Source of the DNA: an uncultured delta proteobacterium
Lineage (GTDB): Bacteria; Desulfobacterota; Binatia; UBA9968
Assembly: GCA_963755715.1 (NCBI GenBank)
Contig: CAVWLW010000014.1
Span: 1-64,000, forward strand
Direction of reading: 5' to 3'
Length of the DNA: 64,000 nt
Shown: positions 1-64,000 of the stretch, piece by piece
Layout of the letters: every line of letters starts with the position of its first letter
Numbering within the stretch: position 1 is the first letter of the stretch
Translations under genes and position numbers: made by a program
The notes under the pieces: model-generated
The model's input: only the letters and a program-made list of their open reading frames with translations
Databases searched by the model: none
Told to the model about the DNA's origin: nothing

Positions 1-98
1 GCGTGAAGGGTTTGATGAGTACGAGAAATAAAAAGAAGTAGAATAGAAACAATTAAGTTCAAAGATAACGAGCGATCAAATCAGAAACGGAGATACCG

Positions 99-686
99 AT
101 GGAAACGTTAGACACACAATCATGGATTATACTTGCGGCCGTTGTAGCCCTGGGATTGGTTGCAATCGGGGCTTGGTTCTACCGACGAAAGCAATCCCAT
201 AATCTCCAAGAACGCTTCGGCCCGGAATATGGCCGAACCGTGAGTGAATTAGGCGGTCGAACTAAGGGCGAGTCGGAGCTCAAGGCGCGCGAAAAGCGCG
301 TAGAGCGGCTCGATATCCTTCCCCTGGCGCCGCCGGAAGCCGCCAGATTCACTGAGGCTTGGCGCGCGTTACAGAGCCGATTCATCGATAACCCCAAGGG
401 GGTGGTCGTCGAGGCCGAACAGCTGGTCCGTGAGTTGATGGAAAAACGGGGTTACCCCATGGGTGATTTTGAGCGCCGTGCGGGCGATATATCAGTGGAC
501 CATCCCGACGTTGTGGCAAATTACCGATCGGCGCAGGCCATCGCTGTGCGCGATCAGCGGGGATCGGCGGACACCGAGGAGCTGCGCAGAGCAGTTGTGC
601 ATTACCGCGCCCTCTTCGATGAGCTGCTCGAGGTAAGGGAGCCGAGGCAAGAAATCATCGCAGAGAAGCGCGTCGCGGCGAGATGA
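99..686 (+). CDS. Membrane-anchored conserved hypothetical protein
   Basis: N-terminal TM helix (WIILAAVVALGLVAIGAW), then RFGPEYGRTV...TEELRRAVVHYRALFDELL; GGAG RBS upstream. Confidence 0.7.
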   Translation: METLDTQSWIILAAVVALGLVAIGAWFYRRKQSHNLQERFGPEYGRTVSELGGRTKGESELKAREKRVERLDILPLAPPEAARFTEAWRALQSRFIDNPKGVVVEAEQLVRELMEKRGYPMGDFERRAGDISVDHPDVVANYRSAQAIAVRDQRGSADTEELRRAVVHYRALFDELLEVREPRQEIIAEKRVAAR

Positions 687-716
687 TGAAAAGAAGAAGC
701 TTGAGGAGGACGACAC

Positions 717-932
717 ATGGAACGAACGTACAAGAAAATTGAAATCGTCGGCATCTCTGAGACCAGCTTTGGCGATGCCACCCAAAATGCCGTGGCGAAG
801 GCCTGTCAGTCACTACGCCACGTCGACTGGTTCGAGGTGACGGAAATGCGCGGGCTGGTTGAAAAAGACAAAGTCAAAGAATTCCAGGTCACCGTTAAGA
901 TCGGCTTTCGGCTTGAAGATCAGCCGGCTTGA
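717..932 (+). CDS. Dodecin family flavin-binding protein
   Basis: 71 aa, TYKKIEIVGIS...WFEV.E.RG...FQVTVKIGFRLE; GAGGAGG RBS. Confidence 0.92.
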   Translation: MERTYKKIEIVGISETSFGDATQNAVAKACQSLRHVDWFEVTEMRGLVEKDKVKEFQVTVKIGFRLEDQPA

Positions 933-1087
933 ACAGCAGATGACTAAACCAGGAAAGAAGTCGAGATCGTGAATCGACAGACCGACCGTTTGGTCGAAGT
1001 TCTCGACGCTTTCGCTGTGCCCGCGCTCCGATTCACCGCGATACGTCGGAATGCTTAGAGAAAATCACCTTTGTCCGGCGCCAAGGC

Positions 1088-1104
1088 GCGGCATAGCAGT
1101 TGCG
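1088..1104 (+). promoter_or_regulatory. Putative sigma54 -24/-12 promoter
   Basis: GGCATAGCAGTTGC = GG-N10-GC (1090-1103), about 45 bp upstream of ATG 1148; a sigma54 activator is encoded downstream. Confidence 0.6.
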
Positions 1105-1147
1105 CTATAGATCGCTTGGCAAAAATTTTAGTGGAGGAAAAAAAGTT

Positions 1148-2046
1148 ATGAAGAGATTGGGTTTAGTAAAGCCGATGGTTACGGCAGTGGGCATCTTAGC
1201 GCTGTCCGGTGTGGCCATGGCTCAAAGGGAAGGTGATGCAAAGGGTTGGATGGGCGGCATGAGTCATGAATTGATAGCCAGCGCAAACTGCCCCCAAATC
1301 CAGGTTACCAAGGAGAAAATTACCGAGGATCAAGCGCGGGATTTCGCTCAACAGTACGCGGACAAGAATTTGGCCGGTTTCAAGGTGGTAAGGCCGCTTG
1401 GCTACGGCGGCGGGTATCAGACCGTGTGCTACAAGGCCGACAGCCCGGCGACCGGAAGGCATCAATCCTTCTATTCGGTCGAGTATTCCATCGACACGAG
1501 AAACTCGGCGGCTGAGACGCGCAATCTTCGCGTCGATCAATTCGGATACGTTACGGAGTTCAGCGGCCCCTTTAACGTTGCGGGCGAACGCGGCCCAGCA
1601 GGCCCAGTCGGCGTCACGGGTGCGCAAGGTCCAACCGGACCCGCGGGTCCACAAGCTCTGGTTAATCCAGTAGGTCCCCAAAGCCAGACGGGTGCGCTGA
1701 AGCGCGCGGTCCCGTTTAAGGATATCCGGTTAGACACCGACAAGTGGACATTCGGGCCAATGCAGTGAGCAAGAGCACCGACATCGCGGCGCACGTCAAG
1801 CAGAATGCGCCTATGAATGTGGGTACCGGCGGCTACGCGGATGCGTGCGGCACCGACCAACACAACCAGGGTCTGAGCGAACGTCGTGTCAACGCTATTC
1901 GTGACGCGCTGGTTAAGGCCGGCGTGGCGAGCGATAAGATCCAGACGAGCGCCTTCGGCGAGCAGAAGCCGCAGTGCAACGAATCGACTGACGCTTGCTG
2001 GCAGCGCGATCGTCGCGTCGACGTGGGATTCCGCACCGGCAATTAA
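1148..2046 (+). CDS. Secreted protein with collagen-like Gly-X-Y repeat and C-terminal OmpA-like peptidoglycan-binding domain (frameshift ~1745)
   Basis: Signal peptide; GERGPAGPVGVTGAQGPTGPAGPQ; second frame GYAD..GTDQHNQGLSERRVNAIRDAL...AFGEQKP...RDRRVD. One missing base joins the two ORFs. Confidence 0.75.
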
Positions 2047-2100
2047 GTAATAACTCGATCTTTCTGGCAGTACAGTCTCAAGACCAGAGAGATAGATCGA

Positions 2101-2132
2101 CGACCCCCGGGACCAACTGGCCCTGGGGGTCG
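2101..2132 (+). terminator. GC-rich hairpin, possible terminator
   Basis: CGACCCCCGGGACC-AACT-GGCCCTGGGGGTCG; weak U tail. Confidence 0.5.
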
Positions 2133-2152
2133 TTGCGTATTAGCGAGCAATC

Positions 2153-3904
2153 GTGACTATAATCATTTCGTCCATGCGCAGGGTTTTTTTACCACGCCAC
2201 TTTCTCGCATCGGGTCTGCTACTTCTCATCTTGGCATCCCTCTATGTTTTTTTTGAAGCCCAAAGGCTCCAGCAAGAACTCTTGCGCCAGACCGAGGACA
2301 AGGGGACGGCATTGGCAAAGGCCATGGAGACCAGTGTTAAAAACGCGATTGTCGGCAACGCTCTCTTGGAGGATCTGATCCGGCAGCGTTTGGTGGACAA
2401 TGCCGGGCTGATCGACGAACTGCTGCTCTCTCGTCACGTCGATCAGGCACTGCTCCAAGAGATCAGCGCCATGAACCGTCTGCAAAAAATCGATCTCCTC
2501 GATGAGCAGGGCCGGCCCTGGAAACTTGCCGCACTGCCGACCGTGATAGCTAGAAAAAAGACGCGAGAAGAAACCGTTCTGCCGCAGCGGCCGACGATAA
2601 GCTACGCGTGGGGAAAGCGCTGGCGGCTGCCCACGGAAAAAGCCGAGGCAAAGACGGGCGAACCGCCGACAGCCATCAAAGATAAGGAGTTCTGGAAAGG
2701 CAGTGCCTTCGGTGTCGCCGTGGGCGCGCGCAGTTTTCCGGGCATCATCGCGATCCACGCCAACGCCGACTATATTTTCAACTTCGAGAAGGCGATCGGA
2801 GTGCAAAGCCAGATCGAGGATCTCGGCCGCCAATCGGACAGTGAGTTCGTCGCGTTTCTCGATAGCGACCTGAACGTTGTAGCGCATACCGACCGGGGCC
2901 GTATCGGACAGCAGGAAAAAGAGCCCCTGGTTTTGAAAGCCAGAGGCGAACGTCAGCTATTCAGCCAGATCGTCGAGAGCGGTGGGGGAAAACGATATCT
3001 TGAGGTGGTGCAACCTGTGGCACTGGATGAATCCAATTTGGGTTTCCTCAAGATCGGCCTGTCATTGGGCTCGATGGAGATCGCCTGGCGCAACAGCGTG
3101 CGCGCCATCTTGATTCTCGGTTTGGCGATTCTGGGCGCGGGCATTTTGGGCATGGCGGCGATTTTTCATAACCAGCACAATCATCTGCTAGAGGTCAAAG
3201 CCCTGGAGGCTGAAGTGTTACACAGAGAGCGCCTTTCAGCGCTGGGAAACCTGGCTGCGGCCGTCGCCCATGAGGTCAGGAATCCGCTCAACGCCATTTC
3301 TATGGGACTGCAACGGCTCAAGTTGGAATTTCAGCCGACTGAGGATCAGGAGGACTACTCTCGTCTTGCAGAACTGATGCTCGGCGAAGTGCACCGCCTC
3401 AACACGATCGTCGAACAATTCCTCTCGCTGGCGCGCCCTTTCGAGATTAAACCCGAAGTCTTGCCGTTGCCGGAAATCCTGAAAGAGTTAGCCGCATTGG
3501 AAGACAGCGACGCCAAGCGGTCACAGGTGCAAATCCGGGTCATCGCGGCGCCGAATCTGCCGCCGCTCAAGGCCGACCCGAGTCATCTTACCCAAGTCTT
3601 GTTGAACCTCATGCTCAATGGTTTGCAAGCGATGCCGCACGGCGGAACATTGACACTGGAAGCGAAAACGTCGAGCAGCAATTTTCTCATCGCCGTTACG
3701 GACACCGGAACCGGGATCGCGCCGGAAAATCTCTCGCGCATCTTCGAGCCCTACTTTACGACCAAGGCGAAGGGCACCGGGCTGGGTCTGGCGATCTCCC
3801 GCAGGATTATCGAAGCTCACGGCGGAACGCTTACGGCTACCAATGAATCGGGCGGTGGGTGCCGCTTCGAGATTTCCTTGCCGCTCAACGGTGCGGAGGT
3901 GTAA
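2153..3904 (+). CDS. Sensor histidine kinase (ZraS/AtoS-like)
   Basis: Two TM segments flanking a periplasmic domain; H-box AHEVRNPL; N-box NLMLNG; G boxes DTGTGI and GTGLGL. Confidence 0.93.
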   Translation: MTIIISSMRRVFLPRHFLASGLLLLILASLYVFFEAQRLQQELLRQTEDKGTALAKAMETSVKNAIVGNALLEDLIRQRLVDNAGLIDELLLSRHVDQALLQEISAMNRLQKIDLLDEQGRPWKLAALPTVIARKKTREETVLPQRPTISYAWGKRWRLPTEKAEAKTGEPPTAIKDKEFWKGSAFGVAVGARSFPGIIAIHANADYIFNFEKAIGVQSQIEDLGRQSDSEFVAFLDSDLNVVAHTDRGRIGQQEKEPLVLKARGERQLFSQIVESGGGKRYLEVVQPVALDESNLGFLKIGLSLGSMEIAWRNSVRAILILGLAILGAGILGMAAIFHNQHNHLLEVKALEAEVLHRERLSALGNLAAAVAHEVRNPLNAISMGLQRLKLEFQPTEDQEDYSRLAELMLGEVHRLNTIVEQFLSLARPFEIKPEVLPLPEILKELAALEDSDAKRSQVQIRVIAAPNLPPLKADPSHLTQVLLNLMLNGLQAMPHGGTLTLEAKTSSSNFLIAVTDTGTGIAPENLSRIFEPYFTTKAKGTGLGLAISRRIIEAHGGTLTATNESGGGCRFEISLPLNGAEV

Positions 3905-5278
3905 ATGCTCAATCGTTTTCATATTCTGGTGGTCGACGACGAACCGGTGCAGCGCGAGATGATTGGCGGGTTTCTCAAGAAACAAGGCTTTGAAGTGATC
4001 GCGGCCGATAGTGCTGAAAGAGCCTTGGAACTCTTTCGGCAGGACGCCTTTGATCTGGTTCTGACCGATCAAAAGATGGCTGAAATGTCGGGCTTGGAGC
4101 TGCTGCAAGCCGTGCATACGATCAACGCGGAAACGCCGGTCATCTTAATTACCGCTTTCGGCACCATCGAAGCGGCCGTCGCCGCACTCAAACATGGCGC
4201 TATCGACTACCTGACCAAGCCGCTGAATTTGGATGAGCTGCTTTACCGCATTCGACAGGTGAGCGACCGCTATCGAATTATCAATGAGAACCGCGAGCTG
4301 CGGGAAGCCTTACAGGACCGCCATCGCATCGAAGGAATCATCGGCGAGAGCGGGCCGATGCTCGAAGTTCTTTCAATCGTACGACGGGTGGCGCCGAGCG
4401 AAGCGACGGTCTTGATCCGCGGCGAGAGCGGCACGGGAAAAGAACTGATTGCCAAGGCCATTCACTTCGGCAGCCCGAGAGCGCGCGGGCCGCTCGTGAA
4501 GGTCAACTGCGCGGCGCTTCCCGAAGCGCTGCTCGAATCGGAATTATTCGGCCATGAAAAAGGCGCTTTCACCGGTGCGCTGACTTCGCGCCAGGGGCGC
4601 TTTGAATTAGCCAACGGCGGAACGATCTTTCTCGACGAGATCGGCGATCTGCCGTTGCACCTGCAGGCCAAGCTCCTGCGCGTCCTGCAAGAGCGCGAAT
4701 TCGAGAAGGTCGGCTCCAGTCGTCCGGTTCGGGTCAACGTCAGAATCATGGCGGCGAGCCACCGACCGCTCGAGGATCTCATCAAAGCGGGACAGCTAAG
4801 AGAAGACCTCTACTATCGGCTCAATGTAGTCACGATTTTCATTCCACCGCTGCGGGAAAGGCGCTCCGATGTTGCGCTGCTGCTGGACCACTTCCTGCGC
4901 TATTACGCGGAGAAAAACGGCAAGACGATCCGCGGGCTTACGCCTGAAGGCCGGGACATTCTTTTACGCTACGACTATCCGGGAAATGTCCGAGAGCTGG
5001 AAAATATTATCGAGCGCGCGGTGGTGCTCACCAGGGATGATGTGATTGGCAGCGGCGATCTTCCGTTGACCGTTCAGGAACTGGAGGTAGCGGACGGTGA
5101 CCGGGAAACTAACCTCACGGTCGCAGTGGAAGCGCTGGAGCGGCGTATGATCAGGGACGCCCTGGCTCGGTCCGATGGCATCCAAACCCGCGCCGCGGAA
5201 CTGCTGGGAATGGGTGAACGGGCGCTGCGTTACAAATTAACAAAATACGGCTTTCGAGAAGAAGATTCCGAGTCGTGA
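3905..5278 (+). CDS. Sigma54-dependent response regulator (NtrC/ZraR family)
   Basis: Receiver domain (VVDD, KP); Walker A GESGTGKE; GAFTGA; FLDEIGD; C-terminal Fis-type HTH. Confidence 0.96.
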   Translation: MLNRFHILVVDDEPVQREMIGGFLKKQGFEVIAADSAERALELFRQDAFDLVLTDQKMAEMSGLELLQAVHTINAETPVILITAFGTIEAAVAALKHGAIDYLTKPLNLDELLYRIRQVSDRYRIINENRELREALQDRHRIEGIIGESGPMLEVLSIVRRVAPSEATVLIRGESGTGKELIAKAIHFGSPRARGPLVKVNCAALPEALLESELFGHEKGAFTGALTSRQGRFELANGGTIFLDEIGDLPLHLQAKLLRVLQEREFEKVGSSRPVRVNVRIMAASHRPLEDLIKAGQLREDLYYRLNVVTIFIPPLRERRSDVALLLDHFLRYYAEKNGKTIRGLTPEGRDILLRYDYPGNVRELENIIERAVVLTRDDVIGSGDLPLTVQELEVADGDRETNLTVAVEALERRMIRDALARSDGIQTRAAELLGMGERALRYKLTKYGFREEDSES

Positions 5279-5359
5279 TCCTGGTAATTCGAGTTGCTGA
5301 GAAACATCACGCCACGACAGCCGATTTGTTGGAAATGTTTTTTGATAGGGGAGAACTTT

Positions 5360-5848
5360 ATGGCCTTGGGCAAAAACTGGTCCGAATGGTGGCGCCGTTT
5401 TCTCGATCTTAGTACAAACGAGTCATGCACAGTCGTTGACATTCTGCGCGAGAGGTTTGTCGGAGAGATGCAGCAAGCCGATCGATTGAAGCAATATGCT
5501 CGGAGGATGCACTATCCGCAATATCAGGGGAAACTCCTCCAGTTGGCGACGGAGAAAAGTAAACAAGCTCAATGGATCGCGGAAAAGATCGCCGCACTTG
5601 GAGGCAAGTTGCCCGAGGCGTCAGAGTGCCGCTCGACGGACGAAAACAGTTGGCGATCTTTGTCGATGGCTCTCGAGGATGAAAATCGCAGTGCTGATCG
5701 TCTGCCAGAGCAACTTCGGAGAATCGGGCTCGAGCATCCGGACATCACTAAATTCCTATTAGACATTTCCCGCGCGCAGAAAAAGCATCGCGATGAAATC
5801 AGAGAGATGCTAATGCGGAGCGATCCTTTTGCGCTCTCGCTCGCTTAG
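5360..5848 (+). CDS. Ferritin-like domain protein
   Basis: Four-helix pattern including AEKIAALGG; GGGGAG RBS before ATG 5360. Metal-ligand positions look partly degenerate. Confidence 0.6.
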   Translation: MALGKNWSEWWRRFLDLSTNESCTVVDILRERFVGEMQQADRLKQYARRMHYPQYQGKLLQLATEKSKQAQWIAEKIAALGGKLPEASECRSTDENSWRSLSMALEDENRSADRLPEQLRRIGLEHPDITKFLLDISRAQKKHRDEIREMLMRSDPFALSLA

Positions 5849-6028
5849 GACGATGACTTTCGACACAGTCTAGGCGCAAAATTCGAAGAACCCTATTTGG
5901 CTTTATGCCTTCAATCACTGCATTTTTAGTGCAAACCAGCATTCTAATCCGACCGTTTAATCGCCGCTCTCGGCCCTGTTGGCGAGTTTCACTGTTTTTT
6001 CCGGCCTCATAATAATTCTTCTCCAGAT

Positions 6029-6071
6029 CGTCCAATATTAGACAGAAACCCTTGTCGATCCGGCTTAGGCT
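6029..6071 (+). promoter_or_regulatory. Crp-type palindromic site 1 plus -10 element
   Basis: CGTCCAATATTAGACA (6029-6044), 21 bp spacer, TAGGCT (6066-6071). Confidence 0.65.
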
Positions 6072-6096
6072 AATTCGAAATAGACGGAGGTAACCG

Positions 6097-6285
6097 ATGG
6101 CTGCTGACAATCGCCGTGCTGAGGGTCGACGACCCCCGCACCGAGGCAGAAGTGACCGTGAAAGCAATCCGGTATTAGGCGAGACTCAAGATGAACGCGC
6201 CCAAGGACCATCGACCCGAGAATCGTGTGATCGGGAGCGCCGACGTGGGCGACCGGATTCGCTCGAGGGGCAGCACGAGACTTGA
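6097..6285 (+). CDS. Small hydrophilic hypothetical protein
   Basis: GGAGG RBS and located just downstream of the predicted promoter; no recognisable family. Confidence 0.35.
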   Translation: MAADNRRAEGRRPPHRGRSDRESNPVLGETQDERAQGPSTRESCDRERRRGRPDSLEGQHET

Positions 6286-6442
6286 ATTTACGGCCAGAAG
6301 GAATCTCGTATACTTCATCAAAGTCTTTTTTCCTTCAGCTTTGGCGCCAGGCTTAGGACTGTGTACAGCAACGTGCACCTCGGTCCCGTCGTAGTGGCGG
6401 CCGTGATGCCTATGTTTGGTATTTCTCAGGAGGAGAAACAAT

Positions 6443-6850
6443 ATGTACGCGACACATAGCTATGCTCGGCGAAATAAATTAGTGCCGACCGCGCCGCGCG
6501 ACCGAAACCCCGTATCCGCGCGGCGGCCCGGAGACGGCATGCTCGCGGACGAGGCGTTCAGCGCTCGACCCAGCCTCGCCGCCAGGTATGCAGAAGCGGC
6601 CTTGATGCACGCTGTGCTTGAAGATGCCGTGGATTGTTTTCAGAAGCAGTTTAGCCAGGCTACCCCGCGTGCCAAGCTTCTAGGTCGGGAGGCCGAGAAG
6701 TGGTTATTCAGCGATGACTCTAACTGGCTTTTCTCGTTTCTGTCCATTTGTAGTGCGCTCGACCTCTGTCCGCAGTACATCCGCCAAGGACTCAAGCGCT
6801 GGCACGGCGGCGACCAGAAATCGTCATACAAGAAATTCGCCATGCGATGA
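6443..6850 (+). CDS. Uncharacterised helical protein, paralog A
   Basis: AGGAGGAG RBS; EAALMHAVLEDA...EAEKWLFSDD.NWLFSFLSICSALDLCPQYIRQGL shared with 21807 and 39404. Confidence 0.75.
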   Translation: MYATHSYARRNKLVPTAPRDRNPVSARRPGDGMLADEAFSARPSLAARYAEAALMHAVLEDAVDCFQKQFSQATPRAKLLGREAEKWLFSDDSNWLFSFLSICSALDLCPQYIRQGLKRWHGGDQKSSYKKFAMR

Positions 6851-7061
6851 CCGGCGAGCAGCAGAGTGTGGTCTAGATCAAGACTGGAAAATTGAGAAAG
6901 TAATGATGACGATATCGTTGGTCATTTTCATCGGGTCAAGATGAGCAGATTGGCAGCAGGCCAAGTATACCCAGATTCAAGAACCGCTGACCCATAGGAC
7001 AAAGACGCACGCGACTATCGATCATTGACTCGAATAGGGGGTTTGCGATTTCATAAGCCCC

Positions 7062-8774
7062 ATGGCCGAATCAAGAATAGTTCCAGCTTCATTTCTTAGT
7101 TACGCGCCGGTTCCGTTGGCCTTTGGTACCAGCGGGCTGCGCGGCTTGGTCACAGACATCACCGACCTTGAAACCTACATCAACGTCAAAGCGGCCCTGC
7201 GGTATTTATCAAGCGTCGGCGATATTCGGCCGAACAGCGGCGTCGTTATCGCCGGCGACCTGCGGCCGAGCACGGATCGCATCATGCGCGCTTGCGCTCG
7301 AGCGATCATCGACTCGGGCTGCCGGGTAGAGAATGCCGGCAAGATCCCGACGCCCGCGTTGATACTCCATTCCGTTTCTACGGGCCGGGCCGGCGTGATG
7401 GTGACCGGCAGTCATATTCCCTTCGATCGTAACGGCATTAAAATCAACAAAAGCGTCGGCGAGATTTTGAAGTCGGATGAAGCAGGGATCACCCACGAGA
7501 TCGAGCGCGTGCGTGTCGAAGAATATAGCCGTAGCGCGACCACATCGGCGTTCGACCCTGGCGGAATGCTCAAGCAGGCGCCGGAGTTGCCGCCGCTCGA
7601 CCGCGCCGCGGAAGAAAACTACGTCCGTCGCTACCTGCAGAGCTTCACTCCCGGCGGTCTCACCGGTCTGCGGATTCTCGTCTATCAGCATTCGGCCGTA
7701 GGCCGCGATATCTTGCCGCGCATCTTAAGCGAACTAGGCGCCGAGGTGATCGCCGCGGGACGCAGCGACACGTTCATTCCCATCGATACTGAAAACATTA
7801 CCGATGAACAGCTGGATCGACTAGAGGAATTCGCCGCCGCTGCCGAAACGAGTGGCCGGCCGCTGCACGCAATTGTTTCCACCGACGGCGACTCGGATCG
7901 GCCGTTGGTAACGGCCGTGTTGCCTGCCGCCGACCTTAGTCCCGGCGTAAGACGCGTGCGATTCTTGCCCGGTGACCTTCTGGGCATCGTCGTCGCCGAA
8001 TATCTGCGCGCGGATGCCGCGGCCGTTCCTATTAGCGCCAACGATGCTGTCGAGCGCCGCATGGAGGAACGCGGAGTTTCTTTTTTGAAAACCAAGATCG
8101 GATCGCCCTACGTTGTGGCGGCGCTCGATGAGTTGCGCCGCGACGGAAGATACTCACGCATCGTCGGCTGGGAAGCCAACGGCGGATTTTTGACCGGCAG
8201 CGATATCTCGCTAAGCGCGAGCACGCTGAACGCGCTGCCGACGCGCGATGCGACGCTACCGATCCTGGCTAATTTGTTCGCGGCCGCAGAGCAGGGCTTT
8301 AGCTTGTCCGCTTTGTGGAACCGCTTGCCGGCACGTTTCGGGCGGGCCGGCTTGCTCGATAACTTTCCGGTTGCTGCGAGCCAAACAATTCTGGCTCAAC
8401 TGATTCCATCGGGCGACGTCATCGAGGTGGGGTTCGAGGGGGCGGGGCAGGTAGTTGATCGCAGTCGCGCTGGTGTAAGCGGCGCGCCGCTCACGGCATC
8501 GGCGACCGAAGAGTGGCAGCAGTCTAAGGCAACGCTGGCGCGCTTCTTCACGGCGGCCCTCGGTTTCGACGATATCGTGCGGATCAACGTGCTCGACGGC
8601 GTGCGCGTCTATTTCCACAATGGCGACGTGGCGCACGTCCGGCCATCGGGCAACGCGCCTCAGCTGCGCATCTACGCCAACAGCAGCTCGCAGGCGCGGG
8701 CGGATCAAATCGTGGAGCTTGGGCTGCGTGAACCCGACGGCATCTTGCGTCAGTTGGAACGAGCGTTCACGTGA
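7062..8774 (+). CDS. Phosphomannomutase / alpha-D-phosphohexomutase
   Basis: FGTSGLRG; phosphoserine loop TGSHIP; metal loop DGDSDR; GWEANGG; RPSGN. Confidence 0.92.
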   Translation: MAESRIVPASFLSYAPVPLAFGTSGLRGLVTDITDLETYINVKAALRYLSSVGDIRPNSGVVIAGDLRPSTDRIMRACARAIIDSGCRVENAGKIPTPALILHSVSTGRAGVMVTGSHIPFDRNGIKINKSVGEILKSDEAGITHEIERVRVEEYSRSATTSAFDPGGMLKQAPELPPLDRAAEENYVRRYLQSFTPGGLTGLRILVYQHSAVGRDILPRILSELGAEVIAAGRSDTFIPIDTENITDEQLDRLEEFAAAAETSGRPLHAIVSTDGDSDRPLVTAVLPAADLSPGVRRVRFLPGDLLGIVVAEYLRADAAAVPISANDAVERRMEERGVSFLKTKIGSPYVVAALDELRRDGRYSRIVGWEANGGFLTGSDISLSASTLNALPTRDATLPILANLFAAAEQGFSLSALWNRLPARFGRAGLLDNFPVAASQTILAQLIPSGDVIEVGFEGAGQVVDRSRAGVSGAPLTASATEEWQQSKATLARFFTAALGFDDIVRINVLDGVRVYFHNGDVAHVRPSGNAPQLRIYANSSSQARADQIVELGLREPDGILRQLERAFT

Positions 8775-8894
8775 GGGATGGGCGCGGCCGAACATCCGGT
8801 TTGCATTTTTGACAGGTAGGCTTCAGCGTGTGAAGCATGCCCTGGCGTCTGCAAGACGGGCCGAGTTAATAGGGAAAATGGCGTAGGAGAAGCG

Positions 8895-9638
8895 ATGTTT
8901 GATTTTGGGGCCATTGCTACAGTTTTAGTTGTCTCCGTTTTGCTGACGATCAGCGGAATCAAGATTTTGAAGGAGTATGAGCGGGCAGTGATTTTTCGGC
9001 TGGGACGTTTGGTAAAGGCGCGCGGTCCTGGGATTATCTACGTTATTCCATGGGTTGAGAAAATGATGCGAGTGGGACTTCGCACAGTCACTATGGATGT
9101 GCCGCCGCAAGATGTGATTACACGCGACAACGTCTCCATCAAGGTCAGTGCTGTTCTCTACTTCAGGGTCATCGAACCCAATCGAGCAATCACGGAAGTG
9201 CAAAATTATCTCTTTGCCAGTTCTCAACTCGCTCAGGTCACGCTCAGGAGCACTTGTGGGCAGGCCCTACTGGACGAGCTCTTGGCCGAGAGGGAAAAGA
9301 TCAATACGCGAATTCAGGAGATCCTGGACGCCCAAACCGAGCCGTGGGGAATCAAAGTGGTTTTAGTAGAAGTAAAGGACATCGATCTTCCGCTAGACAT
9401 GCAGCGGGCCATGGCCAAGCAGGCAGAGGCGGAGAGAGAGAGGCGTGCAAAAGTCATTCATGCGGAGGGAGAATTTCAAGCCTCTCAGAAGTTGGCGGAT
9501 GCAGCCGAAATCATCGCGAAACACCCTGCGGCCATGCACCTCAGATTCCTGCAAAGTCTCGTTGAGGTATCCGCGGAAAATAATTCCACCGTAGTCGTGC
9601 CGGTGCCCGTAGATTTGTTAAGGCGTTTTCTTCCGTAG
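8895..9638 (+). CDS. SPFH/stomatin-like (slipin) protein
   Basis: [45 protein letters not shown]. Confidence 0.95.
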
Positions 9639-9689
9639 GGCAGCGCTGTTGCCTTGCGACGAGCGTCGGTGCGATCCCGAGTAGGACGC

Positions 9690-9960
9690 CACCTTTTTTC
9701 TAGCGGGTCTAGATCACGGCAGATGACTAGCGAGACAGACAATTTACGGACCATCTCAACAGATACTTATCGCGTGGTGATTTCGCGTATTCGTGACGCA
9801 GAATCTATTTTGATATATGGTCCTGTCAAGGTAAACGACGAGTTCGAAAAACGCCTTGCGAAAAAAGTGCTTGGTAGACGCATCGTCGGTATTGAACAGC
9901 TGGCAAGATGACAAACCGCTAGATTGCGGCAAAAGTCCGACACCGCTTTCGAAAATTAGT
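9690..9960 (+). pseudogene. Remnant of host-attachment/eRF1-like family gene
   Basis: IRDAESILIYGP...RIVGIE, continuing in another frame as KMTNR*IAAKVR; internal TAG and no intact N-terminus. Confidence 0.5.
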
Positions 9961-9980
9961 TTACCAGTTCAAGAATAGGG

Positions 9981-12504
9981 ATGAACCACCTTCCTCCGGC
10001 CTTCTGGAGCATCTCTGGGCGCGAGATGCTGCTGCAACTGCAAGCGACTGCACAAGGACTCACGACTGATGAAGCGCGGGCGCGTTTGACGCGTTACGGA
10101 GCTAATCTTCTAAAACCTAAGAAGAAATCGGATTCACTTAGCCTTCTCATTTCTCAATTCAAAAGTCCGCTAATTCTCATTCTTTTATTTGCAACAGGGT
10201 TATCATTTTTTTTACATGATCCGGTTAACGCTCTCATCATTCTCACCATTGTCCTCGTAAGCGGCCTGCTCGGGTTTTGGCAGGAGCACAGCGCAACCCA
10301 TGCCGTGGAGAAGTTACTAGCCGTCGTGCAAATTAAAGCTGCGGTGCTTCGTGACGGAAGTCCAGCAGAAATTCCCGTCGAAGAGATTGTCCCCGGAGAT
10401 ATCGTCATTCTGGATGCCGGCGATATCATCCCCGGAGATTGTCTGGTCCAGGAATCCAAAGATCTCTTTGTCGATGAAGCAACCCTGACGGGTGAAACCT
10501 ACCCTGTAGAGAAATCGGTCGGCGTAATTCGGCAGAGACACCGCTGGGCCAGCGGACAAATGCGCTATGGATGGGCACCCATGTGGTGAGCGGCGGTGCA
10601 AAGGCACTTGTTATAGGCACAGGCAAGCAAACCGAGTTCGGCAAGGTCTCCGAGCGGTTAAAACTCAGACCGCCGGAAACGGAATTTGAACACGGCATAC
10701 GGCGATTTGGCTATTTCCTCATGGAAGTGACGCTGGTGCTGGTGATCGCTATCTTCGCAATCAACGTCTACTTGGCACGTCCGGTGCTGGACTCCTTTCT
10801 CTTTTCGTTGGCACTCGCGGTTGGGCTCACCCCGCAACTATTGCCGGCGATCATCAGCATCAACCTGGCCCACGGCGCCAAACAGATGGCTCAAGTGAAG
10901 GTGATCGTCAAACGGCTCGCATCGATTGAAAACTTCGGCAGCATGAACGTGATCTGCTCCGATAAGACCGGCACGCTGACCGAAGGGACCGTGCGTTTAC
11001 AATCCGCCCTTGATGTAGAAGGCGCTCCGAGCGACAAAGTTCTTCTTCACGCTTATCTCAATGCGTTTTATGAGACCGGTTTTACCAACCCGATTGACGA
11101 AGCCCTTCGCAGCCATCGAAAGTTTGACCTGATCGGCTACCAGAAGCTCGATGAGATTCCCTATGATTTTCTGCGCAAGCGATTGAGCATTCTGATTGCT
11201 CACGATAACTCCCATCTGATGGTAACCAAAGGCGCGTTGGAAAATGTGCTCGCCGTCTGTTCAACAGCGGAAACTGGCGCGGGAACTTTTGTCGATATCG
11301 CCATGGTGCGGGATCGAATCCAGCAGCACTTCGAAGAGTTCAGCAGCAAGGGCTTTCGCACCCTCGGCGTCGCATACAAAAATATGGGAGCAGAATCACG
11401 GATGAGCAAAGTCGACGAAGCTGGCATGACCTTCCTGGGATTCCTCGTTCTTTTTGATCCGCCCAAAGCAAATATCATCGAGACCATCGCTGGTCTGAAA
11501 AATCTGGGCGTGGCATTGAAGATCATCACCGGAGACAATCATCTGGTCGCAGCCAACGTCAGCCAACAAATGGGACTATCAAATACAAAAATCCTCACAG
11601 GTCCAGACCTCCGTCAACTGAGCGACGGTGCGCTGCTCAGACGCGTGGTCGACGTGGACGTCTTCGCTGAAATCGAGCCCAATCAGAAGGAGCGCATCAT
11701 CCTCGCCCTCAAGAAGACCGGCAATGTCGTGGGGTATATGGGAGACGGCATCAACGATGCCTCGGCGCTCCATGCCGCCGATGTCGGCATTTCCGTTGAG
11801 AGCGCCGTCGATGTTGCCAAAGAGGCGGCGGATATCGTCTTACTCGAAAAGGATCTTGGGTGTTCTTGTGCAGGGCGTGCGCGAAGGGCGAACGACCTTC
11901 GCGAACACGCTGAAGTATGTCTTCATGGCAACCAGCGCCAATTTTGGCAATATGTTTAGCATGGCCGGAGTATCGCTCTTCCTGCCTTTTCTGCCGTTGC
12001 TGCCGAAGCAGATCTTGCTTACTAATTTAATGACCGATTTTCCCGAGATGACCATCGCCACCGACAGGGTCGACGCCGAAATGGTTGACCATCCTCGGCG
12101 CTGGGACATTAAAGCCATTCGTAAGTTCATGATTACCTTCGGCCTGGTGAGTTCGGTGTTTGACTACCTCACCTTTGGCTACGCTTCTGCTAATTCTTCA
12201 TGCGACTCAGGATCAATTCAGAACCGGCTGGTTTTTGGAGTCTGTGATTTCCGCGTCACTGATCGTGCTGGTGATTCGCAGCCGGAAACCTTTCTTCAAA
12301 AGTAGACCGTCAAAATATCTGTTCATGGCTACTCTCTTAGTCGTTATCGTGACGGTGATTCTACCCTTCACCCTACTTGGCGAGATTTTTGGTTTTACCC
12401 GGCTGTCCATTTCGTTTCATCTCTTGTTAGCGGTGATTGTTGTGCTTTACATTGTCACAGCGGAAATAACGAAGGCTATTTTTTATAAGACGGTGAAACT
12501 ATGA
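9981..12504 (+). CDS. mgtA: Mg2+-translocating P-type ATPase (split by 3 frameshifts)
   Basis: LTGET, AVGLTP, SDKTGT, GDGINDA, ANFGNMFS and FRTGWFLES across four ORF fragments. Confidence 0.85.
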
Positions 12505-13976
12505 CGGATCAAAACGATCGACAACAACGCTCTATCTTACGACGCATCGCCCACCGGGTGATGCTTGAGAGAGGACTTCTTCCTGACTTCTCACCTCACG
12601 CACTCGCCGAGCTCGACGGAATTCGCGAATCTGCAACACAAGCTGAAGAATCGACGCATGATCTCCGAAGCCTTATCTGGTGCTCTATAGATAACGATGA
12701 TTCTCGCGATCTGGATCAGCTTACCGTTGCCGACGCCATGCCCGGAGGGACCGCAAAGATCCTTGTCGCCATTGCCGACGTGGACGCCGTCGTCAAGAAG
12801 CGGTCGGCACTAGACGATCATGCCAGGCAAAACACCACCTCGGTATACACCGCTGCCGAGATATTTCCGATGCTGCCGGAGAAACTGTCTACCGATCTTA
12901 CTTCTCTAAACTATGAATCAGACCGACTTGCCATCGTCATTGAAATGGTCATCGCTGAGGACGGATCGCTGCAGAGTTCGGATATCTACAGAGCGATGGT
13001 CCGTAATCGTGCAAAGCTCGCCTACAACAGCGTGGCTAACTGGCTGGAGGGTAGTGGCCCGATGCCGCAAGGTATCGGCAAGGTCGAAGGTCTCGACGAA
13101 AACCTCCGGCTTCAGGACCGCGTGGCGCAAAAGCTGAAGGCCCTCCGGCATATGCACGGTGCGCTGAATCTCGAAACCATAGAAGCACGCCCGGTGTTTG
13201 ACGGCGATGAGATCAAGGACCTAGAAGCCGAGAGAAAGAACAGAGCTAGGGAAATTATTGAGGATTTCATGATATCGGCGAACGGTATTACCGCACGATA
13301 CCTCGCATCCAAGATGTTTCCGTCGCTGCGCCGCGTGGTGCGCACACCGAAACGCTGGGACCGGATCATCGAGCTCGCCTCGGACCACGGCTTCACGTTA
13401 CCCAAGAAACCCGACTCAAAGGCCCTGGAGCAATTCCTCATATCGGCGAAAGCCACTGATCCTCTCCGCTTTCCCGATCTTTCCCTCGGCGTCATCAAGC
13501 TCTTGGGCGCCGGTGAATATGTCGTTGAGCTTCCGGGAGGCAGCGCCGCCGGGCACTTCGGTCTTGCGGTCAGGGATTATGCTCATTCCACGGCGCCGAA
13601 TCGCCGCTATCCCGATCTGATCACGCAGCGGTTGCTGAAAGCAGCGATGGCGGGAAGTTCACTGCCCTATGAGAACGATGAATTGCAGGCGCTCGCCAAG
13701 CACTGCACCGAAGCGGAAGACGCCGCGAAAAAAGTCGAACGGCAGGTCGGAAAATCTGCGGCAGCCATGCTGCTGGAATCAAGGATCGGCGAGCGGTTCG
13801 ATGCCATCGTCACCGGCGCTTCTGACAAAGGCACATGGGTTCGTCTTCTGCATCCGCCCATCGAAGGAAAACTGGTGAGCGGTTTTGAAGGCATGGACGT
13901 CGGCCAGAGACTCCGGGTGCAACTGATCCGCACGGATGTGGAGCGCGGCTATATCGACTTTAAGAGGATGGGGTAG
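12501..13976 (+). CDS. RNB-domain exoribonuclease (RNase II/R family)
   Basis: SIDNDDSRDLDQ, YAHSTAPNRRYPDL, C-terminal S1 domain; ATGA overlap with mgtA. Confidence 0.92.
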   Translation: MTDQNDRQQRSILRRIAHRVMLERGLLPDFSPHALAELDGIRESATQAEESTHDLRSLIWCSIDNDDSRDLDQLTVADAMPGGTAKILVAIADVDAVVKKRSALDDHARQNTTSVYTAAEIFPMLPEKLSTDLTSLNYESDRLAIVIEMVIAEDGSLQSSDIYRAMVRNRAKLAYNSVANWLEGSGPMPQGIGKVEGLDENLRLQDRVAQKLKALRHMHGALNLETIEARPVFDGDEIKDLEAERKNRAREIIEDFMISANGITARYLASKMFPSLRRVVRTPKRWDRIIELASDHGFTLPKKPDSKALEQFLISAKATDPLRFPDLSLGVIKLLGAGEYVVELPGGSAAGHFGLAVRDYAHSTAPNRRYPDLITQRLLKAAMAGSSLPYENDELQALAKHCTEAEDAAKKVERQVGKSAAAMLLESRIGERFDAIVTGASDKGTWVRLLHPPIEGKLVSGFEGMDVGQRLRVQLIRTDVERGYIDFKRMG

Positions 13977-14107
13977 GGAAGGCCAGTGTCGGATCCAGAC
14001 GCGACCACTGATGGATCCGGCCTGTAGCCGCATTCTCCGCCGTAAAACGAGCCAGTTCATCTTTTCTTCCGTTAAAGCTTTTCGAGTCGTGCTGAAGAGA
14101 AGAAACT

Positions 14108-14707
14108 ATGCTGACAGAAACAATACTCCGCTGGGTTACAGAATATGGATATATAGGAATATTTTCATTGCTGGCGCTAGGGATTATCGGCGCCCCGATC
14201 CCGGATGAAGGCGTGCTCGCATTCGCGGGGTATCTTGTTTACGAAGGTAAATTGCAGCTCTTTCCTATCCTGGCCGCGGCATTTCTCGGTAGCGCGTGCG
14301 GTATCACTTTAAGCTATGGGTTGGGACGTACCGTTGGCGCATATCTAATTTCAAAATTTGGTCATGCCGTTCACATAACAGGAGAAAAGGTAACCCATGT
14401 TCAGTCCTGGTATGATCGAGTGGGAAAGTGGGGTCTCCTGTTCGGTTTTTACTTGCCGGGCATACGACATTTGATAGGATTTGGTGCTGGAATTGCGAAA
14501 CTACCGCTATCCGTGTTCGCTTTGTTTGCATTTACAGGAGCCTTCACTTGGTCGATTACCTTTGTTTCCGCCGGTTACTTCTTAGGTAGACAATGGACTT
14601 TGGTATTCGGCAAGATCCGTCCTACTCTTATGACTAGTTCCATCGTAATCGTCAGCTTATTTTTGCTATACATTGTTGGTCAGCAATTATTGCGGCAGCG
14701 CAAATAA
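14108..14707 (+). CDS. DedA family membrane protein
   Basis: APIPDEGVLAFAG, FYLPGIRH, hydrophobic profile. Confidence 0.9.
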   Translation: MLTETILRWVTEYGYIGIFSLLALGIIGAPIPDEGVLAFAGYLVYEGKLQLFPILAAAFLGSACGITLSYGLGRTVGAYLISKFGHAVHITGEKVTHVQSWYDRVGKWGLLFGFYLPGIRHLIGFGAGIAKLPLSVFALFAFTGAFTWSITFVSAGYFLGRQWTLVFGKIRPTLMTSSIVIVSLFLLYIVGQQLLRQRK

Positions 14708-15284
14708 ATTAACGAAGGGAAAAACCTAACGCTAGTTATCTCGTAATTTAACCCGTTCCCATAGCGAGATCGACCGTACCAGCGAGATTCTAAAAATACT
14801 GATATACGGACTCAACTTATCAAAACAGCTTTCCTGCAAAAACCTTACACGATTGATGACGTAGTCAAAACACTTCAGAGCATGATCGAACGAGGATTGT
14901 AGCAAGCTTTGGAGGGCGACAGCCGGACGGTTAAACCCAATAATTTGAGTTATTTCGTGCTAGTGGATCATGCTGGCGATCTCTTTACCCAATCTAAAAT
15001 TTGGTTGAGTGTCATGCGGCGAGGTTCGTCTAAAACACTCAACATTCAGCTACCGTTCACTCGTTCCAGCAGTTCGGCTATCCTGTAACCCGCCAAATAG
15101 GCCCTCCGATCAGCAATGAGCTTAGCTCTCGCAGGATAACCGCGTGAGATAAAGTTCGCGTCTGGCACCTCGCGGCAATCCCGAGCCTGTCCCTTTGGCG
15201 TTCCTCGAAAATTTCCATTCTCGTTGGCGGAGCGGCGCTTCGGAAACTTGCCACTCCGTTATCGCTTATACGAGCCAGATTATT

Positions 15285-17700
15285 TTAAGAAAAAAAATGA
15301 GCCGCTAGTCTTTCACCGGGAGAATAGCCGCTCGCGGCGTCGGCCTCGAGGGCAAGCCGCAAAGCTTCATCCGCGGTTTTTAAAAATTCGAAGCGGATTC
15401 CGTCACGGCCTGCTGGGGGTATTTCTTCAAGGTCTCTGCGGTTTAACTCAGGCAGCAGAACTGTGGAAATCCCGGCTCTCTTTGCCGCAAGCATTTTCTC
15501 TTTGATTCCTCCTACTGGGAGCACCAAACCGCGCAAACTGATCTCACCGGTCATGGCGACATCTTTGCTGATTCGTCTTCCGGTCAGCAGTGAAACAAGC
15601 GCGACAAAGAGCGTGACTCCGGCGCTCGGCCCGTCCTTTGGGATCGCGCCCGCCGGTATATGAATATGCAAATCGTTTTTCTTGAAGATATCGGCATCGA
15701 TTCCCAATGTTTCCGCGCGAGACTTGACCAGACTCAAAGCAGCCTGCGCGCTTTCTTTCATCACATCGCCGAGCTGGCCGGTTAAAATCAACTTACCGTC
15801 GCCCGCCATCTTTGTCGCTTCGACAAACAGTATGTCGCCGCCAAACTGTGTCCAGGCCAAGCCAGTGGCTACACCCGGCAAACTGGTGCGCAGAGCGATC
15901 TCGTTGAAGAACTTTTGCGGGCCCAAGTAGGTCGGGATAGAGTCCGCTGTGATCGCGAATGTTTCATTGGACCCATCGGCGATGCGCGTCGCCACGCTCC
16001 GGCAAACGGCTCCCAGCCCGCGCTCGAGTTGCCGAACCCCGGCCTCGCGCGTGTAGGACCGGATAATTTCTCGAATTGCCTCGTCGGTGAAACTAATGTT
16101 TTCCGGTTTCAGACCATTTTCGGCGGTCTGCCGAGGAACGAGGTAGCCCTTGGCGATTGCCAATTTATCTTCCTCGATGTATCCCGGCAATTCCAAGATT
16201 TCCATGCGATCGCGCAGCGGGCTCGGGAATGGTATCGAGCACGTTCGCTGTGGCGATGAACAGTACCTGGCTTAGATCGAAGGGCAGCGCGATGTAGTGG
16301 TCTTGAAAGGTTGCATTTTGCGCCGGATCCAGGACTTCCAACAACGCCGCGGACGGGTCGCCTTGAAAGCTCGCGTTGAGCTTGTCGACTTCATCGAGCA
16401 TGAGGACGGGATTTCGACTGCCCGCCTTGCGGATTCCCTGAATGATATTACCCGGAAGCGCGCCGACATAGGTGCGCCGATGCCCGCGAATATCGGCTTC
16501 ATCGTGGACGCCGCCTAGACTTTGGCGCACGAACTTACGATTCATCGCCCGAGCAATGCTTTGACCCAGGGAGGTTTTGCCGACGCCTGGCGGTCCGACC
16601 AAGCAGAGGATCGGGCTTTTTCCATGCGGCATGAGTTTACGAACAGCGAGAAATTCAATGATCCGTTTTTTGACTTTTTCTAAGCCGTGATGGTCGGCGT
16701 CAAGGATTGCGCGTGCCTTCGGCAGATCGATCTGTTCCTCGGTAAAAACATTCCAAGGCAGCTCCACCAACCAATCGAAATAAGTCCGCAACAGCGAGTA
16801 TTCCGGCGCCGCCTCGGGAATGCGCTCTAAACGCCCCAGCTCTTTAAGCGCTTCCTTCTCCACTTCGGGAGGCATTTTTGCGTCATAAAGTTTTTTTCTC
16901 AGGTCTTCAACTTCGACACCTCTCCCATCCGCCTCACCCAGTTCTTTCTGGATTGCTTTTAATTGCTCGCGCAGGAAATATTGGCGCTGCGACTTGTCCA
17001 TGGATTCCTTGGTTTCAGCGCCGATTTTCTTGCTTAGCTCAAGGAGTTCGATCTGCCGCGCCAACTTTTCTGACACCCTTTGGGCGCGCGCCTCCGGATC
17101 AAGGATGCCGAGGATTTCTTGTTTCTCGGCGGTCGGCAGGTCCAAGGTGGACGCGATCATATCGATGACCGATAACGGGTCTTCGATCCTGTCGATCATC
17201 ACTCTCAGCTCGTTCATGGGCTCAGAGAATAACGACAGGGCCCGGGCTGCTTCTTGGCGCAAATGTAAGATTCGCGCCTCGAAATCCTTGGTCTCCGGTA
17301 TCTTTTCTTCTACCATCGTGACGCGCGCGATGAGAACCGGATCGGTCTCGAGGAACTCGCCGATCTCAAAGCGGCGGCGGCCTTGCACGAGGACCTGACG
17401 CTGACCGTCCGGCAGAGTAAACATTCTTACAACATCCCCGGTCGTGCCGACTGGGTAGAGGTCTTTGGGCTCCGGAACTTCTACATTCGGATCGCGTTGA
17501 ACAACAAATCCAATCGGCACTTGTTGGCGAACCGCCTCCTCGACAGCGTGGCGCCTGGCCGGACTACGGACCGCAAGCGGCATCATCATGGAGGGGAAGA
17601 GCACCCGATTGCGCATCGGCATGATGACCAACGCTCCTTCGGGAATATTGAGACGCTGCTTGGATTTAGCGGATTCCTTTTCTTCTTCTTCAGTGTTCAT
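15285..17700 (-). CDS. lon: ATP-dependent Lon protease (frameshift ~16215)
   Basis: LON N-domain; Walker A GPPGVGKT; LDEVDK; catalytic PKDGPSAG; VGGIKEK. Confidence 0.95.
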
Positions 17701-18128
17701 GCATGTTTCCTTAGCTCGATGATCAGCAGGCCGTCGCGAAAAGAAATTTCTCCGACGGATAGAGCTTGTTCGCTTGGCACGAGCCTGAGTCGCCGCTCAA
17801 AACGGCCAAGCGGGATTTCCCATATCTTTAGTTCCCCGTCAGCGCAGCAATTTGGCAGCGGACGTACGCCTGCAATGATGAGTTCGCGTCCGTCCAGTCG
17901 CACGTCTACTCGCTCCGCTGTCACTCCCGGGATGGCCGAAATTACCCAAAGGCTCTCATCCGTTTCAACGACGTTTACGGGAGGTTCCCAGCTTGGCGAT
18001 CTACCGGGAGATGCCTGATAGCGGGCGCTGGCTGCTACTTGCAAAAAATTCCTATGGATCCGCCCCGCTTGTTGCAGCAGATCGCTAGCTCGATGCCAAA
18101 TAAAAAAATCCCAATCGTGCGATGCCAT
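17697..18128 (-). CDS. Hsp20/alpha-crystallin small heat shock protein
   Basis: WEPPVNVVET...PGV...GRFERRLRL...DGLLII; GGAGG RBS; overlaps the lon start. Confidence 0.9.
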   Translation of the reverse strand: MASHDWDFFIWHRASDLLQQAGRIHRNFLQVAASARYQASPGRSPSWEPPVNVVETDESLWVISAIPGVTAERVDVRLDGRELIIAGVRPLPNCCADGELKIWEIPLGRFERRLRLVPSEQALSVGEISFRDGLLIIELRKHA

Positions 18129-18195
18129 ATTTATGGGCCTCCAGGCCATTCGGTGACGGAGACTGATATTAAGTGCTTAATCGGCAGCTGCCACC

Positions 18196-18415
18196 TGATG
18201 TCGAACACCTGAGTGCCATATGATGCCGAACGTGAATGTCAGTGAACACAAAGCATCTCGAGAGTTGGACATGATCGCGTTAGCACTGAAATCCAAGCTG
18301 TACCGTCGTAAAACGGCTCGGCATAGTGGAGCGGCTACTCATTTTAGTCACCGAAAAAGCAATGTTCGACATCACCTGCCATGTACAGAATTCAGGCTAA
18401 AAGTGTTCGACATCA
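18196..18415. repeat. Four copies of TGATGYCGAAC, two forward and two inverted
   Basis: Forward at 18196 and 18221; reverse at 18362-18374 and 18403-18415. Confidence 0.6.
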
Positions 18416-18580
18416 TCTGACATGTGTCCGCTTAATGGTTAAAGGTAAGTATGACCAGGACCTTTGTCAAAGAAAATGGCCGATGTTTCCGCAGCGTTTG
18501 CCAAAATTCCTTGATATTACGCGACAAAGACGTGTCTATCTAATGGTTGGAAGCTAGATGTGATAATTATTTCCAATACC

Positions 18581-18623
18581 TGTCCAATATTAGACGGAAA
18601 CTTCTGTCGAGTCGGCGTAAATT
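18581..18623 (+). promoter_or_regulatory. Crp-type palindromic site 2 plus -10 element
   Basis: TGTCCAATATTAGACG (18581-18596), 21 bp spacer, TAAATT (18618-18623). Confidence 0.65.
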
Positions 18624-18802
18624 GATTTCAAGAGGCGGTTTAGGCGAGGAGGCTGACGAGCGGTTGTTAAGCGACGGCTCTCATTGGCTTTCTCCTCTAT
18701 CCATTTACGCCACGCTCGATCTATCTACAATAAATAAACCGGCCAGAGTCGTGAGAGCGGGGCTGTTTTTGGCCTGAAGAAAAAATTATCGCGGAGGGAG
18801 CA

Positions 18803-19105
18803 ATGAAGGTCGATTATCTGGAAAATCTATCCTTTCCGGTTGGACTCTTGGCACAAGATTCCTTGAGCGGGATTGCAGAGATGGTGAAAGAGGTTTTTAC
18901 CCGAACTCGTGTTGATGGCGCGGAAAGGGACAAGCTCAGCTACTGGCAGCTCATTTTCTTGCAGAGCAAGGCGAATGGCTGCCGCTATCGCGGCGAGTCT
19001 CTGCCGCATGCGCAGTGGCAGTGGCCCAGGGATACGTGGTTTCAGGAACAGCTGGGGTATCGTCTCAAAGCTCTCGAATTTGCCGCGCATCAACCGAGGA
19101 ACTAA
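18803..19105 (+). CDS. Hypothetical protein
   Basis: GGAGGGAG RBS; 100 aa; no recognisable motif. Confidence 0.55.
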   Translation: MKVDYLENLSFPVGLLAQDSLSGIAEMVKEVFTRTRVDGAERDKLSYWQLIFLQSKANGCRYRGESLPHAQWQWPRDTWFQEQLGYRLKALEFAAHQPRN

Positions 19106-19232
19106 CAGCAATCCGTCATGGTCAGGATATGTGGTTGTAAATTATGGCACGGGGTTACGTTCGCCGGCTAGCTAGATTTGTTTCAGTAGCCTGTCGTCCT
19201 AACCCTCCAAACGATCCACCGAGGAGGTTCAA

Positions 19233-19556
19233 ATGTACAGTCGAAACGTGAGTTTCAAGCTCAAGGCGAAAAGCACAGCGGAGTTTACGAAAATTCTTGA
19301 GGGAGAGGTTATTCCCTTGCTCAGAAGGCAAAGAGGATTCGACGATGCGATCAGTTTCATCGCTCCGGATCGTAACGAGGCCGTCACCATCAGTCTCTGG
19401 AATAAAAAAGAGGACGCGGAGACCTACAACCAGAAGACGTATCCTGAGATCTTGAGGGCCTTGGCAAGGGTGATTGAAGGCACTCCGAAAGTGGAGACCT
19501 TTGAGGTCGGCAACTCGACCTCGCACCAGATCGCTGCCAGCGCGGTTGGCTCCTAG
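19233..19556 (+). CDS. ABM-like (dimeric alpha/beta barrel) hypothetical protein
   Basis: GAGGAGG RBS; VIPLLRRQRGF...ISLWNKKEDAE.Y...P.VETFEV. Confidence 0.7.
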   Translation: MYSRNVSFKLKAKSTAEFTKILEGEVIPLLRRQRGFDDAISFIAPDRNEAVTISLWNKKEDAETYNQKTYPEILRALARVIEGTPKVETFEVGNSTSHQIAASAVGS

Positions 19557-19732
19557 ATAGTTCTTCCCAGTTTGGAGAGGGAATACGCGACCTCGAAGAT
19601 CGCCACGGTTTCTGCAAACAGATGTTTTGCGAGCTGCCGATGGAGTTTGCCGTGGAGGCCGTAGACGCTTCGGGTGTGTAGCCTCGAAGGCAGCGTCGGT
19701 TATTTTGATCGAGATATCGGACGGAGACGCGA

Positions 19733-19957
19733 ATGACTTACAAAGAACATCTGATCTTTGTCGCCGCTCAACGCGATGCCGGAGGTTGCTTTTGGCTCCC
19801 CGTGGTCAGTGTCTCTTGGAGCGAGGGAGAAAGAAAGCACGTGGTCTCTCTTAAAGGTCGTCCGCAAGACCGCTTTGTTCTTTTAACCGACGCTGAGAAT
19901 TCTGCAGTCTCCATAGCGCACCAATGGGTGGATAACCGCAGGCAGAATGGCTCCTAA
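19733..19957 (+). CDS. Small hypothetical protein
   Basis: GGAG RBS; YK..I...W.P...F...AE..A...A.QWVD pattern shared with 24975. Confidence 0.6.
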   Translation: MTYKEHLIFVAAQRDAGGCFWLPVVSVSWSEGERKHVVSLKGRPQDRFVLLTDAENSAVSIAHQWVDNRRQNGS

Positions 19958-20009
19958 GGTTAACTAGAGCGCCTGTTCACCACGGGAAATCTCGGCATTT
20001 TTTCAAAAT

Positions 20010-20053
20010 TGTCTAATATTAGACAGAATTCTTGCCGGCGAGCGCAAGATAAT
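20010..20053 (+). promoter_or_regulatory. Crp-type palindromic site 3 (perfect palindrome)
   Basis: TGTCTAATATTAGACA (20010-20025); candidate -10 is CAAGAT or GATAAT, 19 or 22 bp downstream. Confidence 0.65.
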
Positions 20054-20130
20054 AACTCCACAAATTGTCTCGGTACATCGATCTGGCTTCCTCACGCTAG
20101 GCAGCGTACCGGCGGGAAAGGGGTCCAGCC

Positions 20131-21603
20131 ATGGACGATGAGACGGACAAAGTCGTAAGAAGCAACGGGAATGAAGAGAATTTGCGGGCTTCCGAAGTTC
20201 GCTACCGCCGACTGTTCGAGACGGCCAAGGATGGCATACTCCTCCTGGATGCGGACACGGGGCGAATCACCGACGTCAACCCGTTCCTGCAAGACATGCT
20301 GGGATATTCTCACGCCGAGTTGATTGGCAAGGCGCTCTGGGAAATCGGCCCGATCAAAGATATTGCCGCGAGCCGGGACGCCATGAACCAGTTGCAGAAA
20401 AAGGAATATGTCCGTTACGAGAATCTGCCGTTGGAAACCAAAGCCGGGCAACACATCCAGGTGGAGTTCGTCAGCAACGTCTACCTCGTCGATGGCTGGC
20501 GCGTGATCCAATGCAACGTCCGCGATATCACCGCCCGCAAACGCGCCGAGGAGAGTCTACAGAAGGTCAATGACGAGTTATTAGCTTCGGTGGCCGAACT
20601 GCAAAGGCGTGACGAGGAAATGAAGTCGCTCATCCGCCTAAACGATCTGCTTCAATCCTGTACAATCCAGGCCGAGGCCTACCAGGTGGTTGGCCTGGTG
20701 GCGAATGAATTATTTGCCGGGGACAGTGGCGGGTTAGCTATTTCCGGCAGCCCGATTCAACCCTTGGAGATGGTTGCCGGTTGGGGCAACGAGTCACCAC
20801 TAAAGGCCCGGTTTTCATTGGAGGATTGTTGGGCGATACGGCGCGGTCAATTGCATGAAGTCATCGATCCAGCAGTTGATTTGCTGTGTCATCACTTTGT
20901 CCATCAACCGCAGGCGGGCTACTTGTGTGTGCCTTTGATAGTCAAGAGCGGAACAGTCGGGCTCTTGTGTCTCACCGGCGCGGCGGCAAAAGCTATAGGT
21001 TCGAGGACCAGGCAGCAACTGGCCGTCGCCGTGTGCGAAACGATCAAGCTGTCTTTGTATAATTTGAAGCTACGGGAGGAACTGCGCGAACAGGCTATGC
21101 ATGATCCGCTGACCGGATTGTGCAATCGACGCTATTTGGAAGAGAATCTAGCGCGCGAGCTGCATCGTGCGCGGCGCGGCAATTTGCCGCTCTGTGTCGT
21201 GATGCTCGACCTCGATAACTTTAAGCCATTCAACGACACCTTCGGTCACAATGCCGGCGACTCGATCTTACGCGGGTTGGCGCACGCGCTGCGTGAAAAC
21301 CTGCGCAAAAGCGATATCTCGTGCCGGTATGGCGGCGATGAGTTTGTTCTCGTGCTGCCCGATTCATCGCTAGCGGACGCCCAGCAACGCGTGGAACAAA
21401 TCCGCGCGCTGGTTAAAGAAAGACAGATTCGGCAAGGCTACTCCGTGGTAGACATGCCCACTCTATCGGCTGGCGTTGCCGAAGCGCCCAAACACGGTTC
21501 CACGACTACTGAATTGCTCCATGCGGCTGACAATGCCATGTACGCCGCCAAACAGGCTGGGCGGAATCGTGTGGTCGCCTACCAGGCGAACGAGTCATGT
21601 TAG
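20131..21603 (+). CDS. Diguanylate cyclase (PAS-GAF-GGDEF)
   Basis: PAS (DVNP...LGYS); GAF; DPLTGLCNRR; intact RYGGDEF preceded by I-site RKSD. Confidence 0.93.
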   Translation: MDDETDKVVRSNGNEENLRASEVRYRRLFETAKDGILLLDADTGRITDVNPFLQDMLGYSHAELIGKALWEIGPIKDIAASRDAMNQLQKKEYVRYENLPLETKAGQHIQVEFVSNVYLVDGWRVIQCNVRDITARKRAEESLQKVNDELLASVAELQRRDEEMKSLIRLNDLLQSCTIQAEAYQVVGLVANELFAGDSGGLAISGSPIQPLEMVAGWGNESPLKARFSLEDCWAIRRGQLHEVIDPAVDLLCHHFVHQPQAGYLCVPLIVKSGTVGLLCLTGAAAKAIGSRTRQQLAVAVCETIKLSLYNLKLREELREQAMHDPLTGLCNRRYLEENLARELHRARRGNLPLCVVMLDLDNFKPFNDTFGHNAGDSILRGLAHALRENLRKSDISCRYGGDEFVLVLPDSSLADAQQRVEQIRALVKERQIRQGYSVVDMPTLSAGVAEAPKHGSTTTELLHAADNAMYAAKQAGRNRVVAYQANESC

Positions 21604-21806
21604 TTCGAAAGCAGCGTGCGTCGCTCTGAGCAGGCTCCTGCCCACTCAAATCTTGATGTGGTACGGCAAGCAATTTGGAACGACTCAGTTTAGTTTGTCC
21701 AGCGGCTGTTCAGGGCGCGCCATAACTCCGTATGCAATTGTTTTGAAGTAGACAGAATACTGCACCTGTATAACGGTATAACTAATGCAGAAAGTGGAGG
21801 AATGAG

Positions 21807-22202
21807 ATGCACACCAAACGCAAACCCACCCATCGGAGCCGGCCATCCCAACCTACTTCTGCACACCGGGACGCCTGGTATCAGGTGCCGTCCTATAACA
21901 ACAAACTGCCGGAGGAGTTCTTCGACTGTCGAGTCAAACTCGCCGCTGTGTGTCCGGAGACGGCATTGATGTATGCTGTGCTCGAAAATGCGTTTCTCTC
22001 CTTTCACAAACAGTTTGAGTCGGGTCAGCGGCTTATGCAAGGCGCACGGCAGGCAGAAGAGTGGTTTTTTAGCGATGACTTTCATTGGCTTTTCTCTTTC
22101 GTGTCCGTTTGCGATGTGCTCGGATTGCAACCGCGCTTCATACGGATGAAGCTTAGGCATTGGAGGCAATCCGGTCTAGACTCTGGCCAGGGAAAGTTGT
22201 AG
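21807..22202 (+). CDS. Uncharacterised helical protein, paralog B
   Basis: GGAGG RBS; PETALMYAVLENA...AEEWFFSDDFHWLFSFVSVCDVLGLQPRFIR. Confidence 0.75.
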   Translation: MHTKRKPTHRSRPSQPTSAHRDAWYQVPSYNNKLPEEFFDCRVKLAAVCPETALMYAVLENAFLSFHKQFESGQRLMQGARQAEEWFFSDDFHWLFSFVSVCDVLGLQPRFIRMKLRHWRQSGLDSGQGKL

Positions 22203-22295
22203 CTTATTGCCCGAGCAAGTGACTGTGCAAGCCCCCAGAATTACACTGCTATTGTAATTATAGTTATATCATCGTGGGCTTCGATAGGAGGCACG

Positions 22296-22983
22296 ATGGC
22301 GATTCAACAGACGCCTCAAGCAGAAGAATTCAAGCGACAGTTACGTGATTCGTTAGTAGCGCGAGACCGTCGAATAGTCGCGCCCTCAAGGTCGCCCGAC
22401 ATGACAACGTCTACACCAGCGGCGATCAAGGCAATATGGTCTATTTCATCGAGAGCGGCCAGATCAAACTGCTGATGCTCTCCGCCGATGGTAAAGAGTG
22501 CCTCCTGGCGATCCATAGTGGCGGAGATATCTTCGGTGAGTTGTCTTTATCCGGTTTAGGCGCGCGCTTGGAAACGGCCACGGCGATGAAAGCAACGACC
22601 CTAAAACAAATACCCTGCGCTCATTTTTTTGCGCGTCTCGAGTCGCGACTCGCTGTTTGAGGGGTTTGTGCGCTACCTGGCTGTGCGCATCGCGGACCAA
22701 CAGCAGGTGATCGCCAATCTGGTGACAGTCGACAGCGAGCAGCGGCTAGGCCAGACGTTGCTACAGTTGGCTCGCACCATGGGCAAGAAGGATCCGCGCA
22801 GCATTCGCATAGAGTTGAGGATTTCCCATGAAGAATTGTCGGAGATGGTCGGCACGACTCGGCCGCAGGGTGAGCTTGTTCATGCAGCGATTTCATAATC
22901 TCGGGCTGATTGAGACGAATAAAGATCGTTTTTTGATCATCAAAGAAAAGAAACTCGCCGATTACCTGGCGCAGATTGCGTAG
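22296..22983 (+). CDS. Crp/Fnr family transcriptional regulator (several frameshifts)
   Basis: AGGAGG RBS; cNMP-binding fold (VYFIESGQIKL...GDIFGE); HTH ISHEELSEMVGTTRP; C-terminus ..LGLIE...KLADYLAQIA* in a third frame. Confidence 0.88.
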
Positions 22984-23028
22984 AGGACGGGGGCCTCTAC
23001 GCACGCAGCGCGACATTCTTTTCCAGAT

Positions 23029-23071
23029 TGTCCAGTTTTAGACAGCGGTCTTTTTCTAGTCAGCGCATTCT
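23029..23071 (+). promoter_or_regulatory. Crp-type palindromic site 4 plus -10 element
   Basis: TGTCCAGTTTTAGACA (23029-23044), 21 bp spacer, CATTCT (23066-23071). Confidence 0.6.
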
Positions 23072-23147
23072 GGAGATAGGGATCAATAGTAATCGCCGCT
23101 CTAGAGTTGATCAGTCGTTTCGGTTTTGACGAAAGAGGGATTTTTTT

Positions 23148-23378
23148 GTGAACGCTAAACCAATAATACACGTCGGTATCGCCCTCATTCTTCTCGGCGT
23201 CGTGGCTTTTACTTACCAAGGGGGCGGCGATACAAGCGACGAGAAGACCGTCGACACCCGGAGCCTTCAAGCCGCCATTGACACCAAGCAGACTCGTACG
23301 ATCTCGCCGGTCTTGGGCGGATTAGTGCTTGTAGGTGGGATCGTGTTGGTAGTAGTTGGCGTCAAAAAGTCGTCCTAG
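23148..23378 (+). CDS. Small two-TM protein (DUF3185-like)
   Basis: GIALILLGVVAFTYQG...PVLGGLVLVGGIVLVVVG. Confidence 0.75.
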   Translation: MNAKPIIHVGIALILLGVVAFTYQGGGDTSDEKTVDTRSLQAAIDTKQTRTISPVLGGLVLVGGIVLVVVGVKKSS

Positions 23379-23461
23379 TGCCCACTTACCACGCGCTTCT
23401 GCTTAGGCGATTGTCGACGCATAACGGCCGCACCGCCTGCAGATGAACCGTTGATTCCGTT

Positions 23462-24203
23462 TCAGTGCGGCTTGAAGATGGATGCAAGCAGATCGATGGG
23501 CAAGGGAACGATAATGGTTTCATTCTTTCTCGACGGCGACTTGGGAAAGCGCCTGCAAAAAACGGAGGTGAAAGGTTGCGGGCTGTTTTGCCATGATCTC
23601 GGCCGCATCTGCGAGTTTCTGCGCCGCTTGAAACTCGCCCTCCGCGTGAATGATTTTAGCGCGTCTTTCCCTTTCTGCCTCAGCTTGTTTTGCCATAGCC
23701 CGCTGCATATCCTGTGGCAAATCTATATCCTTGATCGCGACCAGGCTCACTTTAATGCCCCAGGACGTGGTTTGTGCATCCACGATCTCTTGAATCTGCG
23801 CGTTGATCCTCTCTCTTTGACTCAGAATCTGGTCCAATTCTGATTGACCGCACACGTTTCGCAGGGTGGTTTGTGCGAACTGCGATATCGCAAAGAGATA
23901 GTTTTCAACCTGGATGAGCGCGCTATTCGGATCTAGCACGCGAAAATAAACTACGGCAGCGACCTTTACAGATACGTTATCCCGCGTAATGACATCTTGC
24001 GGAGGGACGTTCAGGGTCAGCGTTCGCAAGTCGACCCGGACCATTTTTTCAAGGAAGGGGATGATGAAGCTAAGTCCGGGTCCGCGAAAGGAGACGAGGC
24101 GTCCCAAACGAAAGACTACTCCTCGTTCGTATTCTTTGAAGACTTTGAGCCCAGTCAGAACAACGCCGAGAAGGATGATAAAAAAAATGATAATCGAGTC
24201 CAA
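23462..24203 (-). CDS. SPFH/stomatin-like (slipin) protein, second copy (frameshift near C-terminus)
   Basis: [35 protein letters not shown]; TTG start with GGAG RBS; tail [10 protein letters not shown] in a shifted frame. Confidence 0.9.
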
Positions 24204-24673
24204 TAATCTCCTTCCCGCATTAATGACAGCGATTTCCAACCGAGCGGGTACGATCGGCATTCTCGGATCTCTTGGCTTGAAGCGGCCGAGAATTTCGATC
24301 AGAAAACAGCATAATAGTTATTTAGCACTTAGCCTCAATCGATCGAGCATTACAACCTCGCGTTAGGCCACTGTCCAAGCCGTACTTCCCGATAGAATTA
24401 TTTTATGCAGGTAGTTCGCGATCCGAGTGCCTGGCAAGCCGATGAACTGGTGGAATCGGAGCGTTACGGTTCACGCCAACAGGATTCAAAGCAAAAACCG
24501 CGCGGGCTATCTTTACGCGCGTACTTTGCTATACTCAAGTGGACTAACCGTCCACATTCCAAAGTCCGACTAACGCATCCTCGGTCCAACTTGACCGAGC
24601 TTTAAAGAAGTGGTCCCCCAGTGGGTACCGCCTCTCTGTATCTTAAATAAACCCTTAGCCCTAGGAGGAGATT

Positions 24674-24850
24674 ATGGAAACCTTTAAGAAGCGCCAAAAG
24701 GCTTGGGCGCGCAAGGAAAAGCAACAGAAAAAGGCGGCGCGTAAGATGGAGCGGCGTAATGAAAAGGCGAAATCTCCGGACAGCTCGCAAGAGGAGAGCG
24801 ATCATCTGCCGTCGGAGTCCGACAGTCAACCGGCACCACCGATTTTGTAA
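24674..24850 (+). CDS. 58-aa basic small protein (below the ORF-track cutoff)
   Basis: AGGAGGAG RBS; METFKKRQKAWARKEKQQKKAARKMERR...PPIL*. Confidence 0.65.
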   Translation: METFKKRQKAWARKEKQQKKAARKMERRNEKAKSPDSSQEESDHLPSESDSQPAPPIL

Positions 24851-24974
24851 CACATTTGTTCATGAAGGATTCAGGCAGTGCTCCGATAGCCCGCGGTTAT
24901 TTACCAAGGCCGGAGAGAATAGCGCGAGCCGCCGGGTGACGGCGTGGCTTGAACAAAGTAGAGCGTCGGCAAAA

Positions 24975-25202
24975 ATGAAACAGGATACTTCGTACAAAGA
25001 CTATGTGATCCGCAGCGAATCCTTCCAGCGCGAAAAAAATGGTGCCTGGATACCGCAATATACCGTGACCCATCAGAGAGCCGCGGCCCAAAAGATAGAT
25101 TTTCCCTCGCATCAGTATCAGTTCAATCACGCTTATTTCACGGAACATGAAGCGGATGAGTTCGCTGTGCTTATGGCACAGACATGGATCGACAAGCACT
25201 GA
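24975..25202 (+). CDS. Small hypothetical protein
   Basis: SYKDYVI...WIPQYTV...FTEHEADEFAVLMAQTWID; resembles 19733. Confidence 0.6.
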   Translation: MKQDTSYKDYVIRSESFQREKNGAWIPQYTVTHQRAAAQKIDFPSHQYQFNHAYFTEHEADEFAVLMAQTWIDKH

Positions 25203-25343
25203 TTAGATTGCTTCAATCCCGCCCCGCCATGCAACCAGGCGTCCAATTGCATAACTTAGATTTGACTTTTGCTCGATCCGCCCAGCGCTTGTCGGACTCT
25301 TTACCTTCATCTTTATCTGATTGATAACGCGTCGAGGGCTTCA

Positions 25344-25586
25344 TCAGTTCGGCGTACGTCCGCGCGCTTTCATGCAATTATTGAAAGCTTCCGCTCGGCT
25401 GCCGGCGCCGGCCGAAAGAGCCGCCTTGCGCTCGCACTCCGATGCATCCTGATTAAGGGTGTTGGTAGATCGGCTTTCATTGGAGGGCGGCGCGCTCCTG
25501 CTGTCATAAGGGCCGGCGGGGTATGGGCTCGGCGGTGGGGCGCATCCCGCCAACAGCAGCAATCCGACAAAGAATACGAGCTTCAT
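25344..25586 (-). CDS. Small lipoprotein
   Basis: Lipobox LAGC; two further Cys (ECER, NCMKARG). Confidence 0.7.
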   Translation of the reverse strand: MKLVFFVGLLLLAGCAPPPSPYPAGPYDSRSAPPSNESRSTNTLNQDASECERKAALSAGAGSRAEAFNNCMKARGRTPN

Positions 25587-25727
25587 GGATTTTTCTCTTT
25601 CTGCGGCTGCTTCAGATCTCTTTCTTTATCTTTAACAAGTTTCACTGGCCGCTAATACGCGCCGCGCTGTCGAATATCATGTGCCGGTTAATACTGATAG
25701 CGGCGCAATAGATACCTTCTCCCCCAT

Positions 25728-27076
25728 TTACGCCCCGAGCGCTTTGCGCAGTTGGACAAACGACTGTAACTGGCCTTGCCTGATCGCGATCTGGCTGTCT
25801 TGTTGTAGGTATAGGCTGCGCTGAGTTTCCAGCAGGTTCAGATAATCGATGGCGCCGGCGTCGAAACGCGCCTTGGCGATATCATAGGCATTTTGAGATT
25901 CCTTGACCGACTCGACCGAAATTGCCGCCTGTTCATTGTTGCTCTTCAGTGCAGCCAGAGCGTCTTCGACCTCTTGGAAGGCGACGAGCACCGTTTTCTG
26001 ATACTGCGCGGCGAGCTCTTTCTGGCGCGCCGTGACGTTTTCGAGGTTGCCGGTAAGCGCGCCGCCGGTAAATATCGGCGCCAGCAAGCTCGACGCCAGC
26101 GAAGTTGCCGCGCTTGCCGGGCCACCGAAGCCGGCCGCGACCGCCGTATCGACACCCAGCGTGAGTGAGGGAAAAAAGGCCGCCCGTGCCACGCCGATAT
26201 CGGCGTTGGCGCTGCGCAAGCCGGCCTCGGCGCTTTGAATATCGGGCCGCGCGGTCAACAAGGTTGCCGGTGGCGTGAGATTGACTTGCGGCATTTTTAA
26301 CGATGCGAGCTCGGCCGCAGGCGTAGACAAATTTTGCGGCGCTCTGCCGAGCAGAATCGCCAGCGCATTGGCCGTAGTGCTGCGCGGCTTCGACGAGGGC
26401 GGTGAGGGCCGTGCGAAATCCATTGACCGCGACCCGCTGCTGCGAAACTTCGAGACCGGAGACGCCGCCCTGGGCAAAGCGCGCTTCGATGATGCGGAGA
26501 ATTTCTTCGGCGTTCTTGAGATTGAATTCGGCGATGCGGATGCGGTCGTTGAGACTCAGGATCTGCGAATAAAAATCAGTGACGTCGGAGGTGACGACCA
26601 GGCGCAAAGCTTCGCGATCGAACTGACTGGCGTCGACTCGATAGTTGGCCGACTGAGCGAAATTACGGTTCTTGCCCCAAAGGTCCACCTCGTAGCTGAT
26701 GCTGCCCCCGCCGCGCACCAATGTGGTATTTTTCGAATCCTGAAACGTGCGCGACGCCGAGCCGCTGGCGCTGACATTCGGGTAAAGCGGCGAACCGGCG
26801 ACTTTCGCCTGGGCGCGCGCCTGCTCGATGCGGTGCAGCGCCGCTTCGAGATCGAGATTTTGCGCCAGCGCAATATCGATCAAGCGATTTAAATCCGCGC
26901 TGCCAAACTCTTCCCAAAAAGGCGTTGTGCTCGGTTGCGTGAGCGAGACCGACGCCATCGACGCTCGACCAGCCCTGGGGCAATGCCATGTTCGGCCGCT
27001 GATAATTGGGCGCGAGACTGCAAGCCGACAACGCTAACGAAAGCGCCATCGTGCCGCTAACTAGATGTTTACGCAT
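25728..27076 (-). CDS. Outer membrane efflux lipoprotein (NodT/TolC family; frameshifted)
   Basis: Lipobox LSAC; SYEVDLWG; RPDIQSAE; AFQEVEDAL; spread over three ORF pieces. Confidence 0.88.
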
Positions 27077-27084
27077 AAATCACC

Positions 27085-29025
27085 TCACTCCGAAGCTAAG
27101 GCAACGACTGGATCAAGCTGAGCGGCTTTGCGTGCCGGCAAATAGCCGAACGCCAAGCCGGTGGCGGAAGCGCAGGCGAAGGCGAGCGCCGCCGGCGTCA
27201 CTGAGAAGATCACGGTCATGCCGCTGTAGCGCAGCACCAGGCCGGCGATCATGCCGACGAGGATGCCCAAGATACCGCCGGCGGCGCAGACCACGGCGGC
27301 TTCGATGTTGAATTGCAGCATGATGTCGCGCATGCGCGCGCCGGTCGCCATGCGAATGCCGATCTCGCGGGTGCGCTCGACGACGCTGACCAGCATGATG
27401 TTCATCACGCCGATGCCGCCGACCAGCAGCGAGATCGCCGCCACCGTGCCGAGCAGCAAAGTAAACGTGTCCTGGGTTTCCATGGCGGCCTGAAGAAACG
27501 ACGCCATGTTGCGCACGCTGAAGTCCTCGGTGTTGTGGCGGTTTTTGAGCAGGGCTTCGACGCGCACCTGGGTCGCTTCGATGTCACTCGAATCTTTGAC
27601 TTTGATGGTGATGCTGCTCAAGTAATTCTTGCCGAACAGCCGCACCAAGCCGGTGCTGATCGGCACGAAAATAACATCGTCCTGGTCGCTGCCGTTGGGC
27701 GAAGCGCCTTTGTCGCTCATGACGCCGATGACGACGTAGGGCACGCTGCGGATCAGGACATACTTGCCGATGGGACTGCCGCCATCGGGAAATAGGGTCT
27801 TGGCTACCGTGCGGCCGAGCACGACGACGGCGGCATAGTGCTTCATGTCGTCGGCATTGAAGAACTGGCCTTCGGCCACCGGCCAATCACGGGCGGAAGG
27901 AAAGTCTTCGCCGGTGCCTTGGGCCGAGGTCTGATAGTCGATGTTGCCGTAGCGTACGGTTATCCGAGTGCTGCGCTCCGGCAGAGCGGTTTCGACATTG
28001 GGCAATGCCTTGATCGCGGCGGCGTCGTCGGGCACCAGGGTCGCGATATCGCCGGCGTTGCGGATGCCGGCGGCGCCGGGCCGGATCAACATTAAATTGG
28101 TCCCGAAGGAGCTGATGCGATCGAGAACTTTCTGGCGGCTGCCTTCGCCCACCGCGAGCATGGCAACCACCGCCGCGACACCGATGATAATGCCGAGCAA
28201 GGTAAGCATGGTCCGAAAAATATTGACGCGCAGCGAGCGCCAGGCGGTGACGAGCGCTTCCTGCACGCTTGCCATCAGGCCGACGGCGCTTTCGAAACTG
28301 CGATGGCTGGTCGCGACACTTTCCGTCGCCTGGTCGGCGACGCTTCCGGTGTCTTCGAGAATGCGGCCGTCCTGGATGCGCACGATGCGGCCGGCGTGCT
28401 GCGCGACGTTTTCGGCGTGGGTGATCAGAATGATCGTGCGCCCTTCGGCGTGCAGTTGTTTGAGCAAAGCCAGGACTTCGTCGCCGCTCTTGCTGTCCAA
28501 GGCGCCGGTGGGCTCGTCGGCGAGAATCACCGGCGGATCATTCACCAGGGCGCGGGCGATGGCGACGCGCTGCTGCTGGCCGCCGGAAAGTTCCGAAGGA
28601 CGATGCGCGGTGCGGTCGCCGAGGCCGAGGCGCGCGAGCAGGCTGGCGGCGCGCTCGGCGCGCTTGTGCTTGGGCAGGCCGGCGTACACCGAGGGAATCT
28701 GCACGTTCTCGCCGGCCGTGGCCGTGGCCAATAAGTTATATTTCTGAAAGACGAAGCCGAAGGTTTCGCGCCGTAGCGACGCCAACTCGTCGGGTTCGAG
28801 ATTCGCCGCTTCGTGGCCGAGTACCTTGTAACTGCCCGTCGTGGGGCGATCGAGACAGCCGAGAATATTCATCAAGGTCGATTTGCCGGAACCGGACTGC
28901 CCCATGATCGCGACAAACTCACCCCGGCGAATTTTTAGCGACACCCCGTCAAGGGCCCGTACCGTGGTGTCGCCGTTGATGTAGTGTTTATGGATATCGC
29001 TCAGATCCAGGATCGTCTCGTTCAT
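27085..29025 (-). CDS. macB: MacB family ABC efflux ATPase/permease
   Basis: GQSGSGKS, LSGGQQQR, ADEPTG, GGIGVMNIMLVSVVERTREIG. Confidence 0.95.
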   Translation of the reverse strand: MNETILDLSDIHKHYINGDTTVRALDGVSLKIRRGEFVAIMGQSGSGKSTLMNILGCLDRPTTGSYKVLGHEAANLEPDELASLRRETFGFVFQKYNLLATATAGENVQIPSVYAGLPKHKRAERAASLLARLGLGDRTAHRPSELSGGQQQRVAIARALVNDPPVILADEPTGALDSKSGDEVLALLKQLHAEGRTIILITHAENVAQHAGRIVRIQDGRILEDTGSVADQATESVATSHRSFESAVGLMASVQEALVTAWRSLRVNIFRTMLTLLGIIIGVAAVVAMLAVGEGSRQKVLDRISSFGTNLMLIRPGAAGIRNAGDIATLVPDDAAAIKALPNVETALPERSTRITVRYGNIDYQTSAQGTGEDFPSARDWPVAEGQFFNADDMKHYAAVVVLGRTVAKTLFPDGGSPIGKYVLIRSVPYVVIGVMSDKGASPNGSDQDDVIFVPISTGLVRLFGKNYLSSITIKVKDSSDIEATQVRVEALLKNRHNTEDFSVRNMASFLQAAMETQDTFTLLLGTVAAISLLVGGIGVMNIMLVSVVERTREIGIRMATGARMRDIMLQFNIEAAVVCAAGGILGILVGMIAGLVLRYSGMTVIFSVTPAALAFACASATGLAFGYLPARKAAQLDPVVALASE

Positions 29026-30230
29026 AGCTGGGGCCCTCGATTCACGCGCGGCGCGTTGTTGCCGCCGCGCTGCTGATTATTGGCTTGAGCGGTTGAAGGC
29101 GCGGGCCGCGTCGCCGCAACTCGTTCGCCTTCCTGCAATCCGTCAACGACCTCGGCCTGGGTGCGGGTCTGCAAACCGACGTGGATCACGCGCTGTTCGC
29201 GGCCCGCTTCGGTAACGACCGCGACGCGGTAGGCTTTACCTTTGTCATTGTCTTCTTTCGCTGCGCGCCGAGTGAGCAACTCCGCCGGGATCACCAGGGC
29301 GTTGTCGGCTTTGCCGAGAATGAAAAAAACCTGTGTCGTCATACCGGTCATGAGTTGGCGCCCTTCGTTTTTCGCGTCGATCAGCACGTCGTAAAGCACC
29401 ACGTCGTTGACGATCTGCGGCGAAGGCAGCACCTGGCGCACTTTGCCGGTCCATCGATGGTCGCTATTGCCCAGGGTGGTGAAGTATACCGGCATGTTTT
29501 CTTTAAGGCTGCTGACATCCGCTTCGGCGACCTGCGCGCGCACGGTCATGAGATCGAGATTGGCCACCTGCAAAACTATTGGCGCGGTCTGGTTGGCGTT
29601 GAGTGTTTGGCCTTCCTTCGTCGGCAGCGTGGTCACCGTCCCCGCCATCGGCGCATAGATTTTCGTGTAGCTGAGATTGGTGCGGCTCGCTTTTAAATTG
29701 GACTCGGTTTCCTGGATCTGCGCGGCGATCGATTCGACCTGGGCGCGCGCCACCGAAGCCTGGCTCTCGGTCTCCTGCAGCGCCTGCTGGCTCACCGCGT
29801 TGGCGGTGATCAGATTTTGATTGCGTTTGAGATTCTGTTCAGCCAACACCGCGGCGGCTTTCTGCTGGTTGAGCTGGGCGCGCAGGCTGTTCAAATGCGC
29901 CTCGCCGGCTTCCACTTGAGCCTGGTAAACGCGCGGGTCGATCTCGGCGAGCAATTGGCCTTTGGTCACGGTATCGCCGATGTCGACGTGGATCGCTTTA
30001 AGCTGGCCGGAGACTTGAGTGCCGACGTCAACGTACTGCTTGGCTTCGAGCTTGCCCTGGGCAGTGACCAAGGCTTCGACGGTTCCCCGAGTCACCGTGA
30101 TCGGCACCAGGACGTCCCGCTTCGGCGCTCCCGCGGCGCCCGTGTACCAATACAAGCCGCCGCCGATCAGCACCGCCAAAATAACCCCGGCGATGATCTT
30201 TTTTCGTTTTGTTGCCGTTAGCCAATTCAT
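29022..30230 (-). CDS. macA: MacA-like periplasmic adaptor subunit
   Basis: VDVGTQVSGQL, IYAPMAGTV, GQTLNANQTAP. Confidence 0.9.
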   Translation of the reverse strand: MNWLTATKRKKIIAGVILAVLIGGGLYWYTGAAGAPKRDVLVPITVTRGTVEALVTAQGKLEAKQYVDVGTQVSGQLKAIHVDIGDTVTKGQLLAEIDPRVYQAQVEAGEAHLNSLRAQLNQQKAAAVLAEQNLKRNQNLITANAVSQQALQETESQASVARAQVESIAAQIQETESNLKASRTNLSYTKIYAPMAGTVTTLPTKEGQTLNANQTAPIVLQVANLDLMTVRAQVAEADVSSLKENMPVYFTTLGNSDHRWTGKVRQVLPSPQIVNDVVLYDVLIDAKNEGRQLMTGMTTQVFFILGKADNALVIPAELLTRRAAKEDNDKGKAYRVAVVTEAGREQRVIHVGLQTRTQAEVVDGLQEGERVAATRPAPSTAQANNQQRGGNNAPRVNRGPQL

Positions 30231-30266
30231 ACTGATTCACCTTTCCCTCGGAGCGATCTTACTGAA

Positions 30267-30294
30267 TGATACGAACCAGGCGCTGGAAGTCTCC
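30267..30294 (-). promoter_or_regulatory. Putative ECF sigma promoter of macAB-tolC
   Basis: Minus strand GGAGACTT-N9-GGTTCGTATCA; matches 31769-31796. Confidence 0.7.
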
Positions 30295-30303
30295 GTGAGC
30301 GCC

Positions 30304-30334
30304 AAAAAAAAGCGCCGGGGTTCCCGGCGCTTTT
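30304..30334 (-). terminator. Rho-independent terminator
   Basis: A8-GCGCCGGGGTTCCCGGCGC-TTTT; U8 tail on the minus strand. Confidence 0.8.
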
Positions 30335-30345
30335 ATAAAAGTCAT

Positions 30346-30798
30346 TTATTTCGCCAGTTTAGCCTTGGCTGGGCGGCGGCGGGCGGCGCAGCATTTGGGC
30401 AAATCGGCGCCGTTCTTCCGGGCTCAGGTCCTTGATGGCTAGTTTAACCGATTGCGAGAGTTGTTTGCTCATTTTCGCGCGCAACTCATTGATCTTGAGC
30501 TTCTTGACGGTCCAAGGCCGCTTCATCGAAGGATTCGCCGCCGAGCACTTGAATGGCCTCGTCCTGAGCTTTGCGCATTTGCTCGAAAAACGGATCGGCG
30601 GTGGCGCGCAAGCTGCTGAAATCGTTCGCGCAGCCGCTGCTGCGACGCTTCGGGCAGGTCTTTAATGACTTGCTCTATGCGCTGCTGGCGCATAGCATTG
30701 CGATCGAAGCGGCGCGGTGATTGACCGAGCACGAAACCGAGCAACAGCACATTCAAAATAATCGAACCGACAAACGTCATTTTCGTAGCCCGGTTCAT
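30346..30798 (-). CDS. Periplasmic heavy-metal-sensor/Spy-like protein (frameshifted; 3' end approximate)
   Basis: SIILNVLLLGFVLG N-terminus; helical body; C-terminal LSPEERRRFAQML in a shifted frame. Confidence 0.65.
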
Positions 30799-31109
30799 AA
30801 AAACCCCTCATCGCCGGCGATCATGCTCTGCGTCGTGGTATAGTTGGCATCTTGAATCGTCGAACTGTCCGGACTCGTATTGAATCCCAGCACCATGCCC
30901 AAAACCAAGGCACTGGCGAGCACGTAGCCGGGCTTCGGCAAATGAAATTCGGCGAACAACTGGCGCAGCGACTGCCACAATGAAATATTCTGGATTTGCG
31001 GCACAGTTTGCGCCTTCAGAATGATTCGCGCAGCCAAGTCAGGACTCGCGGCATCCCTGCGGCGATTGTGCAGCATCGAATCTAATTTCTGGTCTCGATG
31101 GTCATTCAT
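30795..31109 (-). CDS. Putative anti-sigma factor
   Basis: Directly downstream of the ECF gene; ASPDLAARII followed by a single TM segment. Confidence 0.65.
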   Translation of the reverse strand: MNDHRDQKLDSMLHNRRRDAASPDLAARIILKAQTVPQIQNISLWQSLRQLFAEFHLPKPGYVLASALVLGMVLGFNTSPDSSTIQDANYTTTQSMIAGDEGFL

Positions 31110-31116
31110 AAAACCC

Positions 31117-31671
31117 TCACAGATAATCCTTTAAGCGTTCCTTCAAGGTCGTCTTGGCGCGCATTACCAGCGACTGCAATGCTTTAAGATTAATCGCCAT
31201 CACGTCCGCCGCGTCCTGATTACTCAAGCCCTCATCGTAACAGAGGTTAATCGCCGTTCGCTGGCGCTCGGGAAGAGCCGAAATGGCGCCTTCCAAAGCG
31301 ATTTGCTGCTGCTTTCGTTGCATGGCTTCATCGGCGCTTTCGCGCTCGTCGATGATCGGCATATCCTCGTTGAGTTCCAGCGGCTGCTTTTTCTTTTGCC
31401 AGTCGAGGCATAGATTGACCACGACCCGGTAGAACCAAGTGGTAAACTTAGTGTTCTTGTCCGGCTGCCATCTATGCGGATCTTCCCAGAGCTTGAGAAA
31501 GGCATCTTGAACCATGTCTTCGGCCGCTTCTTTGCTCTGAACGTAGCGATAAGCCAGGCGGTAAAAGCGCTCGGTATGGCGTTCGACCAGCAAGGCAAAG
31601 GCTTGGCTGCTACCATCCTGGATGAGCGCGAGGAGTTCGTGGTCGTCTTTATCCGGCCAGGGTGTCGCCAT
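31117..31671 (-). CDS. ECF RNA polymerase sigma factor
   Basis: Region 2 AEDMVQDAFLKLW...FTTWFYRVVVNLCLD; region 4 LPERQR...EGLS. Confidence 0.93.
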   Translation of the reverse strand: MATPWPDKDDHELLALIQDGSSQAFALLVERHTERFYRLAYRYVQSKEAAEDMVQDAFLKLWEDPHRWQPDKNTKFTTWFYRVVVNLCLDWQKKKQPLELNEDMPIIDERESADEAMQRKQQQIALEGAISALPERQRTAINLCYDEGLSNQDAADVMAINLKALQSLVMRAKTTLKERLKDYL

Positions 31672-31768
31672 AGTGTCGAATTAATTGCCTTAAGGCTTTG
31701 ATTTACTTGCTCGATCATACAACCAGTGGACTCCAAAAATAAGGCCGGAGACACTCCCGTTCAATGGT

Positions 31769-31796
31769 TGATACGAACCGGGAGGGCAAAGTCTTC
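31769..31796 (-). promoter_or_regulatory. Putative autoregulatory ECF promoter
   Basis: Minus strand GAAGACTT-N9-GGTTCGTATCA. Confidence 0.7.
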
Positions 31797-31808
31797 GCCG
31801 GGTTGCGA

Positions 31809-32435
31809 TTATTTATAATTGGACGCGGTAATCGGAGTGAGCCGCGTGCCGAGCAATCCACGAAAATTGGCCCGATCCGAATCGGATGAGGCATCCAATG
31901 AGCACCATGGATACTCACCGGCGTAAAGGCGCACCGTCGGCTCAAAGCCATGAAGGCTCGGCAGCAAATCTCTCAAGGTATCGTACCAGGCGCGGCGCTC
32001 GTCGCGGTCGAAGGGTTGGTCATCTACAGCATTGATTTCACGGCATAACTCGCGCCAACGAGCGAGCGGAAACCCGAGCTTAAATGCCTCAGGATAAAGC
32101 GACAGCGTGATCAGCCGGGCGTGCGAGAAGTGTTGGCTCTCGTCGAATTCTAAGATAAAAGGCGGATCTGAAATATAAAAATCGCAGGGCGGCATCTCGG
32201 CGCTTTTGATAAAGTCGCGATGACCGCGTAAGGCGCCGACGCCGGCGCAGATCCGCTGTAAGAGATCGCCGATCGGCGTATTGACATAGTCCTCCGGTCG
32301 GGACGACCAGGAGAATGACTGGTTCATCTGGCAATCGCCGTAGATGGCCGTCAGCAATTCGTGTACGCGCTCTTTGCAGGCGCGGCAGTGACCGGAGTGT
32401 GCTAAGTTCACCAGCAATCCGTTTTCATCGAGCAT
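31809..32435 (-). CDS. Hypothetical protein, possible PD-(D/E)XK/Vsr-like nuclease fold
   Basis: PCDFY...ILEFDESQHF; RAWYDTLRD; N-terminal HCxxC. Confidence 0.55.
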   Translation of the reverse strand: MLDENGLLVNLAHSGHCRACKERVHELLTAIYGDCQMNQSFSWSSRPEDYVNTPIGDLLQRICAGVGALRGHRDFIKSAEMPPCDFYISDPPFILEFDESQHFSHARLITLSLYPEAFKLGFPLARWRELCREINAVDDQPFDRDERRAWYDTLRDLLPSLHGFEPTVRLYAGEYPWCSLDASSDSDRANFRGLLGTRLTPITASNYK

Positions 32436-32464
32436 AACACAATTCGAGCAGAGGAGAATTCGAC

Positions 32465-34718
32465 ATGGCAAAACCAGCATCGATCATCGGCGCGGCGGTG
32501 GGTCGGGTCGAAGGCGCCGACAAAGTCAGCGGCCAGGCAACGTATGGCGCCGACGTGCATTTCCCCGACACTTTGTGGGGCAAGATTCTCAGAAGTCCGT
32601 ATCCGCATGCGCGCATCGTCAGGATCGACACGACCAAAGCGTGGCAAGTGCCGGGCGTGAAAGCGATCGTCACCGGCAAGGACGAGCCGGAGCATTATCA
32701 GGGCAAAAGCATTCGTGACATTCCGGTTCTTTGCTGGGACAAAGTGCGTTACATCGGCGACAAGGTTGCGGCGGTGGCGGCCGAGAGCAGAGACGCGGCG
32801 GAAGAGGCGATCAATCTCATTGACGTAGAATACGAAGAACTGCCGGCGGTCTTCGACGTGATTGAAGCGATGAAGCCCGGCGCGCCGGTGTTGCATGACA
32901 ACGCCCCGGGCTACGACGGCGCGCCGAAAGAAATCATGGCGGCAGCAGGCGGCCAATGTGGTGAACAAACTGACTTTCGGCAAAGGCGATATCGAAAAAG
33001 GGTTTGCTGAAGCCGACCTAGTATTGGAACACACTTTCCGCATGCCGATCCATCATCAAGGCTACCTCGAGCCGCAGTCGTTTCTCGTCAAGATCGAGGA
33101 CGACGGCAAGGTCAATGCCTGGGCCTCGACCAAAGGTCCTTTCGGCACCCGCGGCCAATTCGCCAAAGCGGCCGGCATTCCGGCGAGCCAGATTCGCGTT
33201 CAAGCGGTCCACGTCGGCGCCGACTTCGGCGGCAAGAGCGGCGCGGGCGAGTTGCCGATCTGCTACTTTCTCGCCAAGCAGGCGAAGCGGCCGGTGAAGA
33301 TTGTTTTGACTCACACCGAAGAATTGACCGCGATGAATCCGGATCACTACACTGTGGTTAAAGTAAAGACCGGCGTGAAGCGCGACGGGCGAATGACCGC
33401 GCGCTATTTGCAAGCGATCCACGGCACCGGCGCCTACGCCGGCATGAAGCCAGGCCGCGCCAGCATCGGTGGCGCCGGTTCGGCGACGCCGTACAAAATC
33501 GACAACAGCTATATGGAAGCGCTGCAGGTGTATACCAACACGGTGCCCTGTGGTTTCTGGCGCGCGCCGGGCGCGATCCAGGCCGTGTTCGCTTCTGAAT
33601 CGCACATGGATCTCATCGCCAAGGAATTGAAAATGGATCCGGCGAAATTTCGCATGATGAATCTCATCGGCGAGGGCGAAGTCAATGCGCTGGGAAAAAC
33701 TTGGAGCGGCGTGAAGGCGAAAGAAACACTAAAGGCTGCGCTCGATGCGGCGGGCTGGAAATCGCCCAAGCGACCCAACGTCGGCCGCGGCGTGGCGATG
33801 TATGAACGCGGCACGGGCGCCGGTAAGGTATGGGTGAATCTGACCGCCGAAGCCGATGGCACGCTTACCGTATTCACCGTCGCCGGCGATCAAGGGACGG
33901 GATTGCAGACCGTCTTGTGCCAAACCGTCGCCGCCGAAATGCAAGTGCCTTACGAGCAGGTGCGCTGCCGCATCGGCAACACCGCGGATGTTTCTTATAG
34001 CGTCGACGTCGGTTTCGGCGGCAGCCGCTCGACCAACATCAACAGCGCGGCGGCATTTCAAGCGAGCGCCGAGCTGCGCAAAAAGCTCAACGCGCAGGCA
34101 GCTAAACTGCTCGGCTGCGCCGAAGATCAAGTCACTTACAAGTCCGGCAAGTTTTCTGCCACGGGCGGCAAGGCAAAACCGCTTACGTTGATCGACGTCG
34201 TCAAGGCGAACGAAGGACCGGTGACGGTCAGCGTCGAAACCGAAGTGCCGCGCAAAGGATCGTCGACTTCATTCATCGCCCAGGTAGCCGAGGTCGAAGT
34301 CGATCGGGAGACGGGGAGAGTGAAATTAAATAAATTCGTCACCGCCCACGACGTCGGCACGATCATCAATCCGCTCGGTCATCAGGGACAGATTGACGGC
34401 GAGGCGATCATGGCGATCGGTTCGAGCTTGATGGAAGAGCTGATCGACGATCAGGGCAAAATAACCACGACCAATCTCGGTGAATACAAAATCCCCAACA
34501 TCCTCGATATTCCCAAGCTCAAAACCGTGCTGGTGCAAGGCAAGAATGGCCCCGGCCCTTACGAGGCCAAGGGCATCGGCGAGCACGCCAACGTGACGCC
34601 GCCCGCGGCCATCGCCAACGCAGTGCACGATGCTTGCGGCGTGCGCCTGTTTGACGTGCCGGTTACGGCGGAAAAGGTTTACAAAGCCCTGCAGGCGAAT
34701 AGACAGGCGATAGGATGA
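32465..34718 (+). CDS. Xanthine dehydrogenase family molybdopterin-binding subunit (frameshift ~32945)
   Basis: ILRSPYPHARI, GADFGGK, WRAPG, AHDVG..INP, AKGIGE. Confidence 0.92.
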
Positions 34719-34720
34719 CA

Positions 34721-34748
34721 GTAGGGGCGCAGCATGCTGCGCACCTAC
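34721..34748. repeat. GTAG-type REP palindrome
   Basis: GTAGGGGCGCAGCATGCTGCGCACCTAC; degenerate copy near 52474-52499. Confidence 0.7.
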
Positions 34749-34772
34749 GGAACATCGGCAAAAGGAGGTCTT

Positions 34773-35785
34773 ATGAACCATAGACAGTAAATGTTGTCGA
34801 AGATTTCTTTGGTCCTTTCTCTTTCTATGTGTCGTCTGGCCGGTGCACGCGCAAGCGCAGGACAAAATCAAAGTCGCCTACAGCTCCACGGACACGCTCA
34901 ATCAGATCTGGACCATCGCGCAGGATGCCGGGTTTTTCAAAAAGAACGGGCTGGACGTGGAGTTGGTTTATATCGGCAGCACGACCGTCGCCGCCACGGC
35001 GATTGTGGCGCAGGATATTCAGGTGGGCAATGTGGCCGGGAGCGGCGTCGCCAACGCGGCGATCCGCGGCGCCGACATGGTGAGTGTCGGTTGCACGATC
35101 AACGTGCTGGCCTATGAACTGGTGGTGCTCGACAGCATCAAGTCCGCCGGAGGACTTGAAGGGAAAGTCGATCGGCATCAGCCGCTTTGGCAGTGTCTCG
35201 GACGTTGCTGCGCGGGAGTTACTCAAAGGATTGGGATTGCGACCGCAGGAAGACGTGAAGATCCTCCAAGTTGGCGGAGCGTCGGAGCGAGCGGCCGGCT
35301 TCAGCCGCGGCGTGATCGCCGGCTTTCCGTCGCCGCCGGGAAATGTGAATCTGATTCCCGGCGGACTGCCGCACCGCATCCTCGCAGATATGGCCGATCT
35401 CAAAAAGCCTTATCCCCTGCCGTTTATCTGCGCGGTGACGACCAAAAGCTATCTCGCCAAGAATCGCTCGGTTGTCAGACGAGTCATGATGGCGCTGATC
35501 GAAGCATCGCATTATTTCAAGACCAATAAAGAAGGCGCGCAGAAAATCATTGCCAAATATCTGCGCGGCGCGAACAAGGCGTATCTCGATAGCTCCTACG
35601 ATTCGACCGTCAAAATTATCGAGCGCGTTCCTTACACGACTCGCGAAGGAATGAAAATCCAGCTCGACGACGCGTTGAAACAAGCCCCCGGAAGTAAAGT
35701 TACCGTAGATAGCCTGATCGACGACAGCATCGTGCGCGAGCTGGAAAAAGAGGGATTCATTGATCGGGTTTATGGAAGGCAATAG
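34773..35785 (+). CDS. ABC substrate-binding protein, NMT1/SsuA-like (frameshifted)
   Basis: GFFKKNGLDVEL, DLKGKSIGISRFGS, DDSIVRELEKEGFI. Confidence 0.85.
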
Positions 35786-35807
35786 GCACTAGGCATTAGG
35801 CAATAGT
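35777..35807 (+). repeat. Heptamer array, left arm
   Basis: AGGCAAT AGGCACT AGGCATT AGGCAAT AGT. Confidence 0.85.
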
Positions 35808-35840
35808 AAGATAAGAAAGGATCGTAACGTCGCGGCTAAG

Positions 35841-36191
35841 ATGGTGAACAGCCAAAAGATCTGTTTGTTTGGCAACGGTCCATGGATTTGGTTGAATCGA
35901 TATATCGACTAACGGCAAGATTGCCTGCGAGCGAACAGTTTGGTTTGATTGCTCAAATGCGGCGTTCTGCGGTTTCGGTACCCTCGAATATCGCTGAAGG
36001 ATACGGCCGCCAGGCGACAGGCGAATACCGGCATCATCTCTCGATCTGTCGTGGCTCGTTGTTAGAATTAGAAACACAGTTGCTCTTGTGTCGAAGGCTA
36101 AAATACATCGCAACAAGAGAGTGATCCTGTCCTGAATGAAATAGCAGAAATCAGCAAGATGCTTGGCTCATTGATTTCGAAACTTTCTTGA
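35841..36191 (+). CDS. Four helix bundle protein (23S rRNA IVP / bAvd-like; two frameshifts)
   Basis: KDL.VWQRSMDLV..IY.LT..LP..EQFGL..QMRRSAVSVPSNIAEG.GR...GSL.ELETQL...EISKML.SLISKL*. Confidence 0.9.
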
Positions 36192-36221
36192 CTATTGCCT
36201 GTTGCCTAATGCCTATTGCCT
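36191..36221 (-). repeat. Heptamer array, right arm (inverted)
   Basis: ACT ATTGCCT GTTGCCT AATGCCT ATTGCCT. Confidence 0.85.
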
Positions 36222-36237
36222 GACCAGGAGGTTCCAA

Positions 36238-36945
36238 ATGATTGACCTTTACTATTGGACGACGCCGAATGGACACAAAATCACGATTTTTCTCGAAGAG
36301 GCTGGAGTGCCTTACTCGATCAAGCCGATCAACATCGGCAAGGGCGAACAGTTCCAGCCGGAGTTTTTGAAAATCTCGCCGAACAACCGGATTCCGGCTA
36401 TCGTCGACACCGAGCCGGCGGACGAGGGCGAGCCTTTGAGCGTTTTCGAGTCCGGTGCGATCCTCGAGTATCTCGCGGTGAAAGCCGGCGCTTATTTGCC
36501 GAGCGACGTGCGCGGGCGTACGGAAGTCATGCAATGGCTTTTCTGGCAAATGGGCGGGCTCGGGCCGATGCTCGGACAGAATCATCACTTCCGAGGCTAC
36601 AGCAACGAGAAAATTACCTACGCGATCGAACGCTACACGAAGGAAACCGAACGGCTCTACGGCGTCCTCGATGATCGGCTCGCCGACCGTAAATTCGTCG
36701 CCGGCGATTATTCGATCGCCGACATGGCGTGCTATCCGTGGATCGTGCTGCATGAGAAGCAAGGCCAGGATTTAAATGACTTCCCCAATCTCAAGCGCTG
36801 GTTCGAGGCAATTCAAAAACGCCCCGCAGTCGAACGCGCCTACGCTTTGGCGCGGCAGATCAACCCGGACACTGGCGGTATGACTGAGGAGGCAAAGAAG
36901 ATTCTCTTCGGTCAGGGACGGCGGCAGAGGAGTCAAGAGAAGTAA
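36238..36945 (+). CDS. Glutathione S-transferase (YfcG/Nu class)
   Basis: MIDLYYWTTPNG, ISPNNRIPAI, FESGAIL, WQMGGLGPM. Confidence 0.93.
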   Translation: MIDLYYWTTPNGHKITIFLEEAGVPYSIKPINIGKGEQFQPEFLKISPNNRIPAIVDTEPADEGEPLSVFESGAILEYLAVKAGAYLPSDVRGRTEVMQWLFWQMGGLGPMLGQNHHFRGYSNEKITYAIERYTKETERLYGVLDDRLADRKFVAGDYSIADMACYPWIVLHEKQGQDLNDFPNLKRWFEAIQKRPAVERAYALARQINPDTGGMTEEAKKILFGQGRRQRSQEK

Positions 36946-36946
36946 C

Positions 36947-37023
36947 GAGTGCTGAGGACTGAGTCTGAGTAAAGAAGAGCCAGAACAGTTCAAGATGTGC
37001 AAATCGTTCAGACAGTCCGAAGC
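36947..37023 (+). repeat. Short tandem arrays (7-mer, then 9-mer)
   Basis: GTGCTGA GGACTGA GTCTGA; then GTTCAAGAT GTGCAAATC GTTCAGACA GTCCGAAGC. Confidence 0.55.
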
Positions 37024-37033
37024 GGTTGCACGC

Positions 37034-38038
37034 ATGAAGCGTCGATGGTTGGCGGCGATTTTTTCTTAGTTGGTTTATTTAACGGCGGCCGCTGCGCATG
37101 CCGCTGAGCGCCGACTGAAGTTCTTGCTCGCCTATGGCGCGATCGGCGGCAACGCGATGCCGCTGTGGATTGCCAAAGAGCAAGGGATCTTCCGCAAATA
37201 CAATCTCGATCCGCAGTTGATCTACATCATCGCCGGGCGGGCGATGCAGTCGATGATCGCCGGCGATATTCAGTTCGGCTTGCTCGGCGCCACCCATGTC
37301 ACCAACGCGGTCACCGCGGGCGGCGATATGACGATGCTGCTCGGCATGGAAGACAAACTGAACTATTTTTTGAATGTGCGTCCGGGGATCAAGAGCGCTG
37401 AAGATTTGAAAGGCAAGAAAGTCGGCATCGGCACACCGTCCGGCTCGCTGGCGATGGCCACCTACGTGGGCCTGGACCAGCTGGGTCTGGTGCCGCGGCG
37501 CGACCGCATCACGCTCTTGAATACCGGCAGCACGCCGGAGCGCATGAGCTCGCTATTCGCCGGCGGTATCGACGCGGCATTTTTCAATCCGGAGGTGGAG
37601 CAGGTGGTGCTGCAGCAGGGTTTTCCAATGTTGTTCGATCTTGGCAAGGCCAATGTGCCGTACCAGGCATCGGGTTTGGTGACGTCGCGTAAATATATGC
37701 GCAGCAATCCGCTGATCGTGGAAAATCTCGCCAAGGCGGTGATCGAGGGCGCCGCCTTCGTGCAAAATCCGGCGAATAAAAAGACTGTGGTCGACAGCAT
37801 CGCGCGCAATTTGCGGCTCGACCGGCCTGACCGCTTGGAGAGCGCCTATCGCGCTATCGCCGATACCGTTCCACGCAAACCCTGCCCGAATTTGGCGGGC
37901 ATCGCTTCGGTGTTGAAATTGATGACGCAACACGGCATCAATCCCAAAGCCGCGGAGCTCAAGCCGGAAGACATCGCCGATATGAGTCTGTGCAAGAAAT
38001 TGGATGACACAGGATTTTTCGACCGTGTCCACCAATAG
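37034..38038 (+). CDS. ABC substrate-binding protein, NMT1/SsuA-like
   Basis: PLWIAKEQGIFRKY, DLKGKKVGI; an in-frame TAG at ~37067 interrupts the signal region. Confidence 0.85.
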
Positions 38039-38045
38039 CCGGCGA

Positions 38046-39074
38046 GTGAAACGGACAAATCATTGGCCACTCATCTGCGCCATGGCGGGTTTGCTCCTCG
38101 TTGCCCACGGCGTCGCGCTCGATGAATTTGCCGGCGCGCAAGAACGGAAAAAGATCGTCGTAGCTTACGTCGCCGCTAGCGAGCAGATGATCATCCCGGC
38201 ACTCGCTCAGCAAACCGGGATTTTCCATAAGCATGGTCTTGATGCCCAAGTGGTGCTCGTGAGCGGTAGCCCGCGCAATGTTCAGTCGCTGATTGCCGGC
38301 AATTTCGATTTTACGATGGCGGGAGTGACGCCGCTGGTGCGGTCGCCGGATGAACGGTGCAGATCCGGCGATCCTGGCGGCGATCGCGAACTACTCGACG
38401 CAGCAAATCATCGTCGCGCCGCAGGCGAGAATACGCAAAGCTCGACGACCTTGCGAGGAAAGATCGTCGGCGTGACCCAGTACGGTTCCGAGGGAGACAC
38501 CTTCCTGCGCATCGCGCTCAAAAGCGCCGGCCTGCGGCCCGATCTGGACGTGACGATATTTCAGACCGGTGGCGGCGCGAACACGGTGCAGGCGCTGGCG
38601 GCGGGAAAGATCCACGCGGGGGCGACTGGCGGCAGCAACGCCCTCCAGGCCAAGCGGATGGGCGCAGTGGAGATCGCGTCGGGTGAAGATATGAAGGTCT
38701 TAGCGCCCGCCGGAACGCTGGCGACGACGCGGCGTAAGATCGCCCGTGACCGCCAGGAAGTGATGAGCTTCATGCGCGCGTTCGTCGAAGGCATTCATTT
38801 TTTCAAAACCAATCGCGAAGCGTCGATTCGCGTCATGCAAAAATTCATGGCGGGATTGCCCATCGAAATCGTCAGTCCGCTCTACAACGAAACCAGAAAC
38901 AGGTTGCCGGCGTTGCCCATGCCGATGAAGGAAGCGATCCAGTCCGTCCTGGACCGCGAAAACGATCCAAAGGCCAGAGCGCTGCAACCCGCCGATATCG
39001 CCGATTTCAGTTTCTTGCAGGAGATCGAGAAGAGCGGCTTTTTGAAGGAACTTTACAAATCCACCGTCAAGTAA
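38046..39074 (+). CDS. ABC substrate-binding protein, NMT1/SsuA-like
   Basis: GIFHKHGLD, LRGKIVGVTQYGS, DFSFLQEIEKSGF; locally frameshifted segment ~38345-38445. Confidence 0.85.
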   Translation: MKRTNHWPLICAMAGLLLVAHGVALDEFAGAQERKKIVVAYVAASEQMIIPALAQQTGIFHKHGLDAQVVLVSGSPRNVQSLIAGNFDFTMAGVTPLVRSPDERCRSGDPGGDRELLDAANHRRAAGENTQSSTTLRGKIVGVTQYGSEGDTFLRIALKSAGLRPDLDVTIFQTGGGANTVQALAAGKIHAGATGGSNALQAKRMGAVEIASGEDMKVLAPAGTLATTRRKIARDRQEVMSFMRAFVEGIHFFKTNREASIRVMQKFMAGLPIEIVSPLYNETRNRLPALPMPMKEAIQSVLDRENDPKARALQPADIADFSFLQEIEKSGFLKELYKSTVK

Positions 39075-39403
39075 AAAGAGGATTCGAGGAGGAACGCTCG
39101 ATGCGGCGATCGTAATTCTCCCATTGCAGCTGAAGCCACATTTTCTGCCAAATTCGCCGTTAGCAGTTAATTTACGTACGGCATTTACCTACAGGTGTCC
39201 GGTTTTTCCCTCTCGATTTTATCCAGCCTACAAATAGTTAGTCAAACTTTTCCAGAACTTTCGGCGCGCTAAATTGTGGAGGTTCTCGGTATGAGAGTTG
39301 CACAGCCTTCATCGCGCGGTCGCAACGATTGATTGGCAATAATAAAACGCGGGGTTGGCGATCGACTTCGAGAGCGAATGCCGTGGACGGGAGAAGGCAG
39401 CTT

Positions 39404-39850
39404 ATGTTGACGGAAAATTTTCTGACGGCTCGAGATGGGGCGGATGACCGTTTTTCTCAGCAAGAAGAGACCAAACGCTTATTCGACCAACCCGATGTGT
39501 TGTGCGTGAATGAGTATTTGTACGTTTATCAATGCCGACCTGCGGAGACGCCGGAACGAAGGCTTTTAGCGGCGATATTGCGCGACGCCATCGATTGCTA
39601 CACACGCGATTGCTTCGCCAAGAATCGCTACAAAAAGAGAAGCTATCGGGAAGCCGAGGAGTGGTTTTTCAAAACCGACGACCTGGGCATTTTCAGTCTG
39701 GAGAGCGTGTGCGGGATTCTAAACATCGACCCGGGCTACATCCGGCGTAGCTTGATCCGTTATAAACAAAACCACGCCCCCGAGGCTGAGGCGACACCAA
39801 TGCCTATCCGACGGGATATGTCCGCGATCGAATTACCTCTAGCTTCCTAA
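39404..39850 (+). CDS. Uncharacterised helical protein, paralog C
   Basis: PERRLLAAILRDAIDC...REAEEWFF...FSLESVCGILNIDPGYIRRSL. Confidence 0.75.
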   Translation: MLTENFLTARDGADDRFSQQEETKRLFDQPDVLCVNEYLYVYQCRPAETPERRLLAAILRDAIDCYTRDCFAKNRYKKRSYREAEEWFFKTDDLGIFSLESVCGILNIDPGYIRRSLIRYKQNHAPEAEATPMPIRRDMSAIELPLAS

Positions 39851-39874
39851 ACGACCCCGGCACTCAATCCCACA

Positions 39875-39902
39875 GGCGAGTCTGGCACAAGCCAGATTCG
39901 CC
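39875..39902 (+). terminator. Hairpin after paralog C
   Basis: GGCGAGTCTGGC-ACAA-GCCAGATTCGCC; no clear U tail. Confidence 0.45.
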
Positions 39903-39945
39903 GCATGAATTTCTGTTCCCCTATTTACCGGCGGATCGAGTCACT

Positions 39946-41277
39946 ATGCAGGAGCTTTCTCGCGTAGTCATTGTCGGCGGGGGCTTCGGCGGTCTTTCCG
40001 CCGCTCAGTCTCTAAAGCACGCGCCCGTTCGCGTCACTTTAGTTGACAGGCGCAACTTTCACTTGTTTCAACCATTGCTCTATCAGGTGGCAACCGGATG
40101 GCTCTCACCCGCGAACATCGCCTCAACGCTGCGCACGGCCCTCAGGCACCAAGAAAACGCGCGAGTTATACTCGGGGAGGTCGTCGACGTCGACATCGAG
40201 CGGCAGCAGGTCGTGCTGTGCGATGGTCGGATCGATTACGACACACTCGTGCTCGCAACCGGTTCGAGCCATCACTATTTCGGCAACGAGAGCTGGCGGA
40301 CGCTCGCTCCTGGTCTGAAGACCGTCGAAGACGCCACGGAAATCCGCCGCCGCATCTTTCTCGCCTTCGAAACCGCCGAACGAGAGTCCGATCCTGCCAA
40401 GCTCGATGCCCTGCTGACCTTCGCGATCGTCGGCGGTGGACCGACCGGCGTAGAGCTCGCCGGCGCCTTGGGCGAGATCGCGCACGACACTCTTACCCAT
40501 GATTTTCGCAACATCGATCCGACCAAAACTAGAATTCACTTGTTCGAAGGGGGCGAGCGCATTCTGCCGACTTATGCTGCGGAGCTTTCGGTAAAGGCAG
40601 CGGCTGGTCTCAATCGGCTTGGGGTCAGCGTGCATGAAAAAGCTATCGTCAGCGAAATCACGCCCGAAGCGGTGACGATTAAGCGGGGCGAAACCGTCGA
40701 GCGCATCGCGTGCCGCACGGTGATTTGGGCGGCGGGAGTTCAGGCATCGCCGCTCGGTCAAAGGCTGGCCGCCCGCATTGGAGCAAAAATCGATCGCGCC
40801 GGCCGGTTGATGGTCGAACGGGATCTAACGATTGCCGGCCATCCCGAGCTATTTGTCATCGGGGATCTGGCCAATTGCTCGCAACAAACCGGCAAGCCTC
40901 TGGCCGGCGTCGCTCCGGTCGCGATACAGGAAGGCCGCTATATCGCTCGGGTCATCATCGCCAGGATCAAAAAAAAACCGGTCGCGCCTTTTCACTATCG
41001 GGATCGCGGCTCGATGGCGATCATCGGGCGCGCCTCGGCGGTGGCTGAGATTGGACGACTGCATTTTTCGGGGTATCTCGCCTGGCTCGCCTGGCTGTTC
41101 GTCCACATCGTCGAGTTGGTCGAGTTCGAAAATAAAATTCTCGTGCTGGTTCAATGGGGTTGGTATTATTTCAGCCGCAACCGCGCGGCTCGGCTGATCA
41201 CCCGCACGGCCGTGCCTGCCGACGCCGAACTCGAGCGCGATAAAATGACGGGCTCCGGCGCAAACGTGAGGTGTTAA
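39946..41277 (+). CDS. ndh: Type II NADH dehydrogenase
   Basis: GGGFGG, FQPLLYQVATG, GGGPTGVELAG, APVAIQEG, YRDRGSMA. Confidence 0.9.
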   Translation: MQELSRVVIVGGGFGGLSAAQSLKHAPVRVTLVDRRNFHLFQPLLYQVATGWLSPANIASTLRTALRHQENARVILGEVVDVDIERQQVVLCDGRIDYDTLVLATGSSHHYFGNESWRTLAPGLKTVEDATEIRRRIFLAFETAERESDPAKLDALLTFAIVGGGPTGVELAGALGEIAHDTLTHDFRNIDPTKTRIHLFEGGERILPTYAAELSVKAAAGLNRLGVSVHEKAIVSEITPEAVTIKRGETVERIACRTVIWAAGVQASPLGQRLAARIGAKIDRAGRLMVERDLTIAGHPELFVIGDLANCSQQTGKPLAGVAPVAIQEGRYIARVIIARIKKKPVAPFHYRDRGSMAIIGRASAVAEIGRLHFSGYLAWLAWLFVHIVELVEFENKILVLVQWGWYYFSRNRAARLITRTAVPADAELERDKMTGSGANVRC

Positions 41278-41452
41278 TTTTTGTGTTCTCAAACCGCGAG
41301 GTCAATTGTTTAGGGTTCTTCTTTGCCGACGGAGTAGGCTTGGCAAGTTAACAAGCCCGAATGGGCCTGTTTGAAGAAGGATGCATTATTTTCTAACCAG
41401 CTAGAATTGTGCGAATCGCGATTTGGCTCACGTTTTGCGCTACAATATCTGC

Positions 41453-41806
41453 ATGGGACAGGCAACGCCGAACACTGATGCCGGTGTAAAAGCCGAAGAA
41501 CAGGTCGAGAAGCTGGTCGCGGAAATCAGTCGGGTGATTCGCGCAGCTGAGCCGGAGAAACGGGCCGGGCTAAAGGAACTGGCCGAGACACTCTTGCATG
41601 AAGAAGTCTCGACGCTCACTGAAGAGCCACGACAGGTCGAAGACGCGCCTAGTCGTTCGAGTGCAAATCCCCTCGCGGCCGGGATACTTTTAGGAATTTT
41701 GGGTTTAGGGCTGCTCCTCATCATTCCGCTCGTGGGTGCGACGCTCACGGTCATCGGCCTGATATTGGTCATCTGGGGCGGCATCATTAGTTGGTCTAAG
41801 AAATAG
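41453..41806 (+). CDS. Hypothetical membrane protein
   Basis: Two C-terminal TM helices. Confidence 0.6.
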   Translation: MGQATPNTDAGVKAEEQVEKLVAEISRVIRAAEPEKRAGLKELAETLLHEEVSTLTEEPRQVEDAPSRSSANPLAAGILLGILGLGLLLIIPLVGATLTVIGLILVIWGGIISWSKK

Positions 41807-41909
41807 CATTCGCACTTCTTGAGACGAGCGACCTAGCGCCTGGCAGCTTTTTTCACCGATCCGCAAAGCGGATGCTACGAGCGCGCTTTGGCCACCGAAG
41901 CAATTTCGT

Positions 41910-43622
41910 CTAACGCGGATTGAAATCACTCAGCACGAGGTCGATTACCGTCAGCTTATGCTCGGCTTCGTGTTTGAGCGCTTGTTCGACCGCGGCTTTG
42001 ATTTCACTCGGATCGCTGACCCGGTAGCCGTAGCCGCCGTGAGCTTTGGCGTAGTGTTGATAATCGGGTCTCGGCCCGATCTCCGCGCCGAAATGAACGC
42101 CGGTTTTTTTCGCCGAGCCCGCGGGAAAATATTTTATCAAGCTCGTCTCCATCGACAGATAGCGTCCGTTGTTAAAAATCACGGCATGGATCGGCAAGCC
42201 GTATTCTTGCGCGACGCCGAGACAAGAGGGCACCGCGTTGTAGTGAAAGGCGCCGTCGCCGATCAACGTGAACACCGGGCGATCGGGCAGCGCCAGCTTG
42301 ACACCCAGAGCGTAACTTAGACCGACTCCTAACCCGCCGGTGATGCGCGCGAAATACGATTGGGTTTGGTTGCGTGGAATCGTTTCCTGAATCAGGCCGC
42401 GATAAACGGTGGTCTCTTCTGAAATGACCGCATTTTTCGGCATCGCTTCGCTGAGCGCGTGACAGGCCCAGCGCGGATCGATCGGTGTCTCGTGTGCGTG
42501 TTTCTGCGCTTCCTCTTTCAGTTTGCCAAAGTAACTATCGTGTTGCGCGCTGGTGCGCGCCAGGCGCTGTTCGTACACGGAGCGATTGGCGGCGACCTGT
42601 TCCGACGCTTTGGCTTTCTTGACGAGCTTTGCGAGCGTCGACGCCGGCGGCGCGACCAGGGCGAGATCGACGTTATAACCCCAATAGGGCAGGCGCGAGT
42701 TGGGAAACTCCTCCGTGATGGCAATGATCTTGGCGTTTTTTGGCGCTTTACTTGCCGGATACCAAGGAGTGACGGCGTCGACCATGAGAATTAAATCTGC
42801 GGCGTCGACGAGCTTTGGATCGTGGTGCAAATAAAGCGGATGGTTGGTCGGAAAATTCATGAACGCGGGGCGGTAAGTTTCCATCACCGGAATGGCCATC
42901 AATTCGCAAAGCTCAATCAGCCGCTCCACCGCACGCGGATCGCCGCCCACGTGTTCGGTTAACGCCACCGGATTTTTCGCGGCGGCGATGAGATTCAGCG
43001 TTTGGTCGATAGCGTCATCGCCGACTTCGTGGGCGCGCACCACTTCATTCGATTTTTGGTGATCGGTGAAATTGACTTCTTCCATCATGCATTCGAATGG
43101 AATGCCTATAAGCACCGGCCCCGCCGGCGGTTCCACGGCGATGCGCACGGCGCGCTCGATGGTCGAGGCCAAAAGCTCTGCGGACATGACGCGATCGGCC
43201 CACTTGACGCAGCCGCGCAACAAGTCGGGCGAGCCGCCGAGGTCGGTGAGATCGTGCAGCCACTGGCCGCCGGGATCGGCGACTTTGGTATTTTCGCCGT
43301 AGGCGGCGACCTCGCCGCTGATAATGACCATCGGCGTGCGCTCTTGCAGCGCGGCGCGCAAAGTCATTGCGGCATTGAGCGGGCCGGCGGTGGCGTGAAG
43401 CATGACCACTTGGGGTCGATTGGTAACTTTCGTGTAGCCCGCGGCCATGGCGACGGCGACGGCTTCATGCCGGCAGTTGATATATTTCGGGTTCTTTGCG
43501 CCGCGCGCGGCGGCCTCAGCCAAGGCTTCCCACACCGGCGGCCACTCCGAGCCGGGGGAGGATAAAATAAAATCGACGCCGCTCCGTTCGATCGCTTTCA
43601 ATATCGCTTGTCCGCCGTGCAT
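41910..43622 (-). CDS. ThDP-dependent enzyme (acetolactate synthase/benzoylformate decarboxylase-like)
   Basis: Own AAGGAG RBS and ATG at 43622; RHE catalytic Glu; IGDGAF...IFNN. Confidence 0.9.
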   Translation of the reverse strand: MHGGQAILKAIERSGVDFILSSPGSEWPPVWEALAEAAARGAKNPKYINCRHEAVAVAMAAGYTKVTNRPQVVMLHATAGPLNAAMTLRAALQERTPMVIISGEVAAYGENTKVADPGGQWLHDLTDLGGSPDLLRGCVKWADRVMSAELLASTIERAVRIAVEPPAGPVLIGIPFECMMEEVNFTDHQKSNEVVRAHEVGDDAIDQTLNLIAAAKNPVALTEHVGGDPRAVERLIELCELMAIPVMETYRPAFMNFPTNHPLYLHHDPKLVDAADLILMVDAVTPWYPASKAPKNAKIIAITEEFPNSRLPYWGYNVDLALVAPPASTLAKLVKKAKASEQVAANRSVYEQRLARTSAQHDSYFGKLKEEAQKHAHETPIDPRWACHALSEAMPKNAVISEETTVYRGLIQETIPRNQTQSYFARITGGLGVGLSYALGVKLALPDRPVFTLIGDGAFHYNAVPSCLGVAQEYGLPIHAVIFNNGRYLSMETSLIKYFPAGSAKKTGVHFGAEIGPRPDYQHYAKAHGGYGYRVSDPSEIKAAVEQALKHEAEHKLTVIDLVLSDFNPR

Positions 43623-43706
43623 GACAGTCTCCTTTGATATTGTAATTGGTAGTGTTGCCATAAACCCCGAATTCGCTGCGCTGCACCGGGCACGGAGGTC
43701 ATCAAG

Positions 43707-43836
43707 AAGATCCGAAATCCGAATATCGAAATCGAAACAATTTCCAAAATTCAAAACCAAGTCCGAGTCAAGTTCGTTTAAACATTCTGTCTTTTTCATT
43801 CGATATTGTTTCGAGTTGAATTCGTGTATCGAATTT
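43707..43836. repeat. Intergenic imperfect inverted heptamer element
   Basis: AGATCCG AAATCCG AATATCG AAATCG AAACAAT ... ATTGTTTCG...TTCG TGTATCG AATTT; AT-rich. Confidence 0.6.
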
Positions 43837-43840
43837 ACGC

Positions 43841-44876
43841 TTATCGTGGTAGCTCTTTTTCTCATCTCGGCCATAAAGCCGCTCGCTTCCAAGTTCTGTA
43901 TTACGGATGAGACGATCACCTGATCGAGATCGACTTCTTGGACTTTAGGATTGATGCGTGCCACCAGGCGCCGCACCGTTTTCCAGGAGTCGACGTTGAG
44001 TCCGACTTCAATGTTGGGCATCTGCAGTTGCGCTGTGCGCGCCGAACTTTCGCCGTCTTCGTCTTTGGCCAAGCGGAGGTTTCTTTTGAGTATCGCCGCG
44101 ACCTCACGCCGGTTGGCGGGCTCGAGAATATAAATCAAGGATTCGATCAAGCCTTTGGTCAGAGCGATATGAGTCTCAGGCGTGACGGTGCTGGAATCTT
44201 TCAATGCGCACATGACCGTCGCTTGATAAACGACTTTCAGAGCGCCGACATCAGCCAGGGATCTCGCGCCTGCGCGCTTGGCGATGTCGGCGTAGCTGTA
44301 TGGCAAAACCGCGGCATCGATATTTCCGCTAAGGAGCGCCTGAGTCTGCGTGCCGGTGTCGCCGATGACACGCATGTTGAGTTTGTACTTGTCGGGATCG
44401 AGGCCGAGTGCATCGAGCGCCACCATGGTGGACAACCAGGCGCCGCCACCGATGCTCTGCACGCCGAACGACTTGCCGCGCAGGTCTTCAGTAGATTCGA
44501 TCCCCTTACGCACGATCAGCTCGCGCGACAGCCGGTTATTGCCGGCGGCGAAACAACCGAGCTTCATGCCGGCCGCCGTCGAACTGAGGGCGCTGCTCGG
44601 CGCCGCCCAGACGAGAGACGCGCCGCCGGTTGCCAGGGTCGCCATCATGATCTGACCACTGCGCGTCTGCAGGACCTGAGCATCGACGCCGTATTTTCTA
44701 AAGAGGCCTTTCTCCACGCCGACCCACATGGGCGCCATGGTCTCGTTGAAGCCGCCGTAGGCGATCAACACCGGGCCAGCGCCATGCAATTTGCCGATGA
44801 GCAGAGGAAGGGCAAGGAGTAAACCGCAAGAGAAGAGTAGGCGTTGCAGCAGCCCCATCCGATCGATTCCTTTCAA
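43841..44876 (-). CDS. ABC substrate-binding protein, NMT1/SsuA-like
   Basis: APMWVGVEKGLFRKYG, DLRGKSFGV; the likely true stop TAA at 43841 lies one frame off. Confidence 0.85.
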
Positions 44877-45037
44877 TGTGATTCTCGGCTGCTACTACCA
44901 CACCCGCCTGCGTTTGCACAGGCCGGCTTGAAACAGCCAACGATGACGGCGCCGATCATGTTCGAGGTTTGCCATTGACAACGACGGTGTCGGTCGGCAT
45001 ATGATTTCGTCGCCTGAATTATTCGACGCGGATTTCA

Positions 45038-45619
45038 ATGGAGGAAGGAATGGTCAAGGGTCGCACCAGGATTTTACTCGTATTCGCGCTGATCGCGAGC
45101 ATGGCGCGGATGAGCTCTGCGCAGGACACGATCCCTTTCGTGCCGTCGCCGATGCATGTCGTGCACAAGATGCTCGAAGTGGCGGAGATCAAAAGTGGCG
45201 ACATTCTTTACGATATGGGTAGTGGCGATGGACGGGTGGTTATCGAAGCGGCGAAAAAATATGGCATTCGCGGCGTCGGCGTCGACTTGAATCCGGAGCT
45301 GGTTGCCAAGGCGCGCGAGAATGCGGAGAAGGAAGGGGTCAGCAATTTGGTCGAGTTCCGCGCCCAGGACGGCTTGACCGTCGATATTTCCGAGGCGACG
45401 GTGGTGACGCTTTATATGTTCAAGTGGTTCAACAATGCTTTACGCCCGAAGCTGCAGAAACTAAAATCCGGTTCGCGCGTGATCGCTCATGATTTCGATA
45501 TTGACGATTGGAAACCGAGCCGCGTCGAATACGTCAAGCCGCCGGAGGATGGCTCGGACTACGCCGAATCGCGCACGCTGTATATTTGGAAAGTTGGGGA
45601 AACGCCGACAATCAATTGA
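45038..45619 (+). CDS. Class I SAM-dependent methyltransferase (possibly exported)
   Basis: IPFVPSP, YDMGSGDGR; signal-like N-terminus. Confidence 0.88.
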   Translation: MEEGMVKGRTRILLVFALIASMARMSSAQDTIPFVPSPMHVVHKMLEVAEIKSGDILYDMGSGDGRVVIEAAKKYGIRGVGVDLNPELVAKARENAEKEGVSNLVEFRAQDGLTVDISEATVVTLYMFKWFNNALRPKLQKLKSGSRVIAHDFDIDDWKPSRVEYVKPPEDGSDYAESRTLYIWKVGETPTIN

Positions 45620-45629
45620 TCAGGAGGAT

Positions 45630-46499
45630 ATGAAAATGACCGTCGCATACAATCCGGCAAACCGCTTCGAGATCAAATCTTGGGACACCGAGTTTCGCCG
45701 CGCGCCCAAGCGGACGCTGATGGCGCGGATCTATCAGCCACAAGGCGACGGGCCGTTTCCCGTGCTGCTCGATTTGCACGGCGGCGCCTGGAATAATCAG
45801 GACCGCACGGCCAATGTGGCGATGGACGAGGCGTTGGCGAAAAGCGGCATCCTGGTTGTAGCCATCGATTTAACTCGCGCGCCGGAGGCGCCTTATCCTG
45901 CCTCCGTCCAAGACGCCAACTACGGCGTGCGCTGGCTCAAGCACAAGGCGCGGGAGTGGGACGGAGACGCGGCAACCATCGGCGCGCTCGGCAGCTCGAG
46001 CGGCGGCCACGAAGTCGAGCTCTGCGCCATGCGGCCGCATGAGCCTTATTACGCGGTGCATAAGCTGGCGGAGGCGCCGGAGCTCGATGCGACGCTAAAT
46101 TACGTCGCAACTCGCTCGCCGGTAAGCGATCCTCACGCCCGCTACTTAAACGCGGAAAAATTAGGACGGACTGAAATGGTGCAAAACAGCAAAAATTATT
46201 TCAGTCCGTGGGAAACGATTCATGAGGGCAATCCGCAGGAGATTCTCGATCGTCACGAGGCGGTGACGTTGCCGCCGCTGTTGATTATGCAGGGCGAGCT
46301 CGACGACAACGTGCGTCCGGCGGTGCAGGAAAAATTCGCCGCGTCTTACCGCGCCGCGGGCGGCGAGTGCCAGTATGAAGTGTTCGCCGGCTGCGAGCAT
46401 CTATGGGTGCGCGAACCCGGTCCGCAGACTGATCGCGCCCATGAAATGGTAAAAGCGTTTATCGCACGGCAATTGAAAGCGAAACGTTTGGCGGCGTGA
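45630..46499 (+). CDS. Alpha/beta hydrolase (HSL-like)
   Basis: HGGAW; nucleophile GSSSGG; D and H of the triad (DDNV, CEH). Confidence 0.9.
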   Translation: MKMTVAYNPANRFEIKSWDTEFRRAPKRTLMARIYQPQGDGPFPVLLDLHGGAWNNQDRTANVAMDEALAKSGILVVAIDLTRAPEAPYPASVQDANYGVRWLKHKAREWDGDAATIGALGSSSGGHEVELCAMRPHEPYYAVHKLAEAPELDATLNYVATRSPVSDPHARYLNAEKLGRTEMVQNSKNYFSPWETIHEGNPQEILDRHEAVTLPPLLIMQGELDDNVRPAVQEKFAASYRAAGGECQYEVFAGCEHLWVREPGPQTDRAHEMVKAFIARQLKAKRLAA

Positions 46500-46610
46500 G
46501 CGCGAAATCGCTTGAGTTTTTCAGACTCAGTTTCATTTTGTTGCGAATTGCAGTTTTGGAAAATTCGGCAGGTCGTTTCATGATTCTGCACGAACCCATT
46601 TGATCGCGTC

Positions 46611-47654
46611 TTGTTTGCGGCACTTGTTTTTATTCTATTAGCGGCTTCAGGTGCACCGGGCCAAACCAAAAAGCCGACATCGCTCGCCGAGCTGGCGGCG
46701 TATATGGGGCAGGACCGCGAGCAACTTTTATTCACCGGCGCCAAGAGCGAGGGCAAGGTCGTTTGGTATACCTCGCTCGCCGGCGGTTCTTACAAAGCGA
46801 TCGTCGAAGTCTTCGAAGCGAAATATCCCGGGGTCAAAGTCGAAGTCTACCGAGCGGGCGGAGCGGACCTTACCGTCCGGCTCAGCGAAGAAGCGAAGGC
46901 ACGGCGCTACCTCGCCGACGCTCTCGAAACTACCGAAGAGCCGCTTGCGGCATTGCTCGAAGCCGGGATAATCGCCCCATTCAATTCGCCTTACCTGCGC
47001 AATTATCCGGAGCAAGCGCTCAAGAGGGCTGACAAAGGTCTGATCTATTGGGCCAACGCGCGCGAATCCTACGTTGGTTTCGCTTACAACAAGACCAAGC
47101 TGCCCGCTTCGGCTGTGCCGAAGAATTTCGATGGTTTGCTCAATCCGGAGCTGAAAGGGCGGATGGCGTTCGGTTCGGGCGGCACCGCGCCGGAAATTAT
47201 CGGCGCGATGGTCAAGACTAAGGGTGAGGCCTTCGTCAAGAAATTGAAGGCCCAAGAGATCCGGCTTTTTTCCATGGGCAGCTCGGCGGTTCGTGATCAA
47301 ATTGCCGGCGGTGAGATCGAAGCGGCGCCGGTGATTTTCAGAACTCACGCGATCGAAGCCGCCGAAAAAGGCGCGCCCATCGAGTGGCTGCCGATGGACT
47401 TAGTGCCGGTGCATGCCGGCTCGGCGATTCTCGCGGCGCGCGCGCCGCATCCGCACGCGGCGCTGCTAATGGTCGACTTTCTGTTCAGTGCCGACGGCCA
47501 AGGCGTGCTGGAAAAATTCAAATACGGCAGCGCCGCCAAGGACTACGGTTTCAAACGCTGGTACTTTACCGCCGGTCTCAACGCCGACCAACTCGAACGT
47601 CAGGTGACTTACTGGGAAAAGCTGATGCAGGGAATCGTCAAGAAAGGCGGCTGA
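46611..47654 (+). CDS. Extracellular solute-binding protein (iron/thiamine-type)
   Basis: GAKSEGKVVWYTS, APHPHAA. Confidence 0.88.
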   Translation: MFAALVFILLAASGAPGQTKKPTSLAELAAYMGQDREQLLFTGAKSEGKVVWYTSLAGGSYKAIVEVFEAKYPGVKVEVYRAGGADLTVRLSEEAKARRYLADALETTEEPLAALLEAGIIAPFNSPYLRNYPEQALKRADKGLIYWANARESYVGFAYNKTKLPASAVPKNFDGLLNPELKGRMAFGSGGTAPEIIGAMVKTKGEAFVKKLKAQEIRLFSMGSSAVRDQIAGGEIEAAPVIFRTHAIEAAEKGAPIEWLPMDLVPVHAGSAILAARAPHPHAALLMVDFLFSADGQGVLEKFKYGSAAKDYGFKRWYFTAGLNADQLERQVTYWEKLMQGIVKKGG

Positions 47655-47701
47655 CTTGGTGGCAGTCTGCTTATAGGTGCGTTAAATCGTTCGAAACTTG
47701 C

Positions 47702-48147
47702 TCACGTCCCGGCGAACCGCCGGTGATCGACCATCAGTCAGCGATCTTGTACGACTTTGATTCCTGCCTTGGCGAAGATCTCCGCCGCGGCGTCGTTGCG
47801 GATGCCCGACTGAAGCCAAACTGAATTCGGTTTCTTGGCCAGGATGTCGTCGATATGACCGGCGACATCATGAGAGCGGCGAAAGACATCGACCATATCG
47901 ATTTCGCCGGGGATGTCGGTCAGGTGGCGATAAACTTTCTCTCCGAGAATTTCTGTCGCTTCGGGATAGTAAACCGGCACCGGGACGATTTCGAAGCCTG
48001 CTTTCTTGAGATACATGCGGCACGTAGACTGACGGTTGATCGGCTTGCGCTTCGGTTTTGATGCCGAGCACCGCGATGCGTTTCGGTGGTTTGAATCAGC
48101 GCGCGAATCTCTTCGGTATTCTCGATCAGGTTGTCTTGCCAGTTCAT
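47702..48147 (-). CDS. CoA-binding protein (YccU-like), candidate selenoprotein; N-terminal frameshifts
   Basis: DMVDVFRRS, VWLQSGI, then VVQDR-TGA-LMVDHRRFAGT*, where homologs read DRCLMVEH. Confidence 0.85.
47709..47723 (-). promoter_or_regulatory. bSECIS-like stem-loop
   Basis: mRNA CCGGCG-GUU-CGCCGG; loop follows 20 nt after the UGA at 47738-47740. Confidence 0.55.
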
Positions 48148-48193
48148 TGCGCTAGTTTACCAGATGCCGTGCGTCCGAGCGACGGCTGGATTT

Positions 48194-48598
48194 TCATGCC
48201 GGCGTGCGGCAAACGGCTTCGATGTTGTTCCCGTCCGGGTCACGGACGAAGGCGCCATAGTAATTGGAGTGATATTGCGGTCGCAATCCTGGCGCGCCGT
48301 TGTCACGCCCGCCCGCGGTCAATGCGGCTTGATAAAATGCATCGACAAGAGCGCGGTTGTCGACGCGGAAGGCAACGTGCACTGGTACGTTGCCCGGTCT
48401 ACCCTGGCTTAGCCAGAACTCGGGACTCACGCCCTGTGTGGTGGTTTCTTTCGCTCCATAGCCGACAACGTCCGCCCTGCCAGTGACCGACGCGGGCAGT
48501 TCTTTCAGTAGAGAAATTCCCATCGCGCCCAACGCCGCTGAGTAAAAAGCTTTGCTTTTTGCCAGATCGCTGACGATGACGCCGGTGTGGTCGATCAT
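48194..48598 (-). CDS. VOC/glyoxalase family protein
   Basis: MIDH, HVAF, YYGAFVRDPDGNNIEAV. Confidence 0.92.
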   Translation of the reverse strand: MIDHTGVIVSDLAKSKAFYSAALGAMGISLLKELPASVTGRADVVGYGAKETTTQGVSPEFWLSQGRPGNVPVHVAFRVDNRALVDAFYQAALTAGGRDNGAPGLRPQYHSNYYGAFVRDPDGNNIEAVCRTPA

Positions 48599-48794
48599 AA
48601 GTAAACCTTCCGCGCATGTGACCTCAGTTTTTTCTACATCGATTATCGCGCGCTCGACCCGAGATGCAAGAGGCTTTTACTTCGTTCCTTTAGACATAAA
48701 ACCTTGACGATTGGCACGCTGGCGTAATAATTAGCCGAGCCGTTTTTTCTCTGGTTGTGCTAGACGAACGAAAACACGCAAAGGATAAAACTCC

Positions 48795-51023
48795 ATGGCT
48801 GATCACAAAATCGTAGGCACCTCGGTGCCGCGCGGCGAAGGCGGTGGCAAAGTGAGCGGACAGACCGTCTATGCGGCCGACGTGAAGCTTTCCGGCTTAC
48901 TGTGGGCGAAGATTCTGCGCAGCCCGCATCCGCATGCGCGCGTTCGGCGCGTGGATGTTTCGCGGGCCGAAAAAGTTCCGGGCGTATGCGCGATCATCAC
49001 CGGCGCTGATGTCGAAGGTTTTCTTATTGGTAAACAGATTCGCGATATGCCGGTTTTGTGCTGGGACAAGGTCCGTTTCATCGGCGATCGGGTGGCGGCG
49101 GTGGCGGCCGAGACGGTCGATGCCGCCGAAGAGGCGATTCATTTGATTGAAGTCGATTACGAGCTGTTGCCGGCGGTTTTCGATCCGCTCGAAGCGATGG
49201 CGCCGACTGCGCCAAAGCTTCATGACGACGTTGCCGATTACGATGGCGCGCCGAAAAAGCTTCTCGCCACCGATCTGCATAACGGTCTGACTCGGCTCCA
49301 ATGGAAAAAAGGCGACGTCGAGAAAGGCTTTCGAGAGGCCGACCTCGTCTTGGAGCATACTTTTATTACTCCCGCGCGCCATCAAGGTTATCTCGAACCG
49401 CACGCGGCGACGGTGGCGATCGAGGCCGACGGGCGCATTCAAGTCTGGGCTTCGGTGAAAAATCCCTTCGGCGTGCGCAGCCAGCTTTCGAAGTGCTTAT
49501 CTATCCCCGAGGAGCGCATTCGCATGAACCCGGTCAACGTCGGCGGCGAGTTCGGCGGCAAGGGCGACGGCGTCGATCTGCCGGTGCTGTACTTTCTGGC
49601 GCAAAAGGCGGGGAGGCCGGTGAAGATCGTGATGAGCTATGCCGAAGAATTATCAGCAAGCAATCCGGCGCATCCGACCGTGATTACGATCCGGACCGGC
49701 GTCATGCGCGACGGGACCATCGTTGCGCGCAAGATGCGCGCGGCACACGCGAGCGGCGGTTATGGCGCGCTCAAATCCAATAGCTCGCTTGCCACTTGGC
49801 ACTATGCCGGTGGACAGTATCGAATCGATAACGCGGATATCGAGTTCCTGCAGATTTATACCAACACGGTTCCAGGCGGTTATTATCGCAGCCCCGGTGC
49901 GGTGGCGACGGCGTTCGCGGTCGATTGTCATTCCGACATCCTGGCAAAAGAGCTCGGCATGGACCCGGCCGAGTTTCGTCTGAAAAATTTTCTCGGCGAG
50001 GGCGAGGCGGACGCCGTGGGAGATAAGCTGCGCAACGTGCGTTTCCGCGAGGTGCTACAAGGCGCTCTGGATGCCGCCGGTTGGACGAAAGCGAAAAAGC
50101 GCAATCACGGGCGCGGCATCGCCTTGTCGGGCCGTCATATCAGCGGCGGCGACACCGGGCTCGTGCTGAGCGCAGAGGCCGACGGCAGCTTTTCCATCGT
50201 CAGCCCGAGTATCGATCAAGGATCGGGCACGCACACAATCTTACGCCAGTTGGTTGCCGATCAGATGAAAGTGCCGGTCGAGCAAGTGCACGTAATCATC
50301 GGCGACACGGACAGTGCGCCGCGGGACGGCGGCATGAGAGCGAGCCGCATGACGTACGTCGCCGGCAACGCGATCATGCAAGCCTGTGAAAAACTGCGTC
50401 AACGCTTGCTCGATCAGGCGGGACGCATGTTGGAATGTCGGATGGACGAATTGGAGTTCTCCAACGGTAGATTTTCATTGCTGTCGGACCCGGGTCAGCA
50501 AGTGGCGCTGCGACGTGTGGTCGCCCAAACGAACGAACCTCTGGAAGTAACGGTTTACGAGGATTATCCCTATCCGGAAGATATTTCTTACGTCTGCGCG
50601 CAAGTGGCCGAAGTCGAAGTCGACCCCGACACCGGCGCGGTGCGCGTTCATCGGGTAGTCAGCGCGCACGACGTCGGCACGATCATCAATCCGGTCGCGC
50701 ACCAAGGTCAGATCGACGGCGCGACGATCATGGGTATGGGCCAGGGGATCATGGAAGAGCTGGTGATGGACGGCGGCCGGGTCACGAATAATAATTTGGG
50801 CGATTACAAGTTGCCATCGGTGAAAGACATCCCGGAACTGAGGACCGTGCTGGTGAAGTCTACCGGCGGCGTCGGTCCGCTCGATTCAAAACCCATCGGC
50901 GAGTTTGCCAACAATGCTCCGCCGGCGGCGATCGCCAATGCCATCGCCGACGCGGTCGGCGTGCGCCTATTCGAGTTGCCTGTGAAGGCGGAAAATATTT
51001 ATCGGGCGTTGAAACAGAGGTAA
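48795..51023 (+). CDS. Xanthine dehydrogenase family molybdopterin-binding subunit
   Basis: ILRSPHPHAR, GGEFGGK, YRSPG, AHDVG, SKPIGE. Confidence 0.92.
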   Translation: MADHKIVGTSVPRGEGGGKVSGQTVYAADVKLSGLLWAKILRSPHPHARVRRVDVSRAEKVPGVCAIITGADVEGFLIGKQIRDMPVLCWDKVRFIGDRVAAVAAETVDAAEEAIHLIEVDYELLPAVFDPLEAMAPTAPKLHDDVADYDGAPKKLLATDLHNGLTRLQWKKGDVEKGFREADLVLEHTFITPARHQGYLEPHAATVAIEADGRIQVWASVKNPFGVRSQLSKCLSIPEERIRMNPVNVGGEFGGKGDGVDLPVLYFLAQKAGRPVKIVMSYAEELSASNPAHPTVITIRTGVMRDGTIVARKMRAAHASGGYGALKSNSSLATWHYAGGQYRIDNADIEFLQIYTNTVPGGYYRSPGAVATAFAVDCHSDILAKELGMDPAEFRLKNFLGEGEADAVGDKLRNVRFREVLQGALDAAGWTKAKKRNHGRGIALSGRHISGGDTGLVLSAEADGSFSIVSPSIDQGSGTHTILRQLVADQMKVPVEQVHVIIGDTDSAPRDGGMRASRMTYVAGNAIMQACEKLRQRLLDQAGRMLECRMDELEFSNGRFSLLSDPGQQVALRRVVAQTNEPLEVTVYEDYPYPEDISYVCAQVAEVEVDPDTGAVRVHRVVSAHDVGTIINPVAHQGQIDGATIMGMGQGIMEELVMDGGRVTNNNLGDYKLPSVKDIPELRTVLVKSTGGVGPLDSKPIGEFANNAPPAAIANAIADAVGVRLFELPVKAENIYRALKQR

Positions 51024-51065
51024 GACGCTGACTGTTTACCGTGAAAATTTGCGTTCCGTGAGGTT

Positions 51066-52127
51066 TTGTTGATGTCGCTATTACCCTGGTTAATGATTGT
51101 TGTTTCCCTGATCGTGAGCTCACCGCTTTCGCTCTCGGCGCAAGCCAAGAAGCCTTCGACTTTAAGTGAGCTCGTGACCTATACCGGCGCCGACCGCGAG
51201 CAGATTCTCGTCGGGGGCGCCAAGGCCGAAGGCAAAGTGGTTTGGTACACTTCCCTCGCGGGTAGCTCTTACAGAGAGTTGGCGCAAGGATTCGAAAAAA
51301 AATATCCGGGCATCAAAGTCGATGTTTACCGCGCGGCGAGCAATGAGCTCATGGCGAAAATCACCGCCGAAGCCAACGCGAGGCAATATCTGGTCGACAC
51401 CATTGAAACGACTTTACCGTTACTCAAAAGTCTGCGTGAGGACGGACTCCTGGCGGTCTATCAATCTCCCCATCTCGCCAAATATCCGGCGCGCGCCAAG
51501 GAGAGCGCGGGAAACGGACTTTACTACTGGGGCGTCAACCGCGAGAGCTTCATCGGTGTTGGTTTCAATCCCAATCTGATTACGGCGAGCGCCGTGCCGA
51601 AGAATTTCGATGGCCTATTGAATCCGCAATTAAAAGGCAAAATGGGCATGACCACAAGCGAGACCGGTGTGCGAATGATGGGGGCGATGCTAAAATTTAA
51701 GGGCGAAGAGTTTGTCCGCAAGCTCAAAGCGCAAGATATCAGCCTGCAATCGATTTCCGGTCGCGCGATGGCGGACATGGCGATCTCGGGCGAAGTGCCG
51801 ATCTCGCCGTCGATCTTTCGCGATCACGCCATGGAATCGAAGCTCAAGGGCGCGCCGATCAACTGGGTGCCGATGGAAGCGGTGCCGACCAACGCGGGCG
51901 CCACCGCGATTATCTATCAAGCGCCGCATCCGCATGCGGCAGTGCTAATGGCGGATTTCATCTTGAGCCCGGAAGGACAAAAAATCCTGGAGGATTTGCA
52001 ATTCGGCAGCCCGGCAAAAGACTTTGGCTTCAAGCGCTGGTATCCCGAGGCGGGACTCAACACGGACCAATACGACAAAGAAGCGACGAAGTGGCAGAAG
52101 GTGTTAAGGGAGCTCGGAAGAAAGTAA
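51066..52127 (+). CDS. Extracellular solute-binding protein (paralog of 46611)
   Basis: GAKAEGKVVWYTSLAG, VPKNFDGLLNP, APHPHAA. Confidence 0.9.
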   Translation: MLMSLLPWLMIVVSLIVSSPLSLSAQAKKPSTLSELVTYTGADREQILVGGAKAEGKVVWYTSLAGSSYRELAQGFEKKYPGIKVDVYRAASNELMAKITAEANARQYLVDTIETTLPLLKSLREDGLLAVYQSPHLAKYPARAKESAGNGLYYWGVNRESFIGVGFNPNLITASAVPKNFDGLLNPQLKGKMGMTTSETGVRMMGAMLKFKGEEFVRKLKAQDISLQSISGRAMADMAISGEVPISPSIFRDHAMESKLKGAPINWVPMEAVPTNAGATAIIYQAPHPHAAVLMADFILSPEGQKILEDLQFGSPAKDFGFKRWYPEAGLNTDQYDKEATKWQKVLRELGRK

Positions 52128-52128
52128 G

Positions 52129-52164
52129 GTTCAAAGCGTTGAAGCCGTTCAAATCGTTCAAGTC
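52129..52164 (+). repeat. 9-mer tandem array
   Basis: GTTCAAAGC GTTGAAGCC GTTCAAATC GTTCAAGTC. Confidence 0.7.
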
Positions 52165-52281
52165 GTCGGAAAATTGGGCGGTGGTTCGGTTTGGGAAAGA
52201 TCTCTCACGGAGTTTGCCCTGAGCATCTGTATCGAAGGGTTCGAGATGACAAAATGCATATTTAGTTGTCATTCCGGGCGG

Positions 52282-52414
52282 CAGACTGTGTGAAAACACC
52301 GTTCATGGTTCGACTAGGCTCACCACGAACGGTGTAGTCTCATTAGAAATAGAGTACTTATCCGTTCGCCCTGAGCATCGTCGAAGGGCTCCGAGAGAGT
52401 TTTCACACAGTCTG
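52282..52414. mobile_element. 133-bp MITE with 16-bp TIRs and 4-bp TSD, inserted in a REP
   Basis: CAGACTGTGTGAAAAC / GTTTTCACACAGTCTG; GCGG duplicated at 52278-52281 and 52415-52418. Confidence 0.8.
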
Positions 52415-52508
52415 GCGGAGCGAGGAATCGTTCTCGATGTTAAGCCTCATGGCTGATTCCGAAAATTGATCAAAAGGGCGAAGCATGCTGCGCTCTTTGG
52501 TCAATTTC

Positions 52509-53667
52509 TTACGCCGGTACCAGTTCCGGCTCGACCGGATAGTTCGATAATATCTCAGCGCCGTCGGCTGTGACTCGGAGTAAGTGTTCGAGCTTCACCG
52601 GATAGTGGTTGATCTCGAGGGCGACGATCATGTTTTCTTCGAGCGAGATCATGTATTTTTCCGGATCGCCGCCGCGGAGCCACGGCGATTCGTAAATGCA
52701 CAAGCCGACGCCGTGGAAACCATCAAAGCCGGGCAGTCGCGCCGCCGCGCCTTTGCCGAAATGGCGAAACGCTTCCGTGCACGGACCCGGCTTGACGAGT
52801 CTCAACGCTTCTTGCAACGAATGATAGGCTTCTTTGTAGCGCTGTTTGGTTTCAGCAGTGGGCGTGCCGTGGCTGAACGTGCGCGCGAAGTCGCTGTAGT
52901 AGCCGCCGGGCCCGGCGACCGTGGCATCGCAGATCACCAAGTCGCCGTCCTTTACCACAAGATCGGTGCCCATCGGTTCGTTGTGCGGTCGCTTGTCGGC
53001 AAGCGAGGAATCGTAGATCGAAATAAACTCGCTGCCCGCTTCGAATCCCTGATCCATCAGATAGTCGAGCATGATTCGGCTTAGTCTGTCCTCCGGCGGG
53101 TTCGACTCACGCAAGGCTTGACGCACCAGATCATAGCCGCGCTCCTTCGCTTTCGTCGTCCAACGAATGAGCTGCAATTCATCGGCGCGTTTTCACTACA
53201 CGGGCTTGATTGATCGCCGGCCAGCCGTCGACGAGTTGAATGCCTTTTGCTTTCAAACCGTCGACCGCGGTTAAATTTAGAAAATCCACGCCGACACGCT
53301 CGCCGGCTGCGCCCAGTTGCTTCAGACCCGTGATCGCTTGATCGACAAAATCTTCGGTCGCGATCGCCGGACGCATGGCGAACATGTAAGCGTCGAAGCG
53401 CAGGCTGCGATAATGGCTCTTGCGCGACAACTCGCGTTGACAAATCAGCGGCTCTCCTGCGACCGGCACGAGGACGAAGCGCTGGATGCCCGTTGCGCGC
53501 AGCCCGAGCATCATAACCGTATCGGTCGCATAGCGAATATTCAAAAAATCGGTGAGCAGGAGCGCGCCGAGCCCTTCGTGCTTCATCGCCGCTTGCAATC
53601 GATTGAGCCGGTCGCTGTTCAACCGCTCCATATCGACGCCGAACGGCGTCAGGTCCGTGTGAAACAT
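52509..53667 (-). CDS. M24 (Xaa-Pro peptidase/creatinase-like) family protein (frameshift ~53185)
   Basis: Creatinase-like N-domain; GYYSDFARTF, HGVGL..YESP, ALE, LEH; AGGAGG RBS. Confidence 0.85.
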
Positions 53668-53779
53668 GATTCCTCCTGTTGTCGAGTCAAGTCCTCGCGT
53701 ACTGCCAATCGGGATGGGAGTCAAGGCTGTCTATTCCCGTCGCGCCTCGACTTGTCTTTCTAGACCAACTTGGTAAGTA

Positions 53780-55418
53780 ATGAGTCGAGTAGAAATTATG
53801 GATAACACATTGCAGGAAATTCTCACCTTGGTCGAGAAGGGCACGGTCGAGCAGCGCTGCGCGGCACTGCTCGTTCTTGGCGCGGTAAAGGCCAATAGCG
53901 CGCCGGTGGTGAAGCTGGTTGGAACTTTGCTCGATCATGCAAATCCGGTGGTTAAAGATTACGCGCTGCGCTACTTCGAAGAAGTCCAGCCCAAAAATAA
54001 CATCGCGCAGTTGCTCAAAATGCTCGACGACTCGGATAAAGAGATCCAGGAGCGCGCGGTGCGGTCGCTGAGCGCAGCGGGGCAATCGGCCGTGCAGCCA
54101 CTGCTTCAGAGCCTTGCCGGCGGCTCGCGCGTCTGGCAACTCAACGCCGCGCGGGTGTTATGCCATGCGCGCGGCAAAGGAGCGATGAAAGGGCTGTTGC
54201 AGCTGCTCGCCGACGGCACCGATGAGACAAATCGGGTTGTCTGCGATCTCCTGACGCCGGCGCTGCGAGAGATGGACGCTAAGGAACAGGAGGCGTTTTA
54301 TGACGAGGTCGAAGCCTTCGCCGCCAAGCTCAACGTAAAGCAGCAGCGGCCGGCGCTGGTTTCGACGATGCGTCTCTTGGGTCAGCTCGGCCGCCCGCAG
54401 GCGCGGCGCTGGCTGTTCAAATTCATCGGCGCCGAACATCATCCGGCCGTGCGGGCGCACGCGCTGGTGGCGCTGCTGCGCTGCCTGCGTGAACAGGACA
54501 TCCGCAAAGATGAATATACGAAACTATTGCCGATCCTCGAGGAGGCGGAGTTCAGCGAAGCGACGCGGCTGGTAGTTGAATTGCTCGAGGCGCACGGCTT
54601 GCCGGAGGACTCCCGCGCATTGCTCGCCAAACTGATGCAAAGCCCGCACACGGATCTGCAGAAATTTGCCCTCAGAAAGATGGGCGATATCGGCACGCCC
54701 GCTACGGTGCGCACGTTGGTCGAGCAGTTGGGCGATGCCGATTATCGCAGGCGTGATGTCGCCGCAAGCTCGCTGCGCAAAATTCCCGACGCGCGCGCCG
54801 CATTGATTAAAGAACTGTCAACTTGCGCAGACGCGAGCAAAGCCTGGAGCATCGCCGAGCTGCTGCCTTCGTTCGAAGGAAAATGGCGTCAGGATACCTT
54901 GGACGGATTATGGCAAAGGCTAAAAGACGCCATCGATAATGAAGAGCGCATTCAGACCGCTTTTCTCCACGTGTTGAAGCAGGCGGATCCGGCGTATGTC
55001 TACCAGCACCTGGCGGAGCAAGGCGCCAAGCTGGTTAAGGCGAAAAAGTATAAAGAGGCGGTAGGTTTTTTGACACCGCTCAAAGATTTCCCTGAGTTCA
55101 AACCGGAAAATAAATTTCAGCTCGCTGCGGTGCAGCTCAAACTGCACGTGCACACGGTGGCAAGCCACAAAAATCATCCCGCGGTGGAGCTGATCGCCGA
55201 TCTTTGCCGCAATAGCGCCTATCCGGTGTTCGAAGCGTTGAGGAAAGAAAAAACCCTCGCGCCGGAAGACCTCTTCGCGCTCGGCTTCAGCATGGCCGAG
55301 CGAAGCGGGCAAGAGCGCGGCCTCGGCATCGACTCTGCTCGAACACATCGCGGAGAAATTTCCGCGCAATAAGATCGGCAAAAGCGCCAAGAATAAACTC
55401 AAGCTCGCCGGCGTTTAA
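53780..55418 (+). CDS. HEAT-repeat domain protein (frameshift near C-terminus)
   Basis: Repeated LL.D.D..VR..A...L units; tail KFPRNKIGKSAKNKLKLAGV* in a shifted frame. Confidence 0.75.
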
Positions 55419-55576
55419 ACTGCTTTGCGCTTGACCTGAAACGCGGGCTTCGCAAGCTGTGCAGTCCGCCGAGTTCTTTCCTTCCAAATCAAGCGGGGTT
55501 GCGTCCAGTGTGCCCGCGCGCAAAATTGATCGTTAGCATTCTACGAGCCCGGTCCACATCGGACTGGATTTACTCA

Positions 55577-55605
55577 TTGACAGGCAAGCACGAGTTCGCT
55601 ACCGT
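55577..55605 (+). promoter_or_regulatory. Putative sigma70 promoter
   Basis: TTGACA-N17-TACCGT upstream of 55700. Confidence 0.55.
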
Positions 55606-55699
55606 TTGCTTCGATTCGGCAAACCAGCACGGGTTACAAGAAAAATCCGGTTTTAGAATTACGGTGGTTTGATTCCAACTTAGTTCTTGGAGGTGGGTC

Positions 55700-57591
55700 A
55701 TGAGCAAAGATAGTTTCGATCGGCGGGCCTTTTTGAAAGGCGCCGCGGCCACGGCGGCGGCGGTCATCGGAACGCAAGTGGCGGCGACAAACTCACCGGC
55801 GCAAGGCGCCGAGTCTAACGGGGAGCCCAAAGATGGCGCGCAAACCAGAGACAAGATCATTGGCCGGCCGGGTTCCGATTATATGGTCGACGTGATCAAA
55901 GCGACCGGCATGGAATATATCGCGTCGAATCCGGGATCGAGCTTTCGCAGCCTGCAAGAATCCATCATCAATTATGGCGGCAATAAGAAACCCGAGTTCC
56001 TCACCTGCACCCATGAGGAATCTTCGGTGGCGATGGCGCATGGTTATGCCAAGGCGTCGGGAAAGCCGATGGGTATCCTGGCGCACGGCACCGTCGGTCT
56101 GCAACACGCGACGATGGCGGTCTACAACGCCTGGTGCGATCGGGTTCCGGTGATGATGTTCGCTGGTAATTTCCTAGATGCCAACACGCGGCGACCCGGT
56201 GTCGAGTGGTATCACTGCGTGCAAGATCCGGCGGCGATCCATCGCGATTTCACCAAGTGGGACGACCAGCCGGTATCGTTGCAGCATTTCGCCGAGTCGG
56301 TGATGCGCGCTTATAAGATCGCTACCACACCGCCGATGGGACCGGTGCTGATCACCGCCGATGGCGATTTAGCGGAACAGCCGGTGCAAGACGAAAAAAA
56401 ACTAAGCGCATGCCCAAGCTCACCATGTCCATCCCGCCGCAGGGCGACAGCGGTGCGGTGACGGAAGCTGCAAAGTTGTTGGTGGCGGCGCAAAATCCGG
56501 TGATCTTGGCCGATCGCGCGTGCCGTTCGCAGGAGGGCATGAAACGCATCGTCGAATTAGCGGAGGCATTAAACGCTCCGGTGGCGGACATCGGCGGGCG
56601 GATGAATTTTCCCACGAGTCACTATCTCTGCCGCAGCTTGGACAAACGTTCACTGGTCGGGCAGGCCGATGTCGTGCTCATGCTCGAGGTCGCTGATCCC
56701 TGGGGACAGTTTAATACCATCAGCGACCCGCACCACGAATATCGCCGCTTGTCCAAACCGGATGTCAAAATCATTCACATTTCTCTCGGCGATACTCTGA
56801 CGAAAGCGAATTACCAAGATATGCAGCGGTTTATGCCGGTGGATCTGGCGATCTCCGGCGATGCGCAGGCGACACTGCCGGCATTGATCGAGGCGGTAAA
56901 GAGCGCCGTGGGTATGTCCCAGCGCGCCGCGATAGCCGAGCGCGCGACCAAACTGCGCGAAGACCATCGCCGCATGAAGGACCGGGCGCGTGCGGAGGCG
57001 AGCCCGGGCTGGGATGCGACGCCGTGCAGCACCGCGCGCACGTCCGCACAGTTATACAACGCGATCAAGAACGAAAAATGGTGCGTTGCCGTTTCCAGCA
57101 TGCAATGGAACAAAAACCTATGGCCGGCGACGGAATATTATAATTTTATCGGTGGGTCCGGCGGCGCCGGTCAGGGCTACGGAGCTCCAGCTGCCGTCGG
57201 CGCGGCACTCGCCAATCGTGACAAGGGCATCATCACCGTCTCCATCGAGGGTGATGGGGATTTGATGTACGCGCCGGGCTCGCTTTGGACCGCGGCGCAC
57301 CACAAAATTCCGTTGCTGATGATCGTGCACAATAACCGCGCTTATCATCAGGAAGTGATGCATCTGCAAAAGATGGCGAGCCTGCACAATCGCCGCATGG
57401 ATACGGCGGCGATCGGTACCACGATCGAAAATCCCAATATCGATTTCGCCAAGCTGGCGCAATCGATGGGCCTATTCGCGGAGGGGCCGATCAATGATCC
57501 GGCAGCGATCGGACCGGCGCTGTCGCGCGCGCTCGCAGTGGTGAAGCGCGGCGAGCCGGCGCTTGTTGACATCGTGTCGCAAGGACGCTGA
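55700..57591 (+). CDS. ThDP-dependent enzyme with twin-arginine signal (frameshift ~56405)
   Basis: DRRAFLKGAAA signal; THEE; EGDGD...VHNN. Confidence 0.88.
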
Positions 57592-57603
57592 AGAGGAGTT
57601 GGG

Positions 57604-57960
57604 ATGCGTACTTTAATTTCAACGGTGCTGTTGTTCATGATTACGTCCATTGGGCTTGCGCAGGAAACGCCGCCGGCAGGCTCGGCGGAGCGCGGCCATC
57701 AGACCTTCATGAAGTACATGTGCTACACCTGTCACGGCACACTTGGTCAGGGTGCTGACCGCGGCACCGGCCCGAAGTTGGCGCCGGGCTCGCTGCCTTA
57801 CCCGGCGTTTGCGCTCCAGGTGCGCACGCCCCGCCTCGATATGCCGGCGTACCGCAAGGAATTCGTCAGCGATCAGGAGTTGGCGGATATCTATGCATAT
57901 CTTTTGACCGTCAAGCCGTCACCTGCGGCGAAGGATATTCCGTTGCTGAAATTTGACTGA
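57604..57960 (+). CDS. Monoheme cytochrome c
   Basis: Sec-pathway signal peptide; CYTCH; distal Met (MPAY). Confidence 0.93.
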   Translation: MRTLISTVLLFMITSIGLAQETPPAGSAERGHQTFMKYMCYTCHGTLGQGADRGTGPKLAPGSLPYPAFALQVRTPRLDMPAYRKEFVSDQELADIYAYLLTVKPSPAAKDIPLLKFD

Positions 57961-57993
57961 TCGATTATCAGACGCATCACGCGCGGATAAGAG

Positions 57994-58029
57994 AAGGCCC
58001 GATCTGTGATCCAGGTTGGGCCTTTTTTT
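57994..58029 (+). terminator. Rho-independent terminator
   Basis: AAGGCCCGATCTG...CAGGTTGGGCC-TTTTTTT. Confidence 0.8.
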
Positions 58030-58063
58030 GCTGCTTATAGATGATGAGGAGTAAGGTCGGGAT

Positions 58064-58378
58064 ATGAAGATTATCGCATTCTATGCGTTAGCAGCCGCGC
58101 TGTACGTGACCGGCGGCACATTCATGAAATATTCCCAGGGACTGACGCGTTTATCTCCGACATTGGCGCTCGTGACAGTTTTCAGCGCCGGTGCCTTGAT
58201 TCAAGCATGGGCGATGAAGCATGAAGCACTGGGTTCGAGTTACGCGGTAGTGCTCGGCCTAGAAGCGCTGCTCGCAGTCGTTGCGGGCAGTATAATTTTT
58301 TCTGAAGAGGTAACTATGAGGATACTCTGCGGTGTGACGCTCGTCGTGCTCGGAATCGTCGTACTGCGATTGAATTAG
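58064..58378 (+). CDS. SMR/DMT family small multidrug transporter-like protein
   Basis: 104 aa, four TM segments, MKYSQG; lacks the usual Glu in TM1. Confidence 0.75.
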   Translation: MKIIAFYALAAALYVTGGTFMKYSQGLTRLSPTLALVTVFSAGALIQAWAMKHEALGSSYAVVLGLEALLAVVAGSIIFSEEVTMRILCGVTLVVLGIVVLRLN

Positions 58379-58415
58379 ACGCAGCTTGCTTGCTGGCTTG
58401 TTTCACCGAACCGAT

Positions 58416-59252
58416 CTATAGTCCCGTCGTTAATTCCCACCAGTTTTTATCCAAATCGCTGAAAGTAAAATTCATTTTGCCGTTTGCGCTTTCCAGTTTG
58501 CCGACTTCGGTGATCTCGAGCGTCTCTCCTTGCTCGGTGAATTCCCGGTGGGCGTGTTCGACATCCGCCGTCGACGCCATCTGCAGCGTGAATCGGTTCA
58601 CCGGAGCGAGGTATTGCCGTGGACTTCGCTGCAACACGACGATGTACCACGGGCTCGAAGGATGCTTGATGTATTGCGCCGTGTTGAAACCGGCGGCGAT
58701 CTCCAAGCCCAACACTTCGACATAAAAGCGACGGCTTCTCTCGACGTTATCGCATTGCAAGGTGCCGTGGGTAAAAGCCTGCGGCAGATAACCGCGGCCG
58801 GGAAAGCGATCGACGGTTAAAGGATTCTCCCAGTGGCCGGCGGTGTGCGAGCGGCCGTGCAATGCGCCGCCGGGATTGTAATATTCGATCTCGAGGTGGT
58901 TGCCGCCCGGCTCGCGAAAATAGATCGAGTACGCAAAGTGCGCGCTCTGCGGTTTAGTGATTTTGCTGAGGCGATATTTGTCTTTGTGAGCCTCGATGTA
59001 TTTCCACGCGGCTTCGACTTCTTCATGCGTGCCGACGCGAAAGCCGTAGTGGTTGTCGAAGGTTTTCTCCGGCGCGTTGGGCCCGCCCTCGTGCATGATC
59101 AGGCGCCAATCCGTGTTCGGATGTTTGAGCGTTGCTTCGCCGGCTTTTCGTTCGACGACTTCCATGGCCAGGAGCTCGGTGAAAACCGGCAACGTGTCGT
59201 CGAGTGAGCGGCACTCATAATGTCCGGCAACGAGGCCTGTGGTTTTTAGCAT
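58416..59252 (-). CDS. Two-domain VOC family protein
   Basis: HYGF, YFREPGGNHLEI, FSDLDKNWWE. Confidence 0.85.
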   Translation of the reverse strand: MLKTTGLVAGHYECRSLDDTLPVFTELLAMEVVERKAGEATLKHPNTDWRLIMHEGGPNAPEKTFDNHYGFRVGTHEEVEAAWKYIEAHKDKYRLSKITKPQSAHFAYSIYFREPGGNHLEIEYYNPGGALHGRSHTAGHWENPLTVDRFPGRGYLPQAFTHGTLQCDNVERSRRFYVEVLGLEIAAGFNTAQYIKHPSSPWYIVVLQRSPRQYLAPVNRFTLQMASTADVEHAHREFTEQGETLEITEVGKLESANGKMNFTFSDLDKNWWELTTGL

Positions 59253-59342
59253 GTTTCACTCCTGAAATGCGTGAATATCCCTGGCATAAAACTACTTATC
59301 GTAAGCGGCCGGTGCAAGAGCCTTTCAAACACTGGCTTTGAG

Positions 59343-59418
59343 CGCACCCCGAATGTTTTAATCGGGGGCCATTTCGAAATTCGCCTGGATTCCCGCTAAA
59401 AACATGCGGGAATGACGA
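59343..59418. repeat. REP-like doublet
   Basis: CCCCGAATGTTTTAATCGGGG and ATTCCCGC-TAAAAACAT-GCGGGAAT-GAC hairpins. Confidence 0.65.
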
Positions 59419-59506
59419 TTCTGGGAGAGCTACCCACCACTGCTATGCCACAAGCTGCAGGAATTGACCCCAGAGAGATTAAAATTTCTGATCGGCTCGG
59501 CGCTAC

Positions 59507-60499
59507 TCATCGTTTTGCGCCCTCAGGATAGAGTTCCTTGAGAAACCCTTCTTTTTCTAGTTCTTGAATCAACGAATTGTCGATTAGACTATCGAGATTC
59601 AGCTTGGCGTTCTTGGCTTCCGGAATACTGTCCAGCGCTTGCTGAATTCCTTCGCGTCTCACCAACGGCACCGTCTCCCAGGCTTCGCGGTAAACGTCGT
59701 AGGTTTTGGAAAGAATTTCTCGATCACTGGTTTTAATATAGCGGCCTAAGGTTTCCATGGAGAATTCTTTATCGGTCTTAAAGAGTTTAATGCCTTCAAT
59801 ATAGACGCGCAAAAAACGTTTCACGGCGGAGCGCTGAGCGCGCAGGAAATCTTTGCTGACGACGATACCTTGAGTCGAATAGTTCAACGGCAATTTGCGC
59901 AGATCGATCAAAACTTGAAAGCCCAACTTCTCTGCTTGAAAGACTTGATCGACATTTAATATTGCGCCGTCGACGGCGCCCGACGTGAGCGCCACCATGC
60001 GCTCGCCAAGGCCGCCCATTTGCGCGACCTGGACGTCTTGGTTCGCTCGTAGTTTGTAAAAGGCCAGAGCGTCGCGCAGCGAGACATCCGACAGCGAGCC
60101 GAAGCGGCTGATCGCCACTCGCTTGCCCTTCAAATCGTCGGGCTTTTTGATCTTTGGATTGACCATCAGCACATTGAGCGCTCGCTCGATGCCGCCGGCG
60201 ACCAGAGCCAGCTCGGCGCCTTTCACCCAGGCCGCGACGGCTGAAGGCGGCGCCAGGCTGGCGACACCAACGTCGCCGGAAAGCAAAGTCTGGACGATCA
60301 AAGAACCGCCGGGCATGTAGATAAGCTGCGCTTCGAGTTGGTTCTTCTTGAACAGTCCGGCGCGCTCGCCGAGATAGAGCGGCGCTTGGAAGCCGGAGAT
60401 CGAGACGTAGGGGATTTTGAGAGTTTGAGCCGAAGCAAAATCGTTCGAGAACAAAGCAAGAAGAAAACTTAGAATCAGGAACGTCGCTTTTCGATGCAC
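59507..60499 (-). CDS. ABC substrate-binding protein, NMT1/SsuA-like
   Basis: DLKGKRVAISRFGS, DNSLIQELEKEGFL. Confidence 0.9.
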   Translation of the reverse strand: MHRKATFLILSFLLALFSNDFASAQTLKIPYVSISGFQAPLYLGERAGLFKKNQLEAQLIYMPGGSLIVQTLLSGDVGVASLAPPSAVAAWVKGAELALVAGGIERALNVLMVNPKIKKPDDLKGKRVAISRFGSLSDVSLRDALAFYKLRANQDVQVAQMGGLGERMVALTSGAVDGAILNVDQVFQAEKLGFQVLIDLRKLPLNYSTQGIVVSKDFLRAQRSAVKRFLRVYIEGIKLFKTDKEFSMETLGRYIKTSDREILSKTYDVYREAWETVPLVRREGIQQALDSIPEAKNAKLNLDSLIDNSLIQELEKEGFLKELYPEGAKR

Positions 60500-60534
60500 G
60501 ATTTGCCTCCTTGCCGGTTTAGCGGAATTCGGTC

Positions 60535-60564
60535 GAGATTCCTCGGCTTCGCCTCGGAATGACA
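60535..60564. repeat. REP-like palindrome
   Basis: GAGATTCCTCGGCTTCGCCTCGGAATGACA; same family as the REP interrupted at 52268-52429. Confidence 0.65.
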
Positions 60565-60587
60565 GCTCGTGAATTTAACACCTTCAT

Positions 60588-61583
60588 CTAATTTCTGTAG
60601 AGGGTTTTCAGGAATCCCTCCTTTTCCAATTCGTCGAGAATTGTCGAATCGATGAAGCGGCGCGGGTCGGCGGTCTTTGCGCCGGGAATTTTCTCCATGC
60701 CTTCGAGGATTGTCTTCACGCCATCGACCGAGGTGCGCGGGATACGTAGCATATTTTTCGCCTGAAGCACGTAGGCTTCCTTTACTTCATCGCGGCTTTT
60801 CGCCCGCGTCCACTTTTGAATGACCTTGATGCTGAAGTCTTCGTCTTCTAAATAAGTTTTCATGCCTTCGAGAAAGCCGCGCATGAACCGCTTTGCCGTG
60901 TCGTGCTGGCCGTCGATAAAGCGCTTGCGCGTGACCACGGTGCCGGTGATGTAAGTCTTGCCGATCTTGGTCATGTCGAAGAGCTCGGTATAGCCGAGAT
61001 TTTTCGCGCGAATATTGCTCGGGATCGAGATCGGCGCGGCATCGATGACGCCGCTCACCAAGCCCTGCACGAGAAGCCCCATCTCGTTCAACTGCACGAT
61101 CGTCACGTCGGTCGCGGGATCGAGGTTCCACATTTTCAACATCGCGCGCGCGAGAGCGTCGGGAGTGGAGCCGATACGCGTGACGCCGACCCGTTTGCCT
61201 TTGAGATCGGACGGCGTTTTGATCTTTGGATTGACGATGAAACTGTAGAGCGGTTTGTCGAGGATCGCGCCCATGAACAGCGTGTCCGCGCCGCTCAGGT
61301 TGGAACTGACGCAGGCATCGGTAACCGATTGTGCGACGGAGACTTCGCCCGCGAGGAGCGCCTGCAGCGCCAGAATACTGCTGGCGTGCACAAGCTCGAC
61401 GTCGAGGCCGTGTTTTTTGAAATGGCCGGCGTCGTAGGCGATCCATGGAATAGCCTGATTGACCGTGATGGCGCTGTAAGCCAGCCGCAGTGGCGTGGTT
61501 TTGCCGGTTTCCGCGGCGGTGGCTGAATTCGCTATGAGGGCAATGATCGCCATCAGGAGGAGAAGCCTAGCTACGGCATGCAA
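60588..61583 (-). CDS. ABC substrate-binding protein, NMT1/SsuA-like
   Basis: GHFKKHGLDVEL, DLKGKRVGVTRIGS, DELEKEGFL. Confidence 0.9.
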   Translation of the reverse strand: MHAVARLLLLMAIIALIANSATAAETGKTTPLRLAYSAITVNQAIPWIAYDAGHFKKHGLDVELVHASSILALQALLAGEVSVAQSVTDACVSSNLSGADTLFMGAILDKPLYSFIVNPKIKTPSDLKGKRVGVTRIGSTPDALARAMLKMWNLDPATDVTIVQLNEMGLLVQGLVSGVIDAAPISIPSNIRAKNLGYTELFDMTKIGKTYITGTVVTRKRFIDGQHDTAKRFMRGFLEGMKTYLEDEDFSIKVIQKWTRAKSRDEVKEAYVLQAKNMLRIPRTSVDGVKTILEGMEKIPGAKTADPRRFIDSTILDELEKEGFLKTLYRN

Positions 61584-61704
61584 AACCTGCCCAAATTGAT
61601 CTTTTCATAATTGGTTCTCGAGTGATTTCCTGAAGAGAAGGGAAGATCTTCCAACTCCTCGATCGTTGTGGCTGATATCGGCCTGGTCAAAAAGTCGCCT
61701 GCGG

Positions 61705-62731
61705 TTACAAGATTGTACAGCGCTCGGGCGTTGTCGCTGACGATTTTTTTTGCCAGTGACGGAGTGAGACGCGGGTCCGCGCTCAGATTATGAATCGCCA
61801 GCAGTTCAGTGGCGCTGTCGGCGTGCGCGTAATCCGAGCCGATGACGATGTTGTCATCGCCGAGCTTATTCACGATGTACGGGATGTCGTCGGTCGTTTC
61901 GCAGGCGACGTAGATCCGGTCCTGGCGCAGGAAGTCGCTTTTTAGTTCCTTGCCTTTGATACGAAAACGTTTCGCCAGATCGGTGTAGGTGTAGGGCAGC
62001 CATTCGGCGCTGATTTCCAGAAAACCGATGCGGAGCTTGGGAAAGCGCTCGGGAATCCGATCCATCACGATGGAATGAAACGCGCCGACGCAATTCAACT
62101 TAAACTTTGAAAAGCCGACGGTCTCGTACTTGTAGTAATTATACAGCGTCGCGCTGCCGTTGGCGGCGTGGATACAAATCGCCAAATCGAGACGGCTGGC
62201 TTCTTCGTAGAGCGGAAAGAAATACGGATCGCTGAGCAGCAAATCGCCTTCGGTGCCGCGCATGAAAATGCCGCAGGCGCCGTTTTCTTTGGCGAAGCGC
62301 GCTTCTGCGATGGCTTGGTCCATCGTCATCAGCGGCACCACTGCGGCCCAGCGCAGCCGCTCTTTTCCCTGTTTCCAGATGTCCGCGAGCCAGCGGTTGT
62401 AGCTGCGGCTGAGCGCTAACTCCACTTCGGGGCGCGGCGTGAGCGGTATAAGAAACAGCGTCGGATAGAGGACCTGGATGCTGACACCGAGCTCGTCCAT
62501 GTGCTTCAGGCGAGCCGGCACGTCGCGCATTTCGCGCGAGGCTTGTGGCGTGTTGCGGCCGACGTTGCCCGACTTTAAGCGCAGCGTGCCGTCGACCAGC
62601 CAGTACTCGTCCTTCGACTCGCCGCCGGTCGCTTCGACGATCCGCGGCCGGTATTTGTGCTCCGCGCCGTCCATAGATTCCCAAGTCTGCTCGGTTTCCA
62701 AGACATGCGCGTCGGCGTCGATGGTTAGCAT
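61705..62731 (-). CDS. Amidohydrolase_2 family protein
   Basis: IDADAH, GSDYAH, NARALY; the likely true stop at ~61705 is masked by an extra base. Confidence 0.9.
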
Positions 62732-62806
62732 GGTAAAGTCCTCGCTCTCTACGTCGGTTGCGACCAGCTGGGCTGTAACAGTTGATTGGCGTCTGTCTAT
62801 TTGAGA

Positions 62807-62875
62807 CCCTTCGACACGCTCAGGGCGAGCGGATTAAGGAAAAACCGTTCGTGGTGAGGCTCTCGAACCATGAAC
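62807..62875. repeat. REP doublet
   Basis: CCCTTCGACACGCTCAGGGCGAGCGG...CCGTTCGTGGTGAGGCTCTCGAACCATGAAC; reverse complement resembles the MITE interior. Confidence 0.75.
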
Positions 62876-63180
62876 AGTAGATGCCATTTACGGTTTTCAG
62901 TCCACTAGTTATGGTTGGTTCATAACATCGCAATTTATTCCCCGTCAAATGCGGTGTAATGAATGACCGGATGTTTGTGCTGATTTCCGGAGCAAAGGAT
63001 TTGGATTGCCGGATTTTACAGTTTTCTCCTTGTCCCGTTTTTCCTGTCGCCGAAGGTTAGCGATTACACGCTTGCGCTCCCGCAGCCCCTAATTGACTTA
63101 GCCTATTTGTTTCTTATACTCATCCAGCCTTTGGACACACCGGGACTCCAGCCATAACATCAGAGATACGGAGGTACGAG

Positions 63181-63999
63181 ATGAGTTCAGTTTTAACAAC
63201 GTCGGTTTCACTGAGCTTGTGGATCATGACTCTTGCGATTGGCGTGGTGTCGGCGTGGGGTCAGGCCGATGAAAAAGCCAAGCTCATCGAGGGCGCGAAA
63301 AAAGAAGGCAAACTGATTTGGTACGCCTCCACGAACGTGACCGAGTCCAAGCCGCTGCTCGACGATTTTGAAAAGCAGTATCCCTTCATCAAAGGCGAGC
63401 TTTTTCGCGCCAGCGGCGAGGTGATTTTGAATCGAATCATCGGTGAAACGCGCGCGGGCAAGTGGAACTTCGATGTCGTCATGGTCGGTGAATTCGACGT
63501 GCTCATGGGCGCTAAATTGCTTGCACCCTACAAGTCGCCTGAAAGCAAAAATTTCATCGCCGACTTCGTAAATCCCAACGGTTACTGGTGCGCAGTTTAC
63601 GTCAACTATAGGACCATCGGTTACAATTCTAAACTCGTCGCGGAGAAGGATGCTCCGAAGCAGTGGGAAGATTGGCTCGACCCGAAATGGCGAGGCAAAA
63701 TTTCGCTCGAAGAAGAAGACTACGTTTGGTACGGCGCTTTGGTGAAGTATTGGGGCAAAGAGAAAACGCAAAAATTTATGAGAGCACTGGCGAGGCAAGA
63801 CATCCAATGGCGTAAGGGGCACACGCTGATCTCGCAGCTCATGGCGGCCGGCGAATTCCCGCTCGGCGGCATTTACGCCCATCGGATCGAGGAGATGAGA
63901 CAGCGGGGAGCGCCCGTCGAATGGGTGAATACCGTCAACCCGGTGGTGGCCACATTGAACGGCGCGGGCTTAAGCGCGAAGCCGCCCGATCCGAATGCG
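63181..63999 (+). CDS. Extracellular solute-binding protein (partial, runs off window)
   Basis: GGAGG RBS; signal peptide; LIEGAKKEGKLIWYAS. Confidence 0.88.
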   Translation, partial: MSSVLTTSVSLSLWIMTLAIGVVSAWGQADEKAKLIEGAKKEGKLIWYASTNVTESKPLLDDFEKQYPFIKGELFRASGEVILNRIIGETRAGKWNFDVVMVGEFDVLMGAKLLAPYKSPESKNFIADFVNPNGYWCAVYVNYRTIGYNSKLVAEKDAPKQWEDWLDPKWRGKISLEEEDYVWYGALVKYWGKEKTQKFMRALARQDIQWRKGHTLISQLMAAGEFPLGGIYAHRIEEMRQRGAPVEWVNTVNPVVATLNGAGLSAKPPDPNA

Positions 64000-64000
64000 G

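Follow-up and report, generated by a model that had tools for sequence, protein, structure and literature searches.

Evidence for a selenocysteine-containing branch of the YccU/CoA_binding_2 protein family in Binatia

The window analyzed here, a stretch of 64,000 nucleotides from a soil bacterium, an uncultured delta proteobacterium of the class Binatia (GenBank assembly GCA_963755715.1, contig CAVWLW010000014.1, positions 1 to 64,000), carries a gene of the YccU/CoA_binding_2 family in which an in-frame UGA is, on comparison with related sequences, very probably a genuine selenocysteine (Sec) codon. The original prediction, made from the letters of the window, had proposed that Sec replaces Cys at this position, and the proposal is supported by the conservation of the TGA among relatives, by two clades of Sec forms that each possess their own hairpin, by frozen synonymous sites behind the codon, and by the presence of the Sec machinery in the genome. 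The gene (48147..47702, minus strand) encodes a CoA-binding protein with a single domain, similar in type to YccU, TT1466, and PH1109. SelB with Sec-tRNA(Sec) would be recruited by a GC-rich hairpin whose G-led triloop begins 20 nt after the UGA, the UGA at codon 136 would be read as Sec in the place of the one Cys that is conserved across the family, and translation would continue for 11 codons past the UGA and end at the next stop. The insertion mechanism would be the textbook bacterial one. The novelty lies in the family with its Rossmann-like fold, in the single-Sec motif DRULM, in two apparently independent origins, and in the clue to function that the conserved Cys provides.

The gene and its copy in the window

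The whole gene (48147..47702, minus strand) is delimited by a Pfam match, by intact orthologues, and by a structure model of an orthologue, and it starts with an ATG at 48147..48145. The predicted identity as a YccU-like CoA-binding protein is borne out by the match to PF13380 (CoA_binding_2), which has an E value of 7.3e-29 and a score of 101 bits against a cut-off of 22.8 and covers the C-terminal 107 residues at profile positions 22-115/116. Intact orthologues have 146-148 aa, with a typical length of about 147 aa. The window copy is spread over three frames owing to two extra bases, and with the TGA translated as a residue it reads MNWQDNLIENTEEIRALIQTTE in frame 1, RIAVLGIKTEAQADQPSVYVP in frame 2, and MYLKKAGFEIVPVP...KVVQDR-U-LMVDHRRFAGT-stop in frame 3. 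The in-frame TGA, which is codon 136 of the intact orthologues, is located at 47740..47738 on the minus strand. It is followed by 11 sense codons, LMVDHRRFAGT (47737..47705, minus strand), which correspond to the conserved C-terminal helix of the CoA_binding_2 family, and by the true stop at 47704..47702 (minus strand), a TGA in the window, which forms the 3' end of the selenoprotein gene. The minus-strand reading given for this region in the original prediction, from CAA GAT CGC TGA CTG to GGG ACG TGA, was re-read from the sequence and is exact.

Relative to four aligned relatives, the window copy has two extra single bases and is otherwise free of defects, so the earlier remark that errors in the window are mostly indels is true of this gene. 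One is an extra G (coding strand, +/-2 nt) at 48084 on the minus strand, which shifts the frame and is without counterpart in the relatives and in independent contigs. The other is an extra C (coding strand, +/-1 nt) at 48017 on the minus strand, which shifts the frame again and is recognized from the alignment and from the contigs of three soil DNA runs. Both are located outside long homopolymers. The independent contigs are public ones of four runs compared over 47500-48700, namely, the soil DNA runs X1, X2, and X6 from three studies and the RNA library X15. In every covering contig, one letter is absent at 48084 (X1 and X2) or 48086 (X6), and one letter is likewise absent at 48016-48018 in every covering contig of X1, X2, and X6. 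The in-frame TGA is kept in the contigs of all three DNA runs, which agrees with the window at the codon on which the prediction turns. A 1911-nt contig of X1 shows 30 differences over 47500-48700 and zero differences within 47598-47884, so that the TGA, the hairpin, and the stop are identical to those of the window. With about 30 of 1201 bases differing, the contigs are approximately 97.5% identical to the window and thus derive from close relatives, for which identity with the strain of the window is unproven.

When the window is compared with X1/X2, 26 of the 30 differences are packed in approximately 100 nt (47885-47987) inside the gene and the remaining sequence is almost the same, so that this cluster may be a small recombination tract or mosaic. 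The X15 contig from the RNA library is 214 nt long and covers 47624-47837, including the TGA site, which gives a hint, and only a hint, of transcription of the gene. In the same contig, the 56 nt between the convergent genes (47652-47709) are replaced by 23 other letters, and the contig probably represents a related strain whose intergenic spacer differs from that of the window.

The orthologue is also frameshifted, near the N terminus or in the middle of the gene, in two further genomes of the same genus, G020 (L033) and G019 (L046/L049), and these breaks fit indel-prone assemblies in this group. The two insertions in the window are highly likely to be assembly indel errors, presumably of long-read origin, and the frameshift in selD of the same assembly also points to such errors. 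The best-surviving rival explanation accepts the selenoprotein family and regards the window copy as a real pseudogene, in which both insertions are real and no full-length protein is made in the strain. The three frames across the gene, the position of the insertions outside long homopolymers, and the divergence of the insertion-free contigs, which leaves the same strain unproven, would suit this explanation. It is nevertheless improbable, because all covering contigs in three of three DNA runs from three studies are without each extra base, the remainder of the window copy has no other defect, selD, a gene needed for Sec use, is frameshifted in the same assembly, and similar breaks are found in the G020 and G019 assemblies. 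An intact selenoprotein gene with two assembly errors is the preferred reading of the window copy.

Selenocysteine and cysteine forms among relatives

The C-terminal ends of solved homologues read DRCLMVEH in TT1466 (onward DRCLMVEHKR), DRCPAIE in 2duw, and NRCMMREH in PH1109. The window TGA corresponds to the conserved Cys position because the solved homologues have Cys there, and the alignment of these ends thus upholds the claim that the UGA stands at the conserved Cys of the family. The homology that was said to continue in frame past the first TGA is also real, with LMV(D/E)HR kept behind the TGA as well as in the Cys forms and in TT1466.

Independent TGA/Cys pairs, a search for which was among the checks proposed in the original prediction, were found in number, with TGA in 26 other genomes or records and TGC or TGT in 102 unique relatives. 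Among 40 relatives, 16 additional members of the genus have an orthologue (78-88% identical) in which this codon is likewise TGA, and a second family (f3, genus g3) has TGA in two genomes and Cys in four. In a class-wide draw of 401 genomes, the orthologue contains an internal TGA in 21 genomes (E < 1e-54; G077 removed) and is without an internal stop in about 36 genomes, and an internal TGA is absent from all of the more distant paralogues in this draw. After the loci were pooled and duplicates were removed, 128 unique genes were obtained, comprising 26 with TGA, 75 with TGC, and 27 with TGT; the 26 unique TGA forms were counted without G019, which also has TGA. An in-frame stop occurs 10-13 codons after the TGA in 26/26 unique Sec forms. 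The related records carry the names "Candidatus Binatia bacterium" or "uncultured delta proteobacterium," and the Cys forms reach Acidobacteriota, Gemmatimonadota, Pseudomonadota, and others.

Two candidates were rejected in the course of these comparisons. G077 was discarded as a TGA form, as its TGA is the terminator and Cys is found at the site. P0253, a sequence with 46% identity from a 50%-identity representative library that ends with ...VVMNR before the Cys position, was considered as a third Sec lineage and rejected. In the DNA of 80 P0253 relatives from metagenome contigs, TGC or TGT was identified by pattern in 61, and the other 19 consisted of 17 with NRC by eye and 2 cut by the contig end. 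TGA at the site was thus found in none of these 80 metagenome relatives, which yielded no third Sec lineage, and P0253 is probably a cut gene.

A maximum-likelihood tree was built from 126 unique proteins with the Sec/Cys column masked and with the truncated window and L033 copies left out. The unpublished genomes G005, G359, and G402 are among its rows, and no conclusion depends on them. The 24 Sec rows group into two clades, both of which are embedded in Cys forms, and at least 3 changes are needed to explain their distribution. The first Sec clade (f1) contains 19 Sec rows and 1 Cys row with an SH-aLRT support of 95, and the second comprises 5 Sec rows within the 18-row clade of genus g3, which has an SH-aLRT support of 99. 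This topology fits two gains of Sec and one reversion, although the tree was rooted arbitrarily and leaves many of its forks unresolved. The Sec forms represent two origins among close kin, and the counts of genomes therefore overstate their independence.

The downstream hairpin and the selenocysteine machinery

The bSECIS-like hairpin is located at 47723..47709 on the minus strand and consists of the 5' arm CCGGCG (47723..47718), the loop GUU (47717..47715), and the 3' arm CGCCGG (47714..47709). It starts 14 nt after the UGA and reaches its loop 20 nt after the UGA, and the perfect CCGGCG/CGCCGG stem with a GUU loop at that distance is present in the window exactly as first described. The further extension by UCAC/GUGA fared less well. 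The pairing is present in the window, but it depends on the TGA stop found there and is not conserved in relatives, most of which end with TAA or TAG. In E. coli fdhF, the SECIS element is a coding-region stem-loop directly after the UGA, with a G/U-containing apical loop that is recognized by SelB. The window hairpin is also a stem-loop downstream of the UGA inside the coding region, as in the fdhF type, but it has no sequence similarity to that element, and hairpins of the window type have a perfect G-C stem of 6-8 bp, a 3-nt loop, and no evident bulged U. The bSECIS criteria listed in a 2026 review (PMC13188914) are a loop of 3-9 nt, a stem of 4-16 bp, a G in the first two loop positions, a distance of 16-37 nt from the UGA to the loop, and a minimum free energy of <= -7.5 kcal/mol. 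The predicted likeness to a bSECIS element agrees with all of these, the window hairpin having a 3-nt GUU loop, 6 bp, a spacing of 20 nt, and, for the bare 15-nt hairpin, an energy of -9.4 kcal/mol.

In 25/25 Sec forms with enough downstream sequence, the UGA is followed by a perfectly paired stem of 6-8 bp, at least 5 of which are G-C, closed by a G-led 3-nt loop. The hairpin of the f1 clade, CCGGCG-GUU-CGCCGG, has its loop at +20; L025 deviates by a GUC loop and L036 by a change of one pair from G-C to G-U. The g3 clade has GGUCGCC-GGC-GGCGACC instead, with a loop position of +23, so that the two hairpins are offset by 3 nt and differ in sequence. A comparable hairpin at 18-25 nt is present in 7/102 Cys forms, 3 of which have a G-led loop. 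Over the 45 nt that follow the codon, the folding energy averages -15.5 kcal/mol in Sec forms versus -11.7 kcal/mol in Cys forms (Mann-Whitney p = 2e-5, a value that is overstated because the sequences are kin).

Since the f1 and g3 hairpins are nonhomologous and the stems are nearly invariant within clades, the freezing of synonymous sites was evaluated instead of a covariation count. In 19 genes of the Sec clade, invariant columns with degenerate residues use a single codon in 2/65 cases upstream of Sec versus 4/7 cases downstream of it, and among the frozen downstream columns are the two Arg codons, each with six-fold degeneracy, that lie in the 5' arm. The frozen synonymous sites point to selection on the RNA itself.

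Taken alone, the hairpin is weak evidence. A strong hairpin (stem of 6 bp or more with 5 or more G-C pairs, a G in the first two loop positions, and a loop at 16-37 nt) follows 37/1992 UGA triplets of the window (1.9%), the loose published bSECIS model (stem of at least 4 bp) fits 1247/1992 of them (63%), and shuffled versions of the 54-nt stretch fold as well as the original (z = -0.45). The case therefore rests on the comparative data. In addition, part of the stem is attainable from codons for H-R-R-F-A-G, and an Rfam search of 47500-48300 at a permissive E value yielded no match.

A second explanation takes the TGA as a plain stop, so that the protein would end at Arg135 and the conserved sequence behind it would be noncoding, such as a terminator or regulatory hairpin. 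Among the best 120 representatives of 90%-identity clusters, gene callers end the protein exactly at ...QDR in 97 (96 of which have 135 aa), 22 continue through a Cys, and 1 is a shorter fragment; the names given by the sources are "predicted CoA-binding protein" or "uncharacterized protein." A GC-rich hairpin does come after the TGA, and the fold of the single sequence is no better than chance. However, the ten codons behind the TGA encode LMV(D/E)HRR, the conserved C-terminal helix of the family, which Thermus TT1466 shares at an identity of 38%, the frame is kept up to the nearby stop in all of the unique Sec forms, and the codon itself aligns with an invariant Cys. A scan of 47400-48800 identified no terminator-like site at 47709-47723, and the stem is followed by GGACGTGAGC instead of a T-run. 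The TGA and the hairpin also appear to have been acquired together, independently, in two clades. A plain stop is accordingly very improbable, and under the preferred reading of the UGA as Sec, most database entries of the Sec clade are 11-13 residues short, cut at the TGA, which is a common annotation error.

The genome of the window has 7.4 Mb in 76 contigs and is 93.6% complete. The Sec machinery, whose absence would have told against the prediction, was found there, with selA (617 bits), selB (416 bits), selD, and tRNA-Sec (76.7 bits; called SeC with anticodon tca by ARAGORN) all over cut-off. The selD gene (G000:C3:71086-72013, L018/L019) is in two pieces with one assembly frameshift and has its own in-frame TGA in the motif G-U-A-A-K. 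The selA, selB, and selD genes lie in one cluster of the genome outside the window. Among the TGA-form genomes tested, selA is over cut-off in 21/22. The presence of selA was also tried as a separator of Sec and Cys genomes and was rejected, as selA occurs in 46/50 genomes of both kinds.

The least probable explanation, for which nothing specific was found, is that a near-cognate or suppressor tRNA or a changed genetic code lets the UGA be read through as Trp, Cys, or Arg; TGA serves as an ordinary terminator in the window gene, L032, L033, and L038 (the terminal stop in 17 other tabulated Sec-form orthologues is TAA or TAG in 14 and TGA in 3), the genome has a complete Sec machinery, and the codon stands at a Cys position before a hairpin that fits the SelB-type model.

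The sole Cys member of the f1 Sec clade, L055 in genome G355, has kept the stem, and its loop is CUU instead of GUU. None of selA, selB, and tRNA-Sec was found over cut-off in G355 (92% complete, 90 contigs), and L055 may represent a reversion from Sec to Cys after the loss of the Sec trait. None of the three was found over cut-off either in G009, a TGA-form genome (93% complete, 670 contigs), which blunts this argument, and the absence from G355 may reflect incompleteness.

Fold, proposed chemistry, and significance

A structure model was obtained from the L025 orthologue with a pLDDT of 94.9 and a pTM of 0.90. The model superposes on Thermus TT1466 (1iuk) with TM scores of 0.85/0.92 and an rmsd of 1.5 A at 38% identity, and 1iuk is also a PDB homologue by sequence (E 1.1e-26). 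The TM scores with Pyrococcus PH1109 (2d5a) are 0.84/0.87, and the CoA-binding domains of PatZ and of ADP-forming acyl-CoA synthetases superpose more weakly. The PF13380 members Thermus TT1466 (1iuk/1iul), Pyrococcus PH1109 (2d59/2d5a), and Klebsiella 2duw share the domain of the window gene, and TT1466 and PH1109 have the same single-domain Rossmann-like fold as the model. The members of PF13380, to which we take E. coli YccU and B. subtilis YneT to belong, have in common a length of approximately 140-150 aa and the C-terminal motif [DN][RL]-C-x-M-x-E-H. The window protein differs from them by Sec in the place of the conserved Cys and by a SECIS-type hairpin over the last ten codons, and all of the solved and named members have Cys, not Sec. 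In the L025 model, the last strand spans residues 130-133 and the last helix residues 137-145, which places residue 136 at the N terminus of this helix, a location that would favor a reactive thiolate or selenolate.

To our knowledge, Sec almost always marks the residue that does the chemistry, and the fact that two lineages independently have it in place of the one Cys conserved in the family speaks for a reactive rather than a structural role of this Cys. The likely partner is suggested by a study of B. subtilis spores, in which the 135-aa protein YneT yielded the peptide TVIMDLC126IK with CoA disulfide-linked to Cys126 (PMC8127865). By the motif V-x-x-D-[RL]-C and the distance from the C terminus, as distinct from an alignment, Cys126 would be the same residue as the Sec of the window protein. 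By analogy with this Cys-CoA disulfide, the selenol would most likely react with the thiol of bound CoA, and selenol (or thiol) chemistry directed at CoA is likely in the family. In the mechanism envisaged, the selenol would react with the bound CoA thiol, or with an acyl or thiol group on CoA, via a selenenylsulfide intermediate, and the Sec form would speed up a step of thiol exchange or transfer that the Cys forms also carry out.

Gene neighborhoods were compared as well. No neighbor genes are conserved between the two Sec clades, and they give no functional hint. The g3 copy is flanked by an SDR gene and a rhomboid-like gene. In family f1, a gene for an XDH-family molybdenum subunit is a frequent divergent neighbor of Sec and Cys forms alike, and in the window this divergent gene is located at 48795-51023 (plus strand). 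A glyoxalase/VOC-family gene (48194-48598, minus strand) precedes the selenoprotein gene in the same orientation, with 46 nt between them, and among the loci of the relatives, a homologue is found only in G355. The solute-binding-protein gene at 46658-47652 (plus strand) shows 97.7% DNA identity to that of G355 (L055/L134) with flanks at about 80%, and from this pattern it looks like a gene recently exchanged between two species of the genus. Between the window and G355, the YccU and glyoxalase genes are without any blastn alignment.

Table 1 of the 2026 review lists 119 prokaryotic selenoprotein families or subfamilies, and PF13380, YccU, or a CoA-binding protein of this kind is absent from that table (PMC13188914). 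The window protein resembles the families in the table in that UGA is found at a Cys position, Cys homologues are far commoner, a G-led hairpin with a small loop occurs 16-37 nt downstream, Cys has apparently been converted to Sec, and the database annotation is truncated. In contrast to those families, it is without a UxxC/CxxU pair, having a single Sec in the motif DRULM, and it is a Rossmann-like nucleotide-binding protein rather than a thioredoxin-like one. An FAD oxidoreductase of the CoA-disulfide reductase type in the same table (TIGR03385, UGxP) also appears, by its name, to place selenium at a CoA thiol/disulfide site (PMC13188914). That enzyme is large, depends on FAD and NAD(P)H, and has a fold unrelated to that of the window protein, which has neither a flavin nor a second redox residue and thus could act only by exchange with a partner.

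Whether the family had already been reported as a selenoprotein was left open in the original prediction, and no earlier report was found in the literature searched. CoA-binding, YccU, and PF13380 are not mentioned in the main texts and supplements of the BSepDB (PMC13326102, with a supplement that is possibly incomplete) and deep-Sep (PMC12013277) papers; the family is not mentioned as a selenoprotein in the main texts of PMC5029168, PMC2398784, and bioRxiv 10.1101/2022.07.06.499078; and full-text literature searches returned no report of the YccU/CoA_binding_2 family as a selenoprotein. In NCBIfam, no model was over cut-off and none was specific. As far as the searched literature goes, the Sec branch of the YccU/CoA_binding_2 family is therefore unreported. 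The family is still recorded without a known function; in the words of one paper, "yccU is so far an uncharacterized protein" (PMC10933411).

With this Sec branch, a family with a nonthioredoxin fold would join the known prokaryotic selenoproteins, and a widespread family with solved structures and no assigned function gains a concrete hypothesis, a reaction with the thiol of bound CoA. The Sec forms, the Cys forms, and the one apparent revertant with a changed loop base constitute a natural test set. A broader and more tentative idea, built by analogy and in our judgment rather doubtful as it stands, is that the YccU/PF13380 proteins may be catalytic "CoA-redoxins" and not passive binders, in which the thiol of CoA would meet the C-terminal Cys or Sec and CoA or acyl groups would be shuttled on and off proteins via a mixed disulfide, a selenenylsulfide, or a seleno- or thioester, with soil bacteria of the Binatia type having upgraded the system twice independently. 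If true, this would provide the first mechanistic handle on a family that extends from E. coli to archaea, as well as on the enzymology of protein CoAlation.
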